From positions 4,184 to 68,183 of IMG/VR virus record IMGVR_UViG_3300022562_000870: 64,000 bases of DNA; one strand, 5' to 3'. This DNA is from a virus. Its lineage: Duplodnaviria > Heunggongvirae > Uroviricota > Caudoviricetes. How positions within the stretch are numbered: position 1 is the stretch's first letter; each line of letters begins with the position of its first letter. Below the pieces are notes generated by a model. The model was given only the letters and a program-made list of their open reading frames with translations, had not been told where the DNA came from and made no database searches. The translations under genes and the position numbers were made by a program. Positions 1-64,000 of the stretch are shown here, one piece after another.

Positions 1-4
1 ATTT

Positions 5-349
5 ATGATTGAAATATTGATGACTTTCGCTCTAGCGTTTTATTTTCTTGCGTTTTGGCTTGCACGAAAATATAAAAAAGAACGATGGAAACATATTTCT
101 ATAGCATGTTTCGCTTTTGCGCTCGATGTTGCAGCAACTTATCAAATGTGGTTGATGGATTTACACCTAGATAATTGGGTAGTAAAGTTACACACAATTT
201 TAGGTTTAGTAGCAATAAGCTTATTCCTAGTGCAAGGTACATTAGGCATTATGCGCAAGCGTAAATTACACATTTTCTTCGCCAAATACATCTTTTTGCC
301 ATTTTGGGTGATATCTTATTCAAGTGGATTTCTTTTCTTTTTAGTCTAA
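5..349 (+). CDS. hypothetical small membrane protein (may begin upstream of the window)
   Basis: Hydrophobic N-terminus with transmembrane-like stretches. The ORF starts at the window edge. Confidence 0.35.
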   Translation: MIEILMTFALAFYFLAFWLARKYKKERWKHISIACFAFALDVAATYQMWLMDLHLDNWVVKLHTILGLVAISLFLVQGTLGIMRKRKLHIFFAKYIFLPFWVISYSSGFLFFLV

Positions 350-377
350 GTTATTGTTTTTAAACGATAATTAATTG

Positions 378-406
378 TTGACAAATTTCTACAATTAGGT
401 TACAAT
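378..406 (+). promoter_or_regulatory. sigma70-like promoter (TTGACA-17-TACAAT)
   Basis: TTGACA at 378-383, a 17-nt spacer, then TACAAT at 401-406, upstream of the 429 ORF. Confidence 0.5.
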
Positions 407-428
407 TTATTCATCAAGTCAACGAAAG

Positions 429-1673
429 GTGAAGAAAATGTCAACAAATGAAGAGCGTACATACCTAATACCTTCTTGGAACGTAGGTAAATTGCGCGAT
501 AAAATTTTTAAAATGAATAGTAAGGCTGCTAAGTTGGGTTGTCCTGAAGTCCACATTGAAATCATCGAGCAATTCCAACAAAAGGCACCTGGTTATGAAG
601 ACGCGGTGCTTGCACCCATGATAACAATTTATAAAGTTGCTATCCGTGGTGAAGGCCCAAAAATTAATGGTTGGAAATTTGTTGGTACTTTAGATCATTA
701 TTCATTACCCGGATCGGTGATTGTTAACACAGTACCGGGTGAATGTGTTCCCCAAGAATATTACAACAGTGAAGCTATTTGTGACCATTGTGGTAAGATT
801 CGTCGTCGCATAGAAACCTTCATTGTAGAAGATGAAGATGAACATTTCAAACAAGTTGGCCGCCAATGTTTAAAAGATTTTCTTGGCCACGATCCTAAAG
901 CAGTAGCAAACCATTTAACTGGTTTAATGCGTTTTCTTGGTGAACTTGAAGATGAAGAATGGGCACGCGGTGGATGTGGCCGTGAACAATTCGTATATGA
1001 CCATCTTGAAGTTTTACAAACAGCCGCTGCTGTTATTCGTAAGGAAGGTTGGTTATCGCGTTCAAATGCGCAGGCTGATTTAGATGGAAAACCTGCAACT
1101 GCTGACCTTGTGATGGATGTTTTTCTTCCACCTTCTTTTGGTGGTGATTCGCGACGGGCACATGAGCATTGGGTAGATGGACTTGAAATAGACAACCCGC
1201 GTAATCAGAAAGACGCAGAAGATGCTTTAGCGTGGTTAAACGAACAACCACAACCTTCAACCAATGAATATATGCATAATTTACATGCTATCGCTGGTGC
1301 TGATGGTGTGCCAACTAAAATGTTTGGTTATTGGTGTTCATTAGTTTCATCATATTATCGTGCACAGGAAAAGCTGGCCGCTGATAAAGCATCTAACAAA
1401 TTAAATGAACATTTTGGTAACGTTAAAGAACGTGTAGAACTTGCAGTAGAAGTAGCAACTATACGAAACGTATCTGGTGAATTTGGTGGATATAGCATTG
1501 TAAAAATGCACGACGTGGATGGACACACGTTTATGTGGTTCACAAGTTCTTATGTTGACATGGAAATTGGACATAAGTATAATATCAGAGGTACCATCAA
1601 GAAACATGAAGAATACAATAACTGGAAACAGACACATCTGGCACGTGTTGCCGTAATAGGTGAAATAAGTTAA
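429..1673 (+). CDS. hypothetical protein (414 aa) with a CxxC pair
   Basis: Long ORF preceded by a promoter and a GAAAGGTGAAG RBS-like stretch. Contains CDHCGK; no recognised family. Confidence 0.5.
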   Translation: MKKMSTNEERTYLIPSWNVGKLRDKIFKMNSKAAKLGCPEVHIEIIEQFQQKAPGYEDAVLAPMITIYKVAIRGEGPKINGWKFVGTLDHYSLPGSVIVNTVPGECVPQEYYNSEAICDHCGKIRRRIETFIVEDEDEHFKQVGRQCLKDFLGHDPKAVANHLTGLMRFLGELEDEEWARGGCGREQFVYDHLEVLQTAAAVIRKEGWLSRSNAQADLDGKPATADLVMDVFLPPSFGGDSRRAHEHWVDGLEIDNPRNQKDAEDALAWLNEQPQPSTNEYMHNLHAIAGADGVPTKMFGYWCSLVSSYYRAQEKLAADKASNKLNEHFGNVKERVELAVEVATIRNVSGEFGGYSIVKMHDVDGHTFMWFTSSYVDMEIGHKYNIRGTIKKHEEYNNWKQTHLARVAVIGEIS

Positions 1674-1712
1674 AAAAGGGTGCATTTAACCAATCTATCT
1701 ACTAATTTTCCC

Positions 1713-1741
1713 TTGACTTAGAAATCACTTTACCATATAAT
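1713..1741 (+). promoter_or_regulatory. sigma70-like promoter (TTGACT-17-TATAAT)
   Basis: TTGACT at 1713-1718 and TATAAT at 1736-1741 with a 17-nt spacer. Confidence 0.5.
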
Positions 1742-1757
1742 AATATATGGAATTCAA

Positions 1758-2396
1758 ATGATGAGATGTGAAAATTGTAACCAAAAACATGATGGAAAAT
1801 ATGGTTCGGGGAGATTTTGCTCGTGTAAGTGTGCACGCGCATTTAGTACAAAACATAAAAGACTGGAAATAAATGAAAAAGTAAGCAGGATGTTATCTGG
1901 GCGTAAGGGACCACCATCACCTACAAAAGGAAAGAAATTACCACATCATGGCGAGAAAGTTCGCGACGGATGGGAGCGGCGGCGCGAACAACGAATTGCA
2001 ATGCTACCATTCGAACAACTTAATAAACCTGAACAGCGTGCTATAATTCTCAAGGAACAAAATAATGTATGTTGTGAATGTGGTATTCCTGAAGTCTGGA
2101 ATGATAAACCATTAAAATTTGAACGTGATCATATCGATGGTAATAAAAATAATAATAACCGCAAAAATTTAAGACTAATATGCCCAAATTGTCACCAACA
2201 AACCCCTACTTATAAAGGTCGAAACAATTTACAAGCAACGCGTGTTAACGATAAAGATGTAATAGCAGCACTGTTAGAAAGTAAAAGTGGGTTCGAATGC
2301 CTTAAACGGTTAGGCATGAACATGCATGGTAAAAACTATGAAAAACTAAGAAAAGTTATAAAAAAATATAATCTTGACCTTGATTATATTGTTTAA
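1758..2396 (+). CDS. HNH endonuclease with N-terminal zinc-ribbon
   Basis: N-terminal CENC...CSCKC cysteines, then CCECG..ERDHIDGNKNNNNRKNLRLICPNCH, the HNH-N pattern. It ends 2 nt before a tRNA. Confidence 0.6.
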   Translation: MMRCENCNQKHDGKYGSGRFCSCKCARAFSTKHKRLEINEKVSRMLSGRKGPPSPTKGKKLPHHGEKVRDGWERRREQRIAMLPFEQLNKPEQRAIILKEQNNVCCECGIPEVWNDKPLKFERDHIDGNKNNNNRKNLRLICPNCHQQTPTYKGRNNLQATRVNDKDVIAALLESKSGFECLKRLGMNMHGKNYEKLRKVIKKYNLDLDYIV

Positions 2397-2397
2397 T

Positions 2398-2472
2398 GGG
2401 AGTGTAGCAAATTTTGGTATTGCACCTGGCTCTTAACCAGACTACAAGTGGGTTCGATTCCCACCGCTCCTA
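2398..2472 (+). tRNA. tRNA, anticodon tentatively CUU (Lys); CCA encoded at 2473-2475
   Basis: Acceptor GGGAGTG/CGCTCCT. D-stem GCAA/TTGC. Anticodon stem CTGG/CCAG with loop CTCTTAA. T-arm GTGGG-TTCGATT-CCCAC. Confidence 0.6.
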
Positions 2473-2493
2473 CCAAATTTACGAGGTAATAAT

Positions 2494-2967
2494 ATGTTGT
2501 TTGATATTGATAAAGCAGAAAGGATAATTAAGCAAAATTTTACAGCAATAGTAAACTGTGCTATTTGGATTGCTTTAGGGTGTGGTGCATTTCTTCATTT
2601 CAACCAATTTACAGAAGCACCTAAAATATATGCAGAATTTATTTTTTACGTTTTAGTCGGTTTTACTATTGGATGTTTTATATCGTGGTCGTATAGAAAA
2701 ATAAAACGCCATTTAGCAACAATTAATCACAGAGGTAATTTTACTTTTAGAGCTTATCCTGAAGCAGAATTAATATTCAATCATCTTATTGACCAACCAG
2801 AATATGGAGATTGGGTTAAAGTAGACAATAGTAGTATGGGAATGTATGAAAACCTGGCAAAACTCGACTTTCTTGTGATTCTTAATGGAAAGTTAGAATA
2901 TGATGGGTTGCATTGGTACGTTAAATTAAACCCATGGACTATTAAAAGATTTTCTAAACAAAAATAG
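2494..2967 (+). CDS. hypothetical membrane protein
   Basis: ORF with two hydrophobic segments; no family recognised. Confidence 0.4.
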   Translation: MLFDIDKAERIIKQNFTAIVNCAIWIALGCGAFLHFNQFTEAPKIYAEFIFYVLVGFTIGCFISWSYRKIKRHLATINHRGNFTFRAYPEAELIFNHLIDQPEYGDWVKVDNSSMGMYENLAKLDFLVILNGKLEYDGLHWYVKLNPWTIKRFSKQK

Positions 2968-3020
2968 TTGTAATCTAACAAATCCTATGGTATGATAAAG
3001 AAAACCATAGGATTTTAATC

Positions 3021-3440
3021 ATGTTAGATAAAGCCATAGCATTAGCGGCTGAAAACTTTGTAGGCAAATTTGACCGTGGCGGACAACCATATATTCTTCA
3101 TTGCTTATACGTAATGAATAAGATGAATCCCGATGACCACGAATTGATGTCCATAGCTGTACTTCATGATATTGTTGAAGATACGGATGTTACGCTTGAT
3201 GTTCTTAAAGATTTGGGGTTTTCAGAACGGGTAGTGTGGGGTGTTAAGATTTTAACACATGAAGAAGATGAGCCATATATGGATTATATTAAACGCATTG
3301 CGCTCAATCCCGATGCACGTCTTGTTAAAATGGCAGACCTAGATCACAATTCCCGCATCCTTCGCATGAAAGGTACCCGCAAGAAAGACTTTGATCGTCT
3401 TGAAAAATATTTCTCAGCATACAATTATTTAAAAGGTTAA
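3021..3440 (+). CDS. HD-domain (p)ppGpp hydrolase-like (small alarmone hydrolase, SpoT/MESH1-type)
   Basis: HxxxHDxxED-like signature (LHCLYV..., AVLHDIVEDTDVT) and a size of about 139 aa, typical of stand-alone RelA/SpoT HD hydrolases. Confidence 0.6.
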   Translation: MLDKAIALAAENFVGKFDRGGQPYILHCLYVMNKMNPDDHELMSIAVLHDIVEDTDVTLDVLKDLGFSERVVWGVKILTHEEDEPYMDYIKRIALNPDARLVKMADLDHNSRILRMKGTRKKDFDRLEKYFSAYNYLKG

Positions 3441-3445
3441 TTAAT

Positions 3446-3787
3446 ATGAAAAGAAAATATGTAATTGACCACAATGATGGCGAAACCAGTTCATATGAAA
3501 TGGAAGTAACTGCTAATCAGTTGAATAACCATAAAATCAAAATGTTTTTTGATAAAGATTCTGCTTCATGGACAGACTTGGTTCGTGGTAAAATTTGTGC
3601 AGAATTGAAAGATCATGGTAACGGGGTAAAAATAAAATTCCCATCCCATCACAATAAGAAAGACCATAAAATATCTGTTGATTATAGTGAAATTCTAGAA
3701 TTATATTTACTATTGGATTTTTATTTTAAGGGTAGTGATATTTTGAATATCGTTCCAAACATCAAAAAATATATAGAGGTTGATTAA
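3446..3787 (+). CDS. hypothetical protein
   Basis: ORF tightly packed with its neighbours. Confidence 0.4.
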   Translation: MKRKYVIDHNDGETSSYEMEVTANQLNNHKIKMFFDKDSASWTDLVRGKICAELKDHGNGVKIKFPSHHNKKDHKISVDYSEILELYLLLDFYFKGSDILNIVPNIKKYIEVD

Positions 3788-4109
3788 TATGTTTGCACTT
3801 TATTTAAATCCAGTTACGGCAAATGCGGAAAGTTACATTCCCGTGGCAATGGCCGATTCATTCGAACGTCTTGAACGTTTATTAGAAGAAGAACTGTGTG
3901 AAGGATATAGTGATGGCCGTTACTACAGAAATTTCAAAGAAGGTATACTTCACAACTTCAATCCACCATCAATGAATGGCTTAAACTGTTTTGGTGTAAA
4001 TGAAGGAATTGTTGAAGTTGTAAGTGATGAAGATCTAAAACGATGGCATCAGGAAGAACTAAATAATTGGTACTTTCATTTTGCATCTTCAACACGATTT
4101 TATGATTGA
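3780..4109 (+). CDS. hypothetical protein
   Basis: ORF overlapping the stop of the upstream gene. Confidence 0.4.
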   Translation: MINMFALYLNPVTANAESYIPVAMADSFERLERLLEEELCEGYSDGRYYRNFKEGILHNFNPPSMNGLNCFGVNEGIVEVVSDEDLKRWHQEELNNWYFHFASSTRFYD

Positions 4110-4119
4110 TTTTTGGATG

Positions 4120-4320
4120 TAGTAATGTCCACCGTGCTTTGACGGCAAGTAGGCGAGCAGTTTCTCAAAAGTACCTACGGCGTAGGGAAAATAAATCTGG
4201 CTTTAAAGGGTTGTAGCCCCGTAGTCGAATATACCTGAGCATATGACAATGAGTACAAAGGCCAAGGAAAGTTGTTGTCTGACTGACGAACAGACCATCC
4301 AAATTTATTAAAGGTGAAAA
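4120..4320 (+). ncRNA. candidate structured noncoding region (unassigned)
   Basis: About 200 nt between genes with no ORF and higher GC than the surroundings. Hairpins include GTCTGACTGACGAACAGAC. Not tRNA-like. Confidence 0.2.
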
Positions 4321-4439
4321 ATTATGTGGTTTTCTATGTTATTATTCTGTATACTGATTGTGTTGGTTGTAGTGCTTTCAGATGCCGATACAGAAAGAAT
4401 GTATAAGCGGCAAGAAAAAGACGATGAGAAAAATGAAAA

Positions 4440-4757
4440 ATGAGCTTATTTGTAAAACAAAATGTTTTTTGTTCCTGTTGTGGGAAGCCAATCAAGGAAA
4501 ATCTTGGTAAAAAACGAATCCTATGTAGTGATAAATGCTATGAAATTATGGAAAAGAAATACGTTTCTTATGTTATGGGTAAGGAATACGCGGGTGAAGA
4601 ACCAAATTCGCCACTTAACGCTTACATGGAAGCAATAAACGAAATCGACGACTTTTTTGAATATGCCAATGAGTCTAGAACGGATAGGAAGCGTGTACAT
4701 GAAATACTTGGCAGGCTTACAGAAAAATTAGTAAAAATTTATAACCATAAGGAATAA
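4440..4757 (+). CDS. hypothetical zinc-ribbon protein
   Basis: CSCCGK...CSDKC cysteine pairs. Confidence 0.4.
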   Translation: MSLFVKQNVFCSCCGKPIKENLGKKRILCSDKCYEIMEKKYVSYVMGKEYAGEEPNSPLNAYMEAINEIDDFFEYANESRTDRKRVHEILGRLTEKLVKIYNHKE

Positions 4758-5170
4758 AAAATGGAAGAAGAACAAATAAAAGAAATGCTTTCTGATATTG
4801 TTAGTGCTATTGACTATGATATTTGGAAAGATATATTCGAATTTCCAGAAGATCCAGAATTCGCCGAAGATTTAATTGATGAATTGACAACTATTGTCCA
4901 TCATCATCTTAATCAAGAATGAACGTTAAACTGATCTATTAGACGAAGTAATGGAAACAGTAGAAAATGAAAAAAATGTTTAACAATGCACCGTCCATTT
5001 ATACATTGAAAGGGCTTTGGCGTGCCACACAAGGTTGTGAAAAATGTATTAACGATAAATGGGTTCCAGCAAGACCTTGTGGATTTTATAGTATCGGAAA
5101 TAGATTTAAGGCTGCTTGGTTAGTTTTTTCTGGAAAAGCAGATGCAGTAAAATGGCCTGGTAATCAATAA

Positions 5171-5644
5171 ATGAATATTTTTATTTTAGATAATAATGTT
5201 GAAACATGTGCAAAGTATCACGTCGATAAACACGTGGTAAAAATGATACTTGAATCTGCACAATTGTTGAGTACAGCTGTTAGACTTTCAGGTATCGAAG
5301 CCGGATATAATGCTACACATGTTAACCATCCTTGCAGCAAATGGGTTAGAGAGTCACTATCTAATTGGCGTTGGTTAAAAAATCTTACAGATAAATTGAA
5401 CGTTGAATATATGTACCGCTATAATAAAAATAACGGTCACAAATCGCATGGAATAGCAATGGCATTACCCGAACCGAATATACCAGATATAGGGTTAACG
5501 GCGTTTGCTTTGGCTATGCCAAATGAACATAAAGATAATGATCCTGTCAAAGCTTACAGAGATTATTATATAAACTGCAAAGGACATATAGCAGTATGGT
5601 CTAAAAGGGAAATACCAGAATGGTGGAATAACAATGCCCGGTAG
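5171..5644 (+). CDS. hypothetical protein; weak N-terminal resemblance to T4 DenV-type pyrimidine-dimer glycosylases
   Basis: The N-terminus ILDNNVETCAKYHVDKHVVKMILESAQLL loosely resembles the LVSELADQHLMAEYREL region of the Pyr_excise family. Very tentative. Confidence 0.4.
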   Translation: MNIFILDNNVETCAKYHVDKHVVKMILESAQLLSTAVRLSGIEAGYNATHVNHPCSKWVRESLSNWRWLKNLTDKLNVEYMYRYNKNNGHKSHGIAMALPEPNIPDIGLTAFALAMPNEHKDNDPVKAYRDYYINCKGHIAVWSKREIPEWWNNNAR

Positions 5645-5878
5645 TGATGATAGTTTTGGTTATGATGATTCTTGGCAAACGTGCCACACTGTCGGCATAA
5701 GTGGTGGATGTGGATATGATTGCCCTGTTTTTCTTCGTGGCGATTGTGACATACAAGAAGAAATCATTGAAAACGGCCTTAATGAAGGCATGAAAGAACA
5801 TTTTATTGATTGGGGTTTAATCGATGAAGATCCGATAGATCCGATAGATCCGTTTGATGATGCGATGGAGATATTAAA

Positions 5879-6190
5879 GTGAAACCAATGTTTACAGATG
5901 AAGAGAATGCTACCATTGAAGAAATGAGAATCAAACTTGCCACGCAATTTGGTGTATCTATAATAGATGATGGTGTAATTCTACGTTTCAACGGTGATAA
6001 AAAGAAGAACCGTGAAGTGATAATGAAGTTTGATGAAATAGACACAGGTGAAAAAACAGAATATTGTTTTTTCTGCGGTGAACGACATTACAAAAATGAT
6101 TTATATGAAACTGATATGGAAATTAAAATGTGTGTAGGAAAGGATAAACGCAAAGTTCAGTTATGTTATGATTGCTATTGTCCAAAGTAA
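5879..6190 (+). CDS. hypothetical Cys-rich protein
   Basis: CFFCGERH...CYDCYCPK at the C-terminus. Confidence 0.35.
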   Translation: MKPMFTDEENATIEEMRIKLATQFGVSIIDDGVILRFNGDKKKNREVIMKFDEIDTGEKTEYCFFCGERHYKNDLYETDMEIKMCVGKDKRKVQLCYDCYCPK

Positions 6191-6218
6191 GAATAGAAAA
6201 TTAAAATAGTGTTATCTG

Positions 6219-6344
6219 TAGTTTAACGGGTAAAACATCCGGGCGAGGGCAGCTGTGGTTCGATTCCACTTAACAACGGTTACGTAAGTCCGCACTGGAA
6301 GAAGATTGGTTCGATGCCAACCAGACGACACTTTATGCTTTGGT
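6219..6344 (+). tRNA. two tRNA-like elements (T-loops at about 6268 and about 6319); cloverleaf not resolved by hand
   Basis: GGTTCGATTCC and GGTTCGATGCC T-loop motifs. Acceptor pairing could not be established manually. Confidence 0.35.
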
Positions 6345-6346
6345 AG

Positions 6347-6418
6347 GTTAACAGGCAAACCACAACCCTGGTACGGTTGAATTGTGGGTTCAAGTCCCAT
6401 CCAAAGCTCCAATAAAAG
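6347..6418 (+). tRNA. tRNA-Thr (GGU); CCA encoded
   Basis: Acceptor GCTTTGG/CCAAAGC. Anticodon stem CAACC/GGTTG with loop CTGGTAC. T-arm GTGGG-TTCAAGT-CCCAT. Confidence 0.7.
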
Positions 6419-6424
6419 GTTATT

Positions 6425-6688
6425 ATGACAGCTAAGATTATACAATTTCCTACAAAAGAAAAGAAAACCAAAGAACCGAAAAATAGTTTTCTTAAAAGCC
6501 CTGTAGCTGTCGTAAAATGTGGTGAAAATTTGTTTCTTATGATAGAAACTGACAGCAAAGAATTCAAAAATTATGAATTGGTAGACCACATTCAAAGTTA
6601 TTTTAAAGACTGTGTAATAACATTCAATGGACGTTGGTTCGAACGTCATGGTGAAAATATATTAATCCCAATGGAGGCGCAATTTTAA
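6425..6688 (+). CDS. hypothetical protein
   Basis: ORF immediately downstream of a tRNA group. Confidence 0.35.
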   Translation: MTAKIIQFPTKEKKTKEPKNSFLKSPVAVVKCGENLFLMIETDSKEFKNYELVDHIQSYFKDCVITFNGRWFERHGENILIPMEAQF

Positions 6689-6690
6689 TT

Positions 6691-7578
6691 ATGTTGTGGG
6701 TAGTTCAAAATAATTTATATAATGAAGATGGTTATACGCGCTTTATTGGCGCGTTGGAACGTCTTGGCTGCGATTATTTAGTGGTTAAACCAGTTCCTTT
6801 CACCAACATACTTCTTCCTGCCGATTTTGATTCTATGACACAAGAAGTAGATGACGTTGAAGAACCATATATCGATCCAGACCAAAGAATTATAGTCATG
6901 GGTGCTACATCTTTATCGCGCATTGCTAAAGCACGTGGATGGAATCCTGGTACATTCCTTAATGACAATTTTGATTTCTCCGTTTGGCGTGAAGGATTTG
7001 GACCAGAAAATATTTTAAATTCGGATTCTATTGTCGCGAAGATTTGTGATCCTATCAACGTTACTGAAATGTCTGATACATTGTTTGTTCGTCCTGTACA
7101 CGATACCAAAGCATTTACTGGACTTACTATGAGCAAACACGATTTTCATGATTGGATATTACAACATTCCGTTATTGAGGAAGAAGAATTTCAACCACTG
7201 CACAAAAATACTGAAATAGCTATAGCAAGCTACAAAGAAATATATGCCGAATATAGATTTTTTGTTGTTAATGCACAGGTTGTAACTGGAAGTATGTACA
7301 AACGCGGCTCAATGGTTCAATATAGTAATCATATTGACGACCATGTTTTAAAATTCGCACAAAGCATGGTTCGATATTGGCAGGAAAAGGTAGATAGTAC
7401 ATTAGCCATTTATCCAGAAGCGCACGCGCCTGCGCAAGCATATGTATTAGATATAGCCGATACACCAGATGGTTTAAAAGTAATAGAAATAAACAACATT
7501 AATTCGGCGGGTTTTTATGATGCCGATCCAATGCTAATAATTACAGCCCTAGAAGATTTGGTGCGATATTATGACTAA
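6691..7578 (+). CDS. ATP-grasp-like domain protein
   Basis: C-terminal YVLDIADTPDGLKVIEINNINSAGFY resembles the ATP-grasp Mg/ATP-binding region. Confidence 0.4.
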   Translation: MLWVVQNNLYNEDGYTRFIGALERLGCDYLVVKPVPFTNILLPADFDSMTQEVDDVEEPYIDPDQRIIVMGATSLSRIAKARGWNPGTFLNDNFDFSVWREGFGPENILNSDSIVAKICDPINVTEMSDTLFVRPVHDTKAFTGLTMSKHDFHDWILQHSVIEEEEFQPLHKNTEIAIASYKEIYAEYRFFVVNAQVVTGSMYKRGSMVQYSNHIDDHVLKFAQSMVRYWQEKVDSTLAIYPEAHAPAQAYVLDIADTPDGLKVIEINNINSAGFYDADPMLIITALEDLVRYYD

Positions 7579-7861
7579 AAGCGATTGGAGAAGAATCCTT
7601 CGTGAACTAAAGGCGATGCGTTCTACGGATAAATTTAAAACTAAAATCGTATATTATGAAAGGCCAATTCCACTTTATATGGATGATGCTGAAGGTATGC
7701 TTGAAATAGATAAGATTGATGTGGATGAACTTTATATTAGATTTCAACATAGGGTTTATTTGAAACATGCCGACGTAATAGATATAACACCATCGGAAAT
7801 GCGCTCACGATTTTTCGTAACGATGAATGTTTTTAATATTGATAAAGTAAATTTTAAATAG
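7571..7861 (+). CDS. hypothetical protein
   Basis: ORF overlapping the stop of the upstream gene. Confidence 0.35.
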   Translation: MTKSDWRRILRELKAMRSTDKFKTKIVYYERPIPLYMDDAEGMLEIDKIDVDELYIRFQHRVYLKHADVIDITPSEMRSRFFVTMNVFNIDKVNFK

Positions 7862-7869
7862 GATATGAT

Positions 7870-8781
7870 ATGATAAAAAGATTTAAGGGTTGTTTGCTTG
7901 GATTGGCGGTAGGTGATGCTGTTGGAACGACAGTAGAATTTAAAAATCCAGATTCCTTTTTTCCAGTGGACGACATGACAGGCGGCGGTCCTTTCAAATT
8001 AGAAGCTGGACAGTGGACAGATGATACATCAATGGCGCTCTGTTTAGCTACTAGTTTAATTGAAAACGGATATGATGTAAAAGATCAAATGGACAGATAT
8101 GTTCGTTGGATGGATGAAGGATACATGTCCAGCAATGGAAGATGTTTTGATATTGGGTTCACTACACGCAATGCTTTAAATGATTATAAAGATTCTGGTG
8201 ATCCTTATAGCGGCGATAGTGGTGGATCGTTGAAAGGTAATGGTTCATTGATGCGTTTGGCACCAGTACCAATGTATTACGCAGAAGATACTGTCTTGGC
8301 CATAGAAAAATCTGGTGATAGTTCTAAGACTACACACGGCGATACGACTTGTGTAGATGCTTGCAGATTTTTTGGTGCGTTGATTGTTGGTGCGTTATTT
8401 GGTGTTGATAAAGAACGGCTATTGCGTCCATATGGTTGGATACCAGAACAGTATTGGAAGGATTCTCCTCTACATCCAGAAATAGATGAAGTCGCGGCGG
8501 GGTCTTTTAAAGTTAAAGAACCACCCTTTATTAAAGGTTCTGGATATGTTGTTAGGAGTTTAGAAGCCGCTCTGTGGGCATTCTATCATACAGACAACTT
8601 CAAAGACGCAATCCTTGATGCTGTTAACCTTGGCGATGATGCAGATACTACAGCCGCTATATGTGGTCAAATTGCTGGTGCTTATTATGGCGTTGACGAT
8701 ATACCTGAAGATTGGTTGAATAAATTAACCATGAAAGAAGAAATTGAAGAAATGGCAGTGAAGTTACATGAACACAGATAA
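7870..8781 (+). CDS. ADP-ribosylglycohydrolase family protein (DraG/ARH-like)
   Basis: N-terminal GCLLGLAVGDAVG and C-terminal DDADTTAAICGQIAGAYYG are hallmark ARH motifs. Confidence 0.7.
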   Translation: MIKRFKGCLLGLAVGDAVGTTVEFKNPDSFFPVDDMTGGGPFKLEAGQWTDDTSMALCLATSLIENGYDVKDQMDRYVRWMDEGYMSSNGRCFDIGFTTRNALNDYKDSGDPYSGDSGGSLKGNGSLMRLAPVPMYYAEDTVLAIEKSGDSSKTTHGDTTCVDACRFFGALIVGALFGVDKERLLRPYGWIPEQYWKDSPLHPEIDEVAAGSFKVKEPPFIKGSGYVVRSLEAALWAFYHTDNFKDAILDAVNLGDDADTTAAICGQIAGAYYGVDDIPEDWLNKLTMKEEIEEMAVKLHEHR

Positions 8782-9076
8782 AAAGTTCGGTGGAACTATT
8801 GAAAACTGGACATTAAACAAGCTTACAATTACAAAGGAAAAATTAAAAGAACTTCGTCCAGATATCGTAGTTGATGAAGCTATGATACTATCTGGTTATG
8901 TGGTTGAAGATCCGCTTGGCAGATGGCAACCAGGATTTCATATGCGTTCTTCGATAATAATTGACATTGACCGCGAAAATGGTATAATTGAAACGGAAAA
9001 CACTATATACCATGTGCAAGGTGAAGAAAAGCCCGAAAACGATATGGGTGATTCAATCTTGCGTGTTTTTTACTAG
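8768..9076 (+). CDS. hypothetical protein
   Basis: ORF with no recognised family. Confidence 0.35.
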   Translation: MNTDKKFGGTIENWTLNKLTITKEKLKELRPDIVVDEAMILSGYVVEDPLGRWQPGFHMRSSIIIDIDRENGIIETENTIYHVQGEEKPENDMGDSILRVFY

Positions 9077-9086
9077 GAGAAATACC

Positions 9087-9770
9087 ATGAAAAAGATAGT
9101 TGAAATACGTGCCGCAGAGGGCGGACAGGATAGCAAATTATTTGTCAATGATTTGGCAATCGCATACGAAAAAACCTTTTCTAAACTAGGCTGAAAGTCT
9201 ACACGCTCGTCCGAGCGAGATGGCTTCGTGTCTATTGAAGTCATCGGCAAAAATCTTAACCAATTAAAAAATGAAGCAGGCGGACATCGCATACAACGCG
9301 TTCCACCAACAGAACGTCGTGGTAGGGTGCATACGTCTACTGTAACTGTGGCTATTTTAGATGAAGCATACACAGCCAATTCTAAATATATGCTTCGTGA
9401 AGATCATCATTACTATTTTGAACCTTTTAAATCAACGGGTGCGGGTGGACAGCATAAGAACAAAACCCTTAGTGCTATCAAATGTATCCATATTCCTACT
9501 GGAATTAAGCAGGAAAGGTCAAGTAGGGATCAGCATAAAAACAAACGCGAAGCGCGGATTGCAGTCGATAAAATGCTGGATTCTTTGATAATTGAAGAGC
9601 AAAATGCTAATCAGAACACAGAACGCAGTGATATGGTGGGAAGCGGTATGCGTGGTGATAAAATCAGAACATACCGTTTTCAAGAAGATATCATAATTGA
9701 CCATATTTCTGATAAAAAAGTTAATCTAAAACAAGTATTTAGGGGTAACATGGATGTGTTCTGGAAATAA
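9087..9770 (+). CDS. peptide chain release factor homolog (RF1-type PxT motif, lacks domain 1; PrfH-like) interrupted by an in-frame TGA at 9192-9194
   Basis: - RBS AGGAGA upstream of ATG at 9087.
- IRAAEGGQDSKLFVNDLAIAY matches the start of RF domain 2.
- GGHRIQRVPPTERRGRVHTS carries the PxT motif.
- STGAGGQHKNKTLSAIKCIHIPTGI carries the GGQ motif.
- Both parts are in the same frame, separated only by TGA. Confidence 0.6.
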
Positions 9771-9781
9771 GGTTGACAATA

Positions 9782-9808
9782 ACCTAATAATGGTATAAAC
9801 TTGTGGCT
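9782..9808 (+). promoter_or_regulatory. possible sigma70-like promoter (TTGACA-15-TATAAA)
   Basis: TTGACA at 9782-9787 and TATAAA at 9803-9808. The spacer is short. Confidence 0.3.
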
Positions 9809-10277
9809 TTGATAGTTATGATCCATTTATAGGATAAATATTTCATGTATACAGACCCCGAAGACATTACATACCATGAATGTCCGCGTTGTCATCAAAA
9901 ATATCTTTTCACAAAGTCTGGATTGTGTAAGCTTTGCCTTGAACACGAAATAGAAAATGAAGATGTTAACGATGAAGAATATCCAGAAGACTACTTGGAG
10001 CATAACGGATGGCAATCAGAACAATAGAAATAAGACGCGTAAAAAACGATCAATATATTATTAAAATTGATGGTGAACGTGCGCGTGCAACATGGAATCA
10101 ATCATCGGTTGAATCTGCGGAAGATTATGGTTGTAGCGTTAGAGAAAGTGTTGCATCTATGATTCTTCAAGAATTGGATTCGCAATTTACATTAACGGAT
10201 GATGAACACAAAGACTATAAAAAGAAATTAAGAGAAATAATCGGTACTTAATATCATAATAAAAAGAGGTAAAATAT

Positions 10278-10622
10278 ATGCCAATGCAAGGAAAAGTATG
10301 GGGTAAAACCCAATTAATCGAACGTAATGCAAACTTTGAAGTTCATCGTATCGAAGCAAAGAAAGGTGGATTTTGTTCTAAGCACAAACATGAACACAAA
10401 TTCAACAAGTTCTTCGTTGAAAGTGGTAGATTTCAAATTGATGTTTGGCAAACAGATTACGATCTTGTAGATACTACCATTGTTGAAGCTGGTCAAAGCA
10501 CAACAGTTAAACCCGGACGCTATCACATGTTTAAAGCACTTGAAGATTCCGTGGTATATGAAATTTATTGGGTACAACTTGAAGCTGATGATATTCAGCG
10601 CGAAAACGTTGGTGGTAATTAA
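10278..10622 (+). CDS. cupin-fold protein (possibly sugar ketoisomerase-like)
   Basis: [17 protein letters not shown] has the cupin His pattern. It sits immediately upstream of kdsA. Confidence 0.4.
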
Positions 10623-11440
10623 TGGATAATCTTTGCGGATTTGAAATCGGAGGCGATAAGCCATTTTTTCTTATTGCTGGGCCTTGTGTTATTGAAGGCG
10701 AATATATCACCATGGAAACCGCAGAAAAGTTAAAAGAAATTACTGATAAACTTAATATTGGATTCATATTTAAATCTTCTTTCGATAAAGCTAACAGAAC
10801 TTCTATAAGGGGGTTTCGTGGATTAGGTATGGAAGCAGGATTGAAAATATTAGAAAAGGTTCGTAACGAATTCAATGTACCAATATTAACAGATGTCCAT
10901 GAAGATACGCCCATTGATGAAGTAGCAAGTGTAGTTAATGTTTTACAAACGCCTGCTTTTCTTGCAAGACAAACGAATTTTATAACTCGTGTTGCAGCAA
11001 CAGGTAAACCTGTTAACATCAAGAAAGCGCAATTTATGGCACCGTGGGATATGATTAACGTTGTAGAAAAAGCCAAGTCTACTGGCAACAAACAAATCAT
11101 GGTTTGTGAACGTGGTACATCGTTTGGATATAATACGTTGGTTTCTGATATGCGCTCGTTAGTTGAATTGCGCAAAACCGGATGCCCTGTTGTATTTGAT
11201 GCTACACATTCTGTACAGATGCCCGGTGGTCAAGGAACGTCTTCTGGTGGACAGCGCGAACACGTGCCGACGTTGGCGCGTGCGGCAGTAGCGGTCGGAG
11301 TTGATGGTTTATTCATGGAAACACATCCAACGCCAGACAAGGCTTTATCTGATGGACCAAATATGGTACCATTGCATGAAATGGAAAATCTGTTGCAAGC
11401 TTTAACGTCGATAGATTATGCAGCAAAAGCATACTTATGA
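10622..11440 (+). CDS. kdsA: 2-dehydro-3-deoxyphosphooctonate aldolase (KDO-8-phosphate synthase)
   Basis: Matches bacterial KdsA across the protein: [52 protein letters not shown]. Confidence 0.85.
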
Positions 11441-11883
11441 TTACTAATCTACAACTTGGTGCCAAGCTTTTACAGAAACGTTTAAAACCAAAAGAAAACG
11501 ATGATATGTACTACGGTGCTATAGTTCAAGAAGGACAAACTGCTGTTTGGTGTAACCTAAACAATGATTATGATTTATTAGAATCAGATATAAAACAGTT
11601 AAAACATTTAGGTTTTGTAATAGAAACTGACGGCGATATTTCCTTTTATTTTGGTGACGAAAAAGAAATTTGTACATGATATTAAAACGTATTGATGAAA
11701 TACTACGGGCAAAGCAACTAATGAAAATTTTTCAGGAGTGTGTAAACAATCCTGAAGCATATTTGATGGAAAAGAATAGACTTGGGACAGAATTTTTCGT
11801 AAATTTTTGGAAAAGTGGATTCAACGATGCTGCGAATGTTTATAATAAAACAAAATTTTGGTTTATGCGAAAAGTAAAACTTT

Positions 11884-12276
11884 ATGAATGATACTAAACA
11901 AGTTATAGTTCTTAGAAAAGATTTAAACATGCGCAAAGGTAAAATGGTTGCCCAAGGTGCACATGCTTCTATGAAAGCTATATTTGACCGTGGTAGAATA
12001 CGTAATCCAGACAGCAACGTGTTTGTTGTCGAAATGACGCCCGAAATGAAAGCGTGGATGATGGGAATTTTCACAAAAGTTTGCGTGAGTGTTAACAGCG
12101 AAGAAGAACTTCTAAATATACACAAACAAGCAGAAGATGCCGGATTAATTTGTAGTTTGATACAAGATGCTGGCTTAACGGAATTTGATGGTGTACCAAC
12201 ATATACGGCTGTTGCAGTTGGTCCTGCGAAACGCGAAGATGTAGATAAAATAACTGGACATTTAAAGTTATTATAA
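11884..12276 (+). CDS. peptidyl-tRNA hydrolase, PTH2 family
   Basis: VLRKDLNMRKGKMVAQGAHAS matches the Pth2 signature (VVRxDLxMGKGKxAAQCxHAA). Size about 130 aa. Confidence 0.7.
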   Translation: MNDTKQVIVLRKDLNMRKGKMVAQGAHASMKAIFDRGRIRNPDSNVFVVEMTPEMKAWMMGIFTKVCVSVNSEEELLNIHKQAEDAGLICSLIQDAGLTEFDGVPTYTAVAVGPAKREDVDKITGHLKLL

Positions 12277-12285
12277 AGCCCGATT

Positions 12286-12357
12286 AGCTGAGTTGGTTTA
12301 GCAACGCACTTGTAATGCGTAGACGGTGGTTCGAATCCGCCATTGGGCACCAATACT
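12286..12357 (+). tRNA. tRNA-Thr (UGU); CCA encoded
   Basis: Acceptor GCCCGAT/ATTGGGC. Anticodon stem ACGCA/TGCGT with loop CTTGTAA. T-arm GGTGG-TTCGAAT-CCGCC. Confidence 0.7.
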
Positions 12358-12368
12358 ATAGGTGATAT

Positions 12369-12707
12369 ATGATACAAAACGGTATAATATTCCGTGATGA
12401 GGAAGACCAAATATGGCTTGGTAAGTACGAAGATGGTACTATCAAATCATTTGAAAGTTTAGCAGATTATGAAGGGTTTTATGACGATTTGCCGCTGGAA
12501 AGACTTGTTTTCGTGGAAATTGATGAACAAGGTGAACAATTGTGGATAAAAGATCTTTTTACTTTCACGGTTGGGAAAGATGACGGAACTAATGAAGATA
12601 TAGATCCTGTTGTCATAACGCAGGTTTTAGAAGATCTTGGATTTCCAAGCGAAGAAAGTAATGACATGTTTGCAAGCTTTCTTACAGCAGCAGGTAAGGC
12701 AAATTAA
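12369..12707 (+). CDS. hypothetical acidic protein
   Basis: ORF between two tRNAs. Confidence 0.35.
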   Translation: MIQNGIIFRDEEDQIWLGKYEDGTIKSFESLADYEGFYDDLPLERLVFVEIDEQGEQLWIKDLFTFTVGKDDGTNEDIDPVVITQVLEDLGFPSEESNDMFASFLTAAGKAN

Positions 12708-12711
12708 TTAT

Positions 12712-12784
12712 TGGTCTGTAGTTCAATGGTAGAACGCCACCGTGACATGGTGGAGAAGTGGGTCCGACTCCCTCCAGATCAACC
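12712..12784 (+). tRNA. tRNA-Val (GAC) with an unusual T-loop (TCCGACT); CCA encoded
   Basis: Acceptor TGGTCTG/CAGATCA. D-stem GTTC/GAAC. Anticodon stem CCACC/GGTGG with loop GTGACAT. Confidence 0.55.
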
Positions 12785-12884
12785 AAATGTATTAGGTAAT
12801 AAATAACTGATTATGAATACTATAATTTTATTTTTTCAAAAAGGACACGGCTTTCGATCTTAGTGAAACTAAGAGGAGAAAGCA

Positions 12885-13529
12885 ATGTACTATCAAAACG
12901 AACCTGGTATCTATGTATACTATCTTGAACGTGTTTATTATAAACATGAATTAGATGTTATCGGTGAATTAAAGCTTAAATGTGTTTATTATAAATCTAT
13001 AGAAGATTTTATCTGGAAACACAACGAAGATACACTAAAAAACTGCTTTGGATATTCACCATATGATAAAATTTGCCAAGGAACCGTAGATAATCTCTAC
13101 CGCCGTAGCAAATATCATAGAAGACTCTATAATTACAAAACCGTAAAATGCGGAAAAACTAATTGTAGCGATCCAGAACATAGACACAACTTCAATCGTG
13201 TACGTGTCGTTTATGACCACAATGGGAATTTATATACACCAGATAGACTTATAGGATTACGTCGTAAATGGCTTCGCGAAAGAAAAAGCCGTTACTGGTA
13301 TGGATTTTCTGGAAGAAAACGTCGTCGTTGTTCCAGCCATCGCTCTATGCGCACTTTCCAAGAACGCAAATGGGCACATGCTTGGGATGATGAAGAATTT
13401 GCACCACGAGTACGTGCTGCAAGACAAGGTAAAAATCTTCCAGACGCTTGGGATGATTGGCATCGTCACAATGACAAGTGCTGGAAAACACAAAGTAAAC
13501 GCAAACATCAGTGGAAGGAGAAGAAATAA
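12885..13529 (+). CDS. hypothetical basic protein
   Basis: AGGAGA RBS. Lys/Arg-rich C-terminus. Confidence 0.4.
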   Translation: MYYQNEPGIYVYYLERVYYKHELDVIGELKLKCVYYKSIEDFIWKHNEDTLKNCFGYSPYDKICQGTVDNLYRRSKYHRRLYNYKTVKCGKTNCSDPEHRHNFNRVRVVYDHNGNLYTPDRLIGLRRKWLRERKSRYWYGFSGRKRRRCSSHRSMRTFQERKWAHAWDDEEFAPRVRAARQGKNLPDAWDDWHRHNDKCWKTQSKRKHQWKEKK

Positions 13530-13855
13530 TGACACATATGTGGAAAAGTGAAGAAGTATATACATTTGATATGCCATTATCACGCATTGATGATGTATAT
13601 GGAAAAAATGCTCGCTATCCATTATGGGCTTACTTGAAATATTATAATCCAAAAATAACGGATATGAAATTTGATGCAAAGTGCCCGGGATTACACGTAA
13701 TAGTATCTGTTCCTAAATACCACGGAAGTCATCCGTATTTCACCAACGAAGATGTGAAGAAGCTACTTGACACATATATGGATTATGCAAATGCTTCATA
13801 TAAAGAAATTGAAGCATGGTATAAAACAAAAGGATCGAATAATGTCAAGCCGTGA
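13511..13855 (+). CDS. hypothetical protein
   Basis: ORF overlapping its neighbours. Confidence 0.35.
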   Translation: MEGEEIMTHMWKSEEVYTFDMPLSRIDDVYGKNARYPLWAYLKYYNPKITDMKFDAKCPGLHVIVSVPKYHGSHPYFTNEDVKKLLDTYMDYANASYKEIEAWYKTKGSNNVKP

Positions 13856-14080
13856 TGGATTTGATTTAGAATATTTTGTTGAAGATTCTTTCAGAAATAT
13901 TACTAAAGAACAAGAAGAAGCTATCGTCGAATTGTTGGAACCCGAAAGGGAATCAATTGAATACTTCATATTGTATGATTTTGATGAAGAAACCATGTCA
14001 TGGCGTGACTATCGTAATGGAATGTGGTATAATCTCGAACAGTACGAAGATCGTATAAACAATATCTTAAAGGATGAATA

Positions 14081-14365
14081 ATGTTAATAGCTTTAGACTT
14101 TGATGGAACATATACGGCAGATCCAGAACTGTGGGATATGTTTATAAAACAGTCGCGTGAACGCGGCCATGAAGTAATAATCGCAACAATGCGCTATGCG
14201 GATAGTCTGGAAAGTGTGGGTGTAGAATGCATCCTCAAAGATAAAGTAGATAGAATCATTTATACCAATCGAAAAGCCAAAAAATCTTCCGTTCGTGTGC
14301 AGTATAAAGACCCAGATATATGGATTGATGATAATCCTGATTGGTTATACGAAGACGCACTATAA
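14081..14365 (+). CDS. small HAD-like phosphatase-fold protein
   Basis: N-terminal LDFDGTYT matches the DxDGT motif I of HAD phosphatases. Confidence 0.4.
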   Translation: MLIALDFDGTYTADPELWDMFIKQSRERGHEVIIATMRYADSLESVGVECILKDKVDRIIYTNRKAKKSSVRVQYKDPDIWIDDNPDWLYEDAL

Positions 14366-14366
14366 A

Positions 14367-14439
14367 TGCTTGATAAACTTTGCTGGTGAAGCCTGCTCTC
14401 GTAAAGCAGTGGAAGGCGGTTCGAATCCGCCATCAAGCT
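14367..14439 (+). tRNA. tRNA-Thr (CGU); CCA encoded
   Basis: Acceptor GCTTGAT/ATCAAGC. Anticodon stem CTGCT/AGCAG with loop CTCGTAA. T-arm GGCGG-TTCGAAT-CCGCC. Confidence 0.7.
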
Positions 14440-14530
14440 CCATTCCCCCTTTAACCTAAAAAAATCATTGCAATTATGTTCAAAATGTCGTATCATCTTT
14501 GTGTTAAATTCTTTTTAGAAGGTTACAGAA

Positions 14531-15943
14531 ATGAACGAAGAAACGAATGAAGAACTTTTAGACAAAATAGTAGAAGCTGCTGAAAAAGAACCAGCACCAT
14601 TTGAATTAATCGTTGGGGGTGAGAGGGGCGAAATTACAAATGGTGATGTGCCTGTTAGATGGTGTGTTACACCAGAACTTGTAAAACAAATGGAAGATGC
14701 TGGTGTTAAAGACCCACATGTTCTATTAGTTACAGCAACGCCAAAAGCGCGGGAAATGCACAGGCAACTAATTCCACTTACCGAATTAAAAGCATATGTA
14801 CGCTTTTACAAAGCAGGCGAACAAAAACTATATGGTTTTATAATTAATGGTGCAAAGGGGCGCAGATTCCTTCATAGCGCGTATTTGCAAAAAACATACA
14901 GAGGTTATAATACGGATATATTCTGTACATGGGATGAACGAGCGTATGACGAAATCGATGAAGAATTTGCGCGAACAGAAATAACACTAGATATTCCTGC
15001 CAATGTTTTTGGTAAAGAACCAAGTCCTTGGATGAAATGGTACGTCAATCTTTGGCATCCAACCTATAATACTGTTGATGAATGTCATTATCGTAAGCGC
15101 TGGCTTCTAGCGTTTTCAATTAAATGGATCTTTGTTATAGCATGGGCTATATTGTACACCACGTTTCGCATCGGTGTTGCGGCGGTGATGTCATTAGGAG
15201 GATATTTTAAACAAATAGAATGGAAGCTATTATTAAGACCATATAAATGGCATAGCATGGATCATGTGTTTGGTGATTTTGATTTTTCGGATAGTTTTTT
15301 CTTTATCAAACGCGAGCAGGTAACTTCATATGGTGCAGTGTTTGAGCGGTTTATATTTTTTCCCTTTGTATTAAATCCATTAATTCTTACAGTGTTGGGA
15401 TTAATTTATCTAACAGTGCCCGAAACGGGACAGTTAGTAATGCAAATCCTGTTTGGAATAGCATTAGGTATGTTTCTAATATTCGATATATTCATCTTTC
15501 TCTGTGATTACTTTGAAAAACATGGAACTTTTGGAATAAATGGTACAGTTGGTAAATATATTAACAAATTACCAATGCCAGAATTTGAAGCTAAATTTTT
15601 CAAAATTGTTGGAATTATTGCATTAGTTGGAATAGTACTCGGAGCATTATTTCTTGTTTGCTTCAAATTCGAACTCTTATTGCAAGTATTTTTGCCAGTA
15701 GCAGTTGCGGCTGTGTTAGCATGGATATTTGTTAAATATGGATTGGATTTGTTGGACAGATTTGATAATTTTATTTCCGTATCACCGGCAAAGAACGATT
15801 ACACCGAAATACGAGAACTTTTATGTCCAAGGGATAAACTAAACCTATCAACAGATACGGCTTTTATTCCACCAGAAAAACGCACTATACGTTTATGGTA
15901 TAATGACATGAAGAACAAAGTTTGTAAACCTATGCAACGATAA
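14531..15943 (+). CDS. hypothetical multi-pass membrane protein (470 aa)
   Basis: Soluble N-terminal half and a C-terminal half with several hydrophobic helices. Confidence 0.5.
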   Translation: MNEETNEELLDKIVEAAEKEPAPFELIVGGERGEITNGDVPVRWCVTPELVKQMEDAGVKDPHVLLVTATPKAREMHRQLIPLTELKAYVRFYKAGEQKLYGFIINGAKGRRFLHSAYLQKTYRGYNTDIFCTWDERAYDEIDEEFARTEITLDIPANVFGKEPSPWMKWYVNLWHPTYNTVDECHYRKRWLLAFSIKWIFVIAWAILYTTFRIGVAAVMSLGGYFKQIEWKLLLRPYKWHSMDHVFGDFDFSDSFFFIKREQVTSYGAVFERFIFFPFVLNPLILTVLGLIYLTVPETGQLVMQILFGIALGMFLIFDIFIFLCDYFEKHGTFGINGTVGKYINKLPMPEFEAKFFKIVGIIALVGIVLGALFLVCFKFELLLQVFLPVAVAAVLAWIFVKYGLDLLDRFDNFISVSPAKNDYTEIRELLCPRDKLNLSTDTAFIPPEKRTIRLWYNDMKNKVCKPMQR

Positions 15944-15964
15944 GGGTTTTATAGATATAAATAC

Positions 15965-15994
15965 GAGGCGGATGCATCACGTATCCGCCTTTTT
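15965..15994 (+). terminator. rho-independent terminator
   Basis: GGCGGAT-loop-ATCCGCC hairpin followed by TTTTT. Confidence 0.6.
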
Positions 15995-16088
15995 ACTTTA
16001 TAGGAGACAATTATGAACATGAAAACGTGAAAGCCCATGCCGCTGCTGACAATATCGTCAGGTGCTGGATGTGGGCTAGGAGAAAGTC

Positions 16089-16385
16089 ATGTTCAAAAAT
16101 ATGTCCCGTGCGATTCGTCGCCACCATCGTGCTCGTTTAAAGAAAGCCCGTCAAAATTATTGGGGATATGGAAAATTCGGTTGGCGCAGTTACTGCCAAT
16201 TTGAAACCATAAAAATGTCACCCCAAGTCCATGGAAGTGTAGTAAATACCCCAACCCCTTGTTCTTGTTATATGTGTGGTAATCCACGTCGTAATACATG
16301 GCAAAGTGCAAAAGAATGCCTTACGATGCAAGAACGTCGAGCTTTTGAAGATTATAAATACAACATCGAAGAATTAATAAAATAA
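16089..16385 (+). CDS. hypothetical Cys-containing protein
   Basis: ORF after a terminator, with an AGGAGAAAG RBS. Confidence 0.35.
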   Translation: MFKNMSRAIRRHHRARLKKARQNYWGYGKFGWRSYCQFETIKMSPQVHGSVVNTPTPCSCYMCGNPRRNTWQSAKECLTMQERRAFEDYKYNIEELIK

Positions 16386-16407
16386 TTAAAACAGTAGGAT
16401 AATAAAA

Positions 16408-17121
16408 ATGATAAAGCCTATAATGCTTTGGATAACATCACGCAGTCGCTCTTCAATGGTATCAAGGATTTTTGCTGAACATGGAATTTTTTGGGGTAAT
16501 ACGCAAAGACAATCGGCGGGATATGATACTTATGAAAATCAAACTATAAAAAGCTTGCAACATAAATTTAAACCTAAATGGTGGGTAGATCATAGAAGTC
16601 CTATCCGCGCACCAGAAAGCGTATTTTTAGAATTTCAACGCGCATTAGAAAAAGTAATACCCGAAAATGTTATATGGTCTATGAAAACTGGAGTGGAATA
16701 TTTTCCTGCGTATGAAAGTTTGGAACCATATAATATATTCATTAAACGAAAACCTGAAGATGTTGCAAAATCGTTGATTGAAAAAAACTTTAGTGCTGCA
16801 TTTAATAGAACTAAAGATTCTGTTAATAAAACCAAAGCATTAACTAATGCAATTAGAGGCATATCACTCACCGAAATTCATGCGCTATTAGATAAAACCA
16901 ACCACGAATTAAATAAAAAATACAATTCGTTAATAGCGGAGGCGTTGGAAACTATAACAGCTAGATATGAATATATGGATATTATTCAAGCCAAACATGG
17001 TGGTATATTTGTAGATACTGATAAGATTGTTAATGGTGATTTTTCCGAAATTAAAATGGCCATGGAATATTGTGGTATAGAATACAATGAAGAATTAACA
17101 AAAAAGGCTATTGTAAAATGA
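16408..17121 (+). CDS. hypothetical protein (first gene of the sugar-modification cluster)
   Basis: ORF with ATGA overlap to the downstream gene. Confidence 0.4.
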   Translation: MIKPIMLWITSRSRSSMVSRIFAEHGIFWGNTQRQSAGYDTYENQTIKSLQHKFKPKWWVDHRSPIRAPESVFLEFQRALEKVIPENVIWSMKTGVEYFPAYESLEPYNIFIKRKPEDVAKSLIEKNFSAAFNRTKDSVNKTKALTNAIRGISLTEIHALLDKTNHELNKKYNSLIAEALETITARYEYMDIIQAKHGGIFVDTDKIVNGDFSEIKMAMEYCGIEYNEELTKKAIVK

Positions 17122-17918
17122 AATTTGAAGATGATGTAAAAGAAAAGATGGAAGATTTACCGGCTAAAGAAATTGCAAGAATAACCGACAAAACTCCGCC
17201 CAAAAACTGTCCCCTTGGCGATCCTATTGAACCAATCTATAAAGGCGAAACTGCTATCCTAATAGCAACTGGTCCAAGTCTTAACGATGATCAACTTGAA
17301 TTTGTAAAGAAGCAGCAAGACGCTGGCAAATGTCGTGTTTTTACTATAAACAATGTATACCAGCGCGTTCCATGGACAGATGCACATCTTTCTTGTGATG
17401 GTCCTTGGTGGAGATGGTATGGACCACGTTCACAAAAACTTAAAGACCTTAAATGTCCAAAATATACTTGGTACTATGATATTGCACAAGAATTAAAAGA
17501 GTTTGGTGTAAAATATATCCGGGCGATAGAAAAACCCGGATTATCGCTCGATCCACGCACAATACATATTAACCATGGCAGTGGTCCAATGTGGATTAAT
17601 TTAGCATTACATTTTGGTATTAAACGGCTGGTATTAATTGGACATGATATGAAATTTGCACCGGATTATAAGCCACATGAAAAAATGCCAGGTTCAACAC
17701 CACGACATTATTTTAATGAATATCCTGGTCCTTTACAACACTGGCCAAGTGTTAAAGTTGGTTTATCTAAACCCGGCGTTTTAGATGGATTAATAGAAGC
17801 GTATAAAAAGATGATTCCACAACTTGAAGAAGTTGGTATGGATGTTGTTAATTGTACTCCTGATTCTGCACTAACAATTTTTAGAATGTCAACATTAGAA
17901 GAAGAGTTTAAAGAATGA
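17118..17918 (+). CDS. DUF115/MptE-like (Maf-type glycosyltransferase-like) protein
   Basis: Architecture and motifs (ILIATGPSL, FTINNVY) resemble the 6-hydroxymethylpterin diphosphokinase MptE-like domain of Maf proteins. Tentative. Confidence 0.4.
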   Translation: MKFEDDVKEKMEDLPAKEIARITDKTPPKNCPLGDPIEPIYKGETAILIATGPSLNDDQLEFVKKQQDAGKCRVFTINNVYQRVPWTDAHLSCDGPWWRWYGPRSQKLKDLKCPKYTWYYDIAQELKEFGVKYIRAIEKPGLSLDPRTIHINHGSGPMWINLALHFGIKRLVLIGHDMKFAPDYKPHEKMPGSTPRHYFNEYPGPLQHWPSVKVGLSKPGVLDGLIEAYKKMIPQLEEVGMDVVNCTPDSALTIFRMSTLEEEFKE

Positions 17919-18601
17919 TAGATTATATGGATTTTGAATATGGATTTACATGGACAAGTAATACCAAATGGATGATGCCATCCGATGAAAAACTATTCCA
18001 AAATCAATTTGCTATTGTAGATGAATTTATAGATACAACATTAGCATATATTCCAAAAAACAACCGGGAGGTTTGTATACAGGCAGGTGCTTGTATAGGG
18101 CTTTGGCCTATAAAGTATTCAAACTTTTTTGAAAAAGTTATCACTTTTGAACCACTATTAGAAACCTACAATTGCGCGGTAGAAAATATTAAACGCTGCA
18201 ACGTAAACAATATTGATATATTTAATCGAGCACTAGGCCCTAATACAAAAGTAAAAATGAAATATTCTAAAGAAAAAAATCTATCTCGTTCATATGGTGC
18301 ATATCATGTAGTTGAAGCAACAGATGGCATGGAAACTATGCCTATAGATGATATCCCATTAAATGGAAAACGAGTAAGTCATATACAGCTCGATGTTGAA
18401 GGGTATGAACTTAAAGCTTTAAAAAGTGCACAAAATGTAATTAAAACTTTTAGACCCGTAATTGTAATCGAACAAAGATCTTTAAGCCATTTACATACCC
18501 TTGGTGTTAAAATTAATAGTGCAAAAGAATGGTTGGAAAATGAGCAAGGATATATAGTTAAGGAAAGAATCGGTAACGATTTTATAATGATATCAAAATA
18601 A
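17915..18601 (+). CDS. FkbM-family methyltransferase
   Basis: VCIQAGACIGLWP (the FkbM DxGAxxG-like motif) and C-terminal conserved blocks. Confidence 0.5.
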   Translation: MIDYMDFEYGFTWTSNTKWMMPSDEKLFQNQFAIVDEFIDTTLAYIPKNNREVCIQAGACIGLWPIKYSNFFEKVITFEPLLETYNCAVENIKRCNVNNIDIFNRALGPNTKVKMKYSKEKNLSRSYGAYHVVEATDGMETMPIDDIPLNGKRVSHIQLDVEGYELKALKSAQNVIKTFRPVIVIEQRSLSHLHTLGVKINSAKEWLENEQGYIVKERIGNDFIMISK

Positions 18602-18613
18602 TAAGGAAAAGAG

Positions 18614-19612
18614 ATGCCTATACCAGAGGATATACAAGTCCATGTACTTGATATGGAACTTAATGGTGGATGTAATTATAAGTGTAAAATGTGTCCCCAA
18701 TCAGTCAGCCGTGAAAAAGAATTTCTTAAAAAACTGCCGCTTGATGTATTTGAAAAAGTAATAGATGATGCTATGCAATATGGTTTAAAAACTGTTACAT
18801 TGCATGGAAGTGGCGAACCTACACTCAACAAAGATATGCCAGATTTTGTTCGTGCTGTAAAAAAACGCGGATTAACTTGTATTAGTTTTACAAATGGATT
18901 AAAACTTACCGAAAAACTTTCTAAAGAACTTATCGATGCAGGGATCGATATTCTTCGCCTCTCATGTATTGGATACGATAAAGAAACTTATGAAGAATGG
19001 ATGGAACGCGGAGATTATGATTTAGTTCGCGAAAATGCAAAACGTTTTGTTGAACTAGCTAAGGGCAAAAATACCGAAATGCATATTAATCATCTCATTA
19101 TTGATAAAGATAACATAGATTATGAAATAGCCATGTATCGTAAAAATTGGGGTGAATATACTGGTGCACGTTCTGAAATGTGGTTGATGCATAATTGGAG
19201 TCATAGTGATAAGGTTGAATTAAAATATCTACGTGAAGAATTCTTAAATAAGAAAAAACTTCGTACATGTGGTAGACCATTTGCGCCATTGCTCCAAGTT
19301 AGGGCTGGTGGTTTAGATGGACATAAAGCAGCTGTAGTAGCCTGTTGTATGGTATTAGGTAAAGATAGTCAAGGCGTACTTGGTCATCTTGATACAGATT
19401 CTATCGCTGATGTTGTTAATGGTGAATTATATACGGAATTGCGCAAGGCACATGAAGAAAAGCGGTTTGATGATATATCTTATTGTAAGGGATGTGACCA
19501 ATTAATTGATACGCCAGAGGCTTTAGTGTGGTGTGATATTCCCGGCCGTGAATATGGTCAAAGCAAAAACCTTGCTACACTTAATTTTTTAAATTATTCT
19601 AAGGATAAGTAA
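18614..19612 (+). CDS. radical SAM enzyme
   Basis: CNYKCKMCP is the CxxxCxxC cluster. Additional C-terminal cysteines are consistent with an auxiliary cluster. Confidence 0.65.
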   Translation: MPIPEDIQVHVLDMELNGGCNYKCKMCPQSVSREKEFLKKLPLDVFEKVIDDAMQYGLKTVTLHGSGEPTLNKDMPDFVRAVKKRGLTCISFTNGLKLTEKLSKELIDAGIDILRLSCIGYDKETYEEWMERGDYDLVRENAKRFVELAKGKNTEMHINHLIIDKDNIDYEIAMYRKNWGEYTGARSEMWLMHNWSHSDKVELKYLREEFLNKKKLRTCGRPFAPLLQVRAGGLDGHKAAVVACCMVLGKDSQGVLGHLDTDSIADVVNGELYTELRKAHEEKRFDDISYCKGCDQLIDTPEALVWCDIPGREYGQSKNLATLNFLNYSKDK

Positions 19613-20399
19613 ATTCATAAAGACGCTTACCACTTTGGGGATATAATTGTTCCCAAAATGTACCATCTTGAATTTCTGCATGATGCCATTGACAATGAGC
19701 TAAATGCTGCAACAGGGGTAAACGTTCTGGATATCTTATATCATCCAAAGAATGTCCCGTAATACCATATGCTGCATCACCAACATCCATAGAGATAACA
19801 GGTATTCCTTCCAATAACATATCTAATGAAACTGTAGAATTTAAAACTATAGCGGCTTTAACATTTACTAGATCATCTACTAATGGATTTTGCTTACCTT
19901 TTGTAGGATGAGGACGAAATTTAACAGGTTCCTTAACCATAGCCCTAACTTCAGAATACCAATTTTCTAAACTTTTATATTTCATACATCGCGCCAAATC
20001 CGCTTGACCGCAAAGTAAAAATTGCTCGCCGCTTTTTTTCCATGGTTTTATTTGTTCTTCAGGATTCATAAATTTATGAAGGCGTGACGGTAAAACTTCT
20101 TTTACGCAATGAAATCCTAATCCATTAAATCCCGTCCAACTTAAAGAAACAATATCACCAGCAACATGGTCTTCTTTGCCAAAAAATTTTCGGTTGACCA
20201 TAATTCTTGGTTTACCGGATGCTTCTACGCCTTTCCAATGATTGGGTCCAAATAATATTGCAACATCACAATCAGGAAGATATTTTCTTTCTGAAGTTAT
20301 GCGCACGGTTATATTGTGTTTTTTAAAACCACTAGTAAAAAATTCAGACCAACGGGCGTGCCACGGAATTGACTTGTTTGCGTGGATAACAATATTCAT
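19599..20399 (-). CDS. capsule-polysaccharide-synthesis family protein; KpsS/KpsC-like candidate beta-Kdo transferase
   Basis: FRPHP (HP motif) and downstream LNSTVSLDMLLEGIPVISMD resemble the Capsule_synth (KpsC/KpsS) family. Tentative. Confidence 0.35.
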   Translation of the reverse strand: MNIVIHANKSIPWHARWSEFFTSGFKKHNITVRITSERKYLPDCDVAILFGPNHWKGVEASGKPRIMVNRKFFGKEDHVAGDIVSLSWTGFNGLGFHCVKEVLPSRLHKFMNPEEQIKPWKKSGEQFLLCGQADLARCMKYKSLENWYSEVRAMVKEPVKFRPHPTKGKQNPLVDDLVNVKAAIVLNSTVSLDMLLEGIPVISMDVGDAAYGITGHSLDDIRYPERLPLLQHLAHCQWHHAEIQDGTFWEQLYPQSGKRLYEFTYP

Positions 20400-20402
20400 T
20401 GT

Positions 20403-20975
20403 TTATATAACTTTTTTTCTACACCATGCGTTATCTGGGCCTATGATATAACCGGGTAAGAGTTCATCTGCTACTACTTTAACCGTAGGCCAGTTAATGT
20501 CGTGTCCTATTATGGTGCCAGTATCTTTAACTTTTGGTGACCATGTTAAAATATCATTGCGAACTGCTTCCGTAGAATGGTCTGCATCTATGAAAATAAA
20601 ATCCAAACTATTATCTTCTACTAATTTGGAGGCTTCTGTTGTTGTCATTCTATGAATAACTGCGCGATCCCCAAATTGTTTGGCACCCATAACTACACGC
20701 TGATAATTTTGTTCATGTGGCCACTCAATATAATTTTCTGGGCCTTCATTTTCTGGTTGCGGTTCCCACAGATCAACGCCAATCATCTTTACATCTGGAC
20801 AATTAGCAAGAACATGCAAAAATGTTCTACCTTGCCAGACACCCAATTCAGCACCAAGTTTCCAATTATTTGCCTTAACCATACTAGCTATCCATTGTTC
20901 CCTGCGCCAATGTGGTGGTACTTTTACTTGTGATTTGGCTGGATTTTTATTCCATGTTTCTATATCGTATTTCAT
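20403..20975 (-). CDS. class I SAM-dependent methyltransferase (TylF/macrocin O-methyltransferase-like)
   Basis: GAELGVWQGRTF SAM-binding motif and FIFIDADH. Confidence 0.5.
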   Translation of the reverse strand: MKYDIETWNKNPAKSQVKVPPHWRREQWIASMVKANNWKLGAELGVWQGRTFLHVLANCPDVKMIGVDLWEPQPENEGPENYIEWPHEQNYQRVVMGAKQFGDRAVIHRMTTTEASKLVEDNSLDFIFIDADHSTEAVRNDILTWSPKVKDTGTIIGHDINWPTVKVVADELLPGYIIGPDNAWCRKKVI

Positions 20976-21061
20976 TATTGTTCTTCTCCTGTGGTAATCT
21001 TGACCTTTGTCTATTTATATGATATAAATACGACCGATAATAATAACAAAAAGGTGAAATC

Positions 21062-21802
21062 ATGTCAAGAATGATCACACAATCTACATTAACTATTAAT
21101 GGGATTGATCTTAAAACCCCCAATTTACTAGAACCGCCGCCACGCGTAACTGTTGGAAAAGCTCCAGAAAAATTAATTGTTGCATGTGTGTGGTGGGGAA
21201 CATTATATCCGATTGAATATGTTAAAAGGTTATATAATTCTGTTAAACGTAACCTAACTATTCCACACGAATTCGTCTGTATAACGGATAATGAAGTTCC
21301 TGAAGGAATAACCAAAATAAAACCTCCTTTGTCAGATTCTAAAAAGGGATGGTGGCAAAAGGTAGGTTTATTTCATCCAGATTTATTTCCAACAGATGCA
21401 CGTATCCTTTATCTTGATTTAGATGTGGTAATTGTCGGATCATTAAACAATATTGCTAAGGTGCGCGAACCTTTTTGCATGATTGAAAATTATGGTCCAA
21501 ATAAAGGACATGCTGCGCACAATTCATCTGTTATGGTTTGGACACCTTCGGAAAATACATATAATATCTACAATAAATTTTCAGAAGATGTTATGCAGCA
21601 ATTGCATGGCGATCAATGTTATATTTGGCGTGTTCTTCGTGATAATATACACGATTATCCAAAAAGTTGGGTAGTATCATACAAATACGAAAAATATCCA
21701 CAATGGAATCATGCTGACAAAAATACTGCAATTTATGTATTTCATGGACAGCCCAAACCACATGAAGTAAAAGATCCACTTATAGTAGAAAATTGGAGAT
21801 AG
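21062..21802 (+). CDS. glycosyltransferase with DXD motif
   Basis: YLDLDVVIVGSL is a DxD-type nucleotide-sugar transferase signature. Confidence 0.45.
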   Translation: MSRMITQSTLTINGIDLKTPNLLEPPPRVTVGKAPEKLIVACVWWGTLYPIEYVKRLYNSVKRNLTIPHEFVCITDNEVPEGITKIKPPLSDSKKGWWQKVGLFHPDLFPTDARILYLDLDVVIVGSLNNIAKVREPFCMIENYGPNKGHAAHNSSVMVWTPSENTYNIYNKFSEDVMQQLHGDQCYIWRVLRDNIHDYPKSWVVSYKYEKYPQWNHADKNTAIYVFHGQPKPHEVKDPLIVENWR

Positions 21803-22362
21803 GAATGGTAGGGCTACCAGAACAGGAAGTACGTGCGCTTGGCGAATTACCTGAAGGAATTAGATTGCTAGAATTGGGAAATAAGAAAAATTCTGGTGGG
21901 TTATATAGAAATTGGTATATAGATAAAAATGTAAACTATTGGTGTACAGACATTAATGGTCGGGATGGTGCTATACCATGGGATATACGTGAAGAAATTC
22001 CACAAGAATTATTAGATCTTGCTCCCTTCGATTTTATAACGAATTTTGGATTTACAGAACACGTTCAAACAGATCATGGACAAGAAATGGCATGGAAAAA
22101 CATACATCTACTTTTAAAACTTGGTGGAAAATTATGTTGCACTTTGCCACAACCAGGATATAGAAAAGATCATGGAAAGGCTAGAGGATTTCCAGGCATT
22201 TATTATCCACATCCAGAATTCTTTGAAAATTATGCGGAACTAAATAGTTATATTATTGAAGACTTATGGATATCTCAAAACCATCTAGTCTGTTGTAGAA
22301 TGATTAAAAAACGAGATGGTGATTTTATAATGCCAGCAACAGGAATGTTTAAAAATGTCTGA
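21793..22362 (+). CDS. hypothetical protein
   Basis: ORF inside the cluster. Confidence 0.35.
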   Translation: MEIGMVGLPEQEVRALGELPEGIRLLELGNKKNSGGLYRNWYIDKNVNYWCTDINGRDGAIPWDIREEIPQELLDLAPFDFITNFGFTEHVQTDHGQEMAWKNIHLLLKLGGKLCCTLPQPGYRKDHGKARGFPGIYYPHPEFFENYAELNSYIIEDLWISQNHLVCCRMIKKRDGDFIMPATGMFKNV

Positions 22363-23167
22363 GTTAAAATTAACTAGCGATGAATATAAATTAACTAAAG
22401 AACAGCCGCAGCCAGAACAGGCTAACAAATTACAGCAGCGCAGAATACGGGCACAGCAACAAGCACGACAGCAGCAGCGGCGAGAACCATCAACATCTAA
22501 TAGAATTAATAAGGTGTTGGAATTCGACCCTGCGGATTATGATTATGCTTGTTATATTGTAGGCAGCGGCACGTCGATGAAAAACTTTGATTGGTCTTTA
22601 CTTGACGATCCTAAAAAATTTATCGTCGCCATCAACAACAATTATACTAAGTTACCAAGTGCGCAGATATTATATTGTACGGATGAACCATGGGTAAAAG
22701 AACATGCTGAAGATATAGAAAATTTTAACGGTGTTATATATCAGGGCGTTCTTAATTTGACTAACCCACCCAAACATCCAGTTGTTGACAAGCGTTGGCA
22801 TTTAACAGGATTTGATGGGTATGAAACAAAAGAAGGATGTTTGAAGCATGGCTCGAATTCGGCGTATGCGGCATTAAACATGTGTGCGGCGCATCTTGGA
22901 TTTAAGAAAATACACTTAGTAGGTATCGATATGAAATGGGGGCAAAAGGGAAACAGAAAAACCTCCCACTGGCATTCCGACGTTCGACCACATAAACGCA
23001 TAGACCACGAAGCAGTATACGATAAAATGATGTCTGCCTATAAAACTATAAGGCAACCCTTACTTGATGCTGGTGTTGAAGTTATAAATGTCAATACTGC
23101 AACAGGTACGGATTTGCGCGAATTCCCAATAAAATCAATAGAATCTGTATTTGGTAAGAAGACTTGA
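22355..23167 (+). CDS. DUF115/MptE-like protein (second copy) with Gln-rich N-terminus
   Basis: Core YIVGSGTSMKNF resembles the 17118 ORF. CAG-repeat-encoded QQRRIRAQQQARQQQRR stretch. Confidence 0.4.
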   Translation: MSELKLTSDEYKLTKEQPQPEQANKLQQRRIRAQQQARQQQRREPSTSNRINKVLEFDPADYDYACYIVGSGTSMKNFDWSLLDDPKKFIVAINNNYTKLPSAQILYCTDEPWVKEHAEDIENFNGVIYQGVLNLTNPPKHPVVDKRWHLTGFDGYETKEGCLKHGSNSAYAALNMCAAHLGFKKIHLVGIDMKWGQKGNRKTSHWHSDVRPHKRIDHEAVYDKMMSAYKTIRQPLLDAGVEVINVNTATGTDLREFPIKSIESVFGKKT

Positions 23168-23199
23168 CTTTAACCCCCTAATTACTATACAATTAACCT

Positions 23200-23667
23200 A
23201 TGGATATTAGCTCGAAAAAATCTGGGCCTGCTGGACAGTTATCTAATTTTACACCACGGCCATTTATGTTTAAAGGTGTTGAATGTAATTCTATGGAAGG
23301 ATTATTGCAGTCTTTTAAATTCAAAGATCCTGAAATGCAAAAGCACTGTTGCACATTAGTAGGATTTAAGGCCAAAAAATTTGGTTCAAAAAAGAACTGG
23401 CAAACCACACAAACGCTTTGGTGGCAAGGTCAACCCATTAAACGCGATTCTGAAGAATATCAAAAGCTCTTAGATGAAGCGTATGAAGCGCTTTATACTA
23501 CTAATGAAAAAGCAAAGAAAACGTTGCTTTCTACAGGTAATGCTAATTTAACACACAATATTGGTAGAACAAAAACCAGTGAAACGGTTTTAACACGGCA
23601 AGAATTTTGTTCACGTTTAATGAAAATTCGCGCTAAACTAAAGGCAGAGGAATATATAAATTTTTAA
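23200..23667 (+). CDS. NADAR-domain protein (YbiA-like; candidate ADP-ribose-removing enzyme)
   Basis: SNFTPRPF...GVECNSMEGLLQSFKF...WQGQP is the NADAR/DUF1768 pattern. Confidence 0.55.
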   Translation: MDISSKKSGPAGQLSNFTPRPFMFKGVECNSMEGLLQSFKFKDPEMQKHCCTLVGFKAKKFGSKKNWQTTQTLWWQGQPIKRDSEEYQKLLDEAYEALYTTNEKAKKTLLSTGNANLTHNIGRTKTSETVLTRQEFCSRLMKIRAKLKAEEYINF

Positions 23668-24152
23668 TGAAATCTATTAAACCACCACAAAAATACAACC
23701 CTGAAGAAGACGAGGGCTTATCAATTTTTCTAGCAGGTTCAATATCGCAAGATACAGCCGAAAGATGGCAAGAATATGTAGAACGGCGATTCGAAAATTA
23801 TGACCATATTACATTTTTAAATCCACGACGCGATGAATGGAAAGTCTCGAAGGAAATGGAAGATGCTGCATATAAAAGATATTTTACCGAACAGGTCACG
23901 TGGGAAACAGAAAATCTTGAAGCCGCCACGAGTATTTTTATGTACTTTGATCCAAATACGGTTTCACCGATATCATTATTGGAATTGGGAACATACGGAA
24001 AAAGTGAAAAAATGATGGTTTGCTGCCCAAAAGAATATTTTAGATATTACAATGTTGAATTTTTTTGTAATTATAATGGTATAACATTTTTTGATGACTT
24101 AGAAAAATCGTTGATACATTTAGAAGATTTAATCAAACTTTATATAATATGA
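23667..24152 (+). CDS. nucleoside 2-deoxyribosyltransferase-like protein
   Basis: IFLAGSISQD Rossmann-like motif, typical of the NDT/Rcl fold. Confidence 0.45.
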   Translation: MKSIKPPQKYNPEEDEGLSIFLAGSISQDTAERWQEYVERRFENYDHITFLNPRRDEWKVSKEMEDAAYKRYFTEQVTWETENLEAATSIFMYFDPNTVSPISLLELGTYGKSEKMMVCCPKEYFRYYNVEFFCNYNGITFFDDLEKSLIHLEDLIKLYII

Positions 24153-24448
24153 ACGATAAAATATGTAAATTATGTGGTAGACCTATGCCAGAAGGTTCGT
24201 TTAATACGCACCATTTGGTTCCAGCTACATTCAAAGGAAAAGAAACAATAGATTTACATATCGTTTGTCATGATAAGCTACATCATACGTTTTCGGAACG
24301 TGAAATGTTTCAATGGTATAATACGATTGAAAGAATCAAGGAACATGAAGAAATTAAAAAATTTGTAAAATGGGTTAAGAAGCAACCGCCCGAATTTTAT
24401 GCAAAACACAAAGATACACGCGATAGAAAGCGTCAACGAAAGAGGTAA
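24149..24448 (+). CDS. HNH-like nuclease
   Basis: CKLCGRP...HHLVP...CHDKLHH. Confidence 0.45.
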   Translation: MNDKICKLCGRPMPEGSFNTHHLVPATFKGKETIDLHIVCHDKLHHTFSEREMFQWYNTIERIKEHEEIKKFVKWVKKQPPEFYAKHKDTRDRKRQRKR

Positions 24449-24453
24449 AAACA

Positions 24454-25092
24454 ATGAAAGAAGTAAATTTGATAGAAAATAATATATTAACACTTATTAC
24501 TAGTGTGGCCTGTGTCACGCTTGCAAGAGAAATATTTGGAAAGCTAACTATAAACGATTACAAAACTATTCTTGAAATAATGGATAAATTTAGTGCGCAT
24601 GATGTTTTATATGATCCATCAGACGATGCTATTGTTAAAATGGTGCCAGAAGTATTACACGCGTGGATGGCTGAAATCGTACAAGAATTTGATGATAAAA
24701 CAGTTAATAATATATTAAAACGCGCTCATCCAAAAACTATAATTTTAGAAAATGGTGGATTTTTTGGTGAAAGATTGGCTCCAATTGGTACTGCTATTGA
24801 TGAATTCAAAGAAAAATACAAAGATAAAGATGGTGAAATGTTTATTATATCTAGTCCAATGTTTATATCTATTTTACAAGCGTGTATAAAAAACATTTTT
24901 GCTCCTGCTTTACAAGGTGAGTTTAAGGGACCGAATAACACAATGCTCGTTGGAACAACCGATGGTATTCCTGTTTATTCATATATTTTCAATCCGTCTT
25001 GTAAACTAGATGCGATTTTAGGATTTCGTGATTATGAAACCAACCGCATGGATATTACACCATTAGTGATAGAAAACTTAACGTTTGCTTAA
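24454..25092 (+). CDS. hypothetical protein
   Basis: ORF with no recognised family. Confidence 0.4.
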   Translation: MKEVNLIENNILTLITSVACVTLAREIFGKLTINDYKTILEIMDKFSAHDVLYDPSDDAIVKMVPEVLHAWMAEIVQEFDDKTVNNILKRAHPKTIILENGGFFGERLAPIGTAIDEFKEKYKDKDGEMFIISSPMFISILQACIKNIFAPALQGEFKGPNNTMLVGTTDGIPVYSYIFNPSCKLDAILGFRDYETNRMDITPLVIENLTFA

Positions 25093-25324
25093 TATGATAC
25101 CTACTAACTGTGCAACCTGTGGAAAACCTGTGTTTTTACCAGAAAATCCAGACGAGGAATGGCGGGATTCGCGAACCACCAAATACTGGTCTTTCGACGA
25201 AAATGGTGAAAAAAGACCCTATTGTGATGCTGCCTGTGGCCTAAAAGATTACAAAAAATAACTTGTCATTAGATTATTTTTATGCTATATTATAAAAGCT
25301 AATAATATAATAAGGATAATAATA

Positions 25325-25783
25325 ATGAAAAGTTTAATTTATCTTGCTGGGCCTATTTCTGGTCTAAGCTATGGCGAAAGCACGGATTGGCGTCAATATG
25401 TTATGGATAATTTACATGATGATGTAGAAGGATTGTCACCTTTAAGGGCAAAAGGATATTTGAAAGGAATAGAAACATTAGCCGATCAATATCGCGATTG
25501 GCCACTTTCTACACAAAAGGGAATATATGCACGCGATAAATGGGATTGTGAACGTGCGGATGTAGTTTTAGTCAACCTCTTGGGGGCTAAAACCGTTAGT
25601 ATAGGTACGGTTATGGAAATTGCATGGGCTGCACAGAAGAATACACCAATTGTTCTGGTTATGGAAGAAGATAATATCCATCAGCACGCCATGTTAAATG
25701 AAGCATGTCCGTTTATCGTAGATAGTTTGGAAAAGGCAATAGATGTTCTACACGCATTATTAATTGCGTACGATCATGAATGA
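25325..25783 (+). CDS. nucleoside 2-deoxyribosyltransferase-like protein (second copy)
   Basis: IYLAGPISG motif. Preceded by a TTGTCA-17-TATATT promoter-like sequence at 25263-25291. Confidence 0.45.
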   Translation: MKSLIYLAGPISGLSYGESTDWRQYVMDNLHDDVEGLSPLRAKGYLKGIETLADQYRDWPLSTQKGIYARDKWDCERADVVLVNLLGAKTVSIGTVMEIAWAAQKNTPIVLVMEEDNIHQHAMLNEACPFIVDSLEKAIDVLHALLIAYDHE

Positions 25784-25893
25784 TCGATTGGGCGAAATCA
25801 ACGACCTAGCAAAGCAAATTTTTGCTAATATAATTGCTAAATCTAATGATTTCGATAGGCAAACAGTATTAAAGGCGGCAATAGATTCATTTT

Positions 25894-26274
25894 ATGCTGC
25901 TGAGATGTTTTACGAATATGAAAATACTCGGAAAAATACAAAATAAGATACGTGGTTGGCACCTAAGCACGTGGTTAATAATATCCCTTATTCCACTTAA
26001 TTACCTTGATTTCAGAACTACACTTTGGTTAATGGATCATAAGGAAATGGGCGAATTTAATCCATTTTTGGATCATTTCATTTCTTTATTAGATACACCA
26101 TGGGTTATTTTTTGGTATAAACTTATTGCGTTGGCGGTGTTGTTTATACCTTACATATTGTTCTTGCGCTGGCGGCACTGTTGTCAGAAGAACTGGATGG
26201 TCTGGACTTTGGGATTTGTAAATGTTTATTATATTTCTATTGTTATTTTTAACACCTACTTAATTTTACTATAA
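25894..26274 (+). CDS. hypothetical membrane protein
   Basis: Several hydrophobic segments. Confidence 0.35.
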   Translation: MLLRCFTNMKILGKIQNKIRGWHLSTWLIISLIPLNYLDFRTTLWLMDHKEMGEFNPFLDHFISLLDTPWVIFWYKLIALAVLFIPYILFLRWRHCCQKNWMVWTLGFVNVYYISIVIFNTYLILL

Positions 26275-26552
26275 ATACTTTTATGGATGATATTGAAAAA
26301 CTTAAAAAAACTGTTAAAGAACAAAATACGCAGATTGAAAGCATGAAAAAGGCAATTAGCGTGTTACAACAGCAACTTATAGCAGTTTCAAAGAAACTTA
26401 ATCGCACATACGAATCTGGTCGTAGAAATACCAACGATATTAATACTGTATCTAGAACCCTCCAAACATTAACGCGAAGAAATTCATAGGGGTATCTAAT
26501 ATTCTTCTGATAAATAACTATAGATCATAGTTTTTATCAAGGAAATTAGAAT

Positions 26553-26999
26553 ATGCCATTTTTCGGATTTTTAAGCGCTCTTTTTAATATTAAAAAGATA
26601 TTACCATTTGTGTTACAATATTGGCGCGAATGTATGGTAGTAGGCATGGCAGCCTTGATTTGGTATCAAAATTTTAATGAAACCAGATGGTTTTTTGGTG
26701 CAGAAACAATTCCTAGCCTTGAAAAGCGCCTTGCTGGTGCAACAGACGCTGTAAGAATTTGTGAAGCCGGGAATAAAACATTATCGGCAACGATTGATAA
26801 GCGTAATGAAGAAGTAAAAAGATGGAAGGAAATCTCCGATGGACTTGAAAAAGATATAGAAAACTTACAAGTCACCATTTCTGGAATGCGCACTAAAACT
26901 AAAACGGAAGTTATAACAATTTTAAAAGACCCAACTCCACAGACGTGTGAAAAGTCAATAGATTACTTGCGCGATAGTGTAAAGGATTTAACATGGTAA
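26553..26999 (+). CDS. hypothetical membrane-anchored protein
   Basis: N-terminal transmembrane segment followed by a coiled-coil-like region. Confidence 0.4.
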   Translation: MPFFGFLSALFNIKKILPFVLQYWRECMVVGMAALIWYQNFNETRWFFGAETIPSLEKRLAGATDAVRICEAGNKTLSATIDKRNEEVKRWKEISDGLEKDIENLQVTISGMRTKTKTEVITILKDPTPQTCEKSIDYLRDSVKDLTW

Positions 27000-27352
27000 G
27001 AATAGTATTTTTAACATTATTCCTTATATTCGTAACAGGATGTGCGGAAACCATTAGGGTTAAAACCGAGGTTCAGGAAAGTATGGTGCCCGTCCTATAC
27101 TGTCCTGCTCCGCCTAAAATTGAAAGACCTGAACTACCTATTCAACAAATGACACAAGAGCAAATAGAAAAGGACGGTGAAGTTGTTAAACACTATAAGG
27201 CGACTGTTAAAACCCTTTTAGGCTATGGTAAAGAACTAGAAGCAGCTCTTATTAAATATGAAGAAATTAATAAAAAATACGAAGAAGAAAAGAAAAAGGT
27301 AGAACACGGAATTGAAATGCGGAAGAATGAAAATAAAAAGGAGCAGCAATGA
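26993..27352 (+). CDS. putative lipoprotein
   Basis: Signal peptide with a lipobox-like LIFVTGC. Confidence 0.4.
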   Translation: MVRIVFLTLFLIFVTGCAETIRVKTEVQESMVPVLYCPAPPKIERPELPIQQMTQEQIEKDGEVVKHYKATVKTLLGYGKELEAALIKYEEINKKYEEEKKKVEHGIEMRKNENKKEQQ

Positions 27353-27612
27353 AATTTATAGAATACTTACTTTCAGAAGAAATGGTTCCTGTTGCAACGG
27401 GAAATGTTCCTGGACCAAAAATGAGAGAGCGTGGAAGTGTTGAAGCATCTATACAACAAGGATTAGCAGGTATTAACGATGCTGTTGCTAAAGGTAACTG
27501 GAAATATGCGGAAAGTTTACTTGCACACATGCTTAAACAAGTTCAAACATTGGGTGCAGAATCTACTGCTCCTAATTTAGAAAAACCATCTTTCAAAATA
27601 TAAGGTATTATT

Positions 27613-27993
27613 ATGAACTTGTTAAAGGAATTGACGAGCGAATATGATTCTGAAACTATCGATGTTATAGCTATTATAACAGAAGCGGTTAAAGAATTAT
27701 ATGAAAAACGTGGAAGTTCTGGTGTAGATAATAAAACTATTAAAGATTTTATTACTGGTAATCAAGAATTAACCACGGCAGCTGCCGTAAAAGCATTTGC
27801 TGCACATGAAATGTATAAAACCAATAAACGAAATTTGGTAACATTATTTGCAAAAACACCATATGAGAAACGTATGGTTCGTAAGATTGTAGACGCGATG
27901 ACAAAATCTGGTGCTTTCAAACTACATCGTTCGCGCTATGCGGAAGGTGGTGGAAGATATTTCGAACTTAAAAAAGTTAAAGCGGGATTTTAA
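27613..27993 (+). CDS. hypothetical protein
   Basis: ORF with no recognised family. Confidence 0.35.
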   Translation: MNLLKELTSEYDSETIDVIAIITEAVKELYEKRGSSGVDNKTIKDFITGNQELTTAAAVKAFAAHEMYKTNKRNLVTLFAKTPYEKRMVRKIVDAMTKSGAFKLHRSRYAEGGGRYFELKKVKAGF

Positions 27994-28276
27994 TGATTAC
28001 TTTTAAGGAGTTTCTGATTGAAAAAACCAAAAGTGACTTTCAAAAATTGAAAGACAATCAGGTTCCGTTAACTCCAGAAGAGCGCAAAGAAGTTATGGAT
28101 AGAAAGGCGGTTTGGCATAAAGCACCTGATGGTGAAGAAAGCGTAGCCGTTTGGAAAAGTGTTAATAAGGATGGTAAGACCACTTATGTAACGCATACAC
28201 ACCGTGCGTATAATACAGCACCGACACTTAAAGGTGCAATTGGTCGTTTCCACGATTTTATTAAAGGAACCGCATA

Positions 28277-28831
28277 ATGAAGTTTTTAAAAGACCTTATG
28301 ACAATATCAGAAGCGCAAGGAAATGGTAAGAAAAAAGACTTGTCTTCACTTCCTGCTGATGTTATAAAAGAAATAAAGAAACTTATTAAAGATGGCGCAC
28401 AAGATTTAGAACATAAATGGATGAACGCCCTCGAATTGGTTCAACAAGCATACAAAGTTGCTGGTGTTGAACGCCCTACACCCGCTGAACGCAGTGCATG
28501 GGAAGAATATGAAGAAATGCTCGTGGTCGGTGTAGAAGAACTGGCCAAAGCGCGAAAAGGTCAAACGGATTGGAAAATGTCTTCAGATGTTTTTCATGAA
28601 GCCATGGAAAAGCGTATGAAAATCCGTGTATTCGAAATAGGTGATCAGTTCGCTAAAGGTCACACAGTAGAAGCTAAAAACCTTGCAGAAATCATTGAAA
28701 TGGTAAGAAAGCAAGCAGGCGAAGCTGGTTACGAAATGAATGTTGAAGAACACGATCCAAGCTGCGTCACATGTCATTTCACTATGCATGGTATAAAACG
28801 TCCATACCACGTTAAACTCCAAAGACTATAA
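28277..28831 (+). CDS. hypothetical protein
   Basis: ORF with no recognised family. Confidence 0.35.
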   Translation: MKFLKDLMTISEAQGNGKKKDLSSLPADVIKEIKKLIKDGAQDLEHKWMNALELVQQAYKVAGVERPTPAERSAWEEYEEMLVVGVEELAKARKGQTDWKMSSDVFHEAMEKRMKIRVFEIGDQFAKGHTVEAKNLAEIIEMVRKQAGEAGYEMNVEEHDPSCVTCHFTMHGIKRPYHVKLQRL

Positions 28832-28860
28832 AGTAATTTTATTGCATTTATTGACTATCA

Positions 28861-28889
28861 CTATTATAAGTGATATACTGTCTTAAGAA
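28861..28889 (+). promoter_or_regulatory. sigma70-like promoter (TTGACT-17-TATACT)
   Basis: Canonical spacing, upstream of the methyltransferase gene. Confidence 0.5.
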
Positions 28890-28954
28890 TATATTATAAG
28901 AATAGTTTATTTGTATCCAAATACTATAATAAAAATAAAAAATAGGTTACATTC

Positions 28955-29803
28955 ATGTCGATTATAAAACATGGTGATTGTCTTGATGTTTTAAAAGAAT
29001 ATCCAGACGATTATTTTGATTTGATATTAACATCACCACCATACGCCGATGCACGCGTAAAAACTTATGGTGGCGTTCCCCCAGATGAATATGTAGAATG
29101 GTTCCTACCACGCTCTGAAGAATTTTTGCGCGTATTAAAACCCACAGGAACTTTTATTCTTAATATTAAAGAAAAGACGGTCAATTCAGAACGAAGCACC
29201 TATGTTATAGAACTAATTCTTGAACTACGCAAACAAGGATGGTTATGGACAGAAGAGTTTATCTGGCATAAAACAACAGCATTTCCTGGAAAATGGCCAA
29301 ACAGATTTCGAGATGCATGGGAAAGATGTTTACAGTTTAATAAAAATAAAAAATTTAAAATGAATCAAGAAGCTGTAATGGTGCCAATCGGTGATTGGGC
29401 AACAAAAACTTCAAGACTTACATCTTTAACAAAAAACGATAAAGTACGCCATGATTCTTCAACCAATAGTGGTTTTAGTAAAAAAACCGCCAATTGGGTT
29501 AATAGGGATATGGTATATCCAACCAATGTTTTACATTTAGCACCAGAAACTGGAAATCGTAAACATAGCGCAGTATTTCCTAAGAAAATACCAGAATGGT
29601 TTATTAAATTATTTACCGATGAAGGTGATATGGTATTAGACCCATTTGTTGGTTCTGGAACTACATGTCACGTAGCAGATGAACTTAACCGTGAATCTGT
29701 TGGTATAGATATTCTTGAAGAAAATATAGAATTAGCTGACAATAAAATGAAAAATTGTGATCTCTTAACATTTGACATAGAAGAAAAAGAAAATGAAAAT
29801 TGA
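28955..29803 (+). CDS. DNA methyltransferase (N6-adenine or N4-cytosine, beta-class)
   Basis: TSPPYAD (motif IV) precedes DPFVGSGTT (motif I). Confidence 0.75.
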   Translation: MSIIKHGDCLDVLKEYPDDYFDLILTSPPYADARVKTYGGVPPDEYVEWFLPRSEEFLRVLKPTGTFILNIKEKTVNSERSTYVIELILELRKQGWLWTEEFIWHKTTAFPGKWPNRFRDAWERCLQFNKNKKFKMNQEAVMVPIGDWATKTSRLTSLTKNDKVRHDSSTNSGFSKKTANWVNRDMVYPTNVLHLAPETGNRKHSAVFPKKIPEWFIKLFTDEGDMVLDPFVGSGTTCHVADELNRESVGIDILEENIELADNKMKNCDLLTFDIEEKENEN

Positions 29804-30641
29804 TAAAAAACGAGTTGACTTGCGGTTGCAAGAATTCAGAATGAATAGAATAGCAGCAATTGAAAAATTTAATATTGAAGAAAAATTAGCAAGGGTAGAT
29901 ATGAGTTTATACAGAATCAACGGTATACTTACTATAAAAGACTTTGCTAAAAAAATGGTAAAAGACTGGTACGCAAGGAATACAGAAACAGAACATGGAC
30001 ATGTTATGGAACATATTGCAACATTGACAGTGGAAGAAAATTTTAAAGTTTTGGATGTTCCACAAAGTGAAAAATGTAGTTTTGATATTTTATTCACCGT
30101 AGAAGATAGTAATGGTCGAACAATGTTAACTGGCTTACAAGTTAAAGCAGGTGAAAATAGTCAAAATTGTCAAAACATGGATGGATATAAGGGTGATGTT
30201 ATTAAATTTAACAAAAAATATAAACACGAATATGATAATGTAATGTGCATAAAAGGATCTTGTCGCGGTACTTCTAACGGGTTCATATTAGTAGACGGTA
30301 TACCTAAACATTTAAGTATAAAGTTGGCTGGACAGGAATTCTGGAAGAAAATAAGTGGTGGCAGTGATGACTTCTTTGAAAAAGTGTATGGTCTTGTAGA
30401 TTATTTTTTCGCAGAACATGAAGAAGTAATCGACGAAAAGTTAAATGAATTAATTTCTAATGTTTGTAACTATTTAAGTGCTAACTGCTCAAACGATGGT
30501 GTACATATAGATCCATTAAAAGTTTTATCATACACATCAGTTAGTAAATTACCCAACCCCGCACTATTAGATAATGCGCTTGCGGCTATTGAAAACCCCG
30601 ACGCATTTTATGAAAGAGAAAGTCTTATTTCATATGAATAA
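29793..30641 (+). CDS. hypothetical protein between two methyltransferases (nuclease or anti-restriction function possible)
   Basis: Position only. Weak D...E.K spacing (FDILFTVED...LQVK). Confidence 0.35.
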   Translation: MKIDKKRVDLRLQEFRMNRIAAIEKFNIEEKLARVDMSLYRINGILTIKDFAKKMVKDWYARNTETEHGHVMEHIATLTVEENFKVLDVPQSEKCSFDILFTVEDSNGRTMLTGLQVKAGENSQNCQNMDGYKGDVIKFNKKYKHEYDNVMCIKGSCRGTSNGFILVDGIPKHLSIKLAGQEFWKKISGGSDDFFEKVYGLVDYFFAEHEEVIDEKLNELISNVCNYLSANCSNDGVHIDPLKVLSYTSVSKLPNPALLDNALAAIENPDAFYERESLISYE

Positions 30642-31212
30642 ACCCACCATACAAGATTTTATAGATATCGACGACCTTCCACCAAACGAAGAACAAATGA
30701 TGAAGGCGGCTGGTTTCACACATGATAGTGTGGACAATCAGTCTGTAGATTGGTATACACCTAAATGGATATTTGATGAATTAGATATAAAATTTGATCT
30801 CGATCCTTGTCATCCAAAACAAAGAATTCCATGGATTCCCGTAGAAAAGCATTATAGTTTAGAAGATGATGGATTAAAATCACCATGGTTTGGAAACGTT
30901 TGGTTAAATCCTCCATATGGTAAGGAAACTAGTATATGGTTAGAAAAGATGCATAACCATCGTAATGGTATAGCATTAGTTTTTGCCAGAACGGATTGTC
31001 AATGGTATCACAATTATGTTACACGGGCAGATGGATTACTTTTTCTTAAAGGTAGAATTAGGTTCGTAGATGGTCTTGGTGTTACAAAGGGTGGTGGTGC
31101 TGGCAGTGGATCTATGCTCATATCATGGGGTGAAGCTAATACTAATAGGTTAAAACAAATATCCGACCGGGGTCATTTTATACCCCTTGACGAATTGAAA
31201 AAAATAAGGTAA
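30634..31212 (+). CDS. DNA N6-adenine methyltransferase, phage Dam-like
   Basis: DWYTPKWIF and NPPYG motifs. The start was refined to ATG at 30634, overlapping the upstream stop. Confidence 0.65.
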   Translation: MNKPTIQDFIDIDDLPPNEEQMMKAAGFTHDSVDNQSVDWYTPKWIFDELDIKFDLDPCHPKQRIPWIPVEKHYSLEDDGLKSPWFGNVWLNPPYGKETSIWLEKMHNHRNGIALVFARTDCQWYHNYVTRADGLLFLKGRIRFVDGLGVTKGGGAGSGSMLISWGEANTNRLKQISDRGHFIPLDELKKIR

Positions 31213-31286
31213 ACTCTGCGAAACTTAAAATTATAAATTTACAATAATGATAAATTTATAACAACTATAATTCTGAGGGGAATAAA

Positions 31287-32750
31287 ATGAGTTTATTTTT
31301 AATTGGTGGTATAGCCGCCAGTGCAGTAGTACTATTAGCTTTAGTGGTTTCTTTGATTTGGCGCGTCGTAGTTGAACCGAATGAAGTACATATCGTTCAA
31401 TCTGGTAAGACGACTAAGGTTTATGGTCGCCCATCGGCAGACTTATCAAATGAAGAAGGATTGAAAATATATGGTAACAGTTATTATAACTGGCCAGCAT
31501 GGATTCCATGGATTGGTGTTCAATCAAAAGTTTTTCCTTTGGCGGTGTTTGATGAAGCATTGGAAGAATATGAAGCATATGATGTTGGTCGTGTTCCATT
31601 CGTAGTTGACATCGTAGCTTTCTTTCGTATTTCCGATCCTGCGGTGGCAGCGAAGCGCGTTGATACAATTCCCGAATTGCGCGAACAGCTTAAGCTGATT
31701 CTGCGTGGTGCAGTTCGTACTATCTTAGCAAAACATGATATCGAAGAAATTATGGGTGAACGCTCAAAATTTGGTAAAATGTTTACAGAAGAAACAGAAA
31801 TGCAACTTAAAGAATGGGGCGTTTCAAACGTAAAAAGTATTGAATTGATGGATGTGCGCGACGGCAAAACCTCAAAGACCGTTTCAAATATCATGGCTAA
31901 GAAAGAATCTTTCATAGAAATGGAATCGCGTAAAGAAGTTGCAGTCAACCATAAGAATGCACAATTGGCAGAAATTGATGCAGCCCGTGAAGCTGAAGTT
32001 CGTAAACAAGAAGCTGAACAATTGGTTGGCCAAAGGACTGCTGAAAAAGACCAAGCAGTTGGTATTGCAACAGAAAAGGCACAACAAGAAATTAAAGAAC
32101 AAGCAAAAGTTACAGCCGAAAAAGATATGGCTGTTAAACAAGTTCAACAAGTACGTCAAGCAGAAATTGATAAAAATGTACAAGTCGTTAAAGCACAACA
32201 GGATAAAGAAGTTGCTATTACTGTTTCAGAAGGTACGCGTGAACAAACACGTATCGTTGCTGAAGGTAATTTGAAAGAAAAGCAATTACAAGCAGAAGGT
32301 ATACTCGCTGTTGGTACTTCTGAAGCTGAAGCAAAACGTCTGGCTGAAATGGCGCTGGTCACACCACAAATTGAACTTGCTAAAGAAATCGGTGAAAATG
32401 AAGGATATCAAACATATCTTATCAAAATCCGCGCAGTTGAAAAGGATGAAGTTGTTGGTGTTGAACAAGCTAAAGCACTACAAGATGCTGGTATTAAAGT
32501 CATTGCTAACACGGGTAATGTTTCAAACGGCGTTGATAGTGTAATGGATTTATTCTCATCAAAAGGCGGTACGGCAATTGGTTCAACTTTAGAAGCAATG
32601 GCAAACACTGAACAAGGACAAGCACTTTTAGCTAAACTTGGTCTTAAGCAAACCGATGATAGTATAGAAGATATAGCTTCTAAAATGACTAAATCAGTAA
32701 AACGCAGTTCTAAACCTAATGGAAAAGGTAACGGCGCTGCACTTCAATAA
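31287..32750 (+). CDS. SPFH/band-7 (flotillin-like) membrane protein with a long coiled coil
   Basis: N-terminal transmembrane segment, an SPFH core (VVEPNEVHIVQSGK...), then a Q/E/K/A-rich repeat region. Confidence 0.65.
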   Translation: MSLFLIGGIAASAVVLLALVVSLIWRVVVEPNEVHIVQSGKTTKVYGRPSADLSNEEGLKIYGNSYYNWPAWIPWIGVQSKVFPLAVFDEALEEYEAYDVGRVPFVVDIVAFFRISDPAVAAKRVDTIPELREQLKLILRGAVRTILAKHDIEEIMGERSKFGKMFTEETEMQLKEWGVSNVKSIELMDVRDGKTSKTVSNIMAKKESFIEMESRKEVAVNHKNAQLAEIDAAREAEVRKQEAEQLVGQRTAEKDQAVGIATEKAQQEIKEQAKVTAEKDMAVKQVQQVRQAEIDKNVQVVKAQQDKEVAITVSEGTREQTRIVAEGNLKEKQLQAEGILAVGTSEAEAKRLAEMALVTPQIELAKEIGENEGYQTYLIKIRAVEKDEVVGVEQAKALQDAGIKVIANTGNVSNGVDSVMDLFSSKGGTAIGSTLEAMANTEQGQALLAKLGLKQTDDSIEDIASKMTKSVKRSSKPNGKGNGAALQ

Positions 32751-32764
32751 GTAACTACAATAAA

Positions 32765-32800
32765 AAGCGGGTAAGTTTATCTTGACTTACCCGCTTTTTT
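32765..32800 (+). terminator. rho-independent terminator
   Basis: AGCGGGTAAG-loop-CTTACCCGCT followed by TTTTTT. Confidence 0.65.
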
Positions 32801-32819
32801 ATATTAGGATATATGTATT

Positions 32820-33215
32820 ATGCTAGACACGGATCACACTGCAAAACGCATTACTGAAACTGAACGCCTTTTAAATAAAGGCATTTGGGTTACAGCCGGA
32901 ACCATTCTCTTAATAATGTTAATGATGACAACATGCACGATGCATAGCAATACTTATGATGGTGAACGTATTCGTGAAGAAGCGGCTGCTCAAAAGAACG
33001 AAATAGAATTAGCCAAACAGAAAGCAATAGTTAGACAAGCAGAAATACAGGCGGACAAAGAAAGATTGGAAATCATCGAACGATTGATAAAATCTGGAAT
33101 CAATCCCGTAGCTGCAAGGTGTGGAATTAATGGTTGGACTGTTGTACATGATGATCCAACGTGTTTGGTTGCCGCAGGAATTAATAATAATTCACAAAGA
33201 AAAACTGAAGAATAA
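32820..33215 (+). CDS. hypothetical membrane/coiled-coil protein
   Basis: ORF with no recognised family. Confidence 0.35.
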   Translation: MLDTDHTAKRITETERLLNKGIWVTAGTILLIMLMMTTCTMHSNTYDGERIREEAAAQKNEIELAKQKAIVRQAEIQADKERLEIIERLIKSGINPVAARCGINGWTVVHDDPTCLVAAGINNNSQRKTEE

Positions 33216-33243
33216 AAAATATTAAATATGGGGATATAATTTT

Positions 33244-34329
33244 ATGAAAAATATAGCTGTCTTGGGCGCTGGAAACATAGGCTCACTAATTTCAATTTTA
33301 CTTGCAACAAATGAATACAATGTTCACCTATTAAGTGATAACTTTCCTGATATAGATTTTGAAACTCATGGGATTCATCTTTGTATAAGTGATGTATCAG
33401 ACACGGATTCGCTTCAACGATTCGTAAAAGACAACGCAATTGATGTGATAGTATCGGCATTACCATATTATTTAAACATAGGTGTTGCTACTATCGCGAA
33501 TGAAAACAACATTAATTATTTCGACCTAACTGAAGATGTAGGTGTAAAAAATCATATCCTTAACCTTGTTGAAACATCCTCTCAAAACAATATTCTAATG
33601 CCACAATGTGGTCTAGCACCAGGATTTATTAATATTGTGGGTGCAGATTTAATGCGTCAATTTGATAGCATACATGAAGCAAAGCTACGCGTTGGTGCAC
33701 TGCCGCAAACAATTAGTAATTCTTTAAAATATAATTTAACATGGTCTACTAATGGTTTAGTCAATGAATATGGCAATCCGTGTGAAGCGATTGTCGAAGG
33801 ACGATTTGTAGATGATTTGATGCCATTGGAAGGGGTAGAAACAACACTTATTGATGGTGTTGAATATGAAGCATTTAATACTTCTGGTGGATTAGGCACG
33901 TTAGCAGAAACATTTGCTCAAAAAGCACGCAATCTTAATTATAAAACGCTGCGCTATCCAGGGCATTGCGAAAAAATTAAATTCCTGATGTTTGATTTGC
34001 GCTTAAATGAAAAAAGACATGTCTTAGAAAATATCTTAGAACAAGCTGTACCAATGACCAAACAAGATGTTATTGTTATATACTCTGCTGTTTCTGGTAA
34101 TGTTGCAGGTAAATTTAAGGAATTGTCTTATGTCAATAAAGTATATCCACGTGAAATCGCCGGACAGGTGTGGGCAGGAATACAAGTGACTACCGCTGCT
34201 GGTGTATGTGCTGCATTGGATATCACTATAAATAATCCCGAAAAATATAATGGGTTTGTTAGACAAGAAGATATTAATCTTGATGAGTTTATCAATAACA
34301 GATTCGGTGAATATTACTTAGAACCATAA
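33244..34329 (+). CDS. saccharopine-dehydrogenase-family NAD(P)-binding oxidoreductase
   Basis: N-terminal IAVLGAGNIGS Rossmann motif and a length of about 360 aa. Confidence 0.5.
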   Translation: MKNIAVLGAGNIGSLISILLATNEYNVHLLSDNFPDIDFETHGIHLCISDVSDTDSLQRFVKDNAIDVIVSALPYYLNIGVATIANENNINYFDLTEDVGVKNHILNLVETSSQNNILMPQCGLAPGFINIVGADLMRQFDSIHEAKLRVGALPQTISNSLKYNLTWSTNGLVNEYGNPCEAIVEGRFVDDLMPLEGVETTLIDGVEYEAFNTSGGLGTLAETFAQKARNLNYKTLRYPGHCEKIKFLMFDLRLNEKRHVLENILEQAVPMTKQDVIVIYSAVSGNVAGKFKELSYVNKVYPREIAGQVWAGIQVTTAAGVCAALDITINNPEKYNGFVRQEDINLDEFINNRFGEYYLEP

Positions 34330-34359
34330 TAGTAATTAATCTTCAAGTAAAGCATAATA

Positions 34360-34629
34360 ATGACTAACGAATTTCTCTTAGAAATTGCTGGTTGGATCGG
34401 TGCGTTTCTATTCTGTGTATCCGGATTACCACAAGCGTGGCAATGTATAAAACAAGGGCACAGTGAAGGTCTATCAAAGTCTTTTTTACAGATGTGGATT
34501 TGGGGTGAAATTCTTACTTTGATATACGTTTTACCCAAATGGCATTGGCCACTTATAGCCAATTATGCTATCAATATAGTTATTATCGGAATTATAATTT
34601 GGTACAGATACCTGCCACGCAAGTCTTGA
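34360..34629 (+). CDS. PQ-loop (SemiSWEET-like) small membrane protein
   Basis: GLPQAWQ PQ-loop motif and three predicted helices in 89 aa. Confidence 0.4.
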   Translation: MTNEFLLEIAGWIGAFLFCVSGLPQAWQCIKQGHSEGLSKSFLQMWIWGEILTLIYVLPKWHWPLIANYAINIVIIGIIIWYRYLPRKS

Positions 34630-34660
34630 CTTTAACCCCCAAATAACCTATACTGCTGGT

Positions 34661-35869
34661 ATGAATGAATATCAGCAAAAAATATATGACGATTTAATGC
34701 AACTTGTTGAAAACAATGAAGCATTTTACTACGTTGACCAACACATATTTGATGGTTTATCATCATCTATTGATACAGTATATCGTATTTTCTTATATCG
34801 ATTAGCTTCTTACACAGACTTTCTGAATCCATCGGCGCTGGAATGTCGTGGTATTACTTTTGAAGTAACTGAAGAAGGTAAGAATGCACAACCAATTCGC
34901 TTGGCGGCAATGCCAATGGAAAAGTTTTTCAATTTACATGAAAATCCATTCACTATGGATTTAGATCTTTCCGCTGTTGAAAGTGTAATGTTGAAAGCTG
35001 ATGGTAGTTTAATATCGGCTTTCAAACACAATGGTTATCTACGGCTTAAGACGAAAGGTTCGTTGTGGTCTGACCAAGCAATGGCGGCAATGGGGTGGTT
35101 ACACGATCATGAAAATCAACCACTACTTAATGAAATAACATTATTAGTTAACCATGGCTTTACCGTCAATATGGAATGGTGTGCGCCAGATAATCGTATT
35201 GTTATCAATTACCAAGAACCAAAGTTAGTAATTCTTAATATCCGCAATAATGAAGATGGTAGTTATGTTCGCTATCCTGATCGCGTAGATGAAGGTTTTG
35301 TTGAAATACACAAACATTGGATAGAATTGGAACAACCAAAAGATATCAATGAATTTGTTAAGCAAATACCTTCTATGAAAGATGTGGAAGGTTATGTTGT
35401 ATGCATCAGTTCTGGTCAACCTCATGCCAAAACTCAATTGGCTAACGGTGATTGTTGCATTGGTATCCAGCATGTTAAAATAAAGACTGAATGGTACTTG
35501 ACACAACATCGTGCAAAAGATTCTATCGATAGCCCACGGCGTTTGTTCGAAGCTGTCTTGGAAGAAGCTACTGATGACTTAAAATCTTTATTCCATGATA
35601 ATCCATATGTCTTGAATAAAATCGACGAAATGGAAAAATTCGTTGAAGTACGATACAACCACTTGGTTGATACTGTCGAACGTTTCTATGAACGCAATAA
35701 AGGATTAGAACGCAAAGAATATGCTATTCTTGGACAACAGGAAATGGATCGTATGCAGTTCGGTTTAGCTATGATGAAGTATTTGGATAAGCCTGTTTCT
35801 TACAAAGATGCTATGAAAAAGGCTTGGAAACATTATGGCCTTAAAGATGCAGTAAAGGAAGAAGAATGA
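34661..35869 (+). CDS. RNA ligase, T4 Rnl1-like
   Basis: Nucleotidyltransferase motif I in LKADGSLI (KxDGSL as at T4 Rnl1 K99). Size about 400 aa. Confidence 0.6.
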   Translation: MNEYQQKIYDDLMQLVENNEAFYYVDQHIFDGLSSSIDTVYRIFLYRLASYTDFLNPSALECRGITFEVTEEGKNAQPIRLAAMPMEKFFNLHENPFTMDLDLSAVESVMLKADGSLISAFKHNGYLRLKTKGSLWSDQAMAAMGWLHDHENQPLLNEITLLVNHGFTVNMEWCAPDNRIVINYQEPKLVILNIRNNEDGSYVRYPDRVDEGFVEIHKHWIELEQPKDINEFVKQIPSMKDVEGYVVCISSGQPHAKTQLANGDCCIGIQHVKIKTEWYLTQHRAKDSIDSPRRLFEAVLEEATDDLKSLFHDNPYVLNKIDEMEKFVEVRYNHLVDTVERFYERNKGLERKEYAILGQQEMDRMQFGLAMMKYLDKPVSYKDAMKKAWKHYGLKDAVKEEE

Positions 35870-36390
35870 GTATTGATTTGCCGCAAGGCCCAATATCTTG
35901 GGAAGCTGCGGCTGCCCTCGATGAAGAATATGCAAAGGTTCTTGAACGTGAAGAACTAGGATATGACCTTTATATTGACAATGCTAATGTTCTTAGATGG
36001 GTACCAAATCCAGAACGCGTGGAAGAAATCATGAATGAATTTGGTGCAAAAGATCTTAATGATTTATTTGGTAGATGTAATGCGGATAAAAACGATCCAA
36101 AGATTCGCGAACTTTACAAAGCTATGGGTTACAGTTTATCTGGATTTTGGGAAATATTTTATTGGGAAGTAAACAATGAAGACGCATGGGCGTATCAAGG
36201 AAGATTGAAAACTCCTGTTGATAAAAAACGATTAGGATTTGAAGTGCAATTTGAAGTCAACGGTGATATTGATCCAGAAAAATTTAAGAAAGCATTCGAA
36301 TCCTTCCTTGAGTTTGGTGCCGATGAAGCAGAAAATATTGAAGGTGCTTACGAACATAAAATAATTTCAGTTGAAAGACTTTTATATTAG
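35866..36390 (+). CDS. hypothetical protein
   Basis: ORF overlapping the upstream stop. Confidence 0.4.
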   Translation: MSIDLPQGPISWEAAAALDEEYAKVLEREELGYDLYIDNANVLRWVPNPERVEEIMNEFGAKDLNDLFGRCNADKNDPKIRELYKAMGYSLSGFWEIFYWEVNNEDAWAYQGRLKTPVDKKRLGFEVQFEVNGDIDPEKFKKAFESFLEFGADEAENIEGAYEHKIISVERLLY

Positions 36391-36402
36391 GAGAAAAATA
36401 AT

Positions 36403-36891
36403 ATGAGTACACAAGACGTACCGGGTTACGGTAGTGCATCCAGCGACAAGCTCGCTATGGGTGTTTGGGGTGAACATAACGATGGTAGTTTACTATTAGT
36501 TGAATCTACAGAAGGTGGAAGGATAGTTTATTCTATTTTTGATATGGCACAAGATCCTATCGTAGAATACCGCGATGCGATGCCAGAAGCGGGTTTCAAA
36601 GAAACATTTTCTTTTAGTAGTAAAAAATCAAAAGTAGATAGCGGTTGGGTATTCCATGATAAAACACCATTCCCATGGGATAAAGTTATGAAAAGTGGTG
36701 GCAAAGATGGTATGCGTTATGCCTCTGCTAATGACCAACTTAATGCCGCACAGCGCGTAGCACAGTCTATGGAACTTCGCAAACAAACATTTAATGGAGA
36801 TAAGTGGTCGCACATGCTCGGAGTAGTTGGTAAAAAGGGTAAAGTTATCGTTGATAAGCTGCAACGCGCAATTAACGAATTAGGAAGATAA
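36403..36891 (+). CDS. hypothetical protein
   Basis: ORF with no recognised family. Confidence 0.4.
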   Translation: MSTQDVPGYGSASSDKLAMGVWGEHNDGSLLLVESTEGGRIVYSIFDMAQDPIVEYRDAMPEAGFKETFSFSSKKSKVDSGWVFHDKTPFPWDKVMKSGGKDGMRYASANDQLNAAQRVAQSMELRKQTFNGDKWSHMLGVVGKKGKVIVDKLQRAINELGR

Positions 36892-37407
36892 CATGCCAAA
36901 ATTTAAAGAAGGTGATAAGGTTGTTGTCAAACATCAGCGTGAAATGGGTGAATGTATTGTTACAAATCCTTGTGAACAAACAGACATGACACGCATCGGT
37001 GGTGAACCTGTTGGTTTTTATGTTCGCATTGACACACCAAAAGCCAAGAATCAAGGATACCACGAAGAAAATCTAGAAAAGGTATAACATGGCGGAACAA
37101 ATATCAGAAGACGGTCGTGCAACAGGCATTGTACGTACAGATATGCATTGTCATGATTGTAGTAAACAATTCTACGCTTCTATAGATTTTGAGATTGACG
37201 GCAATCATATAATAATTTGTCCAAATTGCGGACATAATCATTGTCGCGTTATTGTGAACGGGCAAGTTACTGGTGAACGTTGGGATAGTAAATGGGGCAG
37301 CGTTAATGATAGGACTGAACGAATTTGGAATCACCAGACATTGAAAATGGAAACTAGCTCCGCTGCGCAATTTTTAAGAAATAAGTGGATAAAGAAGTCA
37401 ACATGAC

Positions 37408-38067
37408 ATGAGCTATATAACAATTGCCAACAACACTAGTAGCGGTAATTATTATATTGCTGGTACCGCAGGTGGAACAGTTACCAGTAATACATGGGCA
37501 ACGACATCAAGTACGTATCCTTCAACAGGTTCTGGTTTAACTGTAGGTAGTGGTGGGATAGCAGTATCTGGTAATAATAATGTAGTAATATCAAATTTGG
37601 TTGTCGATGGAAGCCTCGGTGCCATAGAAGTTTCACCAAACACTACATTAAAACTACCAGACGGCCATATAATTGAGGTTGACGATCTTGGTAATTTTGA
37701 AATACTTGATGATGATGCGCAAGTAACATACAAAGCAAATAATGTATTAGAATTTAACAAATATATTAATGCTAGTGATTTACTTGAAGCGTTCATTAAA
37801 GATTTGGGGCATATAGGTATCAAACAGGGTGAAGTATTAAACGTTCCAATCGAACTTTTTATTAATTGGATTATTCTTAAAGCTGCTGAACAAGATGGTG
37901 ATAATGCACCAGCAGATGTTCCACGTTTAGAATCTTCTGTTAAACCTACCAAGCATCCAAAATGTTTATGTTGTGGAAAGTTTATTAAGAAGAAGTTGGT
38001 GGAACATAAAATACATTTTTGCAACCCCGAACATCATCATTTATATTTACATAAGGTAGGAATATGA
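37408..38067 (+). CDS. hypothetical protein (Gly/Ser/Thr-rich N-terminus)
   Basis: ORF with no recognised family. Confidence 0.4.
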   Translation: MSYITIANNTSSGNYYIAGTAGGTVTSNTWATTSSTYPSTGSGLTVGSGGIAVSGNNNVVISNLVVDGSLGAIEVSPNTTLKLPDGHIIEVDDLGNFEILDDDAQVTYKANNVLEFNKYINASDLLEAFIKDLGHIGIKQGEVLNVPIELFINWIILKAAEQDGDNAPADVPRLESSVKPTKHPKCLCCGKFIKKKLVEHKIHFCNPEHHHLYLHKVGI

Positions 38068-38633
38068 AAAATCTTTACCCAAAAATATATGAAATATTAA
38101 GGTTAACATATGATACTATGGAGGAGGATGAAATTCCTTTAAACGATTTTCTTATGTTTGCGCAATATAATTTTTTCAACGAGCACGGAAAAGAAGTAAA
38201 TGATTTTGAAATATATGCTGCATTTGTTACATTACAAGCGGAAGAAGTTTTTAGGCTTACATCAGACAAAATGGTTTGCGCGGGTGAACAATATGAGTAG
38301 ATGAATAAATGGATTATAACGTAGAAATAATAGCAGGTACAGGTAAAGAAGCATTGGGTAATGTCTGTATTCCTGACAGAGGTGATATAGTTACAAAAGA
38401 TAGCATTATTATTATTCCTCACGGCGGTCAAAAGTACCACGTTGAAGGAATGATATGTAAGGCCATTATTACTGAGATAGGTAATAGAATGTGCCATTTA
38501 GCTATCGTAACCCGCGAACAAGGAAAACTATTAGTTCGTATGGAAAACGCAATGGAACAATTAAAAAATGCTAAACGTGTTTGGATAGATTGCTCAGGCG
38601 AAACACCAACCGTTGTAGTTAGAGGAGAATAAT

Positions 38634-39539
38634 ATGGGTTGTTGGAACCATACATGTGCAATAACAAATTTGCCAATTTATGAAGATGAAGATGTTGTAG
38701 TAATACTTTTAAAAGCAAGAAGTGAACCGAACGAAGATTCCTTTTGTTATCCTACAGCTTATTATGCACCATTACCCTTCTATTTTGAAGGGAAATATAA
38801 TGATTATGGTGCTGTAAAAGATTGTCATGGGGCGGCGCTTGATATAATAGTAGATAAATTACGCGAAAAACTTTTTGAATTAGAGCAAGGTGAAAATCAA
38901 TTTCATGATATTCCTGCAAAGCGGAATGAATTTGATATAGATATGCTTTTTAGTCTAGATCATGAAAATCGTTTGTTTATTCACAATCCAGTAAAATCAC
39001 CATACGATATGCGTGAAAAGATATACATTAAACATATTGTTATTCGCAAAGAAGTTTTCGATGGGATTGTAGATGGGATTGTCATAGACAGTTGCCTTAC
39101 TGGTCTTGTAACTTATAAAGACCTTGTTAATCAATTTCCATTATTTACAAAAGATGTTGATGATATTGTATCGCTTGATAAAGACCATTTCGCACGCACG
39201 TTTTGGAGAATGACCCATAAAATAGGAGATACAACTGTCGCTGAATTTTTAGCATACAATGGACAGGGAAGTTATGGCATGAACCATCCGTTGGACGCGA
39301 ATGAAACACTATTTTCATTACGCGAAAAGGCCGATAAAAGGTATTGGGATGTACTCGATAATGCTGTACGGATGTCACTATTGATGACATTCATGGTGAA
39401 TTCGAGAAAATCTTGGCATATACCATCCGGTGTTGGTTCGCAAGAGGATAGTACTAATTGTCAAGAACTATGTGCAACGTTGACTTTATCATCGGCTAAT
39501 AAACTTAAGAAATATTTTGAAGAAAGGTGGGAAGATTAA
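38634..39539 (+). CDS. hypothetical protein
   Basis: ORF with no recognised family. Confidence 0.4.
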   Translation: MGCWNHTCAITNLPIYEDEDVVVILLKARSEPNEDSFCYPTAYYAPLPFYFEGKYNDYGAVKDCHGAALDIIVDKLREKLFELEQGENQFHDIPAKRNEFDIDMLFSLDHENRLFIHNPVKSPYDMREKIYIKHIVIRKEVFDGIVDGIVIDSCLTGLVTYKDLVNQFPLFTKDVDDIVSLDKDHFARTFWRMTHKIGDTTVAEFLAYNGQGSYGMNHPLDANETLFSLREKADKRYWDVLDNAVRMSLLMTFMVNSRKSWHIPSGVGSQEDSTNCQELCATLTLSSANKLKKYFEERWED

Positions 39540-40245
39540 AATGGGTATAAGAATCCACAAAATGATTGGATATGGGTTACAGGATATTGCCAACGAAGAT
39601 TATGAAATAACCGATTCAAGAATTAATCCAGATGGGTGGCTTGGTGAACGTGACGAAGACAAATTCAACCTTGAGGGTTTTAGTAACCACATAAATGAAA
39701 CACTGGCAACCATGGACGAAGACCACATCGATCATTTCAGCTTAATGCTTCTTCAAAGAACGCTTAAAGATATGCGTGAATATGAATTTTATCATTCTGT
39801 CTTTTATGATAGTGAATATGGTAATCCCAATGTGTTATTGTTCATTCCGCCGGGATGTAAACATTGGAGCAGATATGATGACATGATTGATTATTACGAT
39901 CCTGTTAATTCAAACGATGACGGGATAGTTAATAGTGTCATTCCCATTAACAGAACGCTTTATCCATATGAATCGTGGATCAACATCAAAGAAATGCCGC
40001 CAAAGCGTATTGTTGGTGAAGAATGGCAAGCCCTTTACTTTTATAGAAACATGGTGCGCGAAAATCAAGATTTGCGCAATAAATTAGCACGAGACTTGGG
40101 TTTGGAAAATGAAGAAGAAATAAAGACTTACATAGTCCCGATTATACCAGTAGAACTAGTAGAATTGATAAAATACCTTAAAATCTTCACCAACGAGCGC
40201 CACATTTATGAACTTAGACCAATGATTTACGGATATTGGGGTTAA
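39517..40245 (+). CDS. hypothetical protein
   Basis: ORF with no recognised family. Confidence 0.4.
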   Translation: MKKGGKIKMGIRIHKMIGYGLQDIANEDYEITDSRINPDGWLGERDEDKFNLEGFSNHINETLATMDEDHIDHFSLMLLQRTLKDMREYEFYHSVFYDSEYGNPNVLLFIPPGCKHWSRYDDMIDYYDPVNSNDDGIVNSVIPINRTLYPYESWINIKEMPPKRIVGEEWQALYFYRNMVRENQDLRNKLARDLGLENEEEIKTYIVPIIPVELVELIKYLKIFTNERHIYELRPMIYGYWG

Positions 40246-40312
40246 ATTTGGTACTCCATGGTAAAGACGTATAAATACAATAGAATATACGTTTTTATCA
40301 TGGAGTTCACCA

Positions 40313-41518
40313 ATGAAAGAATTGAATAGAATGCGGCTTGCGGCTGGTATACCAATAGATCCAAGCATCGAAGTAACTGAAAAGCAAATAGTTACCGGAA
40401 AACAAATTACCGAAGCACGCGATACCCCAAAGCGCAAAGCAGATTTGCGTGTAAAAGATAGTAAATCCCTCAAAGCCAGAAAGCGCGGTCTTGAACAAGC
40501 TGTTAAGCATGTTCGTCAAGCCGTAGCAATCCTCGAAAAAATTCCAGCTACAGATTTTGGTGGTGAAATCCCACGCTTTATCGGTGAACTGGAAGATATC
40601 TTAGGTGTGGATAATGATGATGGAATGGAAGATTATCTCGAACGTGTTATTTCTGATTTTCGTAAAATTGAAGGTGCCGAATCCAAAGAAAAACGTAAAG
40701 AAGAGGAAGAAGAAGCTTATGCAGAATTGGAAGCTGCCATGGATGAAGAAAATTTCAAACGTGAAATGACAGCAGATCAAGAACGTGTAGCTAATATGGC
40801 CGAAGACGAAGAACTTGGTAACTTTATTCAAAATCTTTCTGACATTCAACGCGATCAACTGATGGTTGCTATTAAAGCTTTACAGCTTGTTGATACGGAA
40901 GCTATGATTCGCGAAAGCGCCTATAAAACTGTCGCGAAGATTATGGGCGACAAGTTGGAAGAAGCCATGCATTACTATAATGTAAATTATGATAGCTTCG
41001 AAGTTGACAAAAATAAACCTATTAATGTTGCTGATGGAAACGCAAACGATGAACACGTTTGGGATGAAACAGAAGAACAAGAAGAAAAAAATGAAGGTCC
41101 AACACAATTAAAAACAATGGATCAACAAGACAATTCACCACAAGATAAATCAGGTGATGATTTAAGCACAATGTTTAAGGTACCTAACGGTATCAAACAA
41201 GCACTGCGAACTGAAATTGATAAAGCCGAACGCGAAGCAGAAAAACTAGACGTGCGCGATAAAGATGCCGCACTATTTTACAAAGACTTGGCTAAAGCAT
41301 TCAGTGACTTGCTTGGACACCTTGAAAAAGGTACGCGCTATGATTTTAAACAGGCGCAAATTTTTGCACAAACCCTTATGGGTCCAATGCTTCATAAGAT
41401 GCCGCATCAAGTATGGGAATTCTTAGCAAATGGTGGCGAAACCCGTTCACTAAAAAGCTACATGAAAAAAGTAGATAAGAAATTTCCAATTACAGGTCCG
41501 CGCAACACACTAAAATGA
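40313..41518 (+). CDS. hypothetical acidic protein
   Basis: Glu/Asp-rich central region. Confidence 0.4.
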   Translation: MKELNRMRLAAGIPIDPSIEVTEKQIVTGKQITEARDTPKRKADLRVKDSKSLKARKRGLEQAVKHVRQAVAILEKIPATDFGGEIPRFIGELEDILGVDNDDGMEDYLERVISDFRKIEGAESKEKRKEEEEEAYAELEAAMDEENFKREMTADQERVANMAEDEELGNFIQNLSDIQRDQLMVAIKALQLVDTEAMIRESAYKTVAKIMGDKLEEAMHYYNVNYDSFEVDKNKPINVADGNANDEHVWDETEEQEEKNEGPTQLKTMDQQDNSPQDKSGDDLSTMFKVPNGIKQALRTEIDKAEREAEKLDVRDKDAALFYKDLAKAFSDLLGHLEKGTRYDFKQAQIFAQTLMGPMLHKMPHQVWEFLANGGETRSLKSYMKKVDKKFPITGPRNTLK

Positions 41519-42096
41519 AGGTTGCAGAACTTTTAAGTGAAGAAATTTTCCATTTCAAGACTGAAATGGAAGTATATCTTACAAAGGTTGAAGATGAACT
41601 TACAGCACTTGGTGACGTGATGTCTACTAATGCCAGTAAGTTTGCTTTAGCAGCATGGAAAAAAGGCAACATTGAACCAAAAAGAGTAGCACAAATTATA
41701 GTTCAAAAGGGAATTTAAAATGAAAGTAGAAGAAATACTTTTTGAATATAAAAATAAGTACTACAAACCTGTACCCAAAAAACCAAAAGTTCGTCCTAAA
41801 AAGACCCTATGGCACGATAATTATGACCGTTGGGTAACCGATATAAAAGCACGTTTTCCCGATGCACATGCTTATTACGATGAAGAAAATGAAGAAATCG
41901 TAGCAGCATGTGAAAAATGTAAAGATGCATATGGGAAATGGTCTAAGAAAAAGGACAAATTCCCAGGTGTTTCATTTTACAAACCACGCCATGTTTCCAG
42001 TGTGACTAAGTTTTTACATAACTTACGTCAAATTAAGGATGACCCAAAAAAATAAGAATAAATACATTAAACTAACCTATATAAAGGATAATTATA

Positions 42097-42981
42097 ATGT
42101 ATAAAGAAACGCTCGACATCCTGTTGGAAGATATCAATGACCACAACGATGTAAAAACCCAACTTTTAAAAAACCAATTAGAATACCATTTTACTACAAA
42201 AGATATTGAGCGCCAACGCGTACTTGATTGTAGTGTTCCTATTGTACGTCGTGTAGTAGATAGATTTAGACTTGCAGATCTTATTGGTGTACAACCAATC
42301 ACTAATGAAAAAAATCCAACAGTTATTTCTGGTGGACTTAAATATGATGTCGCACTTCAAGATGAACCATACAAATGTTCTTATCCTGATCTGGCTGAAT
42401 ATAGTATGCTAGAGGGTGAAATAAACCAAGCTATAGGACATGAAATAGAAAGCGAAATAGTATCAACATACTTAAATATTATTGCAGAATATGCACCAGA
42501 AATTACATTTACTTTAACGGATTCGTGGGAACGGGAAAGTCTTGTAGCCTTAGCTGATACAATTGAAGAAGCTATATACGAAATTGGTGCAAATTGGATT
42601 GTAGTTTCACCATTGGTTCTTTCACTTATTCAATCAAATCCTGAAGCAGACTATAACCAAGATTCAACGGGTGAAAAGAAATTTACTATGGGTGATTTAC
42701 AACTTATAGGTTCATTTAATGGTGTTCCAACATATTGTAGTTTACACCTGCCTAATGATGGTGCTACTATTCTTATCGGTTATAAAGATCATGAAAGTGA
42801 AGACGCACCGATTGTATTCGCACCCAAAACATTAATTCAAGTTGGATTTAAAGCACGAAATGATTTTGATGATCCATATTATCCGCTATCTTCAAGACAA
42901 GCTAAATTCATTCATATACACAATGTGGAAGACCAATACAGAAAAATTACAATAAAATACGATGATGGGGTTGACATCTAA
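42097..42981 (+). CDS. hypothetical protein
   Basis: ORF with no recognised family. Confidence 0.4.
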   Translation: MYKETLDILLEDINDHNDVKTQLLKNQLEYHFTTKDIERQRVLDCSVPIVRRVVDRFRLADLIGVQPITNEKNPTVISGGLKYDVALQDEPYKCSYPDLAEYSMLEGEINQAIGHEIESEIVSTYLNIIAEYAPEITFTLTDSWERESLVALADTIEEAIYEIGANWIVVSPLVLSLIQSNPEADYNQDSTGEKKFTMGDLQLIGSFNGVPTYCSLHLPNDGATILIGYKDHESEDAPIVFAPKTLIQVGFKARNDFDDPYYPLSSRQAKFIHIHNVEDQYRKITIKYDDGVDI

Positions 42982-43033
42982 TTTTGGGTGATATATACTT
43001 CATGACCATGTAGAAAATAAGTAATATCATTTT

Positions 43034-43062
43034 TTGACAACGCTTATATATACATGTAATAT
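43034..43062 (+). promoter_or_regulatory. sigma70-like promoter (TTGACA-17-TAATAT)
   Basis: Canonical spacing. Drives a short locus that ends at the 43275-43306 terminator. Confidence 0.45.
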
Positions 43063-43274
43063 TGATTTAATTTAACGCCGAAAGGCAAAATACAAAAGGT
43101 TGGAATATGATTTCAATAGCAAGACAACAATGGCAAATACAACAGCCCGGTTTATGTGGGATGGGTTCATTGCGCCTAGGCTCTTTTAGTCATGATCCAC
43201 GTTATGAACGCGCACAGCCTTTTGCAGGGGGATCTACCGAAACAATGTAAGTAGAAACCAAAAAAGAAATCGCA

Positions 43275-43306
43275 AAAGGCTGGAACCAGAAGGAACCAGC
43301 CTTTTT
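43275..43306 (+). terminator. rho-independent terminator
   Basis: GGCTGG-loop-CCAGCC followed by TTTTTT. Confidence 0.55.
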
Positions 43307-43403
43307 TCGTTATAGGAGTTTGAAAATGTGGGAAAAATTTTTGAATTTATTGATAGGTGAATTTCAGGCTCCGAAAAAAGTTAAGAAAAAGTTAAAAAAA
43401 CCC

Positions 43404-43432
43404 TTGACACCTTATCAAAGACATGTTATAAT
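43404..43432 (+). promoter_or_regulatory. sigma70-like promoter (TTGACA-17-TATAAT) facing the tRNA array
   Basis: Consensus -35 and -10 with a 17-nt spacer, about 250 nt upstream of the first tRNA of the array. Confidence 0.55.
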
Positions 43433-43685
43433 ATTGGAATGGCGCGAAAAGCGTCGTAGATTTAAAGAAATGCAGAAGTAGTTAGCGGAACGCTTAGTGA
43501 CTAACCACTTTAAAGAAATACGGGTAGTAGAATGTTGATCAGGTTGAAATTCCTGTCCGAACACCTACTACGGAACTTACCTACCAGTAGCGATGGGATG
43601 GTACCAGCCACGCGATTAGAACCGTAAAATCGGTCACGCTGAAAGATAGGAAACGGTATAATATCGTTTAAAAAGTGTATATTAG

Positions 43686-43771
43686 CTGCGTGTAGCCGGG
43701 TAACTTGGTAGCCCCCCTCGCTTGGAACGAGGTGTCGAAAGACCTTGCTGGTTCGAATCCAGTTGCGCAGA
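43686..43771 (+). tRNA. tRNA, atypical type-II-like; anticodon loop CTTGGAA (UGG, Pro?); CCA encoded
   Basis: Acceptor CTGCGTG/TGCGCAG. Anticodon stem CCTCG/CGAGG. Long variable hairpin GTCGAAAGAC. T-arm GCTGG-TTCGAAT-CCAGT. D-arm not resolved. Confidence 0.45.
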
Positions 43772-43787
43772 CCAATATACATTTAAA

Positions 43788-43870
43788 TGGGAAGTAGGAA
43801 AATTGGCAACCCCACCTGACTTTGAATCAGGCGTCGAAAGACATTGTGCGTTCGAGTCGCACCTTCCCAG
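43788..43870 (+). tRNA. tRNA, atypical type-II-like; anticodon loop CTTTGAA (UUG, Gln?); CCA encoded
   Basis: Acceptor TGGGAAG/CTTCCCA. Anticodon stem CCTGA/TCAGG. Variable hairpin GTCGAAAGAC. T-arm GTGCG-TTCGAGT-CGCAC. Confidence 0.45.
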
Positions 43871-43884
43871 CCAATTAAAAATAT

Positions 43885-43967
43885 GGATCAGATGGGGAAA
43901 CTGGTATCCCTACCCGGCTGTAACCCGGGCGCTTCTAGCACTGTAGGTTCGAATCCTACCTGATCCA
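43885..43967 (+). tRNA. tRNA-Tyr (GUA), type II; CCA encoded
   Basis: Acceptor GGATCAG/CTGATCC. D-stem GGGG/TCCC. Anticodon stem CCCGG/CCGGG with loop CTGTAAC. Long variable arm. Confidence 0.65.
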
Positions 43968-43976
43968 CCAAATTAT

Positions 43977-44057
43977 GTAGCGGCTGAACATTGGCGAGTT
44001 CACCTGCCTGTAAAGCAGATGCCTATGGCTGTGGTGGTTCGACTCCACCTCGCTGCA
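43977..44057 (+). tRNA. tRNA-Tyr (GUA), second type II copy; CCA encoded
   Basis: Acceptor GTAGCGG/TCGCTGC. D-stem GAAC/GTTC. Anticodon loop CTGTAAA. T-arm GGTGG-TTCGACT-CCACC. Confidence 0.55.
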
Positions 44058-44111
44058 CCAAATTTTGTCTGACCTAACACATCGATCACTGTTAGGATTT
44101 ACACAAGTAGT

Positions 44112-44183
44112 AACCATGTGATGTACTTGGAAGCATGGCCCCCTCTAAAGGGGTTTGTATAGGTTCGAATCCTATTGTGGTAA
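44112..44183 (+). tRNA. suppressor-type tRNA with anticodon CUA (reads UAG); no CCA encoded
   Basis: - U8 present.
- D-stem ATGT/GCAT with loop ACTTGGAA.
- Anticodon stem GCCCC/GGGGT with loop CTCTAAA.
- 4-nt variable loop.
- T-arm ATAGG-TTCGAAT-CCTAT.
- Acceptor AACCATG/TGTGGTA with an A1/A72 mismatch. Confidence 0.6.
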
Positions 44184-44246
44184 AAAATGTATTAGTTGGT
44201 ATTCATTCGCGATGAAAAATCCAACCGACAAAATTCAAATTCTATG

Positions 44247-44323
44247 GATTTCTCCCTTGGAAGGCGGCTGACCTGTGCGGTCGGTAATACTAGTTTAGAA
44301 GGGTTCAATTCCCTTGGAAATCC
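44247..44323 (+). tRNA. tRNA-like element with a non-canonical core (no anticodon arm found); CCA encoded
   Basis: Perfect acceptor GATTTCT/GGAAATC and T-arm AAGGG-TTCAATT-CCCTT. The middle forms CTGACC-TGTGC-GGTCGG, a hairpin with a 5-nt loop. Confidence 0.35.
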
Positions 44324-44334
44324 CCAAATAATAT

Positions 44335-44415
44335 ACAGTGGTATGCAAATGGTTAAAGCAGCTGGGCCTTCAACCCAGTCCGTAAGGTTTGCGAGTTCGA
44401 ATCTCGTCCGCTGTA
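44335..44415 (+). tRNA. type II tRNA with ambiguous anticodon loop CCTTCAA (UUC or UCA); CCA encoded
   Basis: Acceptor ACAGTGG/CCGCTGT. 3-bp D-stem. Anticodon stem (G)CTGGG/CCCAG(T), resembling the selC GCTGGA-CTTCAAA-TCCAGT arm. Variable hairpin CCGTAAGG. Confidence 0.45.
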
Positions 44416-44468
44416 CCAACTTTCAACCATACATTGACATTGAAATCACAGTGTGATATAATAATTGC

Positions 44469-44924
44469 ATGAAATTATGTGGAAAATGTGGAAAAACAAA
44501 ACCGCTAACTGAATTTACCTTTAAAAAAGGTAAACATAAACCACAATCATATTGTAAGGACTGTAACCGCGAATATCAACGTGAACATTATCATAGGAAT
44601 AAAGAAAAATATTTTGATGATCGTAAACAGCGAAGAAAAGATAGTAAGGAAAAGGCGATTAAACTCCTTCTTGAATATGTTAAGGATGGATGTGTTGATT
44701 GTGGTGAAAAAGATTTCGAAGTTTTAGATTTTGACCATATTGAACAGAGCAATAAAGAATATACCATATCTTATATGATAAACAATGGTTTTGGTGTTGA
44801 AAAAATCAAAAACGAACTTGAAAAATGTCGAGTATTGTGTAGTAACTGTCATCGTCGAAGAACGGCGAAGCAATTAGGATGGTATTCAGAATATTTACAT
44901 TTACTTGAAACTACATCGCTGTAG
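44469..44924 (+). CDS. HNH endonuclease-like zinc-ribbon protein
   Basis: CGKCGK...CKDC, then VDCGEKDFEVLDFDHIEQ and CSNCHRRRT. Its 3' end overlaps the start of a tRNA. Confidence 0.5.
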   Translation: MKLCGKCGKTKPLTEFTFKKGKHKPQSYCKDCNREYQREHYHRNKEKYFDDRKQRRKDSKEKAIKLLLEYVKDGCVDCGEKDFEVLDFDHIEQSNKEYTISYMINNGFGVEKIKNELEKCRVLCSNCHRRRTAKQLGWYSEYLHLLETTSL

Positions 44925-44989
44925 TTTAACTGGAATAGAACGCAAGCCTTTCAAGCTTGAAAATGCGGGTTCGAGTCCCGTCAGCGATA
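44915..44989 (+). tRNA. tRNA-Glu (UUC); CCA encoded
   Basis: Acceptor ATCGCTG/CAGCGAT. D-stem GTTT/GAAC. Anticodon stem CAAGC/GCTTG with loop CTTTCAA. T-arm GCGGG-TTCGAGT-CCCGT. Confidence 0.65.
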
Positions 44990-45007
44990 CCAATAATGGA
45001 AGTGAAC

Positions 45008-45442
45008 ATGAAAAAAGTTAAAACTGCGATAAGTGAAATACAACGCCATGAAGAAATAAGTCTTTTTGGGTTTTTTGATAAACACCTTTTTGGTAATGGG
45101 TATTATTTTGAGTTCGTACGAGAAGAAATAGAAGGAAGGGCCGATAGAAAAATATTCATATTTTGGTGGTGGTGGGGCAGGAATCGCGGGGTTAAAACAA
45201 CTATTCTTGATTGGCTTGACCCGTTTTCAATAAACATAAGAAGAAATATCACCGAATCTGTTAAAAAGATACGGCTGAAATTTGAAAATAGTGGAATGAA
45301 TCATGATGAACAACGGTACTGGTCAAAAATTCTTTTACACGCGTATCATGACGCGCAAAACTTTTTGTTCGGTTGGTCATTATTTTTAAAAATAAGTTAT
45401 GGTTCTATAGCTTTATCAACTTTCGTATTTTCTTTCTTTTAA
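45008..45442 (+). CDS. hypothetical protein
   Basis: ATG refined to lie downstream of the tRNA. Confidence 0.35.
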   Translation: MKKVKTAISEIQRHEEISLFGFFDKHLFGNGYYFEFVREEIEGRADRKIFIFWWWWGRNRGVKTTILDWLDPFSINIRRNITESVKKIRLKFENSGMNHDEQRYWSKILLHAYHDAQNFLFGWSLFLKISYGSIALSTFVFSFF

Positions 45443-45462
45443 TAAGAATTCAACAAAATCTA

Positions 45463-45547
45463 TTGCGCGGTATACAAATGGTTAACGTGATGGGCCTCAT
45501 AAGCCTATGCTGAAAAGCTTTGCGGCGTTCGAATCCCGCCTGCGCTA
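45463..45547 (+). tRNA. tRNA-like, type-II-like; anticodon loop CTCATAA (CAU); boundaries approximate
   Basis: Anticodon stem TGGGC/GCCTA. Variable hairpin GCTGAAAAGC. 3' end CTGCGCT-A-CCA. The T-stem and 5' acceptor strand are imperfect. Confidence 0.35.
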
Positions 45548-45566
45548 CCAATTAAAGGTGAACATC

Positions 45567-45767
45567 ATGAGAAGATGTAAACAATGTAATAAAAGTATTG
45601 AACATAAGCATAAGAATGCTAAGTTCTGTAAACAAAAATGTAAAGATAAATATCATAACGTGAATAATCCACGTGGATATTTTGCACACTTGGCTGGTGA
45701 AAGTAACAACTTGCACGACTATGAAGATGCACATATCTTCAGTAGTGAAGCGTTGGGTCAAGAATGA
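45567..45767 (+). CDS. small zinc-ribbon protein
   Basis: RBS AAAGGTG upstream. CKQCNK...CKQKCKDKYH. Confidence 0.4.
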   Translation: MRRCKQCNKSIEHKHKNAKFCKQKCKDKYHNVNNPRGYFAHLAGESNNLHDYEDAHIFSSEALGQE

Positions 45768-45773
45768 AATAAT

Positions 45774-45846
45774 GCGGGTATAGTGTTTAACGGCAGCATA
45801 ATGTCCTTCCAAGTCAAAGGTGGGGGTTCGAATCCCCCTATCCGCT
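45774..45846 (+). tRNA. tRNA-like element (73 nt) without a resolvable D or anticodon stem; CCA encoded
   Basis: Acceptor GCGGGTA/TATCCGC and T-arm GGGGG-TTCGAAT-CCCCC are perfect. An exhaustive manual search found no anticodon stem of 5 bp with a 7-nt loop. Confidence 0.35.
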
Positions 45847-45947
45847 CCAAAATTTGTAGTCCAGTGCTATGCGGGAAAGAAGGTGCCTAAGCGATCATAG
45901 ACATGCACATCCTTTACTACAAATTTCTTATTATAAAATTTCTTATT

Positions 45948-46039
45948 GTGTTAGTGGCGAAATTGGCAGACGCTGCTGGTGAACCAGACGTGGGTAAACT
46001 GGCGATGACGATCTTGCAGGTTCGAGTCCTGTCTAATAT
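45948..46039 (+). tRNA. type-II-like tRNA with a Leu-like D-arm; anticodon unresolved; no CCA
   Basis: Acceptor GTGTTAG/CTAATAT. D-arm GCG-AAATTGGCAGA-CGC. T-arm GCAGG-TTCGAGT-CCTGT. The central 45 nt contain a 4-nt-loop hairpin. Confidence 0.35.
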
Positions 46040-46111
46040 GATAAGTTTTGGCAGTGGGGCAGATTGAATATGCGGCTGATTGTCTATCAGCATTAAGAGG
46101 GTTTGATTCCC
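46040..46111 (+). tRNA. tRNA, anticodon loop TTGTCTA (GUC, Asp?); CCA encoded
   Basis: Acceptor GGCAGTG/CACTGTC. Anticodon stem GCTGA/TCAGC. T-arm GAGGG-TTTGATT-CCCTT. D-stem poor. Confidence 0.45.
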
Positions 46112-46119
46112 TTCACTGT

Positions 46120-46187
46120 CGCCAAATATACTATTGTAGTTTAACAAAAATACCTGGAGTAGTCTGGGAGATGTGGGTGAAAATCCT
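46120..46187 (+). tRNA. tRNA-like element with an atypical T-loop (TGAAAAT) and unresolved anticodon; CCA encoded
   Basis: Perfect acceptor ACTATTG/CAATAGT. T-stem GTGGG/CCTGC formed with G-U pairs. Confidence 0.3.
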
Positions 46188-46382
46188 GCCAATAGTTCCA
46201 AATCAAATTAATCAACTAAGCACGCAAGTGTAGAACCACTAATCATCGTACCTCGCTCATACCTTGGGAAAATTAGTTGGTCTACCAAAGGCCAAGAGAA
46301 GGCAATTGGTTGTGGAGTCGAAGCCCATAGTTGATTTAACGGGGCGCAGGGCAGTAGTGTCCGTAAGTCGCAACGAATTCTA

Positions 46383-46456
46383 TGGTGACTGTAGCTTAAT
46401 TGGTAAAGCTCCAGACTGTGAATCTGAAAGATGGGGGTTCAAGTCCCCTCAGTCAC
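46383..46456 (+). tRNA. tRNA-His (GUG) with G-1; CCA encoded
   Basis: G-1 opposite C73. Acceptor GTGACTG/CAGTCAC. D-stem GCTT/AAGC. Anticodon loop CTGTGAA. T-arm GGGGG-TTCAAGT-CCCCT. Confidence 0.7.
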
Positions 46457-46465
46457 CCCAAATAA

Positions 46466-46543
46466 TGGAACCTTAGCTGAGTGGGAAATGGCCTAGCGTC
46501 TGGTTGAAGCCCAGAAGACATCCGTTCGAATCGGATAGGTTCT
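46466..46543 (+). tRNA. tRNA-Phe (GAA), 78 nt with an extended D region; CCA encoded
   Basis: Acceptor GGAACCT/AGGTTCT. Anticodon stem TCTGG/CCAGA with loop TTGAAGC. T-arm ATCCG-TTCGAAT-CGGAT. Confidence 0.55.
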
Positions 46544-46551
46544 ACCAATTA

Positions 46552-46624
46552 TGGAACTCTGGTGTAGTAGGTCTGCACACTTGTCTGAAGAACAGGGGGT
46601 CACGGTTCGAATCCGTGGGGTTCC
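46552..46624 (+). tRNA. tRNA with anticodon GAA (second Phe-type); CCA encoded
   Basis: Acceptor GGAACTC/GGGTTCC. D-stem GTGT/GCAC. Anticodon stem CTTGT/ACAGG with loop CTGAAGA. T-arm CACGG-TTCGAAT-CCGTG. Confidence 0.55.
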
Positions 46625-46639
46625 ACCAAAAAGAATAAT

Positions 46640-46713
46640 GCCCACTTAGCTTAACTGGACAAAGCACTTCACTACGAATGAAGGGGATGCAGGTTCGAAT
46701 CCTGTGGTGGGTG
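46640..46713 (+). tRNA. tRNA-Arg (ACG); CCA encoded
   Basis: Acceptor GCCCACT/GGTGGGT. Anticodon stem CTTCA/TGAAG with loop CTACGAA. T-arm GCAGG-TTCGAAT-CCTGT. Confidence 0.65.
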
Positions 46714-46720
46714 CCAATAT

Positions 46721-46793
46721 GGACTGTGCTCTGGGTTAAGCGGCTGTGGCTCCAAACTACGGCGTCTGCGGGGTTCGATTCCTTGACAGTCTG
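46721..46793 (+). tRNA. tRNA-Trp (CCA); CCA encoded
   Basis: Acceptor GGACTGT/ACAGTCT. Anticodon stem TGTGG/CTACG with loop CTCCAAA. T-arm CGGGG-TTCGATT-CCTTG. Confidence 0.6.
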
Positions 46794-49187
46794 CCAAATT
46801 CATATTATATTATCGAAATGGCTTCTTTAAGATTGCAATCATTTCTAGTACCCACGCTTAAGGTTGGCTTAGGTGGAAATTACTACGTTATTTGTGATGT
46901 AAAAGAACACCTTATCGAAATTTGTAACACAATTAGCAAAAGTGTCAATTCCATTTACTACAATAAAAAATATTGTTGTTGGGTAATTAGGGTAAAAAAC
47001 AAAGCTACCAAGCGAAAATTGTTGACATTAATGCCTATTAATACTACAATGTGTTATGCAAAAGAATAGGCACATAAAAACCATACCAGAAAAATATGGT
47101 ATTTGCGACATTGAATTGGAAGCAACCAAATATTTCAAGGATCATTATAACCGCGATAATTACGATGCCGAAAAAATGTTTGAAGGAATTCCATATATCG
47201 GCTATATGCGCATAGACACAAACGATCCATTGCTTCAACATTGGGGGTATAGTGACGATGATATTATAAATGCAAAAATACTCTCTGTTTCTGAAACGGA
47301 CGTACGTTTTTGTTATTACGATTCACATCATGATCGTCTAGCGTGGGCAACTAAAAAACATGAAAATTTTCATGTAGAAGGAAATGTTTTAAGGAAAGCA
47401 AATGATTAGCAATGACGACATTGATGACCTTCAAGTAAGCTTAGGTTTCTGCTGTTGTGGCAATCCAGAAGATAATTTAAAATATGTTCGCAATGGTTTG
47501 CATCATATCAATGAAATGCACAACATGGATGATGATAAAATGTCTTTTGAAGAATGGACTGAAAAAGGATTAGAAATTTTTGGTAGTAGAAAAGCGGAAT
47601 ATTTTTTTTATTATTGGGCAGACAAGGAAGGGCTGACCGAACATGGTGGTAGTGTGCCGGGATGGTTAGACACAAAAGGCCACGAACTTTTAGAAAATCT
47701 TAATATCATATTAGAGGATAAATGAAATGCCAAAAGGTCGTAAGATAACAAAAGTAGGTAACTACATTAAACGCCAAAACGTACAACGCAAGTTTCGTAT
47801 TGGTACGCGCAAGGCCGGAAAGCCAGCACATGAAATGACAACAGATGATTTGAAGGCCGTACTTGAACGCGAAAGTGATAAACGTTATCACAACAAAGTA
47901 CGTGCTGTTTTAGCATTGCGTGGAGTCGCTGCTTGAATATAGTGAACGTATTGAATAAACTCGCGGATGCACTTAGCGGTTTATCTTTCTATGAAAATAA
48001 CAACACCAGTAGAGGTATTGTGCACGATGAAGTATCTAAAATTTTAGACTTGTGGCTTAATGCTGGTACAATTTATGATTACGCGATAATCTGCGACGAT
48101 AGTAATAATAGTTATTATCTCAGCAATATCAATGTAGATGTTTTACTTAAAACACACATAAATGATGGATTTGTTTATGTGCCTATACGAAAACATTTAA
48201 ACTCGTAATATTACAAGAAACATTAACATGAAACATAGAATAGAAATTTGCAAGAATGGTGAATATAGTAAATTAGCATATATGGCACCAGTAAATGAAG
48301 ATGGTGAAATAGATTCTGGTTACAGAATTGCTGGTCCTAAAGGATGGGGCGGTACATCTACGATTGCAACAATAGACATTAGTGAAGAAAACTTGATAAA
48401 ATATATCAAGGAGTATGCACCAAATGTTCTTAAGGAATTGAGAAGTCGAAAGAAGAAAACAGTATGAGAATTGATATAATAAAAAAGGCCATATACGGAA
48501 TGATCAATGAAAGAATTAATATTACTGCGCTTGAAGAAAAGGATTCTACGGCTGATATTAAACAACAAATAGCAATGCATAGGGATAATTATAATTTCTT
48601 TGAAAAGGCGTTGGCAGAAGAGCTTCAATCAATTTCTGATAGGTTTGACGAACTTGATCATCGTACATCTAAGTTAAGAACATTGCGGTAGGATGGACAG
48701 GTTTCCAAAAGAAGGCGATCCTGTAAGGATTACTATGCAAATTGATAAAGACCTTGAAGCTAATAACGACAAGGTTGGAAAGGTTTTATGGCGTGATGGT
48801 GAATACATCATGGTAGAATTAGACAAAAGTAAAGTTCAAGTCGAATGTTACCTTTGTGAATTAGAGGAAGTATAAAATATGACAACTAAAGTAACAATAG
48901 AAGCTTGTTGTGCTGAAGATGAAGCTGTAAAAATTATAATAGGTGATAAGCTTGTAAGTGATACTTATGTTTTACAAAACGGTGATACTGAAACTTATTA
49001 TATTCATGGTGAAGTATCTTTACTAGTTAAAGAATTTAAAACAGATTAACGACGCGATAACGTATCCACCAGTAGGAGCATAAAGAATATCAAACCGTTC
49101 ATGATAAGGCTGATTCGCGATACTCACAGCTGTAAGTGTAATGTTTTGGGAACCATGTAATTATACTTGCCGTCGTTATTTAAATTA

Positions 49188-49269
49188 TTGCAAGTGTGTG
49201 GCGGTGGCATCTCCATGGGATGCAGTAGGGGTCGCTCCCCCACCATAGGTTCGAGTCCTATGCTTGCAA
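49188..49269 (+). tRNA. tRNA-like, type-II-like with a short D region; anticodon loop TCCATGG (CAU?); CCA encoded
   Basis: Acceptor TGCAAGT/GCTTGCA. Stem GCATC/GATGC. Variable hairpin GGGG-TCGCT-CCCC. T-arm ATAGG-TTCGAGT-CCTAT. Confidence 0.4.
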
Positions 49270-49278
49270 CCAAATATT

Positions 49279-49352
49279 CGGAGTGTAGCTCAGTTTGGCA
49301 GAGCGCGTGCTTTGGGAGCATGAGGTCCAAGGTTCAAATCCTTGTACTCCGA
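49279..49352 (+). tRNA. tRNA-Pro (UGG); CCA encoded
   Basis: Acceptor CGGAGTG/TACTCCG. D-stem GCTC/GAGC. Anticodon stem CGTGC/GCATG with loop TTTGGGA. T-arm CAAGG-TTCAAAT-CCTTG. Confidence 0.65.
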
Positions 49353-49671
49353 CCAATTAAAGGTGAAATATGATAGTTAACATTAATGAACTTCTTGAAC
49401 TGAAAGAAAAATTGAATGAAATTAATTCAATCCCGCTTGAAGAAATTGAATTTTATGAAAATGGTGAACTGGTGGAAATTCCCGAAGAACTATTAGAACA
49501 ATGGGATTACATTGGGCTAAACAATGTTGACTTTATAACCACTGGTTACTATAAAGAAAATCCCAACAAAGGATGGTTACAGAAACAAGCCGATGCAGCA
49601 CGCCTAACAGTTGAATCATGGCCAGAAGGTAAACAAGAAGCTATGAAGAATGCAATACGGAATAAAGACTG

Positions 49672-49920
49672 ATGGGATATCATAAACGACCAATTAAAAA
49701 AGGTGAAGTTGGTGAAATTTCTAAGATAGAAGAAGAAATTGATGAACTTAAAGAAGCTATAGAACAATATAACAGTATATTGGCACTTGTTGAACTATCA
49801 GATATCTATGGCGCAATCGAATGTTATTTGGAAAAACACTTTTCTGATTTTACCATGGAAGATTTAAAATCAATGTCCGATGCAACAAGACGCGCATTTG
49901 AAGATGGTAGCAGAAAATGA
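49672..49920 (+). CDS. MazG-like nucleoside triphosphate pyrophosphohydrolase (small)
   Basis: GEVGEISKIEEEIDELKEA...LVELSDIYGAIECYL resembles the MazG EExxE/helical motif. Confidence 0.4.
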   Translation: MGYHKRPIKKGEVGEISKIEEEIDELKEAIEQYNSILALVELSDIYGAIECYLEKHFSDFTMEDLKSMSDATRRAFEDGSRK

Positions 49921-50128
49921 CTTTTTTAACTGAAAATAATGCAATATTTTTAAAAGAATTGGGTGAATTACTTCATCAGCATAATGTTCAAATTGAATCA
50001 CACAATGATAAAATAGAAATTTTATTTTTCAATGGCGGTGGGTGGATGAGTAACAATATAGAATTTGGTAATCAACTTTGTGGTGATTATTGTAAAGACG
50101 CTGCCAAGAAGGTTCTTAAAAAGAAAAA

Positions 50129-50704
50129 ATGATTAGTTACGGTTTGCTTGCAGAAGCATTGGAATATTATCAAGACCAAGGTTATGAACTGGTTGACGTT
50201 CCTTGGACTGTTTCCAAACAATCGATGAATATAACCGCAGGCAAAAGCATCGATTTAGAAAAAAATAAATACATAGACGACTACTTGGTTGGAAGCGCAG
50301 AGCAATCTTTCTTGCACATGATCCGAGGAGGTGAACTTTCCGAAGGAAGATACTGCGCTATAACCCCGTGTTTTAGAAGCAACGATCCTGAAGATGAACT
50401 TCATCAGAAATATTTTATGAAAGTTGAACTTATTTCATACAATAAAAAATGGTGGCAATGGGTATCGGATATGGAATTATTAATCTATGATGCGCGACAG
50501 TTCTTCGAACAATGGGTTCCTACGACAGTAGTTAAAACGAAGGATGAACGTAGCGATGAAAGTTATGATATTGAATGTAATGGAATTGAATTAGGTTCAT
50601 ATGGTATTAGACACTTCGAAAATATTGATTGGGTTTATGGTACAGGATTGGCCGAACCTAGATTTTCAAATGTATTGAATAGAGAATTTTATGCCAACAG
50701 TTAA
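50129..50704 (+). CDS. minimal class II aminoacyl-tRNA synthetase core, SerRS-like (amino acid:carrier-protein ligase-like)
   Basis: - ITPCFRSNDPEDELHQKYFMKVE matches SerRS motif 2 (TPCFRSEA...HQFDKVE).
- YELVDVPW is motif-1-like.
- C-terminal IELGSYGIR...YGTGLAEPR is motif-3-like.
- Only 191 aa, with no N-terminal tRNA-binding arm. Confidence 0.55.
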   Translation: MISYGLLAEALEYYQDQGYELVDVPWTVSKQSMNITAGKSIDLEKNKYIDDYLVGSAEQSFLHMIRGGELSEGRYCAITPCFRSNDPEDELHQKYFMKVELISYNKKWWQWVSDMELLIYDARQFFEQWVPTTVVKTKDERSDESYDIECNGIELGSYGIRHFENIDWVYGTGLAEPRFSNVLNREFYANS

Positions 50705-50933
50705 TTGGAAATATGATATTGCGCCTTCACATAAATGTAAAATATGTGGGGCTTATTGGCGTTTATGGTTAAAAGAAGAAGTACCATATTCTGAAAATGA
50801 TAGTTGGAGTTTACTTTCAACATCTTGCGGTTCATGCTGTGATAATGTTCCCATGCGTGGACAAATAGAACCTTTAAAATTAGGTGACATGTTTAAATTC
50901 ATCTGCGAGGCCAGTTCTAACAAGAATAAATAA
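50691..50933 (+). CDS. small Cys-rich zinc-ribbon protein
   Basis: CKICGAY...CGSCC. Its start overlaps the end of the SerRS-like gene. Confidence 0.35.
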   Translation: MPTVNWKYDIAPSHKCKICGAYWRLWLKEEVPYSENDSWSLLSTSCGSCCDNVPMRGQIEPLKLGDMFKFICEASSNKNK

Positions 50934-50954
50934 AGTCATATAAGGATTAAAATA

Positions 50955-51725
50955 ATGATAATACCTATAGTGACATCAACCGATGATGGCTATTTGCCCG
51001 GTTGTATAGCTTTATATAATTCCTATTTAAAAAATTCAAAGGATGGGTTTAGTTTCCATGTTCTTGCTTATGGTGATGAAAGTTTAAAAGAAAAACTTCA
51101 TGCAGCCGGTATAGAAAATGTATATCTAAATGCGGCGGTTGGGGCTGAACGCATTCCTAAGAGTGTTAAATATGATTGGTATCGTCATGAAATCGAATCA
51201 AGTGCAATGTATGCGCGATTGATTATTCCAGACTTATTTCCAGATGTTCCATATTCTATTTACGTAGATGCGGATGCTATCATTCTTAAATCATTAAAAG
51301 GTTTATTAGTTAACATGAGTGACTACCCATGTGGTGGTACACAATCATGGTCAACAATGGTGGCAGATGTTCCAGATGCGGGATTAACAGAAAGGGGAAT
51401 AATGACGAGCTTTTTGGTTTTTAATCATAAAGCATGGAAAGAAAAAGATGTTTATGTGAAATGTATCGAACTAATGAATACGAGTAAGTTACATTTTAAA
51501 ACTGTGGTACAAGGTGTACTTCAAATGGTGATTCGTCAAGATTATTATATGTATCCTGAATTTCATCAAGTACAAGCAAGTCACGATACCACGATAGACA
51601 GAATTAAAGATGCATATATACTTCATTTCGTTGGGTATAATCCTTGGGAAAAAATACCACAAGAATTATTAGATAGAAAACCTGTTAGAAGGTTTACATT
51701 AGATATATGGAGAAAATACGCATGA
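50955..51725 (+). CDS. glycosyltransferase family 8-like
   Basis: IVTSTDDGYLPGCIAL and YVDADAIIL (DxD) resemble the GT8 LgtC/glycogenin fold. Confidence 0.5.
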   Translation: MIIPIVTSTDDGYLPGCIALYNSYLKNSKDGFSFHVLAYGDESLKEKLHAAGIENVYLNAAVGAERIPKSVKYDWYRHEIESSAMYARLIIPDLFPDVPYSIYVDADAIILKSLKGLLVNMSDYPCGGTQSWSTMVADVPDAGLTERGIMTSFLVFNHKAWKEKDVYVKCIELMNTSKLHFKTVVQGVLQMVIRQDYYMYPEFHQVQASHDTTIDRIKDAYILHFVGYNPWEKIPQELLDRKPVRRFTLDIWRKYA

Positions 51726-52621
51726 AAGTACTAGTTACGGGAGCCTGTGGGTTTATAGGACAATACGTTGTAGAAGAATTGAAACGCAGAGGTCATATCC
51801 CTGTACTTTTTGATCACTATGATAGAGGTGGTTACGACGATCCAGTAATATTGGGCGACGTACGTGATGATGTAGCTGTTACAGAAGCAATGGCACATGT
51901 TGATTCATGGATACATTTAGCAGCAGTACTTGGTACACAAGAAACGATTCAGAATCCAAGACCAGCAGCAGAATCAAATCTGTTGGGCGGTCTTAATATG
52001 TTAGAGGCGGCAGCACAATATAATTTGCCCGGTGTCTACATTGGTGTTGGTAATCACTGGATGAACAACACTTATTCGATTACTAAAACAATGATTGAAC
52101 GTTTTGTTGACATGTTCAACAAAAATCGTGGAACTAAAATTAATATCGTTCGGGCAATGAACGCATATGGTCCAAGACAGCGCCCTGCTCCGCCATTTGG
52201 TTCTTCAAAAGTTAGAAAAATTACACCGTCGTTTGTATGTCGAGCATTAACAGATATGGACGTGGAAGTCTATGGTGATGGTCAGCAAATTTCGGACATG
52301 ATTTATGTTACAGATGTGGCCAAGGCGTTAGTAACGGCCTTAGAAAAAGCCGCTTCTGGTATAGTATTTGATACTGCTGTAGAAGTTGGGCCTGCCGTAA
52401 ACAATACAGTTCAGGAAGTTGCTGAATTAATTATCAAATTATCAAATTCGAATTCAAAATTGGTTAATTTACCAATGCGCCCGGGTGAAATACCAAACTC
52501 AGTTGTTAGCGCAAATGTTGAAACTTTGAAGTTGGTTGACATGTCATCTGATGATTTGGTGTCATTAGAAGAAGGGATGAAAGCCACGATAGAATACTTC
52601 AAGGATTTTCTGGATAAATAA
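51707..52621 (+). CDS. NAD-dependent epimerase/dehydratase (SDR family)
   Basis: VLVTGACGFIGQY Rossmann motif and a YxxxK-type layout. Confidence 0.7.
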   Translation: MEKIRMKVLVTGACGFIGQYVVEELKRRGHIPVLFDHYDRGGYDDPVILGDVRDDVAVTEAMAHVDSWIHLAAVLGTQETIQNPRPAAESNLLGGLNMLEAAAQYNLPGVYIGVGNHWMNNTYSITKTMIERFVDMFNKNRGTKINIVRAMNAYGPRQRPAPPFGSSKVRKITPSFVCRALTDMDVEVYGDGQQISDMIYVTDVAKALVTALEKAASGIVFDTAVEVGPAVNNTVQEVAELIIKLSNSNSKLVNLPMRPGEIPNSVVSANVETLKLVDMSSDDLVSLEEGMKATIEYFKDFLDK

Positions 52622-52894
52622 AAATATGGGATTATTTGTTTTGTGTCTTGAAGAAGATCCAACACCAAAAGATTTGATAGAAACTGCAATGGCAAACATC
52701 GAACTTCATCTTGAACACGATGATACAGATTATTTGTTAGAAGCCTTTGCGTTACCCATGCTTAAAGAAGCATTAGAGAAATTAGAAAAATAAACATGGT
52801 TTTCGGAATTTTGCCATGGGGGTGAAAATTCCATTTTAACTGACTTTAAAATTTAACAGGTATCTAGTCAGTATGCCGTACAAAAGAGGTAATC

Positions 52895-53752
52895 ATGATG
52901 TACAATAATAAGCTTGCAGTAGCTCTAAAATCTGCCGGGAAAGTTCTCCGTGAATTCGGAGAGACAGTCTACATACCTTTCGGAAGTGAATATTCTGTTC
53001 TACTTAAAAACCTTAATAGCGTTCGTGCACTTGTCAAAGTTGAAATTGATGGTGTAGACGTTGGTGATGGCACAAGATTTGTTCTCGATGCAAACAGTAG
53101 TGTTGAATTAGAACGCTTCATAAAAAATGGCAACCTAAAAAAGGGTAATCGTTTCAAATTTATTGAACGTACTGGTGGTGTTGAAAAACATCGTGGTGTA
53201 GGTATTGAAGATGGTATCGTTCGTATTGAGTTTAATTACGAACAACCATTAACAATCACCACAACTAACTGGGATTGGCAGTGGAATAACAAACCTTACT
53301 ACTCTTTTTATAATACTACTGACGATGCGGGGTTTCGTGGACTGATTGGAAACAGTGTAAGTTCAAACTACTGTGCTAATGTTAGTGCAGGTGGTTCAAC
53401 TGCAAAAATGCCAGATGGTAATGTTACACTTACAAGCAGCGTAAATCTAGATTCAAATGCTAAGGGTATTGTTTCTAACGAAGCTAGTGTTGAAGATATT
53501 GTAAAGAATGAAGCTGGTATAACTGTAGCAGGTTCAGTTTCTGCACAACAATTCAAACAAGTGGATTCATTCCTAACGGAAGCAGAGACACATGTCATAG
53601 TTCTTCAAATGCTTGGACAGACAGAAGATAATCAACAAGTATTAAAACCTGTCACTGTTAAAGCAAAACCAAAGTGTATTACATGCGGTCGTACGAACAA
53701 AGCAACAGCTAAGTTCTGCACAGATTGTGGTACATCTTTACAAATAATCTAA
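52895..53752 (+). CDS. hypothetical protein with C-terminal zinc ribbon
   Basis: CITCGRTNKATAKFCTDCG at the C-terminus. Confidence 0.4.
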   Translation: MMYNNKLAVALKSAGKVLREFGETVYIPFGSEYSVLLKNLNSVRALVKVEIDGVDVGDGTRFVLDANSSVELERFIKNGNLKKGNRFKFIERTGGVEKHRGVGIEDGIVRIEFNYEQPLTITTTNWDWQWNNKPYYSFYNTTDDAGFRGLIGNSVSSNYCANVSAGGSTAKMPDGNVTLTSSVNLDSNAKGIVSNEASVEDIVKNEAGITVAGSVSAQQFKQVDSFLTEAETHVIVLQMLGQTEDNQQVLKPVTVKAKPKCITCGRTNKATAKFCTDCGTSLQII

Positions 53753-53803
53753 AATAGACTATACTAACGGGTAGGTGTTAACCATCTACCCGTTTTTATT
53801 ATG

Positions 53804-53883
53804 CCTCGGTGACTAATGTAAATCGGCACAGCTACTGCGCTTAAAACGCAGGTTTTTGTGGGTTCGAATCCCACCCGGGGTAC
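53804..53883 (+). tRNA. tRNA-Leu (UAA); CCA encoded
   Basis: Acceptor GCCTCGG/CCGGGGT. Anticodon stem CTGCG/CGCAG with loop CTTAAAA. T-arm GTGGG-TTCGAAT-CCCAC. Confidence 0.6.
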
Positions 53884-53892
53884 CAAATAATG

Positions 53893-53972
53893 CGTCGGTG
53901 GTTAATGTAAATCGGTACAGCTACAAGGCTCAAACCCTTGACTTTTGTGGGTTCGAATCCCACCCGGCGTAC
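53893..53972 (+). tRNA. tRNA-Leu (CAA); CCA encoded
   Basis: Paralogous to the 53804 tRNA. Anticodon stem CAAGG/CCTTG with loop CTCAAAC. Confidence 0.6.
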
Positions 53973-54270
53973 CAAATTTAAAGGTGAATTATGTTATTGC
54001 ATTTTGTATTAGATTCTGGTAAAATTGTTACATTGGGTACTTTGTTACCCGTTAGTAAGGATATTTTAAATCTATATGTTAAAAAATATCCGCGACACTG
54101 GATAACAGTATGACAACACCAGAAGAAGTAGATAAGCTACAAGAATTGGCTAAAGAGACTCTTATAGAAATGATTGAAAATAAGAATCATTTTATTACAC
54201 ACGTAAGATACAACTGGCTTGATGGTGATAAAACAAGTGTTACTTTCGAATATATTGATAAGGAATAACT

Positions 54271-54537
54271 ATGATACAACCAAAAACAATAAAAGAACGA
54301 TATGTCTTAGAATTTCTATATACAGATATGTGGAGCCGGTGGATAACAAACAGTGGCTTGCAACCATACATGTTTAAATCTGTTGAAAATGCTATCGAGA
54401 ATCTTAAAGAAGCGCTTGATGAAAATCGAAACGATAGTTATCGTTTTGATTACTTAAGAAACACAAAATATCGCGTACGTAAGATTTATCTCTTCGACGA
54501 TCTTTATACAGATGAAATTGAAGAAATAACCATCTAA
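54271..54537 (+). CDS. hypothetical protein
   Basis: ORF with no recognised family. Confidence 0.35.
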   Translation: MIQPKTIKERYVLEFLYTDMWSRWITNSGLQPYMFKSVENAIENLKEALDENRNDSYRFDYLRNTKYRVRKIYLFDDLYTDEIEEITI

Positions 54538-54716
54538 ATTGATTTCAAAACAGTAGAAGTGGTGGCTTTGAATAGTCATTCACTTCTATAGTCTATTGCC
54601 CGTAGGCGAAGCAGGTTGGGCACCTTGTGTGTTTTGAAATATCGGATGCCGCAATCCGCCAATCTTGAATTGGTGACCTACACAACTCGTAGGTCTGATA
54701 AATGTGTGGCACAATT

Positions 54717-54792
54717 CTGGAGCCGTAGCTTAATTGGCTAAAGCGCTTTCCTGTCAAGAAAGAAGATGGGGGTTCAAGTCCCCTCGGTTCCG
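54717..54792 (+). tRNA. tRNA-Asp (GUC); CCA encoded
   Basis: Acceptor GGAGCCG/CGGTTCC. Anticodon stem CTTTC/GAAAG with loop CTGTCAA. T-arm GGGGG-TTCAAGT-CCCCT. Confidence 0.65.
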
Positions 54793-54946
54793 CCAAATTC
54801 GGACATTGCATCGCGAATTGGGTTCGATTCCCAACGTTGAGGTAGGTTAACAATCTTATTATCAGTAAGCCGATGGATGTCCCGTTTTCAATGCCAGATG
54901 ATCCGCGTGTGTATCCACGTGCTGGCTCCAAACAATGCCTCGGTGA

Positions 54947-55015
54947 CTAATGTAAATCGGCACAGCTACCTGCCTTAGAAGCAGGGTTTTTGCGGGTTCG
55001 AATCCCGCCCGGGGT
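54947..55015 (+). tRNA. tRNA-Leu (UAG); CCA encoded
   Basis: Same scaffold as the 53804 tRNA. Anticodon stem CCTGC/GCAGG with loop CTTAGAA. Confidence 0.6.
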
Positions 55016-55038
55016 ACCAATTTAACATAAATAATATC

Positions 55039-55437
55039 ATGAAAAATACACTTTTAGAAGCGTTCATCAATGATGTTAGAATAGAAGCGGTGAAGTTTAG
55101 ACTTCAGACTTCCAATGTTCTCGAAGATGTTCAATATAATGACATTCTCGGAAATTTTGAAAACAATAAACAGGATAGTGCTACCGTTGCCACAATCCTT
55201 GGAAAAGCATTAAATGATTTAAAAGCTTTAAATTCTTCTGGTTATGTTCGCTTATTAGCAAGATTGGTTAAAAAATGGAATGAAACGCGAATAATCATCC
55301 AATATGAAGGTTATGGATGGGATGAAGAATCCTATAAGCGAAGAAGCGAAGCTTATTCATATGTTCTTTTATTGCGGATACTTAAGAAAAAACATAAAGA
55401 CTTGTATTCCTTTATTAAACCCCTAATAAATACATAA
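55039..55437 (+). CDS. hypothetical protein
   Basis: ORF with no recognised family. Confidence 0.35.
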   Translation: MKNTLLEAFINDVRIEAVKFRLQTSNVLEDVQYNDILGNFENNKQDSATVATILGKALNDLKALNSSGYVRLLARLVKKWNETRIIIQYEGYGWDEESYKRRSEAYSYVLLLRILKKKHKDLYSFIKPLINT

Positions 55438-55454
55438 TACATCTGGAGAAACAT

Positions 55455-55907
55455 ATGAAAGTTGGTGAAATATTTGAAGGTAATTATGATGATGCATCAT
55501 ATGATGCAAGCAACGAAGCTGCACAAGAATACTTCAATGAAAAGTATATTTCACTTCCAGCTGTTATGTCTTTAAGATTAGAAGAAATTGCAGACTATGC
55601 GCATAAGGCTAATCTTAGTAATGAAGCCGAATTCTTAAATAAGTTTGTTGATATGAATGATGATGATTTCTACGTTCCGAGAGATGTTGGCAAACATATA
55701 GATCAGTTGGATACTATGATTGGTAACGAAGATCCAAACATAGTGGACGCTATTGAACAGCTTGTTGCATTATTATCAAGTAATATGACAACAGAAGAAG
55801 AATGGATGAATTCAAAAGAAGCACATTCGGTTGCTGATGAAGCACGTGCGGAATATGAACCTGATGAACATAACCGTTACGGTATAAAACCAAGCGATTT
55901 TTATTAA
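55455..55907 (+). CDS. hypothetical acidic protein
   Basis: RBS GGAGAAACAT upstream. Confidence 0.4.
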   Translation: MKVGEIFEGNYDDASYDASNEAAQEYFNEKYISLPAVMSLRLEEIADYAHKANLSNEAEFLNKFVDMNDDDFYVPRDVGKHIDQLDTMIGNEDPNIVDAIEQLVALLSSNMTTEEEWMNSKEAHSVADEARAEYEPDEHNRYGIKPSDFY

Positions 55908-55984
55908 ACATTATGCAGGCATAGTATAATGGTCATTATGGGACGTTGCCAACGTTCGGATGCGGGTTCGATTCCCGCTGCCTG
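55908..55984 (+). tRNA. tRNA-Gly (GCC); CCA encoded
   Basis: Acceptor GCAGGCA/TGCCTGC. Anticodon stem GGACG/CGTTC with loop TTGCCAA. T-arm GCGGG-TTCGATT-CCCGC. Confidence 0.6.
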
Positions 55985-56333
55985 CTCCAAATAGTTAATG
56001 ATTCCATGGAGGGAAGCGCGTTGACAATGAAATTCAATATTATGAATATTGTTGGTGGGATTACTGCCGCATTAGCATTAATTAGTGCAATTATTGCTGC
56101 CGATGCAAGATATACAAAAAGTGATGACTTAACTACTGTTAAAAACGAAATCATCAATGAAATGCGCAACGAAGTTACCAAAAATAGAACAGTAATGATT
56201 TCAAGTATGCAGCGCGATGCAGACGACCTTGAATTTATGATGATGGAATTTGAACAAAAGAAAAAACCAGTTCCAAGATACATATTAGAAAAACACAAAC
56301 AAATCATACGTCAAATAGAAGAGTTAAAAAAAG

Positions 56334-56909
56334 ATGAAATTAGGGAAACTAAAAGTTCTAAGTAGTATATTATTCATTTCATTACTATTAACAGCTTCTG
56401 CCATTAGCAGTGGTGAAAGTTATATAGCAAAGAATTTAGCAGCGGCTCAATTTACAACACTTGTTAAAGAACGCGAACCCGTTGATAATATAAATGCGGT
56501 TGATACTTCTGCTAGTAGCGTTTACTTCTTTGTTGATGTTCGCGATTGTAAAGGATGTGTTGTTGAACACGAATGGTGGTATCGTGGTGCCAAAGTTAGC
56601 ACAATTAAAGCTTCAAAAATTAAATATGATAGGTATCGTTGGTGGTCTAAGAAAACTTTAGTTAAAGATTACTTAGGCGATTGGACAGTTAAAGTTGTTA
56701 TTAATGGAAAAGTCAGACTGACAAAAACCATAACATATGGCAAAACATCAACAAAACAAATACCCATTAAAAATCGTGTTTTTATGGAAGAAGCATCCGA
56801 ATGTGAATTACAATTAAGATACTTCAGTACACAATCAAAACAAAATCCCGAAGACGGCTATTTTAAGTTCATGTTAGATAAATGGACTAAACGTTGTTTA
56901 CCAGAATAA
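56334..56909 (+). CDS. hypothetical secreted protein
   Basis: N-terminal signal-peptide-like LSSILFISLLLTASAIS. Confidence 0.4.
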   Translation: MKLGKLKVLSSILFISLLLTASAISSGESYIAKNLAAAQFTTLVKEREPVDNINAVDTSASSVYFFVDVRDCKGCVVEHEWWYRGAKVSTIKASKIKYDRYRWWSKKTLVKDYLGDWTVKVVINGKVRLTKTITYGKTSTKQIPIKNRVFMEEASECELQLRYFSTQSKQNPEDGYFKFMLDKWTKRCLPE

Positions 56910-56988
56910 CTGGAAGCGTGCATGAGTGGTTTAAATGGGCACCCTGCTAAGGTGTTGGACGCGCAAGCGTCCCGTGGGTTCGAATCCC
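56902..56988 (+). tRNA. tRNA-Ser (GCU), type II; CCA encoded
   Basis: Acceptor GGAAGCG/CGCTTCC. Anticodon stem GCACC/GGTGT with loop CTGCTAA. Long variable hairpin. T-arm GTGGG-TTCGAAT-CCCAC. Confidence 0.65.
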
Positions 56989-57007
56989 ACCGCTTCCGCC
57001 AAAATTA

Positions 57008-57079
57008 TATCCCCGTAGCTTAATGGAAGAGCGATTGGTTTCGACCCAATTAGGTGCGCGTTCGAATCGTGTCGGGGGT
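57008..57079 (+). tRNA. tRNA-Arg (UCG); CCA encoded
   Basis: Acceptor ATCCCCG/CGGGGGT. D-stem GCTT/GAGC. Anticodon stem ATTGG/CCAAT with loop TTTCGAC. Confidence 0.6.
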
Positions 57080-57111
57080 GCCAATTTGTAACCTAAAATA
57101 TAAATACTTAA

Positions 57112-57456
57112 ATGTGGAAATATATTTGGGTTACATTATTATTTGGTTGCTTGGCTTTACCTGCTTGTGCAGGTAACTATCTGCCCATGGGCGAACCTAT
57201 AAAAACCGAAATAGTCAATAGTCAAGTTTATATTACTTGGATACGTTTTGAAGACCACGAACAAGTCAAAGAAGAATGTGAAAGAATGGGGGTAACAGCC
57301 AAAAAAGGTCATAGAGTTGTGGCGTGTGCGTCTTTTGATATTGAAAAACAAACATGTACGATATATGCCTTAAATCCACAAACGTTGAATGACCAAAGAA
57401 CGACGCTACTAGGACATGAGGTTAAGCATTGTTTTGATGGTTCATATCACGATTAG
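57112..57456 (+). CDS. small lipoprotein with HExxH motif
   Basis: Signal peptide with lipobox LPACAG. C-terminal LLGHEVKHCFDG. Confidence 0.4.
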   Translation: MWKYIWVTLLFGCLALPACAGNYLPMGEPIKTEIVNSQVYITWIRFEDHEQVKEECERMGVTAKKGHRVVACASFDIEKQTCTIYALNPQTLNDQRTTLLGHEVKHCFDGSYHD

Positions 57457-57497
57457 ATATAAATACCAGAAAAATTAACGATTTTAAGGGATTTACC

Positions 57498-57884
57498 ATG
57501 CTATTAGAACACATTAAAGGTATTAAACATGATACCGAACTTGCTGAAGAAATCGAGCAGTTGCAGGCCGAAACTATCAAAATAATGGAAGCTGTTGCCC
57601 GTCCCGGGGAGATTCCTGCTGAAGGAAATATGGATGAACTTATGATGGCTATGGATGCTGTAATGAAGCAATTAGATGCTGCTCGTCGTGGCCTTGGATT
57701 GGTTAATAAGTTGGGGGATAGCCCATCGCGTACCACCAACAGAAGCCGTATAATGGGTAACTTAAATAAAATTCGTGGAAATTTACGTCGTGTAGAAAAG
57801 ATGTTTTCCGCTGCTATTGATGAAGATCCTGAATTAAAAGCAGAATTAAATTACCAAAAAGGTGTTATGACTGGTAAATATTAA
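57498..57884 (+). CDS. hypothetical protein
   Basis: ORF with no recognised family. Confidence 0.35.
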   Translation: MLLEHIKGIKHDTELAEEIEQLQAETIKIMEAVARPGEIPAEGNMDELMMAMDAVMKQLDAARRGLGLVNKLGDSPSRTTNRSRIMGNLNKIRGNLRRVEKMFSAAIDEDPELKAELNYQKGVMTGKY

Positions 57885-57886
57885 AA

Positions 57887-57985
57887 AATGGAAGGGTAAG
57901 CCGAAAGAGTTTGGGTAGCGGCAACTGCCTTGAAAGCAGGGGGCCTGCGTAAGCAGGTGTCGGGGTTCGAATCCGCGTCCTTCCG
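57887..57985 (+). tRNA. tRNA-Ser (UGA)-like, unusually long (about 99 nt) with an oversized D region; CCA encoded
   Basis: Acceptor GGAAGGG/TCCTTCC. Anticodon stem CTGC/GCAG with loop CTTGAAA. Long variable hairpin. GCCG...CGGC encloses a 15-nt D-loop. Confidence 0.45.
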
Positions 57986-58048
57986 CCAAATAGTTGACAT
58001 AATATTAAAATCCTGCTATTCTAATAGTGGGATTTTTTATGTCCAAAA

Positions 58049-58140
58049 GGAAGATTGGCAGAGTCTGGTTTATTGCGCTTCGTTGGAAGCGAAGTGGGCG
58101 GTGTCAAAATCGCCCCGTGGGTTCAAATCCCACATCTTCC
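58049..58140 (+). tRNA. tRNA-Ser (GGA), type II; CCA encoded
   Basis: Acceptor GGAAGAT/ATCTTCC. D-stem GCAG/TTGC. Anticodon stem CTTCG/CGAAG with loop TTGGAAG. Variable hairpin GGGCG...CGCCC. Confidence 0.6.
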
Positions 58141-58145
58141 TCCAA

Positions 58146-58218
58146 TTGATCTATGGTGTAACTGGCAACACACATGACTCTGAATCATGAATTCTAGGTT
58201 CGAATCCTAGTAGATCAG
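58146..58218 (+). tRNA. tRNA-Gln (CUG); CCA encoded
   Basis: Acceptor TGATCTA/TAGATCA with G73. D-stem GTGT/ACAC. Anticodon stem CATGA/TCATG with loop CTCTGAA. T-arm CTAGG-TTCGAAT-CCTAG. Confidence 0.7.
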
Positions 58219-58236
58219 CCAAAATAGGTAAATTAT

Positions 58237-58797
58237 ATGAAAAAACTTTTAGCGATTTTTTTAACATTGTTTTGTATAGGTTGTGTAAATGCTGGACCAG
58301 TTATAGAAACTGAAAACGGCATAGAGCCTATAACTATAAATGAAAATGTAGAAGAACAGTTAAAGCAACTTAATGATGATTATTTAAAAGCAAAACTTGA
58401 TATAGTTTTTAGATGTGATCATGATGGTAAATGGGTACAACGTGTAGCAGAACGCCGCGATAGTGGAAGAACCTTTCGTGGGGCTAGTAATGATAATATA
58501 AATTCTTTACAAAGTGCAGCCGATGATAAAAATTCTGGACTTACAACAGCACTTGCTTTAAGACAAACGTTAACGGTTATTTGGATTTATAGCAATTATA
58601 AATCCACACCAGAAGAATTATATTCGATGATGTTTGAAGATTGCACAGAAGAGGCATTTGCAGAATTAGAATATGATTTTGCATATGCGAAACAATGGAT
58701 ATTACAACAAGTGCCAGATACATGGGGTACTGAACCTGGAACCGATTTTGAAGATCCTACGGCAACAGACCCGAACGACCCACATTCGCATAAATAA
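58237..58797 (+). CDS. putative lipoprotein
   Basis: Signal peptide with lipobox LFCIGC. Confidence 0.4.
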   Translation: MKKLLAIFLTLFCIGCVNAGPVIETENGIEPITINENVEEQLKQLNDDYLKAKLDIVFRCDHDGKWVQRVAERRDSGRTFRGASNDNINSLQSAADDKNSGLTTALALRQTLTVIWIYSNYKSTPEELYSMMFEDCTEEAFAELEYDFAYAKQWILQQVPDTWGTEPGTDFEDPTATDPNDPHSHK

Positions 58798-58803
58798 ATC
58801 ATT

Positions 58804-58886
58804 GCCGAAGTGGTGAAAAGGTATACACGCAGCTTTGAGGTGGCTGTGGATGAAAATCCATGCGGGTTCGAATCCCGCCTTCGGCA
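58804..58886 (+). tRNA. tRNA-Leu (GAG), type II; CCA encoded
   Basis: Acceptor GCCGAAG/CTTCGGC. Anticodon stem CAGCT/GGCTG with loop TTGAGGT. Variable hairpin. T-arm GCGGG-TTCGAAT-CCCGC. Confidence 0.55.
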
Positions 58887-58891
58887 CCAAT

Positions 58892-59302
58892 TTAACTAAG
58901 GTCAATCAACGCTTTTGTTTTAGTAACGTCTAAGTTATATTTCGTAGATAAAAATTCTGCAAACTTTCTAATAGAAGCTTTCTTATCCTGACAATACTTA
59001 AGTTGTATTCTATATGCTTCAACTTCTGCTTCATAGCGATACTTCTTAGAAAACTTATAAAGCAATCCATGAATGCCTAGGGTTCTATAAAATTGACGAC
59101 AATGCTGAAGTTCATGTTCTAATAATCCTTCATCGTCTTTATATTTTTCGACAACGCGAATAATAAAACCGTTTGATCTTCCTGCGGCGAAATCACCAAG
59201 CGTTTTTACATAAAAAATAAATGCTGGTAATATACCATAAACAAATTTTATCTTCATAATAATACTCCTTATCTTTGAATATTTATTGAAAATCCTTGAC
59301 AT
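58892..59302 (-). CDS. small HExxH-motif protein (possible ImmA/IrrE- or SprT-like metallopeptidase)
   Basis: GLLEHELQHCRQFY on the minus strand, in a region where nearly all other genes are on the plus strand. Confidence 0.4.
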   Translation of the reverse strand: MSRIFNKYSKIRSIIMKIKFVYGILPAFIFYVKTLGDFAAGRSNGFIIRVVEKYKDDEGLLEHELQHCRQFYRTLGIHGLLYKFSKKYRYEAEVEAYRIQLKYCQDKKASIRKFAEFLSTKYNLDVTKTKALIDLS

Positions 59303-59353
59303 TTAGGTTAAAATATGTCATGCTATTGATTTATGTAATATAAGGAATGAAAA

Positions 59354-59704
59354 ATGTCTAAAATTAAAAGTCGTATTCTTAAGGAATATACCAACATTTC
59401 AGATAATGATATATGGATGGGTACAACTAAATTATTACCCAAGCGCGTGGAGGTTCCTGAAGAATTTCAATGTGGATCGGCATCCAAGTGGAATAAGTTG
59501 TTTAATGATTTGTTTTATTTTGGACTTGCAGAACTTAATATTACACCGAAAGAAGGTGTTGATACCAATGCTGCACTTAAATGTATCAAAGCACATATGG
59601 CTTCATGGGAACCAAAACATCAAGATAAAGAATCTGGTGTTGCATATATGATGTCTATCTTATTCGAAGATGCTGTATGGACACGAGCTGAGCGTAGCGT
59701 TTAA
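59354..59704 (+). CDS. hypothetical protein
   Basis: ORF with no recognised family. Confidence 0.35.
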   Translation: MSKIKSRILKEYTNISDNDIWMGTTKLLPKRVEVPEEFQCGSASKWNKLFNDLFYFGLAELNITPKEGVDTNAALKCIKAHMASWEPKHQDKESGVAYMMSILFEDAVWTRAERSV

Positions 59705-59718
59705 AAAACAAATGTCAT

Positions 59719-60744
59719 ATGAACAAGCTATTAACACGTGATGATTTTCGCAATAGCGTCTTTGAACGTGATCGTCACACGTGTGTATTTTGTAAAAACC
59801 CTGCCGTAGATGCGCATCATATTATAGAACGACGCCTGTGGCCTGATGGTGGCTACTATTTAAATAACGGTGCTTCGGTTTGTGAAGAACATCACCTTGC
59901 TTGTGAAATGACAACAATGTCTGTTGAAGAAGTTCGTGAAGCATGTGGCATTGAAAAACCTATTATACCGCCACATTTATATGATGACCAAATTTACGAT
60001 AAATGGGGTAACATAGTATTACCTAATGGACAGCGCCTTAAAGGTGAATTGTTCTTCGATGAAAGTGTTCAAAAGATACTTGAAAAGGGTGGTGTATTAC
60101 CACTATTCACTGGTTACGTAAAATACCCAAGAACATATCACCTTCCTTGGTCACAAGGATTACACGATGATGATCGAATGATGAACAATGTAGATGCCTT
60201 CATTGGGCAGCGCGTAATCGTAACCGAAAAACTTGATGGTGAAAATACTACACTGTATTATGATCATAATCATGCGCGTTCTATCGATAGTGGTGGACAT
60301 GCTAGTCGTGATTGGGTTAAAAATTTCTGGTCACAATTTAATTTTGAAATTCCTGAAGATTGGCGCGTATGTGGTGAAAATATGTATGCGGAACATTCTA
60401 TACCTTATAACGACCTAAAATCTTATTTTTATGGATTCTCCATATGGAATGAAAAGAACATATGTTTATCGTGGGATGAAACCTTAGAATGGTTTAGGTT
60501 ATTACATCCTAAATTAGTCCATGTTCCAGTTTTATACGATGGTATATTCGATAAAAAGGTTATCGTTGACTTATGGAATGATTCGATGTATGATACTTGT
60601 GAAGGGTACGTTATGCGCGTAGCTGATTCTTTTTCTATGAATGAATTTAGGTTCAAAGTGGGAAAGTTTGTTCGCAAAGACCATATCAGAACTACACCGC
60701 ATTGGATGCACGGCAAACCCATAACAGTTAATAAATTGAAATAA
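59719..60744 (+). CDS. HNH nuclease domain fused to an ATP-dependent RNA/DNA ligase-like nucleotidyltransferase
   Basis: - N-terminus: HTCVFCKNPAVDAHHIIERR...CEEHH (HNH).
- C-terminus: motif I VIVTEKLDGEN (KxDGxN), motif IV EGYVMRV, motif V FKVGKFVRK. Confidence 0.55.
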   Translation: MNKLLTRDDFRNSVFERDRHTCVFCKNPAVDAHHIIERRLWPDGGYYLNNGASVCEEHHLACEMTTMSVEEVREACGIEKPIIPPHLYDDQIYDKWGNIVLPNGQRLKGELFFDESVQKILEKGGVLPLFTGYVKYPRTYHLPWSQGLHDDDRMMNNVDAFIGQRVIVTEKLDGENTTLYYDHNHARSIDSGGHASRDWVKNFWSQFNFEIPEDWRVCGENMYAEHSIPYNDLKSYFYGFSIWNEKNICLSWDETLEWFRLLHPKLVHVPVLYDGIFDKKVIVDLWNDSMYDTCEGYVMRVADSFSMNEFRFKVGKFVRKDHIRTTPHWMHGKPITVNKLK

Positions 60745-60746
60745 TA

Positions 60747-60938
60747 ATGGCACACGCAAGATTGCATATCATCTGTGGAAACTGCGGATGTAATGACATG
60801 TTTAAATTCAGAATCGAACCCGAAGGTCACGATATCACTTATATAGAACCAGAATTTGAACCTGCTGTATTCATTACATGTGAAAATTGTTCTACGTTAC
60901 ATGATTTAAGTGATACTATTGAAGAAGTGAAAAAATAA
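60747..60938 (+). CDS. small zinc-ribbon protein
   Basis: CGNCGC...CENC. Confidence 0.35.
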   Translation: MAHARLHIICGNCGCNDMFKFRIEPEGHDITYIEPEFEPAVFITCENCSTLHDLSDTIEEVKK

Positions 60939-60940
60939 AT

Positions 60941-61016
60941 GCATAGGTGGCGGAGCTTGGTCTAACGCGTGCGGTTGCAACCCGCAATTTCGTCGGTTCG
61001 AATCCGACCCTATGCT
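60941..61016 (+). tRNA. tRNA-Cys (GCA); CCA encoded
   Basis: Acceptor GCATAGG/CCTATGC. Anticodon stem TGCGG/CCGCA with loop TTGCAAC. T-arm GTCGG-TTCGAAT-CCGAC. Confidence 0.65.
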
Positions 61017-61036
61017 CCAAAAATAGGATAAAAAAT

Positions 61037-62080
61037 ATGAGAATTATAGAAGATACCAAATACGACTTTTCAGACTTACTAATTATTCCAAAACGTTCTT
61101 CATTAGTTTCAAGAAAAGCTGTCGAACTTGAAAAGGAATATACTTTTTTACATTCGCCTTACGTGTATCGTGGAATACCAATCGTGTCGTCAAATATGAC
61201 ACATACAGGTACATTTGAAATGGCGTATGCGTTAAACGAATTCGGGCTTTCTGCTGCGATTCATAAACACTATGAACCACGAGATGTGGCTAATTTCTTT
61301 AGTATGTCACATAAGGCATGGAACTTTTATTCCATGGGTATTCTTGATAAAGATTTTGAAAAATTTAAACTTGTAAATGAATTGATGACATATGGAAGCA
61401 TTAATTATGTTAATATCGATGTTGCCAATGGTTATTCGGAACAGTTTGCTGAAGTTGTCGCAAAAATGCGCGATTATCGTCCAGATATAGTTATAATGGC
61501 AGGAACCGTTGTAACACCCGAAATGACAGAACAACTTCTTATTTCTGGTGCTGATATTGTTCGCATTGGAATTGGTTCTGGTAGTGTTTGTACTACACGT
61601 AAGAAAACTGGCGTTGGATATCCACAAGCAAGTGCCGTTATTGAATGTGCGGATGCTGCACATGGTTTAAAAGGCCACGTCGTTTCTGATGGCGGTTGCA
61701 CAATGCCAGGTGATGTATCAAAAGCGTTTGGCGCTGGTGCAGACTTTGTAATGCTTGGTGGAATGTTTGCAGGTCACGAAGAGGGCGGTGGTGAAGAAAT
61801 TTGGCGTGATGGTGTGCAATTCAGAAGCTTCCACGGAATGAGTTCAAAAGCCGCAATGGACAAGTATGCGGGTGGTGTAGCTGATTATCGTGCAAGTGAA
61901 GGTAAGGAAGTTTTAGTTCCTTATCGTGGTAAAGTTGAAAACACGGTTAAAGAAATTCTTGGTGGTCTTCGCAGTACTTGCACATACGTTGGTGCAAAAA
62001 CATTGAAAGAACTTCCAAAACGAACTACCTTTATAAAGGTAAGTCGTACACATAACACGGTATTTGGAGATGAAAGATAA
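61037..62080 (+). CDS. guaC: GMP reductase
   Basis: Start refined to MRIIEDTKYDF, downstream of the tRNA. Co-linear with E. coli GuaC (IDVANGYSE, GIGSGSVCTTR, VGYPQASAVIECADAAHGL, VSDGGC, GADFVMLGG). Confidence 0.8.
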   Translation: MRIIEDTKYDFSDLLIIPKRSSLVSRKAVELEKEYTFLHSPYVYRGIPIVSSNMTHTGTFEMAYALNEFGLSAAIHKHYEPRDVANFFSMSHKAWNFYSMGILDKDFEKFKLVNELMTYGSINYVNIDVANGYSEQFAEVVAKMRDYRPDIVIMAGTVVTPEMTEQLLISGADIVRIGIGSGSVCTTRKKTGVGYPQASAVIECADAAHGLKGHVVSDGGCTMPGDVSKAFGAGADFVMLGGMFAGHEEGGGEEIWRDGVQFRSFHGMSSKAAMDKYAGGVADYRASEGKEVLVPYRGKVENTVKEILGGLRSTCTYVGAKTLKELPKRTTFIKVSRTHNTVFGDER

Positions 62081-62321
62081 TGACAATGTATATAGACCCT
62101 AAAACATTTCAACCATTTTTGGAAGTTGAACTAATTCCAAAAATAAATGGAAAATTAGAAGAAAGGTACGCGATTAAATCATATGTTCCTTTAGAACCAT
62201 TACAGGATGCTAATGTTTTAAATGAAGAAGATGCTGCTGAACTAGCAAGAAAAGTACTTATTGATGGAACTAGTCGTGATATTTCTACACTTGAAGAATT
62301 AGAACCAAAGGATATTCCATA

Positions 62322-62780
62322 ATGGGCATGTATCAAGAATTACACTTTGGTTGGTACTTCATAGCAAATGAACGCGTAATTGAAGATACTGAAATGGTTC
62401 GTGTATGTAGTAATGATATAGGACATGGAATTGCTGAAGGTGGATATTGTCCAGACTGTGGTTCTGAAGTTGTAGATCGTCCAAAATTAAAATCAACATC
62501 ACTTGACATATATGATTTCGAAGAAATGGGTGACCAATTTATTTTTCCTGAATTTTATGTTAATAATACAGAAGGAATGATTTTAGGAATTTCAAATTAT
62601 GGCGCTGGATGTATGCGCCTTGAAGATAGTGAAATCATTAATTTTAATGATATTGAATATACTAAACAAAAACTTTATCAAGAATTCATGCAAAAACATG
62701 AAAGTGATATTGAATTTTTAAAAGAACATCTTTACGATAATCTTCAAGTAAATTTTGGTATGTTCTTTTACTATATGTAA
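62322..62780 (+). CDS. hypothetical protein with CxxC zinc-binding pair
   Basis: ORF with no recognised family. Confidence 0.35.
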   Translation: MGMYQELHFGWYFIANERVIEDTEMVRVCSNDIGHGIAEGGYCPDCGSEVVDRPKLKSTSLDIYDFEEMGDQFIFPEFYVNNTEGMILGISNYGAGCMRLEDSEIINFNDIEYTKQKLYQEFMQKHESDIEFLKEHLYDNLQVNFGMFFYYM

Positions 62781-62784
62781 TACT

Positions 62785-62888
62785 GCCGCTGCTGAATAAG
62801 ATCAACAAAGGTCGTGGCGAATTCAGCCCTGTTGAATGGGTGTCACCGCTGGCTTCGGTGATTGCGGGTTCGAATCCTGTCGGCGGCA
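62785..62888 (+). tRNA. tRNA-like 3' module with a long non-canonical body (about 104 nt); no CCA
   Basis: Acceptor GCCGCTG/CGGCGGC and T-arm GCGGG-TTCGAAT-CCTGT. The body contains the hairpin ATTCAG-CCCTG-TTGAAT and no standard anticodon arm. Confidence 0.3.
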
Positions 62889-63075
62889 CTAGTTAAGGAA
62901 CTAAAATGAAACAATTATGTACTTCTAAAATTGATGCAGGTGAATATGATTCTATCATTTCCTTTATGATTAATCATGGTCTTTCAGATAGAACCATTTT
63001 ACACGAAATAATGAATTCTACTAAAGGAAAAGAGAATCCATCAACCGTTTTAAAACGAATTGAAGGTTTAAGAAA

Positions 63076-63309
63076 ATGAATAAGCTTCTTGACGATACAC
63101 CATTAACCTTTGGTAAACATAAGGGCGAAACGCCCAATGATATTGCTGTGGTTAATCCACAATATGTCGTTTGGATGTACGATAATATGAATAGAAAATT
63201 TTGTACGATGGAATTAAGAAACAAATGTGAAGATATGTCACATGGTAATGACGAAGAGTGGCATGAATTATCAAGCGTATATTTTGAGGATATAGATCCG
63301 TGGGGATGA
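63076..63309 (+). CDS. hypothetical protein
   Basis: Ends at TGA 63307-63309. The next ORF starts in the same frame one codon later. Confidence 0.35.
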   Translation: MNKLLDDTPLTFGKHKGETPNDIAVVNPQYVVWMYDNMNRKFCTMELRNKCEDMSHGNDEEWHELSSVYFEDIDPWG

Positions 63310-63312
63310 ACA

Positions 63313-63732
63313 ATGTGGCACACCAGTACTGGTATAATCAAATACGATCCGCCTCGACCGGGTATGAAGCGTCGTACAGATTGGTGGGCAATCCTTCAAA
63401 TTGATAGAGAGATTACTCGCTATTATCGTTGGTGGGTAATGAAAGAAAAATGGATTGACTTGTGTCAACCTTCATGGGATGCACACGTTTCAATTATCCG
63501 TGGCGAAAAACCCCCCGAAGATAAAATGCACCTTTGGAAGAAATATGACGGCCAACGGGTTGATTTTAAATACAAACATGACGTTCGTCGAAGTGGCGAT
63601 ACCACAGGTTGGGATAGACCAAGCCATTACTGGTTTGTTGAAGTAGATTGTCCCCTATTGATTGACATTCGCAAGGAATTAGGTTATCCTTGTAATTGGA
63701 AACTGCATTTAACAATCGGTAGAACGTGGTAA
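63313..63732 (+). CDS. hypothetical protein
   Basis: ORF with no recognised family. Confidence 0.35.
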   Translation: MWHTSTGIIKYDPPRPGMKRRTDWWAILQIDREITRYYRWWVMKEKWIDLCQPSWDAHVSIIRGEKPPEDKMHLWKKYDGQRVDFKYKHDVRRSGDTTGWDRPSHYWFVEVDCPLLIDIRKELGYPCNWKLHLTIGRTW

Positions 63733-63739
63733 TAACCAT

Positions 63740-64000
63740 ATGATTAAACATACAAAATTTTTTGGTGTGTCTTTGCCAAGGACGGGAACATCGTCCTTGG
63801 CTTATGCTGTTAAGCACCTTGGATTATATACAGCGCATTATCTGCCAGAAAGTACCTATGCGCATATCCATATGTATGATTTTGCTAATGATTTTCCCAT
63901 TCCGCTTCGGTATAAGGAACTTGATAAACGATTCCCTAATTCCAAATTCATTTATACGGATCGGCCTGTAGAAGATTGGTTGAAATCCTATGAAACGCAT
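63740..64000 (+). CDS. sulfotransferase-like protein (partial, continues past the window end)
   Basis: GVSLPRTGTSSL resembles the PAPS 5'-phosphosulfate-binding loop. Confidence 0.4.
   Translation, partial: MIKHTKFFGVSLPRTGTSSLAYAVKHLGLYTAHYLPESTYAHIHMYDFANDFPIPLRYKELDKRFPNSKFIYTDRPVEDWLKSYETH

Follow-up and report, generated by a model that had tools for sequence, protein, structure and literature searches.

Does a phage that carries a tRNA with the anticodon CUA read the stop codon UAG as an amino acid? The question is raised by a gene at 44112-44183 (+ strand) of the 64,000-nucleotide stretch of viral DNA analyzed here (the window), which a first-pass annotation had singled out within a tRNA array and taken, together with a release-factor-like gene, as a sign that the phage manipulates termination. 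We examined the tRNA gene, its genomic setting and its distribution, the genetic code of the surrounding sequence and the release-factor gene. The reading that we favor, and to which we give about an even chance, is that of a genuine, lineage-specific CUA tRNA in a huge uncultured phage whose genome otherwise follows the standard code; the tRNA would probably be an amber suppressor, possibly a weak one.

The CUA tRNA gene and its structure

ARAGORN called a tRNA at 44111-44184 with the anticodon cta, and the Rfam tRNA model RF00005 matched 44112-44183 along its entire length (model positions 1-71 of 71) with 45.9 bits (E=1.4e-6 for the whole window), the gathering score being 29. In the covariance-model alignment, CUCUAAA was placed in the anticodon loop with a posterior probability of 1.00, which puts the anticodon at 44145-44147. 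The minimum-free-energy fold of the tRNA alone was a near-cloverleaf. The coordinates and the anticodon arm drawn in the first-pass annotation were therefore exact by ARAGORN, Rfam and the alignment; the covariance model accepted the fold and did not displace the anticodon. The locus is a genuine tRNA gene.

Counting the discriminator A at 44183, the tRNA is 72 nt long. U8 and G9 are followed by a 4-bp D-stem (AUGU/GCAU) that encloses an 8-nt D-loop, ACUUGGAA, with G18G19 within it. G26 is present, and the 5-bp anticodon stem GCCCC/GGGGU carries a loop in which A36-A37-A38 is usual for readers of UNN codons. A 4-nt variable loop (UUGU) leads to the T-arm AUAGG-UUCGAAU-CCUAU, in which 5 of the 5 stem pairs are perfect. 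The conserved bases U8, A14, G18G19, A21, G26, U33, A37, and G53 are all found, as are T54, T55, C56, A58, and C61 of the T-arm. The acceptor stem had been described as canonical, and this does not hold. Its strands AACCAUG and UGUGGUA form an A1·A72 mismatch, the sole pair marked non-standard in the covariance-model alignment, and U6·G67 and G7·U66 pairs; CCA is not encoded at the 3' end, where AAAAAATG comes next. All 28 other tRNAs of the window encode CCA, making the CUA tRNA the only exception among 29, and it is one of just two of the 29 with an acceptor-stem mismatch. Its Rfam score of 45.9 bits falls inside the range of the others (35.6-68.7 bits).

A copy without a single mismatch is present in a separate assembly (JGI 3300015263, contig L002), and that contig terminates in an A-run directly past the gene. 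An Rfam E-value scan found no theta- or HDV-like ribozyme 3' of the CUA tRNA, and folding of the spacer after it gave a weak hairpin at most.

The phage and its tRNA array

All genes of the window lie on the + strand in short, tightly packed open reading frames (ORFs) with a GC content of ∼36%. The window and a further 8 kb past its right edge (L003) make up the ∼72 kb of genome sequence read in this study; together they hold ∼40 tRNAs, which cover 18 amino acids. Megablast and blastn searches with the array as query found nothing larger than tRNA-sized pieces among 50,697 phage records, and the INPHARED collection contained no close phage. Protein searches identified relatives from metagenomes only, namely a 363.5-kb IMG/VR contig (loci L004, L014, and L019) and contigs of 51-273 kb (L013, L015, and L016). 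As the relatives come from metagenomes only and include the 363.5-kb contig, we take the source to be a huge uncultured phage, of which the window is an accessory and tRNA region. The phage is present in the samples JGI 3300015263 and SRR14699976.

Among the encoded products are a weak capsid homologue of the T4 gp23 type (42097-42981), for which tblastn against the phage records found nothing and an IMG/VR search confirmed no relative, as well as an ADP-ribosylglycohydrolase, a KdsA-like synthase, glycosyltransferases, a GMP-reductase-like protein, and a radical SAM protein (18614-19612) bearing a SPASM domain. An N6/N4 methyltransferase, an EcoO109I-type restriction enzyme and a Dam-like methylase at 28955-31212, a trio that appears restriction-modification-like, are followed by a Band_7 protein. 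Two RNA ligases, one of the T4 Rnl1 type and a second matching PF09414, are encoded at 34661-35869 and 59719-60744. Their presence suggests that the phage mends tRNAs cut by host anticodon nucleases; a polynucleotide kinase was not recognized in the window.

The tRNAs of the window, 28 found by ARAGORN and one seen by Rfam alone, are all on the + strand. The CUA tRNA lies on the same strand as the neighboring tRNAs and is closely packed with them in a sub-array at 43686-44418 (+ strand) composed of Pro-UGG, Gln-UUG, Tyr-GUA, Tyr-GUA, the CUA tRNA, a tRNA-like remnant, and Glu-UUC. The remnant (44246-44323, + strand; 18.5 bits in Rfam) is part of an 81-nt element ending in CCA. A consensus sigma-70 promoter-like site (TTGACA-17-TATAAT with TG, 12/12 matches; 43404-43432, + strand) lies ∼250 nt upstream of the sub-array, and a second perfect site (12/12, extended -10 TG; 44434-44462) lies past it. 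No convincing terminator was found between the first site and 44434. Consensus sites bracketing the sub-array make co-transcription of the CUA tRNA with its neighbors plausible, and we infer that the site at 43404-43432 drives its transcription. Two 12/12 sites also hint at a host RNA polymerase that uses E. coli-type promoters.

Several other members of the array are unusual. tRNA-Pro(UGG) (43686-43774) and tRNA-Gln(UUG) (43788-43873) both have the hairpin insert GUCGAAAGAC in the variable region, and in tRNA-Glu(UUC) (44335-44418) the variable arm is long and position 33 is C; elsewhere in the window, Pro and Glu tRNAs of ordinary form occur, as does a tRNA-Gln(CUG). The slot between tRNA-Tyr and tRNA-Glu holds degenerate tRNA-like elements both in the window and in L004 of the 363.5-kb relative. 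In the latter, a 111-nt tRNA-like gene with an 8-nt anticodon loop and a 44-nt insertion (L004:12013-12123; 25 bits) is accompanied by a second degenerate element (L004:12133-12200). Two weak tRNA matches in the window were made by Rfam only, at 46050-46121 (39.5 bits), which has G8, the loop UUGUCUA and a G-CCA end, and at 45464-45547 (29.6 bits). HNH endonuclease genes are found among the tRNAs at 44469-44924, 45507-45767, and 1758-2396. The TAG stop of the first falls within the 5' end of a tRNA-Glu (44915); this gene is missing between the two Glu tRNAs of L004 and is inserted just downstream in the window.

Distribution and origin of the CUA tRNA

The matching array of the 363.5-kb relative reads Pro, Pro, Gln, Tyr, two odd tRNA-like elements, Glu, Glu, and the CUA tRNA is absent from it. 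The Tyr genes of the window and L004 align well, and the segment from Tyr to Glu is non-homologous. None of the 17 tRNAs of L015 has a CUA anticodon, nor was a CUA tRNA present in the stretches seen of L004/L019, L021, L023, and L024. IMG/VR gave no match to an exact 36-mer, to a degenerate pattern of the anticodon arm and T-loop, or to a pattern of the T-arm and acceptor stem. In a scan of JGI metagenomes, the last pattern detected only two unrelated tRNAs, and these resemble the CUA tRNA because the pattern itself imposes the likeness; a scan of GTDB genomes with the anticodon left free had no matches. Global alignment with 89 other tRNAs, from the window and the fetched loci, revealed no sense-tRNA parent, the best being identical at 52 of 72 positions. 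On these comparisons the CUA tRNA appears to be specific to this phage lineage, which probably acquired it recently at a variable place within the array.

A gene gained in this manner may also be a relic, a crippled tRNA that acquired the CUA anticodon or came in by horizontal transfer beside a homing endonuclease and that is now non-functional or nearly so and kept as neutral. We regard this as a possible but doubtful explanation. It is consistent with the sole CCA-less tRNA of the window having A·A at 1:72 and two G·U pairs in the acceptor stem, with the position of the gene in a variable segment beside the 18.5-bit remnant and an HNH gene, with its absence from relatives and with the lack of client TAG codons in the region read (see below). 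A second CUA tRNA, in a distant relative (L020), is defective as well, 3 of its 5 anticodon-stem pairs being non-standard. However, a decaying gene is expected to show scattered damage, and this tRNA retains every universally conserved base and unbroken D, anticodon, and T stems, with a score in the middle of the range for the genome. CCA-less tRNA genes are normal in many systems, in which a CCA-adding enzyme completes them, and a tRNA-Glu in L004 also lacks CCA.

UAG is an ordinary stop codon in the region read

Under a simple ORF model, the coding density of the window was 0.892, 0.896, and 0.887 for codes 11, 15, and 4, respectively, and code 15 gave no density gain in L003 either; the criterion for a recoded phage is a gain of 5-10%, with a cutoff of more than 5% applied to contigs of at least 100 kb (Borges et al. 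preprint). TAA ends 70, TGA 35 and TAG 17 (14%) of 122 ORFs, and the median extension to the next in-frame stop is similar for the three stops (6 codons after TAG, 7 after TAA, and 5 after TGA). About a dozen of the TGA-ending ORFs overlap the next start as ATGA (coordinates read by eye). In-frame TAG is absent from the gp23-like gene (42097-42981).

The sole pair of ORFs joined by a TAG in the window, 35866-36390 and 36403-36891, was considered as a read-through product and rejected. The 162-aa downstream protein has the same MSTQDVPG start and Shine-Dalgarno sequence in L004 and L005, where it follows a different upstream gene. As it has its own start behind another gene there, the two ORFs are separate genes, and the TAG between them is a genuine stop codon. 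Two further in-frame stop candidates, at 3789-4757 and 63076-63732, were ruled out on translation. L020 has two TAG-joined ORF pairs, which were likewise rejected; one consists of tandem paralogues, and the second ORF of the other has a signal-peptide-like N-terminus.

No UAG codon needing the CUA tRNA was found in the ∼72 kb, structural and lysis genes lying outside this region. UAG is an ordinary stop and the code is standard throughout the ∼72 kb. The idea that the tRNA serves to suppress or reassign UAG thus survives in its first half only. By its anticodon the tRNA is a candidate amber suppressor, and both the coding density and the use of TAG as a stop speak for the standard code instead of reassignment; the in-frame TAG codons that would have accompanied the latter have no support in the ∼72 kb, the one joined pair being two genes.

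In recoded phages, the standard code is retained by early genes and by the very genes that bring about the code change (Borges et al. preprint; jumbo-phage survey), and in-frame stops are concentrated in structural and lysis genes (Borges et al. preprint). Late structural or lysis genes beyond the region read might carry in-frame TAG codons in a stage-specific recoding of the code 15 type, which we consider unlikely. Such use of CUA tRNAs is known in crAss-like, Lak, and other phages (Borges et al. preprint; jumbo-phage survey), the ∼72 kb read compares with 363.5 kb for the contig of the closest long relative, and a strong early-type promoter stands ahead of the CUA tRNA. Several results argue the other way. 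TAG stops are not depleted, at 14%, unlike in the standard-code relatives of recoded phages (Borges et al. preprint); code 15 adds no density in the window or in L003; the gp23-like gene is free of in-frame TAG; the co-encoded release factor is RF1-like and not RF2; and the matching array of the 363.5-kb relative has no CUA tRNA.

A short RF1-like gene with a conserved in-frame TGA

The release-factor-like gene was said to lie next to the tRNA. It is located at 9087-9770 (+ strand), ∼34 kb upstream of the CUA tRNA; it is the only RF-like ORF, and no nearer ORF containing GGQ was found. The gene encodes PCRF and RF-1 domains with a PPT (PxT-type) motif and GGQ, domain 1 being absent. The protein scores 126 bits against E. 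coli RF1 (residues 112-339) and 68 bits against RF2.

An in-frame TGA interrupts the gene at 9192-9194, at about codon 36. Homologues have TGA at the same codon at L019:6001-6690 (82% identity), at L024:9089-9772 (80%; called product P0025) and at L020:6001-6675 (45%). The stop-codon anomaly that had been attributed to this gene is thus borne out, being kept in homologues down to 45% identity. The position is occupied by Trp in 16 of 17 full-length homologues. Where the others have the in-frame TGA, the 57% identical factor at L023:7215-7896 has a +1 frame shift, at CGT CTT TGA CGC near 7310-7320; this site is CUU UGA C, the frameshift motif of bacterial prfB (RF2). The short RF family has more than 3500 database members, many of which look truncated, as expected from splitting at the same stop. 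TGA is otherwise a normal stop in the window, where it ends 35 ORFs. Judged from this conservation, the early UGA looks like a checkpoint at which production of the phage factor is gated. No description of an early-UGA checkpoint in a short phage RF was found in the literature searched.

As an RF1-type factor terminates at UAG, it would oppose or compete with the CUA tRNA. Recoded phages pair Sup-CUA with RF2 and Sup-UCA with RF1 (Borges et al. preprint), and the jumbo-phage survey describes the same pairing. The claim that the tRNA and the release factor jointly manipulate termination is not upheld by these data. The factor would oppose suppression, and in the closest long relative the RF gene with its TGA occurs while the matching array is free of a CUA tRNA, so joint action of the two is not established.

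L020 has a CUA-anticodon tRNA of its own at 10610-10681, with an Rfam score of 53 bits, an encoded CCA, and a perfect TTGACA-17-TATAAT promoter. Besides its 3 non-standard pairs out of 5 in the anticodon stem, ARAGORN reads a 4-base anticodon, 'ctaa'. This tRNA lies 4 kb from the L020 RF gene and is unrelated to that of the window, with which it shares 42 of 72 bases. A permuted tmRNA gene (L020:7034-7462) directly follows the RF gene.

It remains conceivable, though decidedly unlikely, that the CUA tRNA and the RF gene form a circuit that retunes termination in a standard-code host, or that they mark an intermediate toward a TAG-recoded huge phage. In the first case, amber read-through would be on early from the consensus promoter, and the RF1-type factor would later restore or sharpen termination at UAG and UAA, its synthesis being gated by the efficiency of host RF2 at the early UGA. 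In the second, recoding would be under way outside the gut clades in which it is known. The unrelated CUA tRNA of L020, 4 kb from the same RF gene, speaks for these possibilities; the closest long relative, whose matching array lacks the CUA tRNA, speaks against them.

Amino acid identity and proposed action

The 4-nt variable loop excludes the bacterial type-II bodies (Tyr, Leu, and Ser). E. coli GlnRS tends to charge CUA tRNAs, above all those with an unpaired 1:72; the enzyme recognizes U35 and prefers an open 1:72 pair. The CUA tRNA has the layout of the phage's own tRNA-Gln(CUG), both being 72 nt long with an 8-nt D-loop, a 4-nt variable loop and a weak 1:72, and the two also share U50-A64 and A51-U63 in the T-stem and the loop CUCUNAA. 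It is identical at 48 of 72 positions (hand count) to the CUA tRNA of the crAss-like phage cr7_1, which is annotated as tRNA-Gln, the identity rising to 78% over positions 32-72. Against Gln, the CUA tRNA has A73, A2-U71, C3-G70, and A10, whereas the phage's own Gln tRNAs have G73 and G2-C71. Gln is on these sequence features the single likeliest guess, if one that would turn out wrong somewhat more often than right; Lys, Glu, and Trp are possible.

A 191-aa protein encoded at 50129-50704 (and at L004:15808-16386) matches phrog_4806, 'histidyl tRNA synthetase' (E=1e-49), and has a weak PF00152 class II aaRS core. It is too short for a complete synthetase. We considered and rejected it as a dedicated charging enzyme, since it also occurs in L004, where no CUA tRNA was seen, and sequence comparison with solved structures found no meaningful similarity. 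Given the phrog_4806 match, its presence in L004 and the lack of a structural match, nothing ties this protein to the CUA tRNA.

From the sequence we infer the following course of expression, maturation, charging, and suppression. The CUA tRNA would probably be transcribed with its six neighbors by the host RNA polymerase from the sigma-70 promoter and excised by RNase P and 3' nucleases. Since the gene encodes no CCA, a host CCA-adding enzyme would finish the 3' end. A host aminoacyl-tRNA synthetase would then charge the tRNA, GlnRS being the likeliest because of its recognition of U35 and preference for an open 1:72. The charged tRNA would compete with RF1 at UAG, giving low-level amber read-through. 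The E. coli initiator tRNA binds EF-Tu less well because of its 1:72 mismatch, and suppression by the CUA tRNA could therefore be inefficient. On present evidence the tRNA is a dispensable or weak suppressor, and no gene in the ∼72 kb needs it. It could buffer amber mutations, disturb host termination, or represent a pre-adaptive acquisition before a code change. It is not a working part of a recoded genome.

A 1:72 mismatch with A72 and A73 is a trait of bacterial initiator tRNAs, and the CUA tRNA recalls them in this trait, in C3-G70 and in its G+C-rich anticodon stem. The phage also invests in tRNA repair through the T4 Rnl1-type and second RNA ligases. We nevertheless find it highly improbable that the tRNA has an unusual or non-decoding role, either initiating translation at UAG or acting as a decoy or substitute substrate for an anticodon nuclease. 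The initiator likeness is contradicted by U11-A24 in place of A11-U24 and by C-G pairs in place of G29-C41, G30-C40, and G31-C39. A scan for Shine-Dalgarno sequences followed by a TAG start and an ORF of at least 60 codons gave 3 sites, each with an ATG 2-15 codons downstream, and nothing points to a decoy function. The proposal of a pyrrolysine system has next to no chance and is excluded by the tRNA architecture, as ARAGORN's label 'tRNA-Pyl' is due to the CUA anticodon alone, and G18G19, T54-T55-C56, the 8-nt D-loop, the 4-nt variable loop, and the 5-bp anticodon stem all disagree with it, no PylS or PylBCD being present among the window proteins scanned or the Pfam matches on contigs that carry window proteins.

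Comparison with known suppressor systems

Phage suppressor tRNAs are the means by which some phages switch their genetic code during infection. Suppressors in standard-code genomes have been proposed as the start of code change, and each well-documented case helps to test that model. The existence of phage suppressor tRNAs is established, including in standard-code relatives of recoded phages, so the CUA tRNA of the window belongs to a known kind; the present case is a data point and brings no new principle. Most of the residual interest lies in the co-occurrence, in a huge phage sampled from the environment, of a CUA tRNA with a seemingly UGA-gated factor that is RF1-like and not RF2-like, which departs from the usual pairing.

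Classical amber suppressors offer one comparison. E. coli supE is a tRNA-Gln with the anticodon CUA and T4 psu1+ a tRNA-Ser with the same anticodon; both compete with RF1 at UAG, and psu1+ relies on host 3' processing and CCA addition. In each, one mutation in the anticodon of a recognizable sense tRNA created the suppressor. The CUA tRNA of the window differs in that no sense parent was found for it, the best of 89 tRNAs sharing 52 of 72 positions. tRNA-Pyl, whose hallmarks are a 3-nt variable loop, a short D-loop without G18G19, the lack of T-Psi-C, and a 6-bp anticodon stem, has only the CUA anticodon in common with it.

The suppressor of the Agate clade (Borges et al. preprint) is alike in being a suppressor tRNA in a code-11 genome of low GC. 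It reads TGA in a phage that is nearly rid of TGA stops (Borges et al. preprint), whereas the tRNA of the window would read TAG and TAG stops are not depleted.

The Sup-CUA tRNAs of TAG-recoded (code 15) phages, which include crAss-like phages, Lak, and Phass-1, provide the closest parallel in structure. Their genomes differ from the region read here, which is unrecoded, uses TAG as a normal stop and has an RF1-like partner in place of RF2 and shows no theta- or HDV-like ribozyme after the tRNA. The window phage probably has a host that reads sigma-70 consensus promoters, which would set this host apart from the Bacteroidota that crAss and Lak phages infect. The tRNAs themselves share the CUA anticodon, the loop CUCUAAA, a type-I body, and a setting within a tRNA cluster. 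The CUA tRNA of cr7_1, like that of the window, also has a weak 1:72, A73 and no encoded CCA.

Follow-up and report, generated by a model that had tools for sequence, protein, structure and literature searches.

The window analysed here, i.e., the whole stretch of 64,000 nt of phage DNA, holds at least 36 tRNA-shaped genes. Scanning it for a module composed of a 7-bp acceptor stem, a 5-bp/7-nt T arm abutting the 3' strand of that stem, a discriminator, and CCA returned 32 sites on the plus strand compared to a mean of 0.03 in 30 Markov-1 shuffles, which excludes a chance origin of these modules. They stand in tandem with tRNAs, with spacers of 5-9 nt and a common CCA-AAU trailer, in an array that also contains an HNH homing endonuclease gene. 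A mini class-II synthetase-like gene (50129-50704) lies within the tRNA region, and the phage encodes RNA ligases of the Rnl1 and Rnl2 types. Canonical tRNAs have a GC content of 52% in a genome of 36%. The first tRNA sub-array, which includes the irregular element E1 described below, is flanked by promoter-like sites matching the consensus at 12/12 positions (Table 1), and no terminator-like site was found between the upstream one and E1.

At least eight tRNA-shaped genes in the window are missed by standard tRNA finders, and three of them are functional-looking Leu tRNAs. Counts of tRNA genes in large phages are hence too low, and some of the assignments are wrong. For several anticodons, the window holds pairs of a canonical and a variant gene. 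Among further odd shapes, tRNAs for Pro, Gln, Glu, and Met bear an extra hairpin in the variable arm, and there are Leu tRNAs that lack a long arm; a 25-nt D region in Leu tRNAs is one of the non-canonical shapes of this lineage. No tmRNA was detected with ARAGORN -m, and scores for mascRNA (RF01684, gathering score 42.5 bits) reached just 12-17 bits.

Table 1. Positions of tRNA-shaped genes, their parts, and neighbouring sites (window coordinates unless a relative is named).
Feature	Position	Strand	Description	Basis
Promoter-like site	43404..43432	+	12/12 sigma-70 consensus match plus TG; putative function	consensus scan
Pro UGG pair	43686, 49279		43686 with variable-arm hairpin	
Remnant	44195..44226	+	eroded, T-arm-like, GUUGG...UGAAAAAU CCAAC	direct sequence reading
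E1	44246..44326	+	irregular tRNA-His-type gene	acceptor/T-arm scan, MFE cloverleaf, ARAGORN relaxed
E1 G-1	44246			
E1 acceptor	44247-44253 / 44316-44322			
E1 D-like hairpin	44255-44264		CCU-UGGA-AGG	
E1 anticodon-type hairpin	44267-44285		GUG at 44275-44277	
E1 variable region	44285/6-44298		13-14 nt, unpaired	
E1 T arm	44299-44315		loop UUCAAUU	
E1 discriminator	44323		C	
E1 CCA	44324-44326			
Glu UUC pair	44335, 44915		44335 type-II-shaped	
Second promoter-like site	44434-44462		12/12 match; putative function	consensus scan
E6	45464..45550	+	type-II-shaped tRNA, CAU anticodon, CCA	Rfam 29.6 bits (3.3-kb scan); ARAGORN at 95% threshold
E2	45774..45849	+	ordinary tRNA-Gly(UCC), encoded CCA	ARAGORN default; Rfam RF00005 50.2 bits
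E5	45948..46040	+	93-nt tRNA-like	scan, ARAGORN relaxed, fold
Asp GUC pair	46050, 54719		46050 with U37	
E3	46130..46200	+	tRNA-family gene, 6-nt anticodon loop	Rfam slice scan, ARAGORN relaxed
E3 acceptor	46130-36 / 46190-96			
E3 D stem			GUUU/AAAU; D loop without GG	
E3 anticodon stem	46153-57 / 46164-68		CCUGG/CUGGG	
E3 anticodon loop	46158-63		AGUAGU	
E3 T arm	46173-89		loop UGAAAAU	
E3 discriminator			U	
E3 CCA	46198-46200			
tRNA-His(GUG)	46384..46460	+	canonical, G-1:C73	ARAGORN, Rfam 68.7 bits
His GUG pair	E1, 46385			
Phe GAA pair	46467, 46553		46467 with 25-nt D region	
F1	49189..49272	+	irregular tRNA-like with CCA, outside the original finding	scan, fold
E4	62785..62888	+	tRNA-shaped, intergenic, 104 nt	sequence, scan, MFE fold
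E4 acceptor			GCCGCUG/CGGCGGC; discriminator A, then CTA (no CCA)	
E4 T arm			GCGGG-UUCGAAU-CCUGU (canonical T loop)	
X1	L002 11655-11735		Arg ACG loop, 8-nt T loop, no CCA	
X2	relatives		irregular tRNA-like, 114 nt	
X3	L002		irregular tRNA-like, no D arm, CAU loop	
132-nt element	L002 18831			
Mini element	L009			

Anatomy of the four flagged elements

An earlier note on this DNA had singled out four elements (E1 to E4) as having acceptor stem, CCA, and T arm but no anticodon arm with a 5-bp stem and a 7-nt loop, and it had offered tRNA mimics, unusual tRNA cores, or an error of manual folding as explanations. All four have 7/7 acceptor pairs, and three (E1 to E3) carry an encoded CCA and are among the 32 scan sites, while E4 is followed by CTA, contrary to that note. 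Their MFE z-scores of -0.3 to -1.3 are unremarkable, and real tRNAs score alike.

E2 does have its anticodon arm and is called a tRNA-Gly by both ARAGORN at default settings and Rfam, so that manual folding had indeed misled here. Its loop CUUCCAA is a normal 7-nt loop (U33, UCC, A37) on a stem with 3/5 pairs (A27.A43 and U30.U40 are mismatched), for which the manual anticodon-arm rule was too strict. G18G19 in the D arm, the T loop, and U8 are all in place, and the gene is homologous to an annotated tRNA-Gly of Vibrio phage 6E35.1a that has A27.A43 in common with it.

In the MFE cloverleaf of E1, G44246 pairs with the discriminator C44323 to give an 8-bp acceptor helix. The element thus has the bacterial tRNA-His identity set, i.e., an encoded G-1:C73 together with a GUG anticodon, a combination that among all loci compared occurs elsewhere only in canonical tRNA-His genes. 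Its D hairpin has a 3-4 bp stem with a tetraloop containing GG, the T loop is canonical, U8 is absent, and the variable region can form at most 3 bp. The body hairpin with a 5-nt loop that had been noticed before is present in the MFE fold (6-7 bp, loop UGUGC), yet the absence of a regular arm holds for this fold only: position 37 is C and the C32:G38 pair can form, but once it opens a 5-bp stem with the 7-nt loop CUGUGCG (U33, GUG) results. ARAGORN has to be relaxed to <=92% of its default threshold before it reports E1, as a tRNA-His(GTG) of 80 nt, and Rfam gives no RF00005 match. The best Rfam score of E1 (18.5 bits) is to tRNA-Sec (RF01852, gathering score 47 bits), an assignment that we rejected based on this score and the lack of UCA (tRNA-Sec being defined by an 8/5 branch, a 6-bp D stem, and a UCA anticodon). 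No homologue of E1 was found in GenBank phages or IMG/VR. Since the window also encodes a regular tRNA-His isoacceptor, E1 is redundant for decoding, and an alignment of the two indicates no recent common origin.

The third element had been placed at 46120-46187, but its first positions, 46120-46124, belong to the CCA terminus of the tRNA-Asp before it; the true span is that of E3. Here the claim of a missing 5-bp/7-nt arm is correct, as no such arm exists in register and the loop has 6 nt (or 4 nt in the MFE fold), while the T arm described as perfect contains two G.U pairs, and its loop is not of the TPsiC type. E3 lacks both elbow partners, with no G18G19 (D loop AACAA) and the T loop UGAAAAU. 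G.U pairs make up 4/17 pairs of its acceptor, T, and anticodon stems (ca. 24%, compared to 8.7% at the same 17 pairs of canonical tRNAs) plus 1/4 in the D stem, and its GC content is 38%. It reaches 31.7 bits to RF00005 (gathering score 29 bits) only as an 87-nt slice and was missed in larger Rfam scans; ARAGORN detects it only at <=82% of threshold.

Of the three internal hairpins of E4, one is an arm of 13 bp capped by a triloop. The element does contain a 5-bp/7-nt hairpin (CACCG CUGGCUU CGGUG, with U37), which starts from the loop CUGGCUU's own stem and lies 3 nt before the T arm, but 52 nt of extra hairpins separate it from the acceptor strand, an abnormal position. The MFE fold has no recognisable D arm, Rfam scores (12.3 bits for tRNA, 14.5 bits for mascRNA) are far under threshold, and ARAGORN folds no more than part of it, 68 nt at <=84% of threshold. 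No relatives were found for the ORF upstream.

Standard software therefore folds one of the four into a normal cloverleaf (E2) and fails to do so for E4, with E1 (His(GTG) at 92% of the ARAGORN threshold) and E3 (above the RF00005 gathering score as a slice, without a 7-nt loop) as borderline cases. The three explanations each fit a different element rather than one class: an unusual core describes E1 and E4, whose best 18.5 bits (tRNA-Sec) and 12.3 bits (tRNA) are below thresholds, and also E3 by its 6-nt loop, which remains unusual even though the slice score of E3 partly favours a folding error. The four are members of a phage tRNA gene array and probably not a separate mimic class; one is an ordinary tRNA-Gly, and three look like remodelled tRNA copies, one of them with histidine-tRNA ends.

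Additional irregular genes lie in the same array. F1 combines an 11-nt D region, the hairpin GCAUC-UCCAUGG-GAUGC, and a 21-nt variable arm 6 nt upstream of a canonical tRNA-Pro, and was not called in window scans by ARAGORN at default settings or Rfam. It was also rejected as tRNA-Sec (14.6 bits as an Rfam slice, gathering score 47; no UCA). E6 has a variable arm GCU-GAAA-AGC, an imperfect T stem, and a U1.U72 mismatch, and E5 lacks both CCA and a clear anticodon arm, although its T arm is canonical and it has an acceptor stem, in which two pairs are G.U. Between tRNA(CUA) and E1 sits an eroded remnant that resembles the T arm of X1 in a relative, albeit with a weak alignment score.

Turnover, selection, and possible roles

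We compared the window with two relatives (ca. 45% protein identity), the syntenic 363-kb L002 and contig L009, and with one identical contig. Neither relative has counterparts of E1 or E3 at the orthologous sites, and both hold different irregular tRNA-likes (Table 1). Other variants persist: the type-II-shaped Glu(UUC) is kept in L002 and L009, and the Asp U37 variant is kept in both and in further phages; its stem-loop GCUGA-UUGUCUA-UCAGC is shared by six other large phages of IMG/VR, where it often adjoins a canonical Asp gene. Because the lineage keeps such non-canonical shapes under selection (type-II-shaped Glu(UUC), Asp U37, and Leu with a 25-nt D region), an odd shape alone need not mean that a tRNA does not decode.

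All stems are whole despite heavy divergence from any paralogue. Relative to His-46385, 10/17 pairs of E1 are altered on both sides and none is broken; relative to its closest paralogue, Thr(GGU) at 6337, E3 has 8/21 pairs altered on both sides and again none broken. Taking the chosen paralogue as a proxy for the ancestor, the probability of such preservation under random stem substitutions is <1e-5. This pattern suggests that selection has kept the stems paired, up to the recent past at least. That the elements are silent, dead pseudogenes or chance stem-loops with neither transcript nor constraint is, in our view, highly improbable. The lack of conserved copies in the relatives, the sub-threshold covariance-model scores of E1 and E4, and the missing CCA of E4 would fit, as would the low GC content and frequent G.U pairs of E3. 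However, chance is excluded by the scan (0.03 sites expected, 32 observed), E1, E4, and F1 still have 49-58% GC in a 36% GC genome, 0 of 17-21 stem pairs are broken, and the elements sit inside predicted tRNA transcription units, 5-9 nt from their neighbours.

Our best reading is that E1, E3, E4, F1, E6, and E5 are lineage-specific remodelled paralogues. More specifically, we consider it about an even call that they are fast-turnover tRNA copies with tRNA-like maturation and a recognisable acceptor end that decode poorly or not at all. The acceptor/T-arm half of a tRNA is what RNase P, 3'-end/CCA maturation, EF-Tu, and acceptor-reading synthetases read. This half seems to have been retained, while the D/anticodon half would have been altered in three ways, i.e., by a tetraloop D hairpin and a 14-nt variable region (E1), a 6-nt loop and loss of the elbow partners (E3), or 52 nt of hairpins (E4). 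Such copies may have arisen as genes were duplicated and recombined in an array of fast turnover that includes an HNH homing endonuclease. They would be co-transcribed with adjoining tRNAs from sigma-70-like promoters and excised by RNase P, with the encoded CCA as 3' end, and the anatomy of E1 predicts that cleavage would retain G-1 as in bacterial tRNA-His. A minihelix with G-1:C73 is enough for E. coli HisRS, so E1 is probably histidylated by the host enzyme. In line with this, G-1 and a pairing discriminator are known to make a HisRS substrate whatever the body (Mukai et al., Nucleic Acids Res 2017, PMC5389517). The loop geometries suggest poor decoding or none.

E1 and perhaps others may instead be functional variant decoders that escape host tRNA-cleaving defences through a C37/G38 anticodon loop, a small D arm, and a long variable region, are still charged, and back up the canonical copy on CAY, which we regard as possible but rather doubtful. 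E1 could be a working tRNA-His: it keeps U33 and GUG on a stem of 5 bp, its T loop is canonical, and its His identity set is complete. Canonical/variant pairs exist for Pro, Glu, Asp, Phe, and His in the window, the variant forms of Glu and Asp are conserved, and the Rnl1/Rnl2-type RNA ligases are consistent with pressure from tRNA nucleases, whose evasion by anticodon-loop changes in phage tRNAs is a published hypothesis (van den Berg et al., eLife 2023, PMC10264068). Yet the pyrimidine at position 37 and closure of C32:G38 to a 5-nt loop in the MFE fold are unfavourable on a bacterial ribosome, as are the lack of U8 and the 3-4 bp D stem; E1 is missing from both relatives, and this explanation does not apply to E3 with its 6-nt loop and hardly to E4.

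A further reading, which the earlier note had favoured in the form of nuclease decoys or of CCA-adding and aminoacylation substrates, is that of dedicated mimics, i.e., selected non-decoding baits that titrate host tRNA nucleases or tRNA-binding enzymes, or aminoacyl sinks or carriers. We find this unlikely for the elements as a whole, and we would likewise give only a small chance to a narrower form in which E1, perhaps with E3 and F1, is a selected mimic with tRNA-like maturation, E1 being charged by HisRS through G-1:C73, and serves as a non-decoding bait for host defence nucleases (e.g., those that recognise G34-U35 anticodon loops) or as an aminoacyl sink or carrier; this would be part of a wider tRNA re-shaping programme of the phage lineage, to which the odd Pro, Gln, Glu, Met, and Leu shapes and the Asp U37 variant would also belong. 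For a decoy or an aminoacylation substrate, the HisRS identity set of E1 and the published G-1 tRNAs give indirect support. Decoys would explain why shape is kept while decoding loops are abnormal, why stems are whole with compensatory changes, and why E3 lost both elbow partners together, and charged but untranslated G-1 tRNAs are known (PMC5389517). Three irregular elements (E1 with GUG, E3 with GUA, and 46050 with GUC) have G34-U35-type triplets, the class cut by colicin-E5-type nucleases (PMC10264068), but this pattern comprises three cases. The mini class-II synthetase-like gene in the same region is not a specific association either, because its family is common in phages with ordinary tRNA sets. 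The elements are not conserved, with each relative carrying its own set, erosion is plain in places (as in the 44195 remnant and in E3, whose GC content has drifted), and we identified no partner nuclease or defence system.

E1 is a natural case in which a non-standard body carries a synthetase identity set that is complete. If such elements are charged but do not decode, or if they resist or bait tRNA-cleaving defences, the conflict over tRNAs between phages and hosts would gain a new layer; if they are merely short-lived by-products, they record a fast turnover of phage tRNA arrays.

Comparison with known irregular tRNAs

Like tRNA pseudogenes, the elements are lineage-specific and missed by standard detectors, and an erosion series can be drawn up with the remnant at 44195-44226 and with X1 and X3. 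Unlike pseudogenes, E1 and E3 have no broken stem pair and an encoded CCA, and E1 has the full identity set, which is not what neutral decay predicts. The tRNA cluster of phage T4 gives rise to small stable RNAs of unknown function, species 1 and 2 (rnaC/rnaD), which are matured by the tRNA-processing machinery. Our elements resemble them as small RNAs encoded among phage tRNA genes, and Rfam scans of E1, E3, and E4 gave no match of this type.

Reduced or "bizarre" tRNAs are reportedly covered in a 2020 review by Krahn et al. in Front Microbiol. The short D arm of E1 is reminiscent of reduced mitochondrial tRNAs, as are the absence of G18G19 and T54-Psi55-C56 and the A/U-rich stems of E3. However, reduced mitochondrial tRNAs depend on co-evolved mitochondrial factors, we know of no tRNAs of this type for bacterial hosts, and a 6-nt anticodon loop is, to our knowledge, not typical of them.

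The phages described by van den Berg and colleagues also carry extra tRNA copies with differing anticodon loops and encode RNA ligases (PMC10264068). Those tRNAs are otherwise canonical and recognised by software, whereas E1, E3, and E4 are abnormal in D arm, variable region, or loop length, and a 7-nt loop is impossible in E3.

The irregular tRNAs of Mukai and colleagues are likewise tRNA-shaped genes with non-standard cores inside tRNA clusters. Allo-tRNAs are defined by a 12-bp branch split 8/4 or 9/3, a long paired variable arm, and usually G73 or U73 (PMC5389517). We rejected the allo-tRNA and the (8/4) and (9/3) classes because the acceptor stem has 7 bp and the T stem 5 bp in each of E1, E3, and E4, and for E1 also because of C73 and a variable region of at most 3 bp. 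The tRNAs of that study have 8/4 or 9/3 branches or a GGU anticodon, and its (8/4) tRNA-His lacks G-1 and has A73, whereas E1 is 7/5 plus G-1:C73 and has GUG, its D hairpin consists of 3-4 bp and a tetraloop, and its variable region of 14 nt is unstructured. Among these irregular tRNAs from polycistrons, some of them in phages, those with G-1 were charged by E. coli HisRS and did not insert His in vivo (PMC5389517).

tRNA-shaped modules and the folds of individual elements

We scanned for a module in which the 3' strand of a 7-bp acceptor stem directly follows a 5-bp/7-nt T arm and is followed by any discriminator and CCA. This yielded 32 sites on the plus strand of the window, where 30 Markov-1 shuffles average 0.03 (15 against 0.02 in the 3.3-kb core region), and because of this excess the tRNA-shaped modules described in an earlier note are genuine. 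ARAGORN finds 28 tRNA genes in the window and Rfam 25. Sites missed by both default ARAGORN and the whole-window Rfam gathering scan include the irregular elements E1 (44247) and E3 (46130), a further irregular gene, F1 (49189), the Leu genes at 53803 and 54937, the gene at 45464 with its weak T stem, and 45948 and 62785 (the irregular element E4), where the stems are present and CCA is absent. MFE z-scores have no discriminating power here.

Some details of the earlier note had to be corrected: the third element, placed at 46120-46187, spans 46130-46200, the element at 62785 ends in CTA instead of an encoded CCA, and the one at 45774, said to have no anticodon arm, carries a normal anticodon loop (CUUCCAA). 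The latter is a tRNA-Gly(UCC) for both default ARAGORN and Rfam (50.2 bits) and was overlooked because five perfect pairs were demanded of an anticodon stem that contains A27.A43 and U30.U40. A homologue with the same A27.A43 pair is annotated as tRNA-Gly in Vibrio phage 6E35.1a. Directly after it, an 11-bp long-range stem (AAAUUUGUAGU/ACUACAAAUUU) enclosing ca. 55 nt is predicted, with an unremarkable z-score.

The predicted fold of E1 is a cloverleaf with an 8-bp acceptor helix in which G-1 (44246) pairs with C73 (44323). A CCU-UGGA-AGG hairpin replaces the D arm, U8 is absent, and 13-14 unpaired nucleotides precede a canonical T arm and CCA. The central hairpin can be read as 6-7 bp with a 5-nt loop, close to the 6 bp claimed earlier, and also as 5 bp with the loop CUGUGCG (U33, GUG, C37, G38), which qualifies the supposed lack of a canonical anticodon arm. 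For ARAGORN it is a tRNA-His(GTG) once the threshold is at most 92% of the default, and its best Rfam score is just 18.5 bits, against tRNA-Sec. We rejected a recent duplication of the canonical tRNA-His, to which E1 has no similarity beyond generic positions. We found no homologue of this design in the searched collections, and it appears to be undescribed: the His identity set sits on a body whose D hairpin has a tetraloop and whose variable region is 14 nt long.

E3 scores 31.7 bits against RF00005 in a scan of an 87-nt slice, above the 29-bit gathering score, and is absent from larger Rfam scans because their speed filters lost it. ARAGORN reports it once the threshold drops to 82%, with a 6-nt anticodon loop (AGUAGU), and no register provides a 7-nt loop. 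Its D loop has no GG and its T loop is UGAAAAU; therefore, both elbow-contact partners are missing. With 38% GC (vs 52% in 19 canonical tRNAs) and G.U at 4 of 17 acceptor, T, and anticodon stem pairs (vs 8.7% in canonical tRNAs), E3 looks relaxed despite its unbroken stems.

E4 combines a GC-rich acceptor stem and a canonical T arm with three internal hairpins, including a 13-bp arm with a triloop, and has no CCA. Another of the three, with 5 bp and a 7-nt loop (CUGGCUU), lies 3 nt ahead of the T arm. No covariance model gives more than 14.5 bits, and the ARAGORN intron model (Asn, 13-nt "intron") is not credible in a phage or bacterial gene.

Coordinates of features in the window and in related loci (L002, 363.5-kb contig; L009, 1.4-kb contig; other L numbers, further loci).
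Feature	Window	Other loci	Remarks
E1	44246-44326		
E3	46130-46200		
E4	62785-62888		
F1	49189-49272		
tRNA-Gly(UCC)	45774-45849		
Long-range stem	45849-45926		
Canonical tRNA-His	46384-46460		
tRNA-Leu UAA, CAA, UAG	53803-53885, 53892-53974, 54937-55019	L002 18132-18214	
Extra-arm tRNA-Pro UGG	43686-43774		
Extra-arm tRNA-Gln UUG	43788-43873		
Extra-arm tRNA-Glu UUC	44335-44418	L002 12207; L009	
Extra-arm tRNA CAU	45464-45550		
tRNA-Asp variant	46050-46124	L002 12745; L009 315 (oriented); L022, L028, L031, L033, L038, L040	
Thr/Phe tRNA	46467-46547		81 nt
tRNA(CUA)	44111-44184		
Structured ncRNA	46201-46384	L002 12820-13008; L009 801-988, minus strand	tRNA-Asp in E3's place in relatives
Second non-coding stretch	43519-43662	L002 ca. 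11405-11545	
Synthetase-like gene	50129-50704	L002 15808-16386	
47-codon ORF	43107-43250	L002 ca. 11034-11177	
T-arm-like remnant	44195-44226		eroded
X1		L002	Arg-type loop CUACGAA, 8-nt T loop, no CCA
X2		relatives	114 nt
X3		L002, position of E1	no D arm, CAU-containing loop, CCA
132-nt tRNA-like gene		L002 18831-18965	acceptor stem, A73-CCA, D arm, ca. 60 nt of extra arms
Acceptor-plus-CCA element		L009	65 nt
Apparent restriction-modification cluster	28955-31212		N6/N4 DNA methylase, EcoO109I-like type II endonuclease, Dam-like methylase

Constraint and turnover among relatives

The window has 36% GC, with all genes on one strand, and no DNA-level match to it was found among GenBank phages. 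Single proteins share ca. 49% identity with counterparts in 126-kb Vibrio phages, others ca. 45% with proteins of Caulobacter/Brevundimonas jumbo phages. Among relatives with synteny, the closest is a metagenomic phage contig of 363.5 kb with ca. 45% protein identity (L002, L004, L007), and a further relative is a 1.4-kb contig (L009); L001, found by exact-protein look-up, has the same sequence as window 44129-46634 and contributes no variants. Against GenBank phages, megablast and distant blastn with the region and with each element gave no homologues beyond generic T arms, and the exact 3' half of E1 had 0 matches in IMG/VR. No related loci were found via the Gp23-like protein encoded upstream, nor by tblastn with it, and the ORF upstream of E4 gave no relatives. 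The pattern of the neighboring structured ncRNA matched only the 363-kb contig in IMG/VR and, in the metagenome collection, this contig and one 1.4-kb contig; the remaining 15 matches there were dismissed as chance.

Neither E1 nor E3 has a broken pair among its 17-21 stem pairs. E3 and its nearest paralogue, Thr(GGU) at 6337 (alignment z = 7.2), differ on both sides of 8 pairs and on one side of 4, with every pair preserved; E1 and the canonical tRNA-His differ on both sides of 10 of 17 pairs, again without loss. Because the stems are unbroken, yet an equal number of random substitutions kept all pairs in 0 of 100,000 trials, selection has acted on both folds through most of their history, provided that the comparison tRNA approximates the ancestor. 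We consider it very improbable that the elements are silent junk. E1, E4, and F1 have 49-58% GC in a 36% GC genome.

The 363-kb relative keeps the gene order Pro-Pro-Gln-Tyr-...-Glu-Glu-Asp-ncRNA-His and the 1.4-kb contig the shorter run Tyr-Glu-Asp-ncRNA-His. E1 and E3 are absent from both, and the irregular elements found there differ from those of the window. The 132-nt gene of L002 has a small GUG-containing loop in the place of the anticodon loop (Rfam 28.4 bits) and is absent from the matching window site (55437-55455). The differing sets of irregular elements, together with an eroded window remnant that resembles the X1 T arm, mark the first sub-array as a birth-and-death hotspot of tRNA derivatives; an HNH homing endonuclease gene lies within it. 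Selected decoys seem a distinctly unlikely explanation of the elements.

Further non-canonical tRNAs and RNAs of the array

An odd tRNA shape need not mean decay in this lineage, where other non-canonical tRNAs are clearly being kept. The three Leu tRNAs (G1.U72, A73, 25-nt D region, 6-nt variable loop) have no long arm, and the family is kept in the 363-kb relative with compensatory changes in 10 of 20 pairs. Default ARAGORN misses two and mis-registers the third, and none passes the Rfam gathering scan; Vibrio phage 6E35.1a has annotated tRNA-Leu genes of 77-78 nt, and such genes are also called in L031. The tRNA-Asp variant has an invariant anticodon stem-loop, GCUGA-UUGUCUA-UCAGC, with a pyrimidine (U37) at position 37, and often adjoins canonical tRNA-Asp. 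Strong selection on this stem-loop is suggested by its presence, on tRNA bodies that differ elsewhere, in nine large phages (these three and six others from IMG/VR).

Several class-I-anticodon tRNAs have an additional hairpin in the variable arm, closed by a GNRA tetraloop. The insert GUCGAAAGAC is identical in Pro (43734) and Gln (43833) and absent from the L002 orthologues, and both tRNAs retain their acceptor identity pairs (Pro C1-G72, A73; Gln U1-A72, G73). All three phages have the type-II-shaped Glu tRNA, and compensatory changes separate the copies. A tRNA called Thr(GGU) with mismatches by ARAGORN has a perfect 5-bp stem and the loop UUGAAGC when read as Phe(GAA), a reading that gives a D region of 25 nt. 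It lies directly upstream of canonical tRNA-Phe at 46553; the Thr isotype is probably mis-assigned. A tRNA with an amber-reading CUA anticodon (Rfam 45.9 bits) has a mismatched acceptor stem and no encoded CCA. A tie to stop-codon recoding was rejected, TAG being an ordinary stop in 10 of 83 window ORFs.

Between E3 and tRNA-His lies a structured ncRNA of ca. 185 nt, conserved in the relatives, with a 10-bp closing stem (UUAAUCAACU/AGUUGAUUAA, one compensatory change), conserved hairpins, and a variable center that shows compensatory changes; both partners differ in 7 of 43 predicted pairs, and no Rfam family matches. A second conserved non-coding stretch, with a 12/12 consensus promoter upstream and the first tRNA downstream, has a stem compensated between two phages (GGGUAGUAG/CUACUAC vs GGUUAUAUG/CAUAUAAC) and a T-loop-like hairpin (CAGG-UUGAAAU-UCCUG), without a match in Rfam at E<=10. 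Upstream of the array, both phages conserve a 47-codon ORF (…LCGMGSLRLGSF…).

Among the tRNA genes lies a putative minimal class-II aminoacyl-tRNA-synthetase core of 191 aa with motifs 2 (PCFR.E) and 3 (GTG.AEPR). It hits PHROG 4806 at E 1e-49, a family named "histidyl tRNA synthetase", while the family profile best matches SerRS catalytic domains (E 2.5e-9). The family comprises ca. 1,500 clusters in a 50% library and occurs in 278 GenBank phages under inconsistent labels; a single-sequence AlphaFold model reached only pLDDT 33 and gave no usable fold. The window also encodes RNA ligases of Rnl1 and Rnl2 type and an apparent restriction-modification cluster.

Candidate mechanism and comparison with known systems

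The elements would be co-transcribed from promoter-like sites at 43404 and 44434 that match the consensus at 12/12 positions, excised by RNase P, and left with CCA ends. E1 would then probably be histidylated, because G-1:C73 is the major determinant for HisRS. Decoding by E1, E3, and E4 would be poor because of C37 and C32:G38 in E1, the 6-nt loop of E3, and the geometry of E4. In the work of Mukai et al. (PMC5389517), irregular G-1 tRNAs from polycistrons were charged by E. coli HisRS and gave no His insertion in vivo. Within the framework of PMC10264068, E1-type elements would be working decoders that evade nucleases, which we consider possible but rather unlikely. As an evenly balanced judgement, we favor the view that the elements are paralogues that mature and have a competent acceptor end but decode poorly or not at all, with no dedicated role evident.

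tRNA-Sec and tmRNA identities were ruled out, the elements falling short of their thresholds and defining features. The same holds for allo-tRNAs, whose acceptor branch is 8/4 or 9/3, whereas that of these elements is 7/5. Irregular tRNAs within phage clusters are a kind already known, as are tRNA pseudogenes.

Follow-up and report, generated by a model that had tools for sequence, protein, structure and literature searches.

Which codon does a phage tRNA read, and which amino acid does it carry, when a long-armed class II body is joined to an anticodon loop that reads CCUUCAA? The question is raised by a gene on the plus strand of the 64,000-nt stretch of viral DNA analysed here (the window), at 44335-44418, which encodes an 84-nt tRNA, X in what follows, with a type II body, the anticodon UUC, C at position 33 and an encoded CCA. 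ARAGORN calls the gene over this whole interval, the Rfam tRNA model RF00005 matches 44335-44415 at 49.8 bits (E = 1.2e-7; gathering score 29), and a covariance model of its own family gives it 104 bits. Textbooks and reviews restrict the long variable arm to the tRNAs for Leu, Ser, bacterial Tyr and Sec, and the accepted view of synthetases of the GluRS type is that they read a compact core, that of class I.

Architecture and conservation of the tRNA

X folds into a cloverleaf of 7/5 acceptor/T geometry with the features of the general tRNA family RF00005. The 7-bp acceptor stem pairs ACAGUGG (44335-44341) with CCGCUGU (44408-44414), opening with A1:U72, and direct reading of the sequence gives the discriminator A73 and the encoded CCA at 44415-44418. 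ARAGORN and Rfam both place the T arm, GCGAG-UUCGAAU-CUCGU with its 5-bp stem and UUCGAAU-type loop, at 44391-44407, and the D arm, a 3-bp stem UGC/GCA with the 11-nt loop AAAUGGUUAAA that includes G18 and G19, at 44344-44360; A15 (44349) and U48 (44390) make up the Levitt pair. In the anticodon arm CUGGG-CCUUCAA-CCCAG (44362-44378) a perfect 5-bp stem, CUGGG/CCCAG, encloses a 7-nt loop at 44367-44373, with a possible sixth pair, G26.U44. The two programs agree on the register of this arm, which puts C32 at 44367, C33 at 44368, UUC at 44369-44371 and A37 A38 at 44372-44373. The variable arm UCCGUAAGGUUU (44379-44390, 12 nt) has a stem of two pairs, CC/GG, under a GNRA loop, GUAA, and a paired variable region of at least 10 nt together with a 3-bp D stem places X in class II. 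The original prediction had described just such a type II tRNA, with a long variable hairpin, three pairs in the D stem, C33 in a CCUUCAA loop and no anticodon for Leu, Ser or Tyr, and on all of these points it agrees with our analysis, which finds UUC at 34-36.

A search for homologs in which the anticodon loop was left unconstrained yielded a family of six members, from viral or metagenomic contigs and one mobile-element-like contig, which score 101-110 bits with the family covariance model against 59.5 for the next best match. In the six homologs 98.6% of cloverleaf cells are paired, where slid controls reach no more than 41%. Compensatory change is seen at ten pairs, among them five of the seven acceptor pairs, two T-stem pairs, both pairs of the variable arm and the tertiary pair 15:48 (A:U in two members, G:C in four). 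The variable region spans 12-13 nt across the family, and in contig L170 its arm has gone from C:G/C:G to G:C/U:A and gained a third pair. C32-C33-U34-U35-C36 is invariant in all six members, positions 37/38 vary (AA, AC or UC), and five members share an identical 27-nt block, from the end of the D loop to the anticodon arm, against a background of drift in the acceptor and T stems. Three members have A and three have G as discriminator, half of the family has G1:C72 with G73, and CCA is encoded in four of the six, L017 and L018 being without it. On the evidence of these alignments, X is a real and conserved phage tRNA under selection.

The L018 copy appears degraded, with UUAAACU as its T loop and one T-stem mismatch, and L019, whose loop reads CCUUCUC, has a U37 that is unusual for any tRNA. 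Relaxed or exact arm patterns run against viral contigs recovered L001 as the sole member, the rest being chance matches in coding DNA. The GenBank phages searched gave no homolog of X, its 25-nt core had no match in 185,579 genomes, and the gene that neighbours X, used as a query, returned no related loci.

Register of the anticodon

Two readings of the loop had been offered in the original prediction, UUC, which would make X a very unusual type II tRNA-Glu, and a UCA displaced by one base, which would make it the opal-reading partner of an in-frame UGA in a release factor-like gene. The resemblance to E. coli selC that suggested the second reading is accurately described: a 95-nt selC sequence, 100% identical and annotated as tRNA-Sec in 5,425 E. 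coli genomes, contains GGCTGGACTTCAAATCCAGTT, and the shared string CUUCAA sits one base out of step with the stem. The gene exists as well, an RF1-like reading frame at 9087-9770 with an in-frame TGA at 9192-9194, presumably at a site where RF1 homologs have Trp, and none of the tRNAs in the window has a UCA anticodon. An opal suppressor of this kind would make its U-turn after U34, present U35-C36-A37 and read through the UGA of the RF1-like gene, and UCA does occupy 35-37 in five of the six family members.

We nevertheless give this reading very little credence. A UCA anticodon at 35-37 is contradicted because positions 37/38 vary while CCUUC is invariant, L019 having UCU at 35-37; A37 is the normal purine at its position, so that the UCA string is expected by default; and ordinary tRNA-Glu genes have the identical loop. 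Nor is X built like a Sec or a Trp tRNA. The tRNA-Sec is marked by a helix of 13 bp through acceptor and T stems (8/5 in bacteria), a D stem of 6 bp closing a 4-nt loop, and the anticodon UCA at 34-36. X shares with it (selC, RF01852) the long variable arm, the possible G26.U44 pair and the CUUCAA string, but has 7/5 geometry with no extended acceptor stem, a 3-bp D stem, an 11-nt D loop, UUC at 34-36 and a variable discriminator, and its clan-best Rfam match is tRNA, not tRNA-Sec. TGA, moreover, behaves as an ordinary stop, ending 19 of the 76 confident ORFs in the window, including Rnl1 and several ATGA start/stop overlaps, and stop-to-stop ORF statistics gave no support for TGA recoding across the window. 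To our knowledge a shifted triplet in a 7-nt anticodon loop is without precedent. The opal reading is thus not supported, and X does not appear to be a hidden reader of UGA.

Two other registers were considered. A general +1 shift, suggested by an apparent pattern in three loops, would give UCA in X and turn CUUGGAA of the neighbouring tRNA at 43686 into GGA (Ser) and CUUUGAA of the one at 43788 into UGA (Ser); it was rejected because the former has the acceptor ends of a tRNA-Pro, the latter those of a tRNA-Gln, and position 37 varies in the family of X; the apparent shift of the neighbours is accounted for by their Pro and Gln signatures. A CAA (Leu) reading, considered because phage tRNA-Leu(CAA) genes are weakly similar to X, fits no stem register, and the triplet at 36-38 varies. 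When ARAGORN and Rfam were checked for a standard tRNA in another loop register, neither made such a call; the register is the canonical one.

Amino-acid identity and function

The UUC reading, by which X is a tRNA-Glu, is favoured by the loop, the acceptor end, the place of X in tRNA arrays and the parallel long-armed tRNAs described below. The anticodon conforms invariantly to the YUC of tRNA-Glu, and the complete loop CCUUCAA recurs in type I tRNA-Glu genes of phages, 75-76 nt long (L021:5095, L054:819 and L122:10000), with CCCUCAA present in a Glu-CUC tRNA. C33 is enriched among Glu tRNAs, with 10 of 91 distinct ones against 15 of 1,467 others (Fisher p = 4.5e-7); a type I C33 tRNA-Glu, used as a query, had no match among GenBank phages. 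The window also encodes an ordinary type I tRNA-Glu(UUC) on the plus strand (44915-44992; ARAGORN, Rfam), whose loop, CUUUCAA, differs from that of X only at position 33, and A1:U72 with A73 occurs in these two tRNAs only, a comparison made within the window. For simple decoding X is redundant there, the normal tRNA-Glu(UUC) being encoded too. Phage Glu tRNAs at large are mixed at N73 (A, G, U) and at 1:72 (G.U, A:U, G:C), as in bacterial and phage class I tRNA-Glu(UUC) more generally, where the first pair is weak or variable, and the spread within the family of X fits this. A1:U72 is typical of phage Glu, rare in phage Leu (4/149) and Ser (8/99) and never seen in Tyr, and phage tRNA-Leu has A73 in 148 of 149 cases and phage tRNA-Tyr in 83 of 84, always with G1:C72. 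In L170 X is the sole Glu tRNA of a 19-tRNA, one-per-amino-acid array, and in L001 the sole Glu tRNA of a 12-tRNA stretch. Of the two readings first offered, the unusual type II tRNA-Glu is thus the one that the loop, the acceptor end and the L170 array favour.

The body of X tells a different story from its loop. Class I tRNA-Glu has a 4-nt variable loop, whereas X has a 12-13-nt hairpin, a 3-bp D stem and an 11-nt D loop, and with the loop masked class I tRNA-Glu bodies are dissimilar to it. In E. coli the identity elements for GluRS are U11:A24, U13:G22..A46 and the absence of residue 47, and the enzyme reads this 'augmented D helix' exactly where the long variable arm of X sits; X lacks these elements, having G11:C24 and the long arm. 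It shares the 7/5 cloverleaf, long variable arm and 3-bp D stem with tRNA-Leu, tRNA-Ser and bacterial tRNA-Tyr, co-resident phage Leu tRNAs have a GNRA-capped arm as well, and its weak best sequence matches are phage tRNA-Leu. The loop-masked body likewise resembles Leu or Ser tRNAs more than type I Glu, with Leu the best match for the window copy and Ser for L001 and L019, although for L019 a type II Met tRNA from L090 scores slightly above Ser. We claim no ancestor for the body because these masked scores are low, some favouring Leu and others Ser. X departs from the known class II tRNAs in its anticodon, which belongs to none of Leu, Ser and Tyr, and in a discriminator fixed neither at A (Leu, Tyr) nor at G (Ser), with A73 in three members and G73 in three; its arm, with a stem of 2-3 bp, is also shorter than that of tRNA-Ser. 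G1:C72 with G73 in three members would fit tRNA-Ser too, and weak recognition of the G73 members by SerRS is conceivable. No GluRS or other synthetase was found among the approximately 40 larger ORFs of the window that were scanned.

We propose, with a probability of roughly 0.6, that X is a functional elongator tRNA on a class II scaffold with C33, the phage's own tRNA-Glu. A strong early-type promoter would drive its transcription jointly with that of other re-tailored tRNAs with long arms (Pro, Gln, Tyr and amber-type CUA), and X would most likely be charged with glutamate by the host GluRS and would decode GAA and GAG with the canonical U34-U35-C36. U is near-universal at position 33 of tRNAs. 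A yeast tRNA-Leu(GAG) has a natural C33 without impaired function (PMC13492127), and by analogy the C33 of X is compatible with decoding. One possible reason for C33 and the long arm is evasion of tRNA nucleases. Cas13a prefers to cut the U-rich loops of tRNA-Lys(UUU), Glu(UUC), Gln(UUG) and Thr(UGU) (PMC11042736), and loop changes in phage tRNAs have been proposed to evade anticodon nucleases (PMC10264068). With one U fewer in a U-rich loop and an extra arm, X may be cut poorly by host defences that cleave tRNAs and run down tRNA-Glu during infection. Like the phage tRNAs whose loop changes have been proposed to serve such evasion (PMC10264068; T5 against retron Eco7 and PARIS, PMC11555353, PMC11464382), X duplicates a host-type tRNA with a substitution near the usual cleavage region, in a genome with tRNA-repair ligases of its own, but those three papers describe no tRNA in which U33 and the structural class have both changed.

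Three further explanations have to be weighed against a glutamate tRNA. Neither SerRS nor LeuRS reads the anticodon, both recognising class II architecture instead, and X might accordingly be an identity-ambiguous tRNA, charged with Ser (G73) or Leu (A73), whose insertion at Glu codons could perturb the proteome or shut off the host. The type II body, the affinity of the masked body for Leu or Ser, a discriminator limited to the values of Leu/Tyr and Ser, and the precedents of nev-tRNAs (PMC3333845) and allo-tRNAs (PMC5389517) speak for such mistranslation, which we still regard as unlikely: the amino acid would differ between A73 and G73 members despite a strictly conserved anticodon arm, the arm stem is 2-3 bp where co-resident tRNA-Ser has 5-7 bp, the A1:U72 of the window copy is that of phage Glu, and in sister type II tRNAs, those for Pro, Gln, Asn and initiator Met, the acceptor ends have changed to fit the anticodons. 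That X is the only Glu tRNA of the L170 array weighs both against mistranslation and against a non-decoding role, in which X would mimic the anticodon stem-loop of tRNA-Glu and block a host anticodon nuclease or tRNA-modifying enzyme, C33 making it uncleavable and the arm barring it from translation. A decoy would suit the 27-nt invariant block beside drifting acceptor and T stems, the redundancy of X in the window, its place in one operon with other odd tRNAs and the investment of the genome in tRNA repair (an Rnl1 and an Rnl2-type ligase). Compensatory change has, however, kept the acceptor stem, T arm and 15:48 pair, together with the discriminator and CCA, all needless for a decoy of the anticodon arm, and type I tRNA-Glu genes of ordinary appearance have the same loop; we therefore consider a decoy improbable.

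Less probable still is that X is a decaying pseudogene, or a neutral by-product left by tRNA duplication and drifting anticodons in a phage rich in tRNAs. The T-loop and T-stem damage of L018, the lack of an encoded CCA in L017 and L018 and the presence of several sub-standard tRNA-like genes in the window could be taken that way, but six divergent contigs with ten compensatory pairs and an unvarying anticodon arm, the gap between 101-110 bits and at most 59.5, and a CCA encoded in four of six members argue for maintenance of the gene.

Parallel long-armed tRNAs in phages

X is the last gene of a tRNA unit at 43686-44418, downstream of a predicted extended -10 sigma-70-type promoter on the plus strand (43404-43432) with a perfect TTGACA-17-TATAAT, a match to the consensus from which promoter function is inferred. 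Two further plus-strand tRNAs of this unit, called by ARAGORN and Rfam, are also type II. The first (43686-43774) has the anticodon UGG with C1:G72 and A73, a tRNA-Pro signature with the same 1:72 and N73 as the type I Pro tRNA at 49279. The second (43788-43873) has UUG with U1:A72, G2:C71, G3:C70 and G73, which comparison of acceptor ends identifies as a tRNA-Gln signature, on a body homologous to phage tRNA-Tyr. Type II tRNAs with GUU likewise have U1:A72/G73 (Asn), those with UGG have C1:G72/A73 (Pro) and those with CAU have a 1x72 mismatch and A73 (initiator Met). This agreement between acceptor ends and anticodons argues, at the level of sequence, for selection for correct charging. We found no report in the open-access literature of a 7/5 type II tRNA for Glu, Gln or Pro in phages.

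The closest precedents for a long arm joined to a foreign anticodon are of two kinds. The nev-tRNAs are nematode class II tRNAs with class I anticodons (Gly, Ile), conserved in a lineage-specific manner and charged with Leu (PMC3333845). They are eukaryotic and retain Leu identity, whereas X comes from phages or mobile elements, its discriminator is not fixed at A, and the acceptor ends of X and its phage counterparts appear adapted to the amino acid of the anticodon, so that the likeness is one of analogy only. The allo-tRNAs, which were found by metagenome mining in bacteria and phages, also combine a long variable arm with diverse non-Ser anticodons, on an 8/4 or 9/3 acceptor/T geometry with a Sec-like D arm (PMC5389517). 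X has a 7/5 geometry with full covariation support and a 3-bp D stem, and is thus not an allo-tRNA.

Should X be a tRNA-Glu on a class II body, structural class would be separable from amino-acid identity in nature, as is also seen in the Gln, Pro, Asn and initiator-like Met tRNAs of phage contigs with their anticodon-matched acceptor ends, and synthetases may tolerate far more than expected. As a tentative extension, large phages might keep a parallel, class II-shaped set of tRNAs for class I amino acids (Glu, Gln, Pro, Asn, initiator Met, Ile, Lys, Thr, Gly and Cys), of which X would be the Glu member. Each would retain its own acceptor determinants and so be charged correctly, and the arm, with C33 in the case of Glu, would mark it off from host tRNAs, allowing escape from host tRNA-cleaving immunity or from a phage-encoded attack on host tRNAs. 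Architecture, beyond loop sequence, may thus serve phages in the arms race with tRNA-targeting defences, and long-armed tRNAs could provide natural scaffolds for engineered orthogonal tRNAs.

Annotation mis-types or misses such long-armed tRNAs, which could also pass for suppressor tRNAs when recoding of a phage code is inferred; ARAGORN and Rfam each missed members. Several tRNA-like genes of the window are sub-standard. One tRNA overlooked by both programs is a plus-strand paralog of X on the same scaffold (45464-45550), recovered by covariance model R1 at 47.5 bits, a type II tRNA with anticodon CAU, an initiator-like U1xU72 mismatch and A73, and a D arm nearly identical to that of X.

The class II tRNA and its homologs

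Among the 28 tRNA genes that ARAGORN predicts in the window is an 84-nt one at 44335-44418 (+), typed as Glu with anticodon UUC. The Rfam tRNA model matches 44335-44415 with 49.8 bits (gathering score 29), and the ARAGORN drawing and the Rfam alignment give the same anatomy. A 7-bp acceptor stem (ACAGUGG/CCGCUGU, including one U.G) is followed by U8 and A9, a D arm with a 3-bp stem (UGC/GCA) and an 11-nt loop (AAAUGGUUAAA), the anticodon stem CUGGG/CCCAG with an adjoining G26.U44, the loop CCUUCAA, a 12-nt variable region (UCCGUAAGGUUU), and the T arm GCGAG-UUCGAAU-CUCGU, ending in A73 and an encoded CCA. This is a tRNA and, by structure, a class II tRNA. The features first reported for it, type II architecture, a 3-bp D stem and C33, are confirmed, and the E. 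coli selC arm quoted for comparison is accurate, the 95-nt selC (tRNA-Sec in 5,425 E. coli genomes) containing GGCTGGACTTCAAATCCAGTT.

Five homologs were identified. Scanning viral contigs with the exact arm gave one, on a 149-kb contig (L001), every other match being a chance match in coding DNA. A metagenome scan in which all seven loop bases were left free, to avoid bias, gave three further true homologs (L017-L019), and species-representative genomes yielded a fifth (L170), located on a 7.6-kb contig that had been binned with a Thiogranum MAG; the remaining 42 matches in those genomes were chance matches in coding DNA. In the six-sequence alignment the cloverleaf has standard pairs in 98.6% of cells, as against at most 41% in slid controls, and none of 500 shuffles reaches the observed pairing values. 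Compensatory change is seen at 10 pairs. The acceptor stem accounts for five of them and the T stem for two; the others are both variable-arm pairs and the tertiary 15:48 Levitt pair, which is G:C in four members and A:U in the other two. A covariance model trained on the five members known before L170 gives them 101-110 bits, against 59.5 bits for the next best match in some 0.9 Mb of tRNA-rich phage DNA and no more than 54 bits for generic tRNAs. This is a conserved family, and its conservation pattern fixes the anticodon.

Anticodon register and the opal reading

Across the six members C32-C33-U34-U35-C36 is invariant and positions 37 and 38 vary, the loop being CCUUCAA in the window, L001 and L170, CCUUCAC in L017 and L018, and CCUUCUC in L019. 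A UCA anticodon at 35-37 would be UCU in L019, and three members are incompatible with CAA at 36-38. We place the probability that the window tRNA decodes with UUC at roughly three in four.

The original prediction had also entertained a selC-like tRNA with anticodon UCA, reading the in-frame UGA of a release factor-like gene. In the Rfam tRNA-Sec consensus the acceptor helix is extended, the D stem has 6 bp and closes a 4-nt loop, and the loop CUUCAAA is present; our tRNA has none of these hallmarks and is not a tRNA-Sec. TGA is a frequent terminator: among 76 confident ORFs on the plus strand it closes 19, Rnl1 among them, with several ATGA start/stop overlaps. This, the missing hallmarks and the variable 37/38 together tell against UCA. 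A search of the window for tRNA-like hairpins gave none with anticodon UCA, and recoding of any stop codon brought no special rise in ORF coverage there. The release factor-like gene is itself real (9087-9770), being RF1-type with PPT and GGQ motifs and lacking domain 1 (prfA model positions 107-333), and its TGA (9192-9194) falls at what we take to be a conserved Trp of E. coli RF1. This TGA may be a nonsense mutation, or it may be read through, either leakily by tRNA-Trp or in a regulated way; nothing connects this gene to the tRNA.

Probable glutamate identity

The window and 140 fetched loci, most of them viral contigs, together supplied 1,909 tRNAs, 1,558 of them distinct. CCUUCAA is also carried by ordinary 75-76-nt type I tRNA-Glu(UUC) genes (L021:5095, L054:819, L122:10000), and CCCUCAA by tRNA-Glu(CUC). 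CCUUCAA thus recurs among phage tRNA-Glu genes and is not a shifted selC loop; its sole difference from the loop of the window's normal tRNA-Glu (CUUUCAA) is U33C. Among distinct tRNAs, C33 is carried by 10 of the 91 Glu and 15 of the 1,467 non-Glu ones (Fisher p = 4.5e-7); five of the ten are family members and hence not fully independent, whereas the type I cases count in their own right. C33 does not preclude decoding, natural C33 in yeast tRNA-Leu(GAG) functioning as well as U33 (PMC13492127). Among harvested phage tRNAs (e.g. L041:4997, L053:5593, L069:1098) C33 also recurs in Val(GAC) (loop UCGACAY, 6 distinct), Ile(GAU) (CCGAUAA, 4) and Pro(UGG) (3).

Within the window, A1:U72 with A73 is common only to the class II tRNA and the type I tRNA-Glu at 44915. 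Phage tRNA-Glu is mixed at N73 (A 57, U 18, G 9) and 1:72 (G.U 47, A:U 23, G:C 14), as is the six-member family (A 3, G 3; G:C 4, G.U 1, A:U 1); phage Leu has A73 in 148/149 (G:C 110, G.U 33, A:U 4) and Tyr A73 in 83/84, always with G:C. The G1:C72/G73 of three family members also fits Ser, but the variable-arm stem is 2-3 bp in the family versus 5-7 bp in co-resident tRNA-Ser genes. The member in L170 is the only Glu in a 19-tRNA array with about one tRNA per amino acid, and that in L001 the sole Glu in a 12-tRNA stretch. With the loop masked, the body of the Glu-type tRNA resembles Leu or Ser tRNAs more than it does type I Glu, though with low scores. E. coli GluRS reads D-arm and variable-loop elements, and these are absent here. 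An unusual type II tRNA-Glu, the other option of the original prediction, is supported by the invariant UUC, the loop shared with type I tRNA-Glu and the Glu-like acceptor end; the explanation as a whole, charging with Glu included, appears on sequence grounds somewhat probable.

The tRNA is predicted to function most like tRNA-Glu, although its architecture lies outside that family, reviews restricting class II to Ser, Leu and Tyr, plus Sec (PMC7609411). It is not an allo-tRNA, since its acceptor and T stems are 7/5 and not 8/4 or 9/3 (PMC5389517), nor a nev-tRNA, since those are nematode-derived and Leu-charged (PMC3333845). Our search of the open-access literature turned up no phage tRNAs for Glu, Gln, Pro or Asn that combine a long arm with 7/5 stems.

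Long-armed neighbours and other phage tRNAs

The class II tRNA is the final gene of a compact tRNA unit (43686-44418). Predicted promoters, both perfect extended -10 sigma-70 (TTGACA-17-TG-TATAAT), lie upstream of the unit (43404-43432) and directly after it (44434-44462), ahead of ORF 44469-44924. Two further genes of the unit encode long-armed tRNAs with anticodons of class I families and near-identical variable arms (GUCGAAAGAC). That with anticodon UGG (43686-43774) has the tRNA-Pro acceptor signature C1:G72 and A73, common in the window only to the ordinary Pro at 49279; three extra nt precede its D stem, and its Rfam match is partial (25 bits). That with UUG (43788-43873) has the tRNA-Gln signature U1:A72, G2:C71, G3:C70 and G73, common only to the ordinary Gln at 58147, and is a clear homolog of phage tRNA-Tyr, its D arm being identical to that of Acj61 tRNA-Tyr. 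Of 120 viral-contig tRNAs with this D arm, 110 are Tyr-GUA (109 with G1:C72/A73), and five have switched anticodon and acceptor end together: two to GUU with U1:A72/G73, the Asn pattern (50/53 type I Asn), and three to UUG, where the first pair is a weak one, A:U or U:A. The family model also detects (47.5 bits) an unannotated type II paralog of the Glu-type tRNA at 45464-45550, missed by ARAGORN and Rfam, with a near-identical D arm, anticodon CAU, a one-base T-stem bulge, and the initiator-like U1xU72 mismatch and A73. Its closest relative (L090:10956, C1xU72) lies on a 344-kb jumbo phage contig, IMGVR_UViG_3300032254_000001, which at 6630-12584 carries at least seven long-armed tRNAs of class I isotypes (Glu-UUC, Thr-UGU, Lys-UUU, Ile-UAU, initiator-like Met-CAU, Ile-GAU and Gln-UUG), their arms mostly GNRA-capped; its type II tRNA-Glu is independent of ours, with U33 and A1:U72/A73. 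Of 417 ARAGORN calls of at least 82 nt, 62 have non-Leu/Ser/Tyr anticodons, a few of them mis-registered; 29 of the 62 are Ile-UAU, and Gly, Pro, Met, Thr, Lys and Cys are also represented.

Such repeated agreement of anticodon and acceptor end argues that selection may keep long-armed phage tRNAs correctly charged, and charging of the window tRNA with Glu would be an extrapolation from its neighbours. As these neighbours indicate, it is apparently part of a wider phenomenon and points to a larger class of phage tRNAs with long arms that has apparently not been described before. Cas13a cuts the U-rich loops of Lys-UUU, Glu-UUC, Gln-UUG and Thr-UGU tRNAs (PMC11042736), and phage tRNAs have been proposed to bear loop changes defeating anticodon nucleases (PMC10264068); that the long arm and C33 may help the tRNA to evade tRNA nucleases is therefore a reasonable inference, no more. 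Both Rnl1 and an Rnl2-type ligase are encoded in the genome, and judged by Rnl1 the closest cultured relatives are jumbo myoviruses of 310-360 kb (~40% identity).

Several other features were observed. The 29 tRNA-Ile(UAU) copies, spread over many viral loci (90-93 nt; e.g. L025:4946-5037, L037:856-947, L052:6354-6445) have a variable region of ~21 nt with CAGAUAA, either a long arm or an insertion. Within the unit, an amber-suppressor type tRNA (44111-44184, anticodon CUA, labelled 'Pyl' by ARAGORN) has an A1xA72 mismatch, no encoded CCA and 45.9 Rfam bits; TAG ends 9/76 confident ORFs and so is not generally recoded in the window. The spacer at 44247-44326, immediately upstream of the Glu-type gene, holds a sub-threshold tRNA-like element, called by ARAGORN only with relaxed thresholds; its acceptor strands match and its T arm is good (AAGGG-UUCAAUU-CCCUU), and it has a loop with GUG but no proper D arm. 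Tandem tRNA-Leu-like genes (53803-53885, missed by ARAGORN and Rfam, and 53892-53974; loops CUUAAAA and CUCAAAC) have variable regions of just 5-6 nt and five extra bases after U8; this genome thus has Leu tRNAs without a long arm, yet Glu, Gln, Pro and Met tRNAs with one. Rfam alone finds a tRNA at 46050-46121 (39.5 bits, anticodon GUC, U37, degenerate T loop), and at 46467-46547, Thr-GGU by ARAGORN, its alignment gives the loop UUGAAGC, anticodon GAA and a 9-nt D-loop insertion. An apparent restriction-modification cluster within the phage region (28955-31212) encodes an N6/N4 DNA methylase, an EcoO109I-like type II endonuclease and a Dam-like methylase; nearby are genes for an ADP-ribosylglycohydrolase (7870-8781) and for KDO8P/DAHP-synthase-family (10622-11440) and IMPDH/GMP-reductase-family (60947-62080) enzymes.
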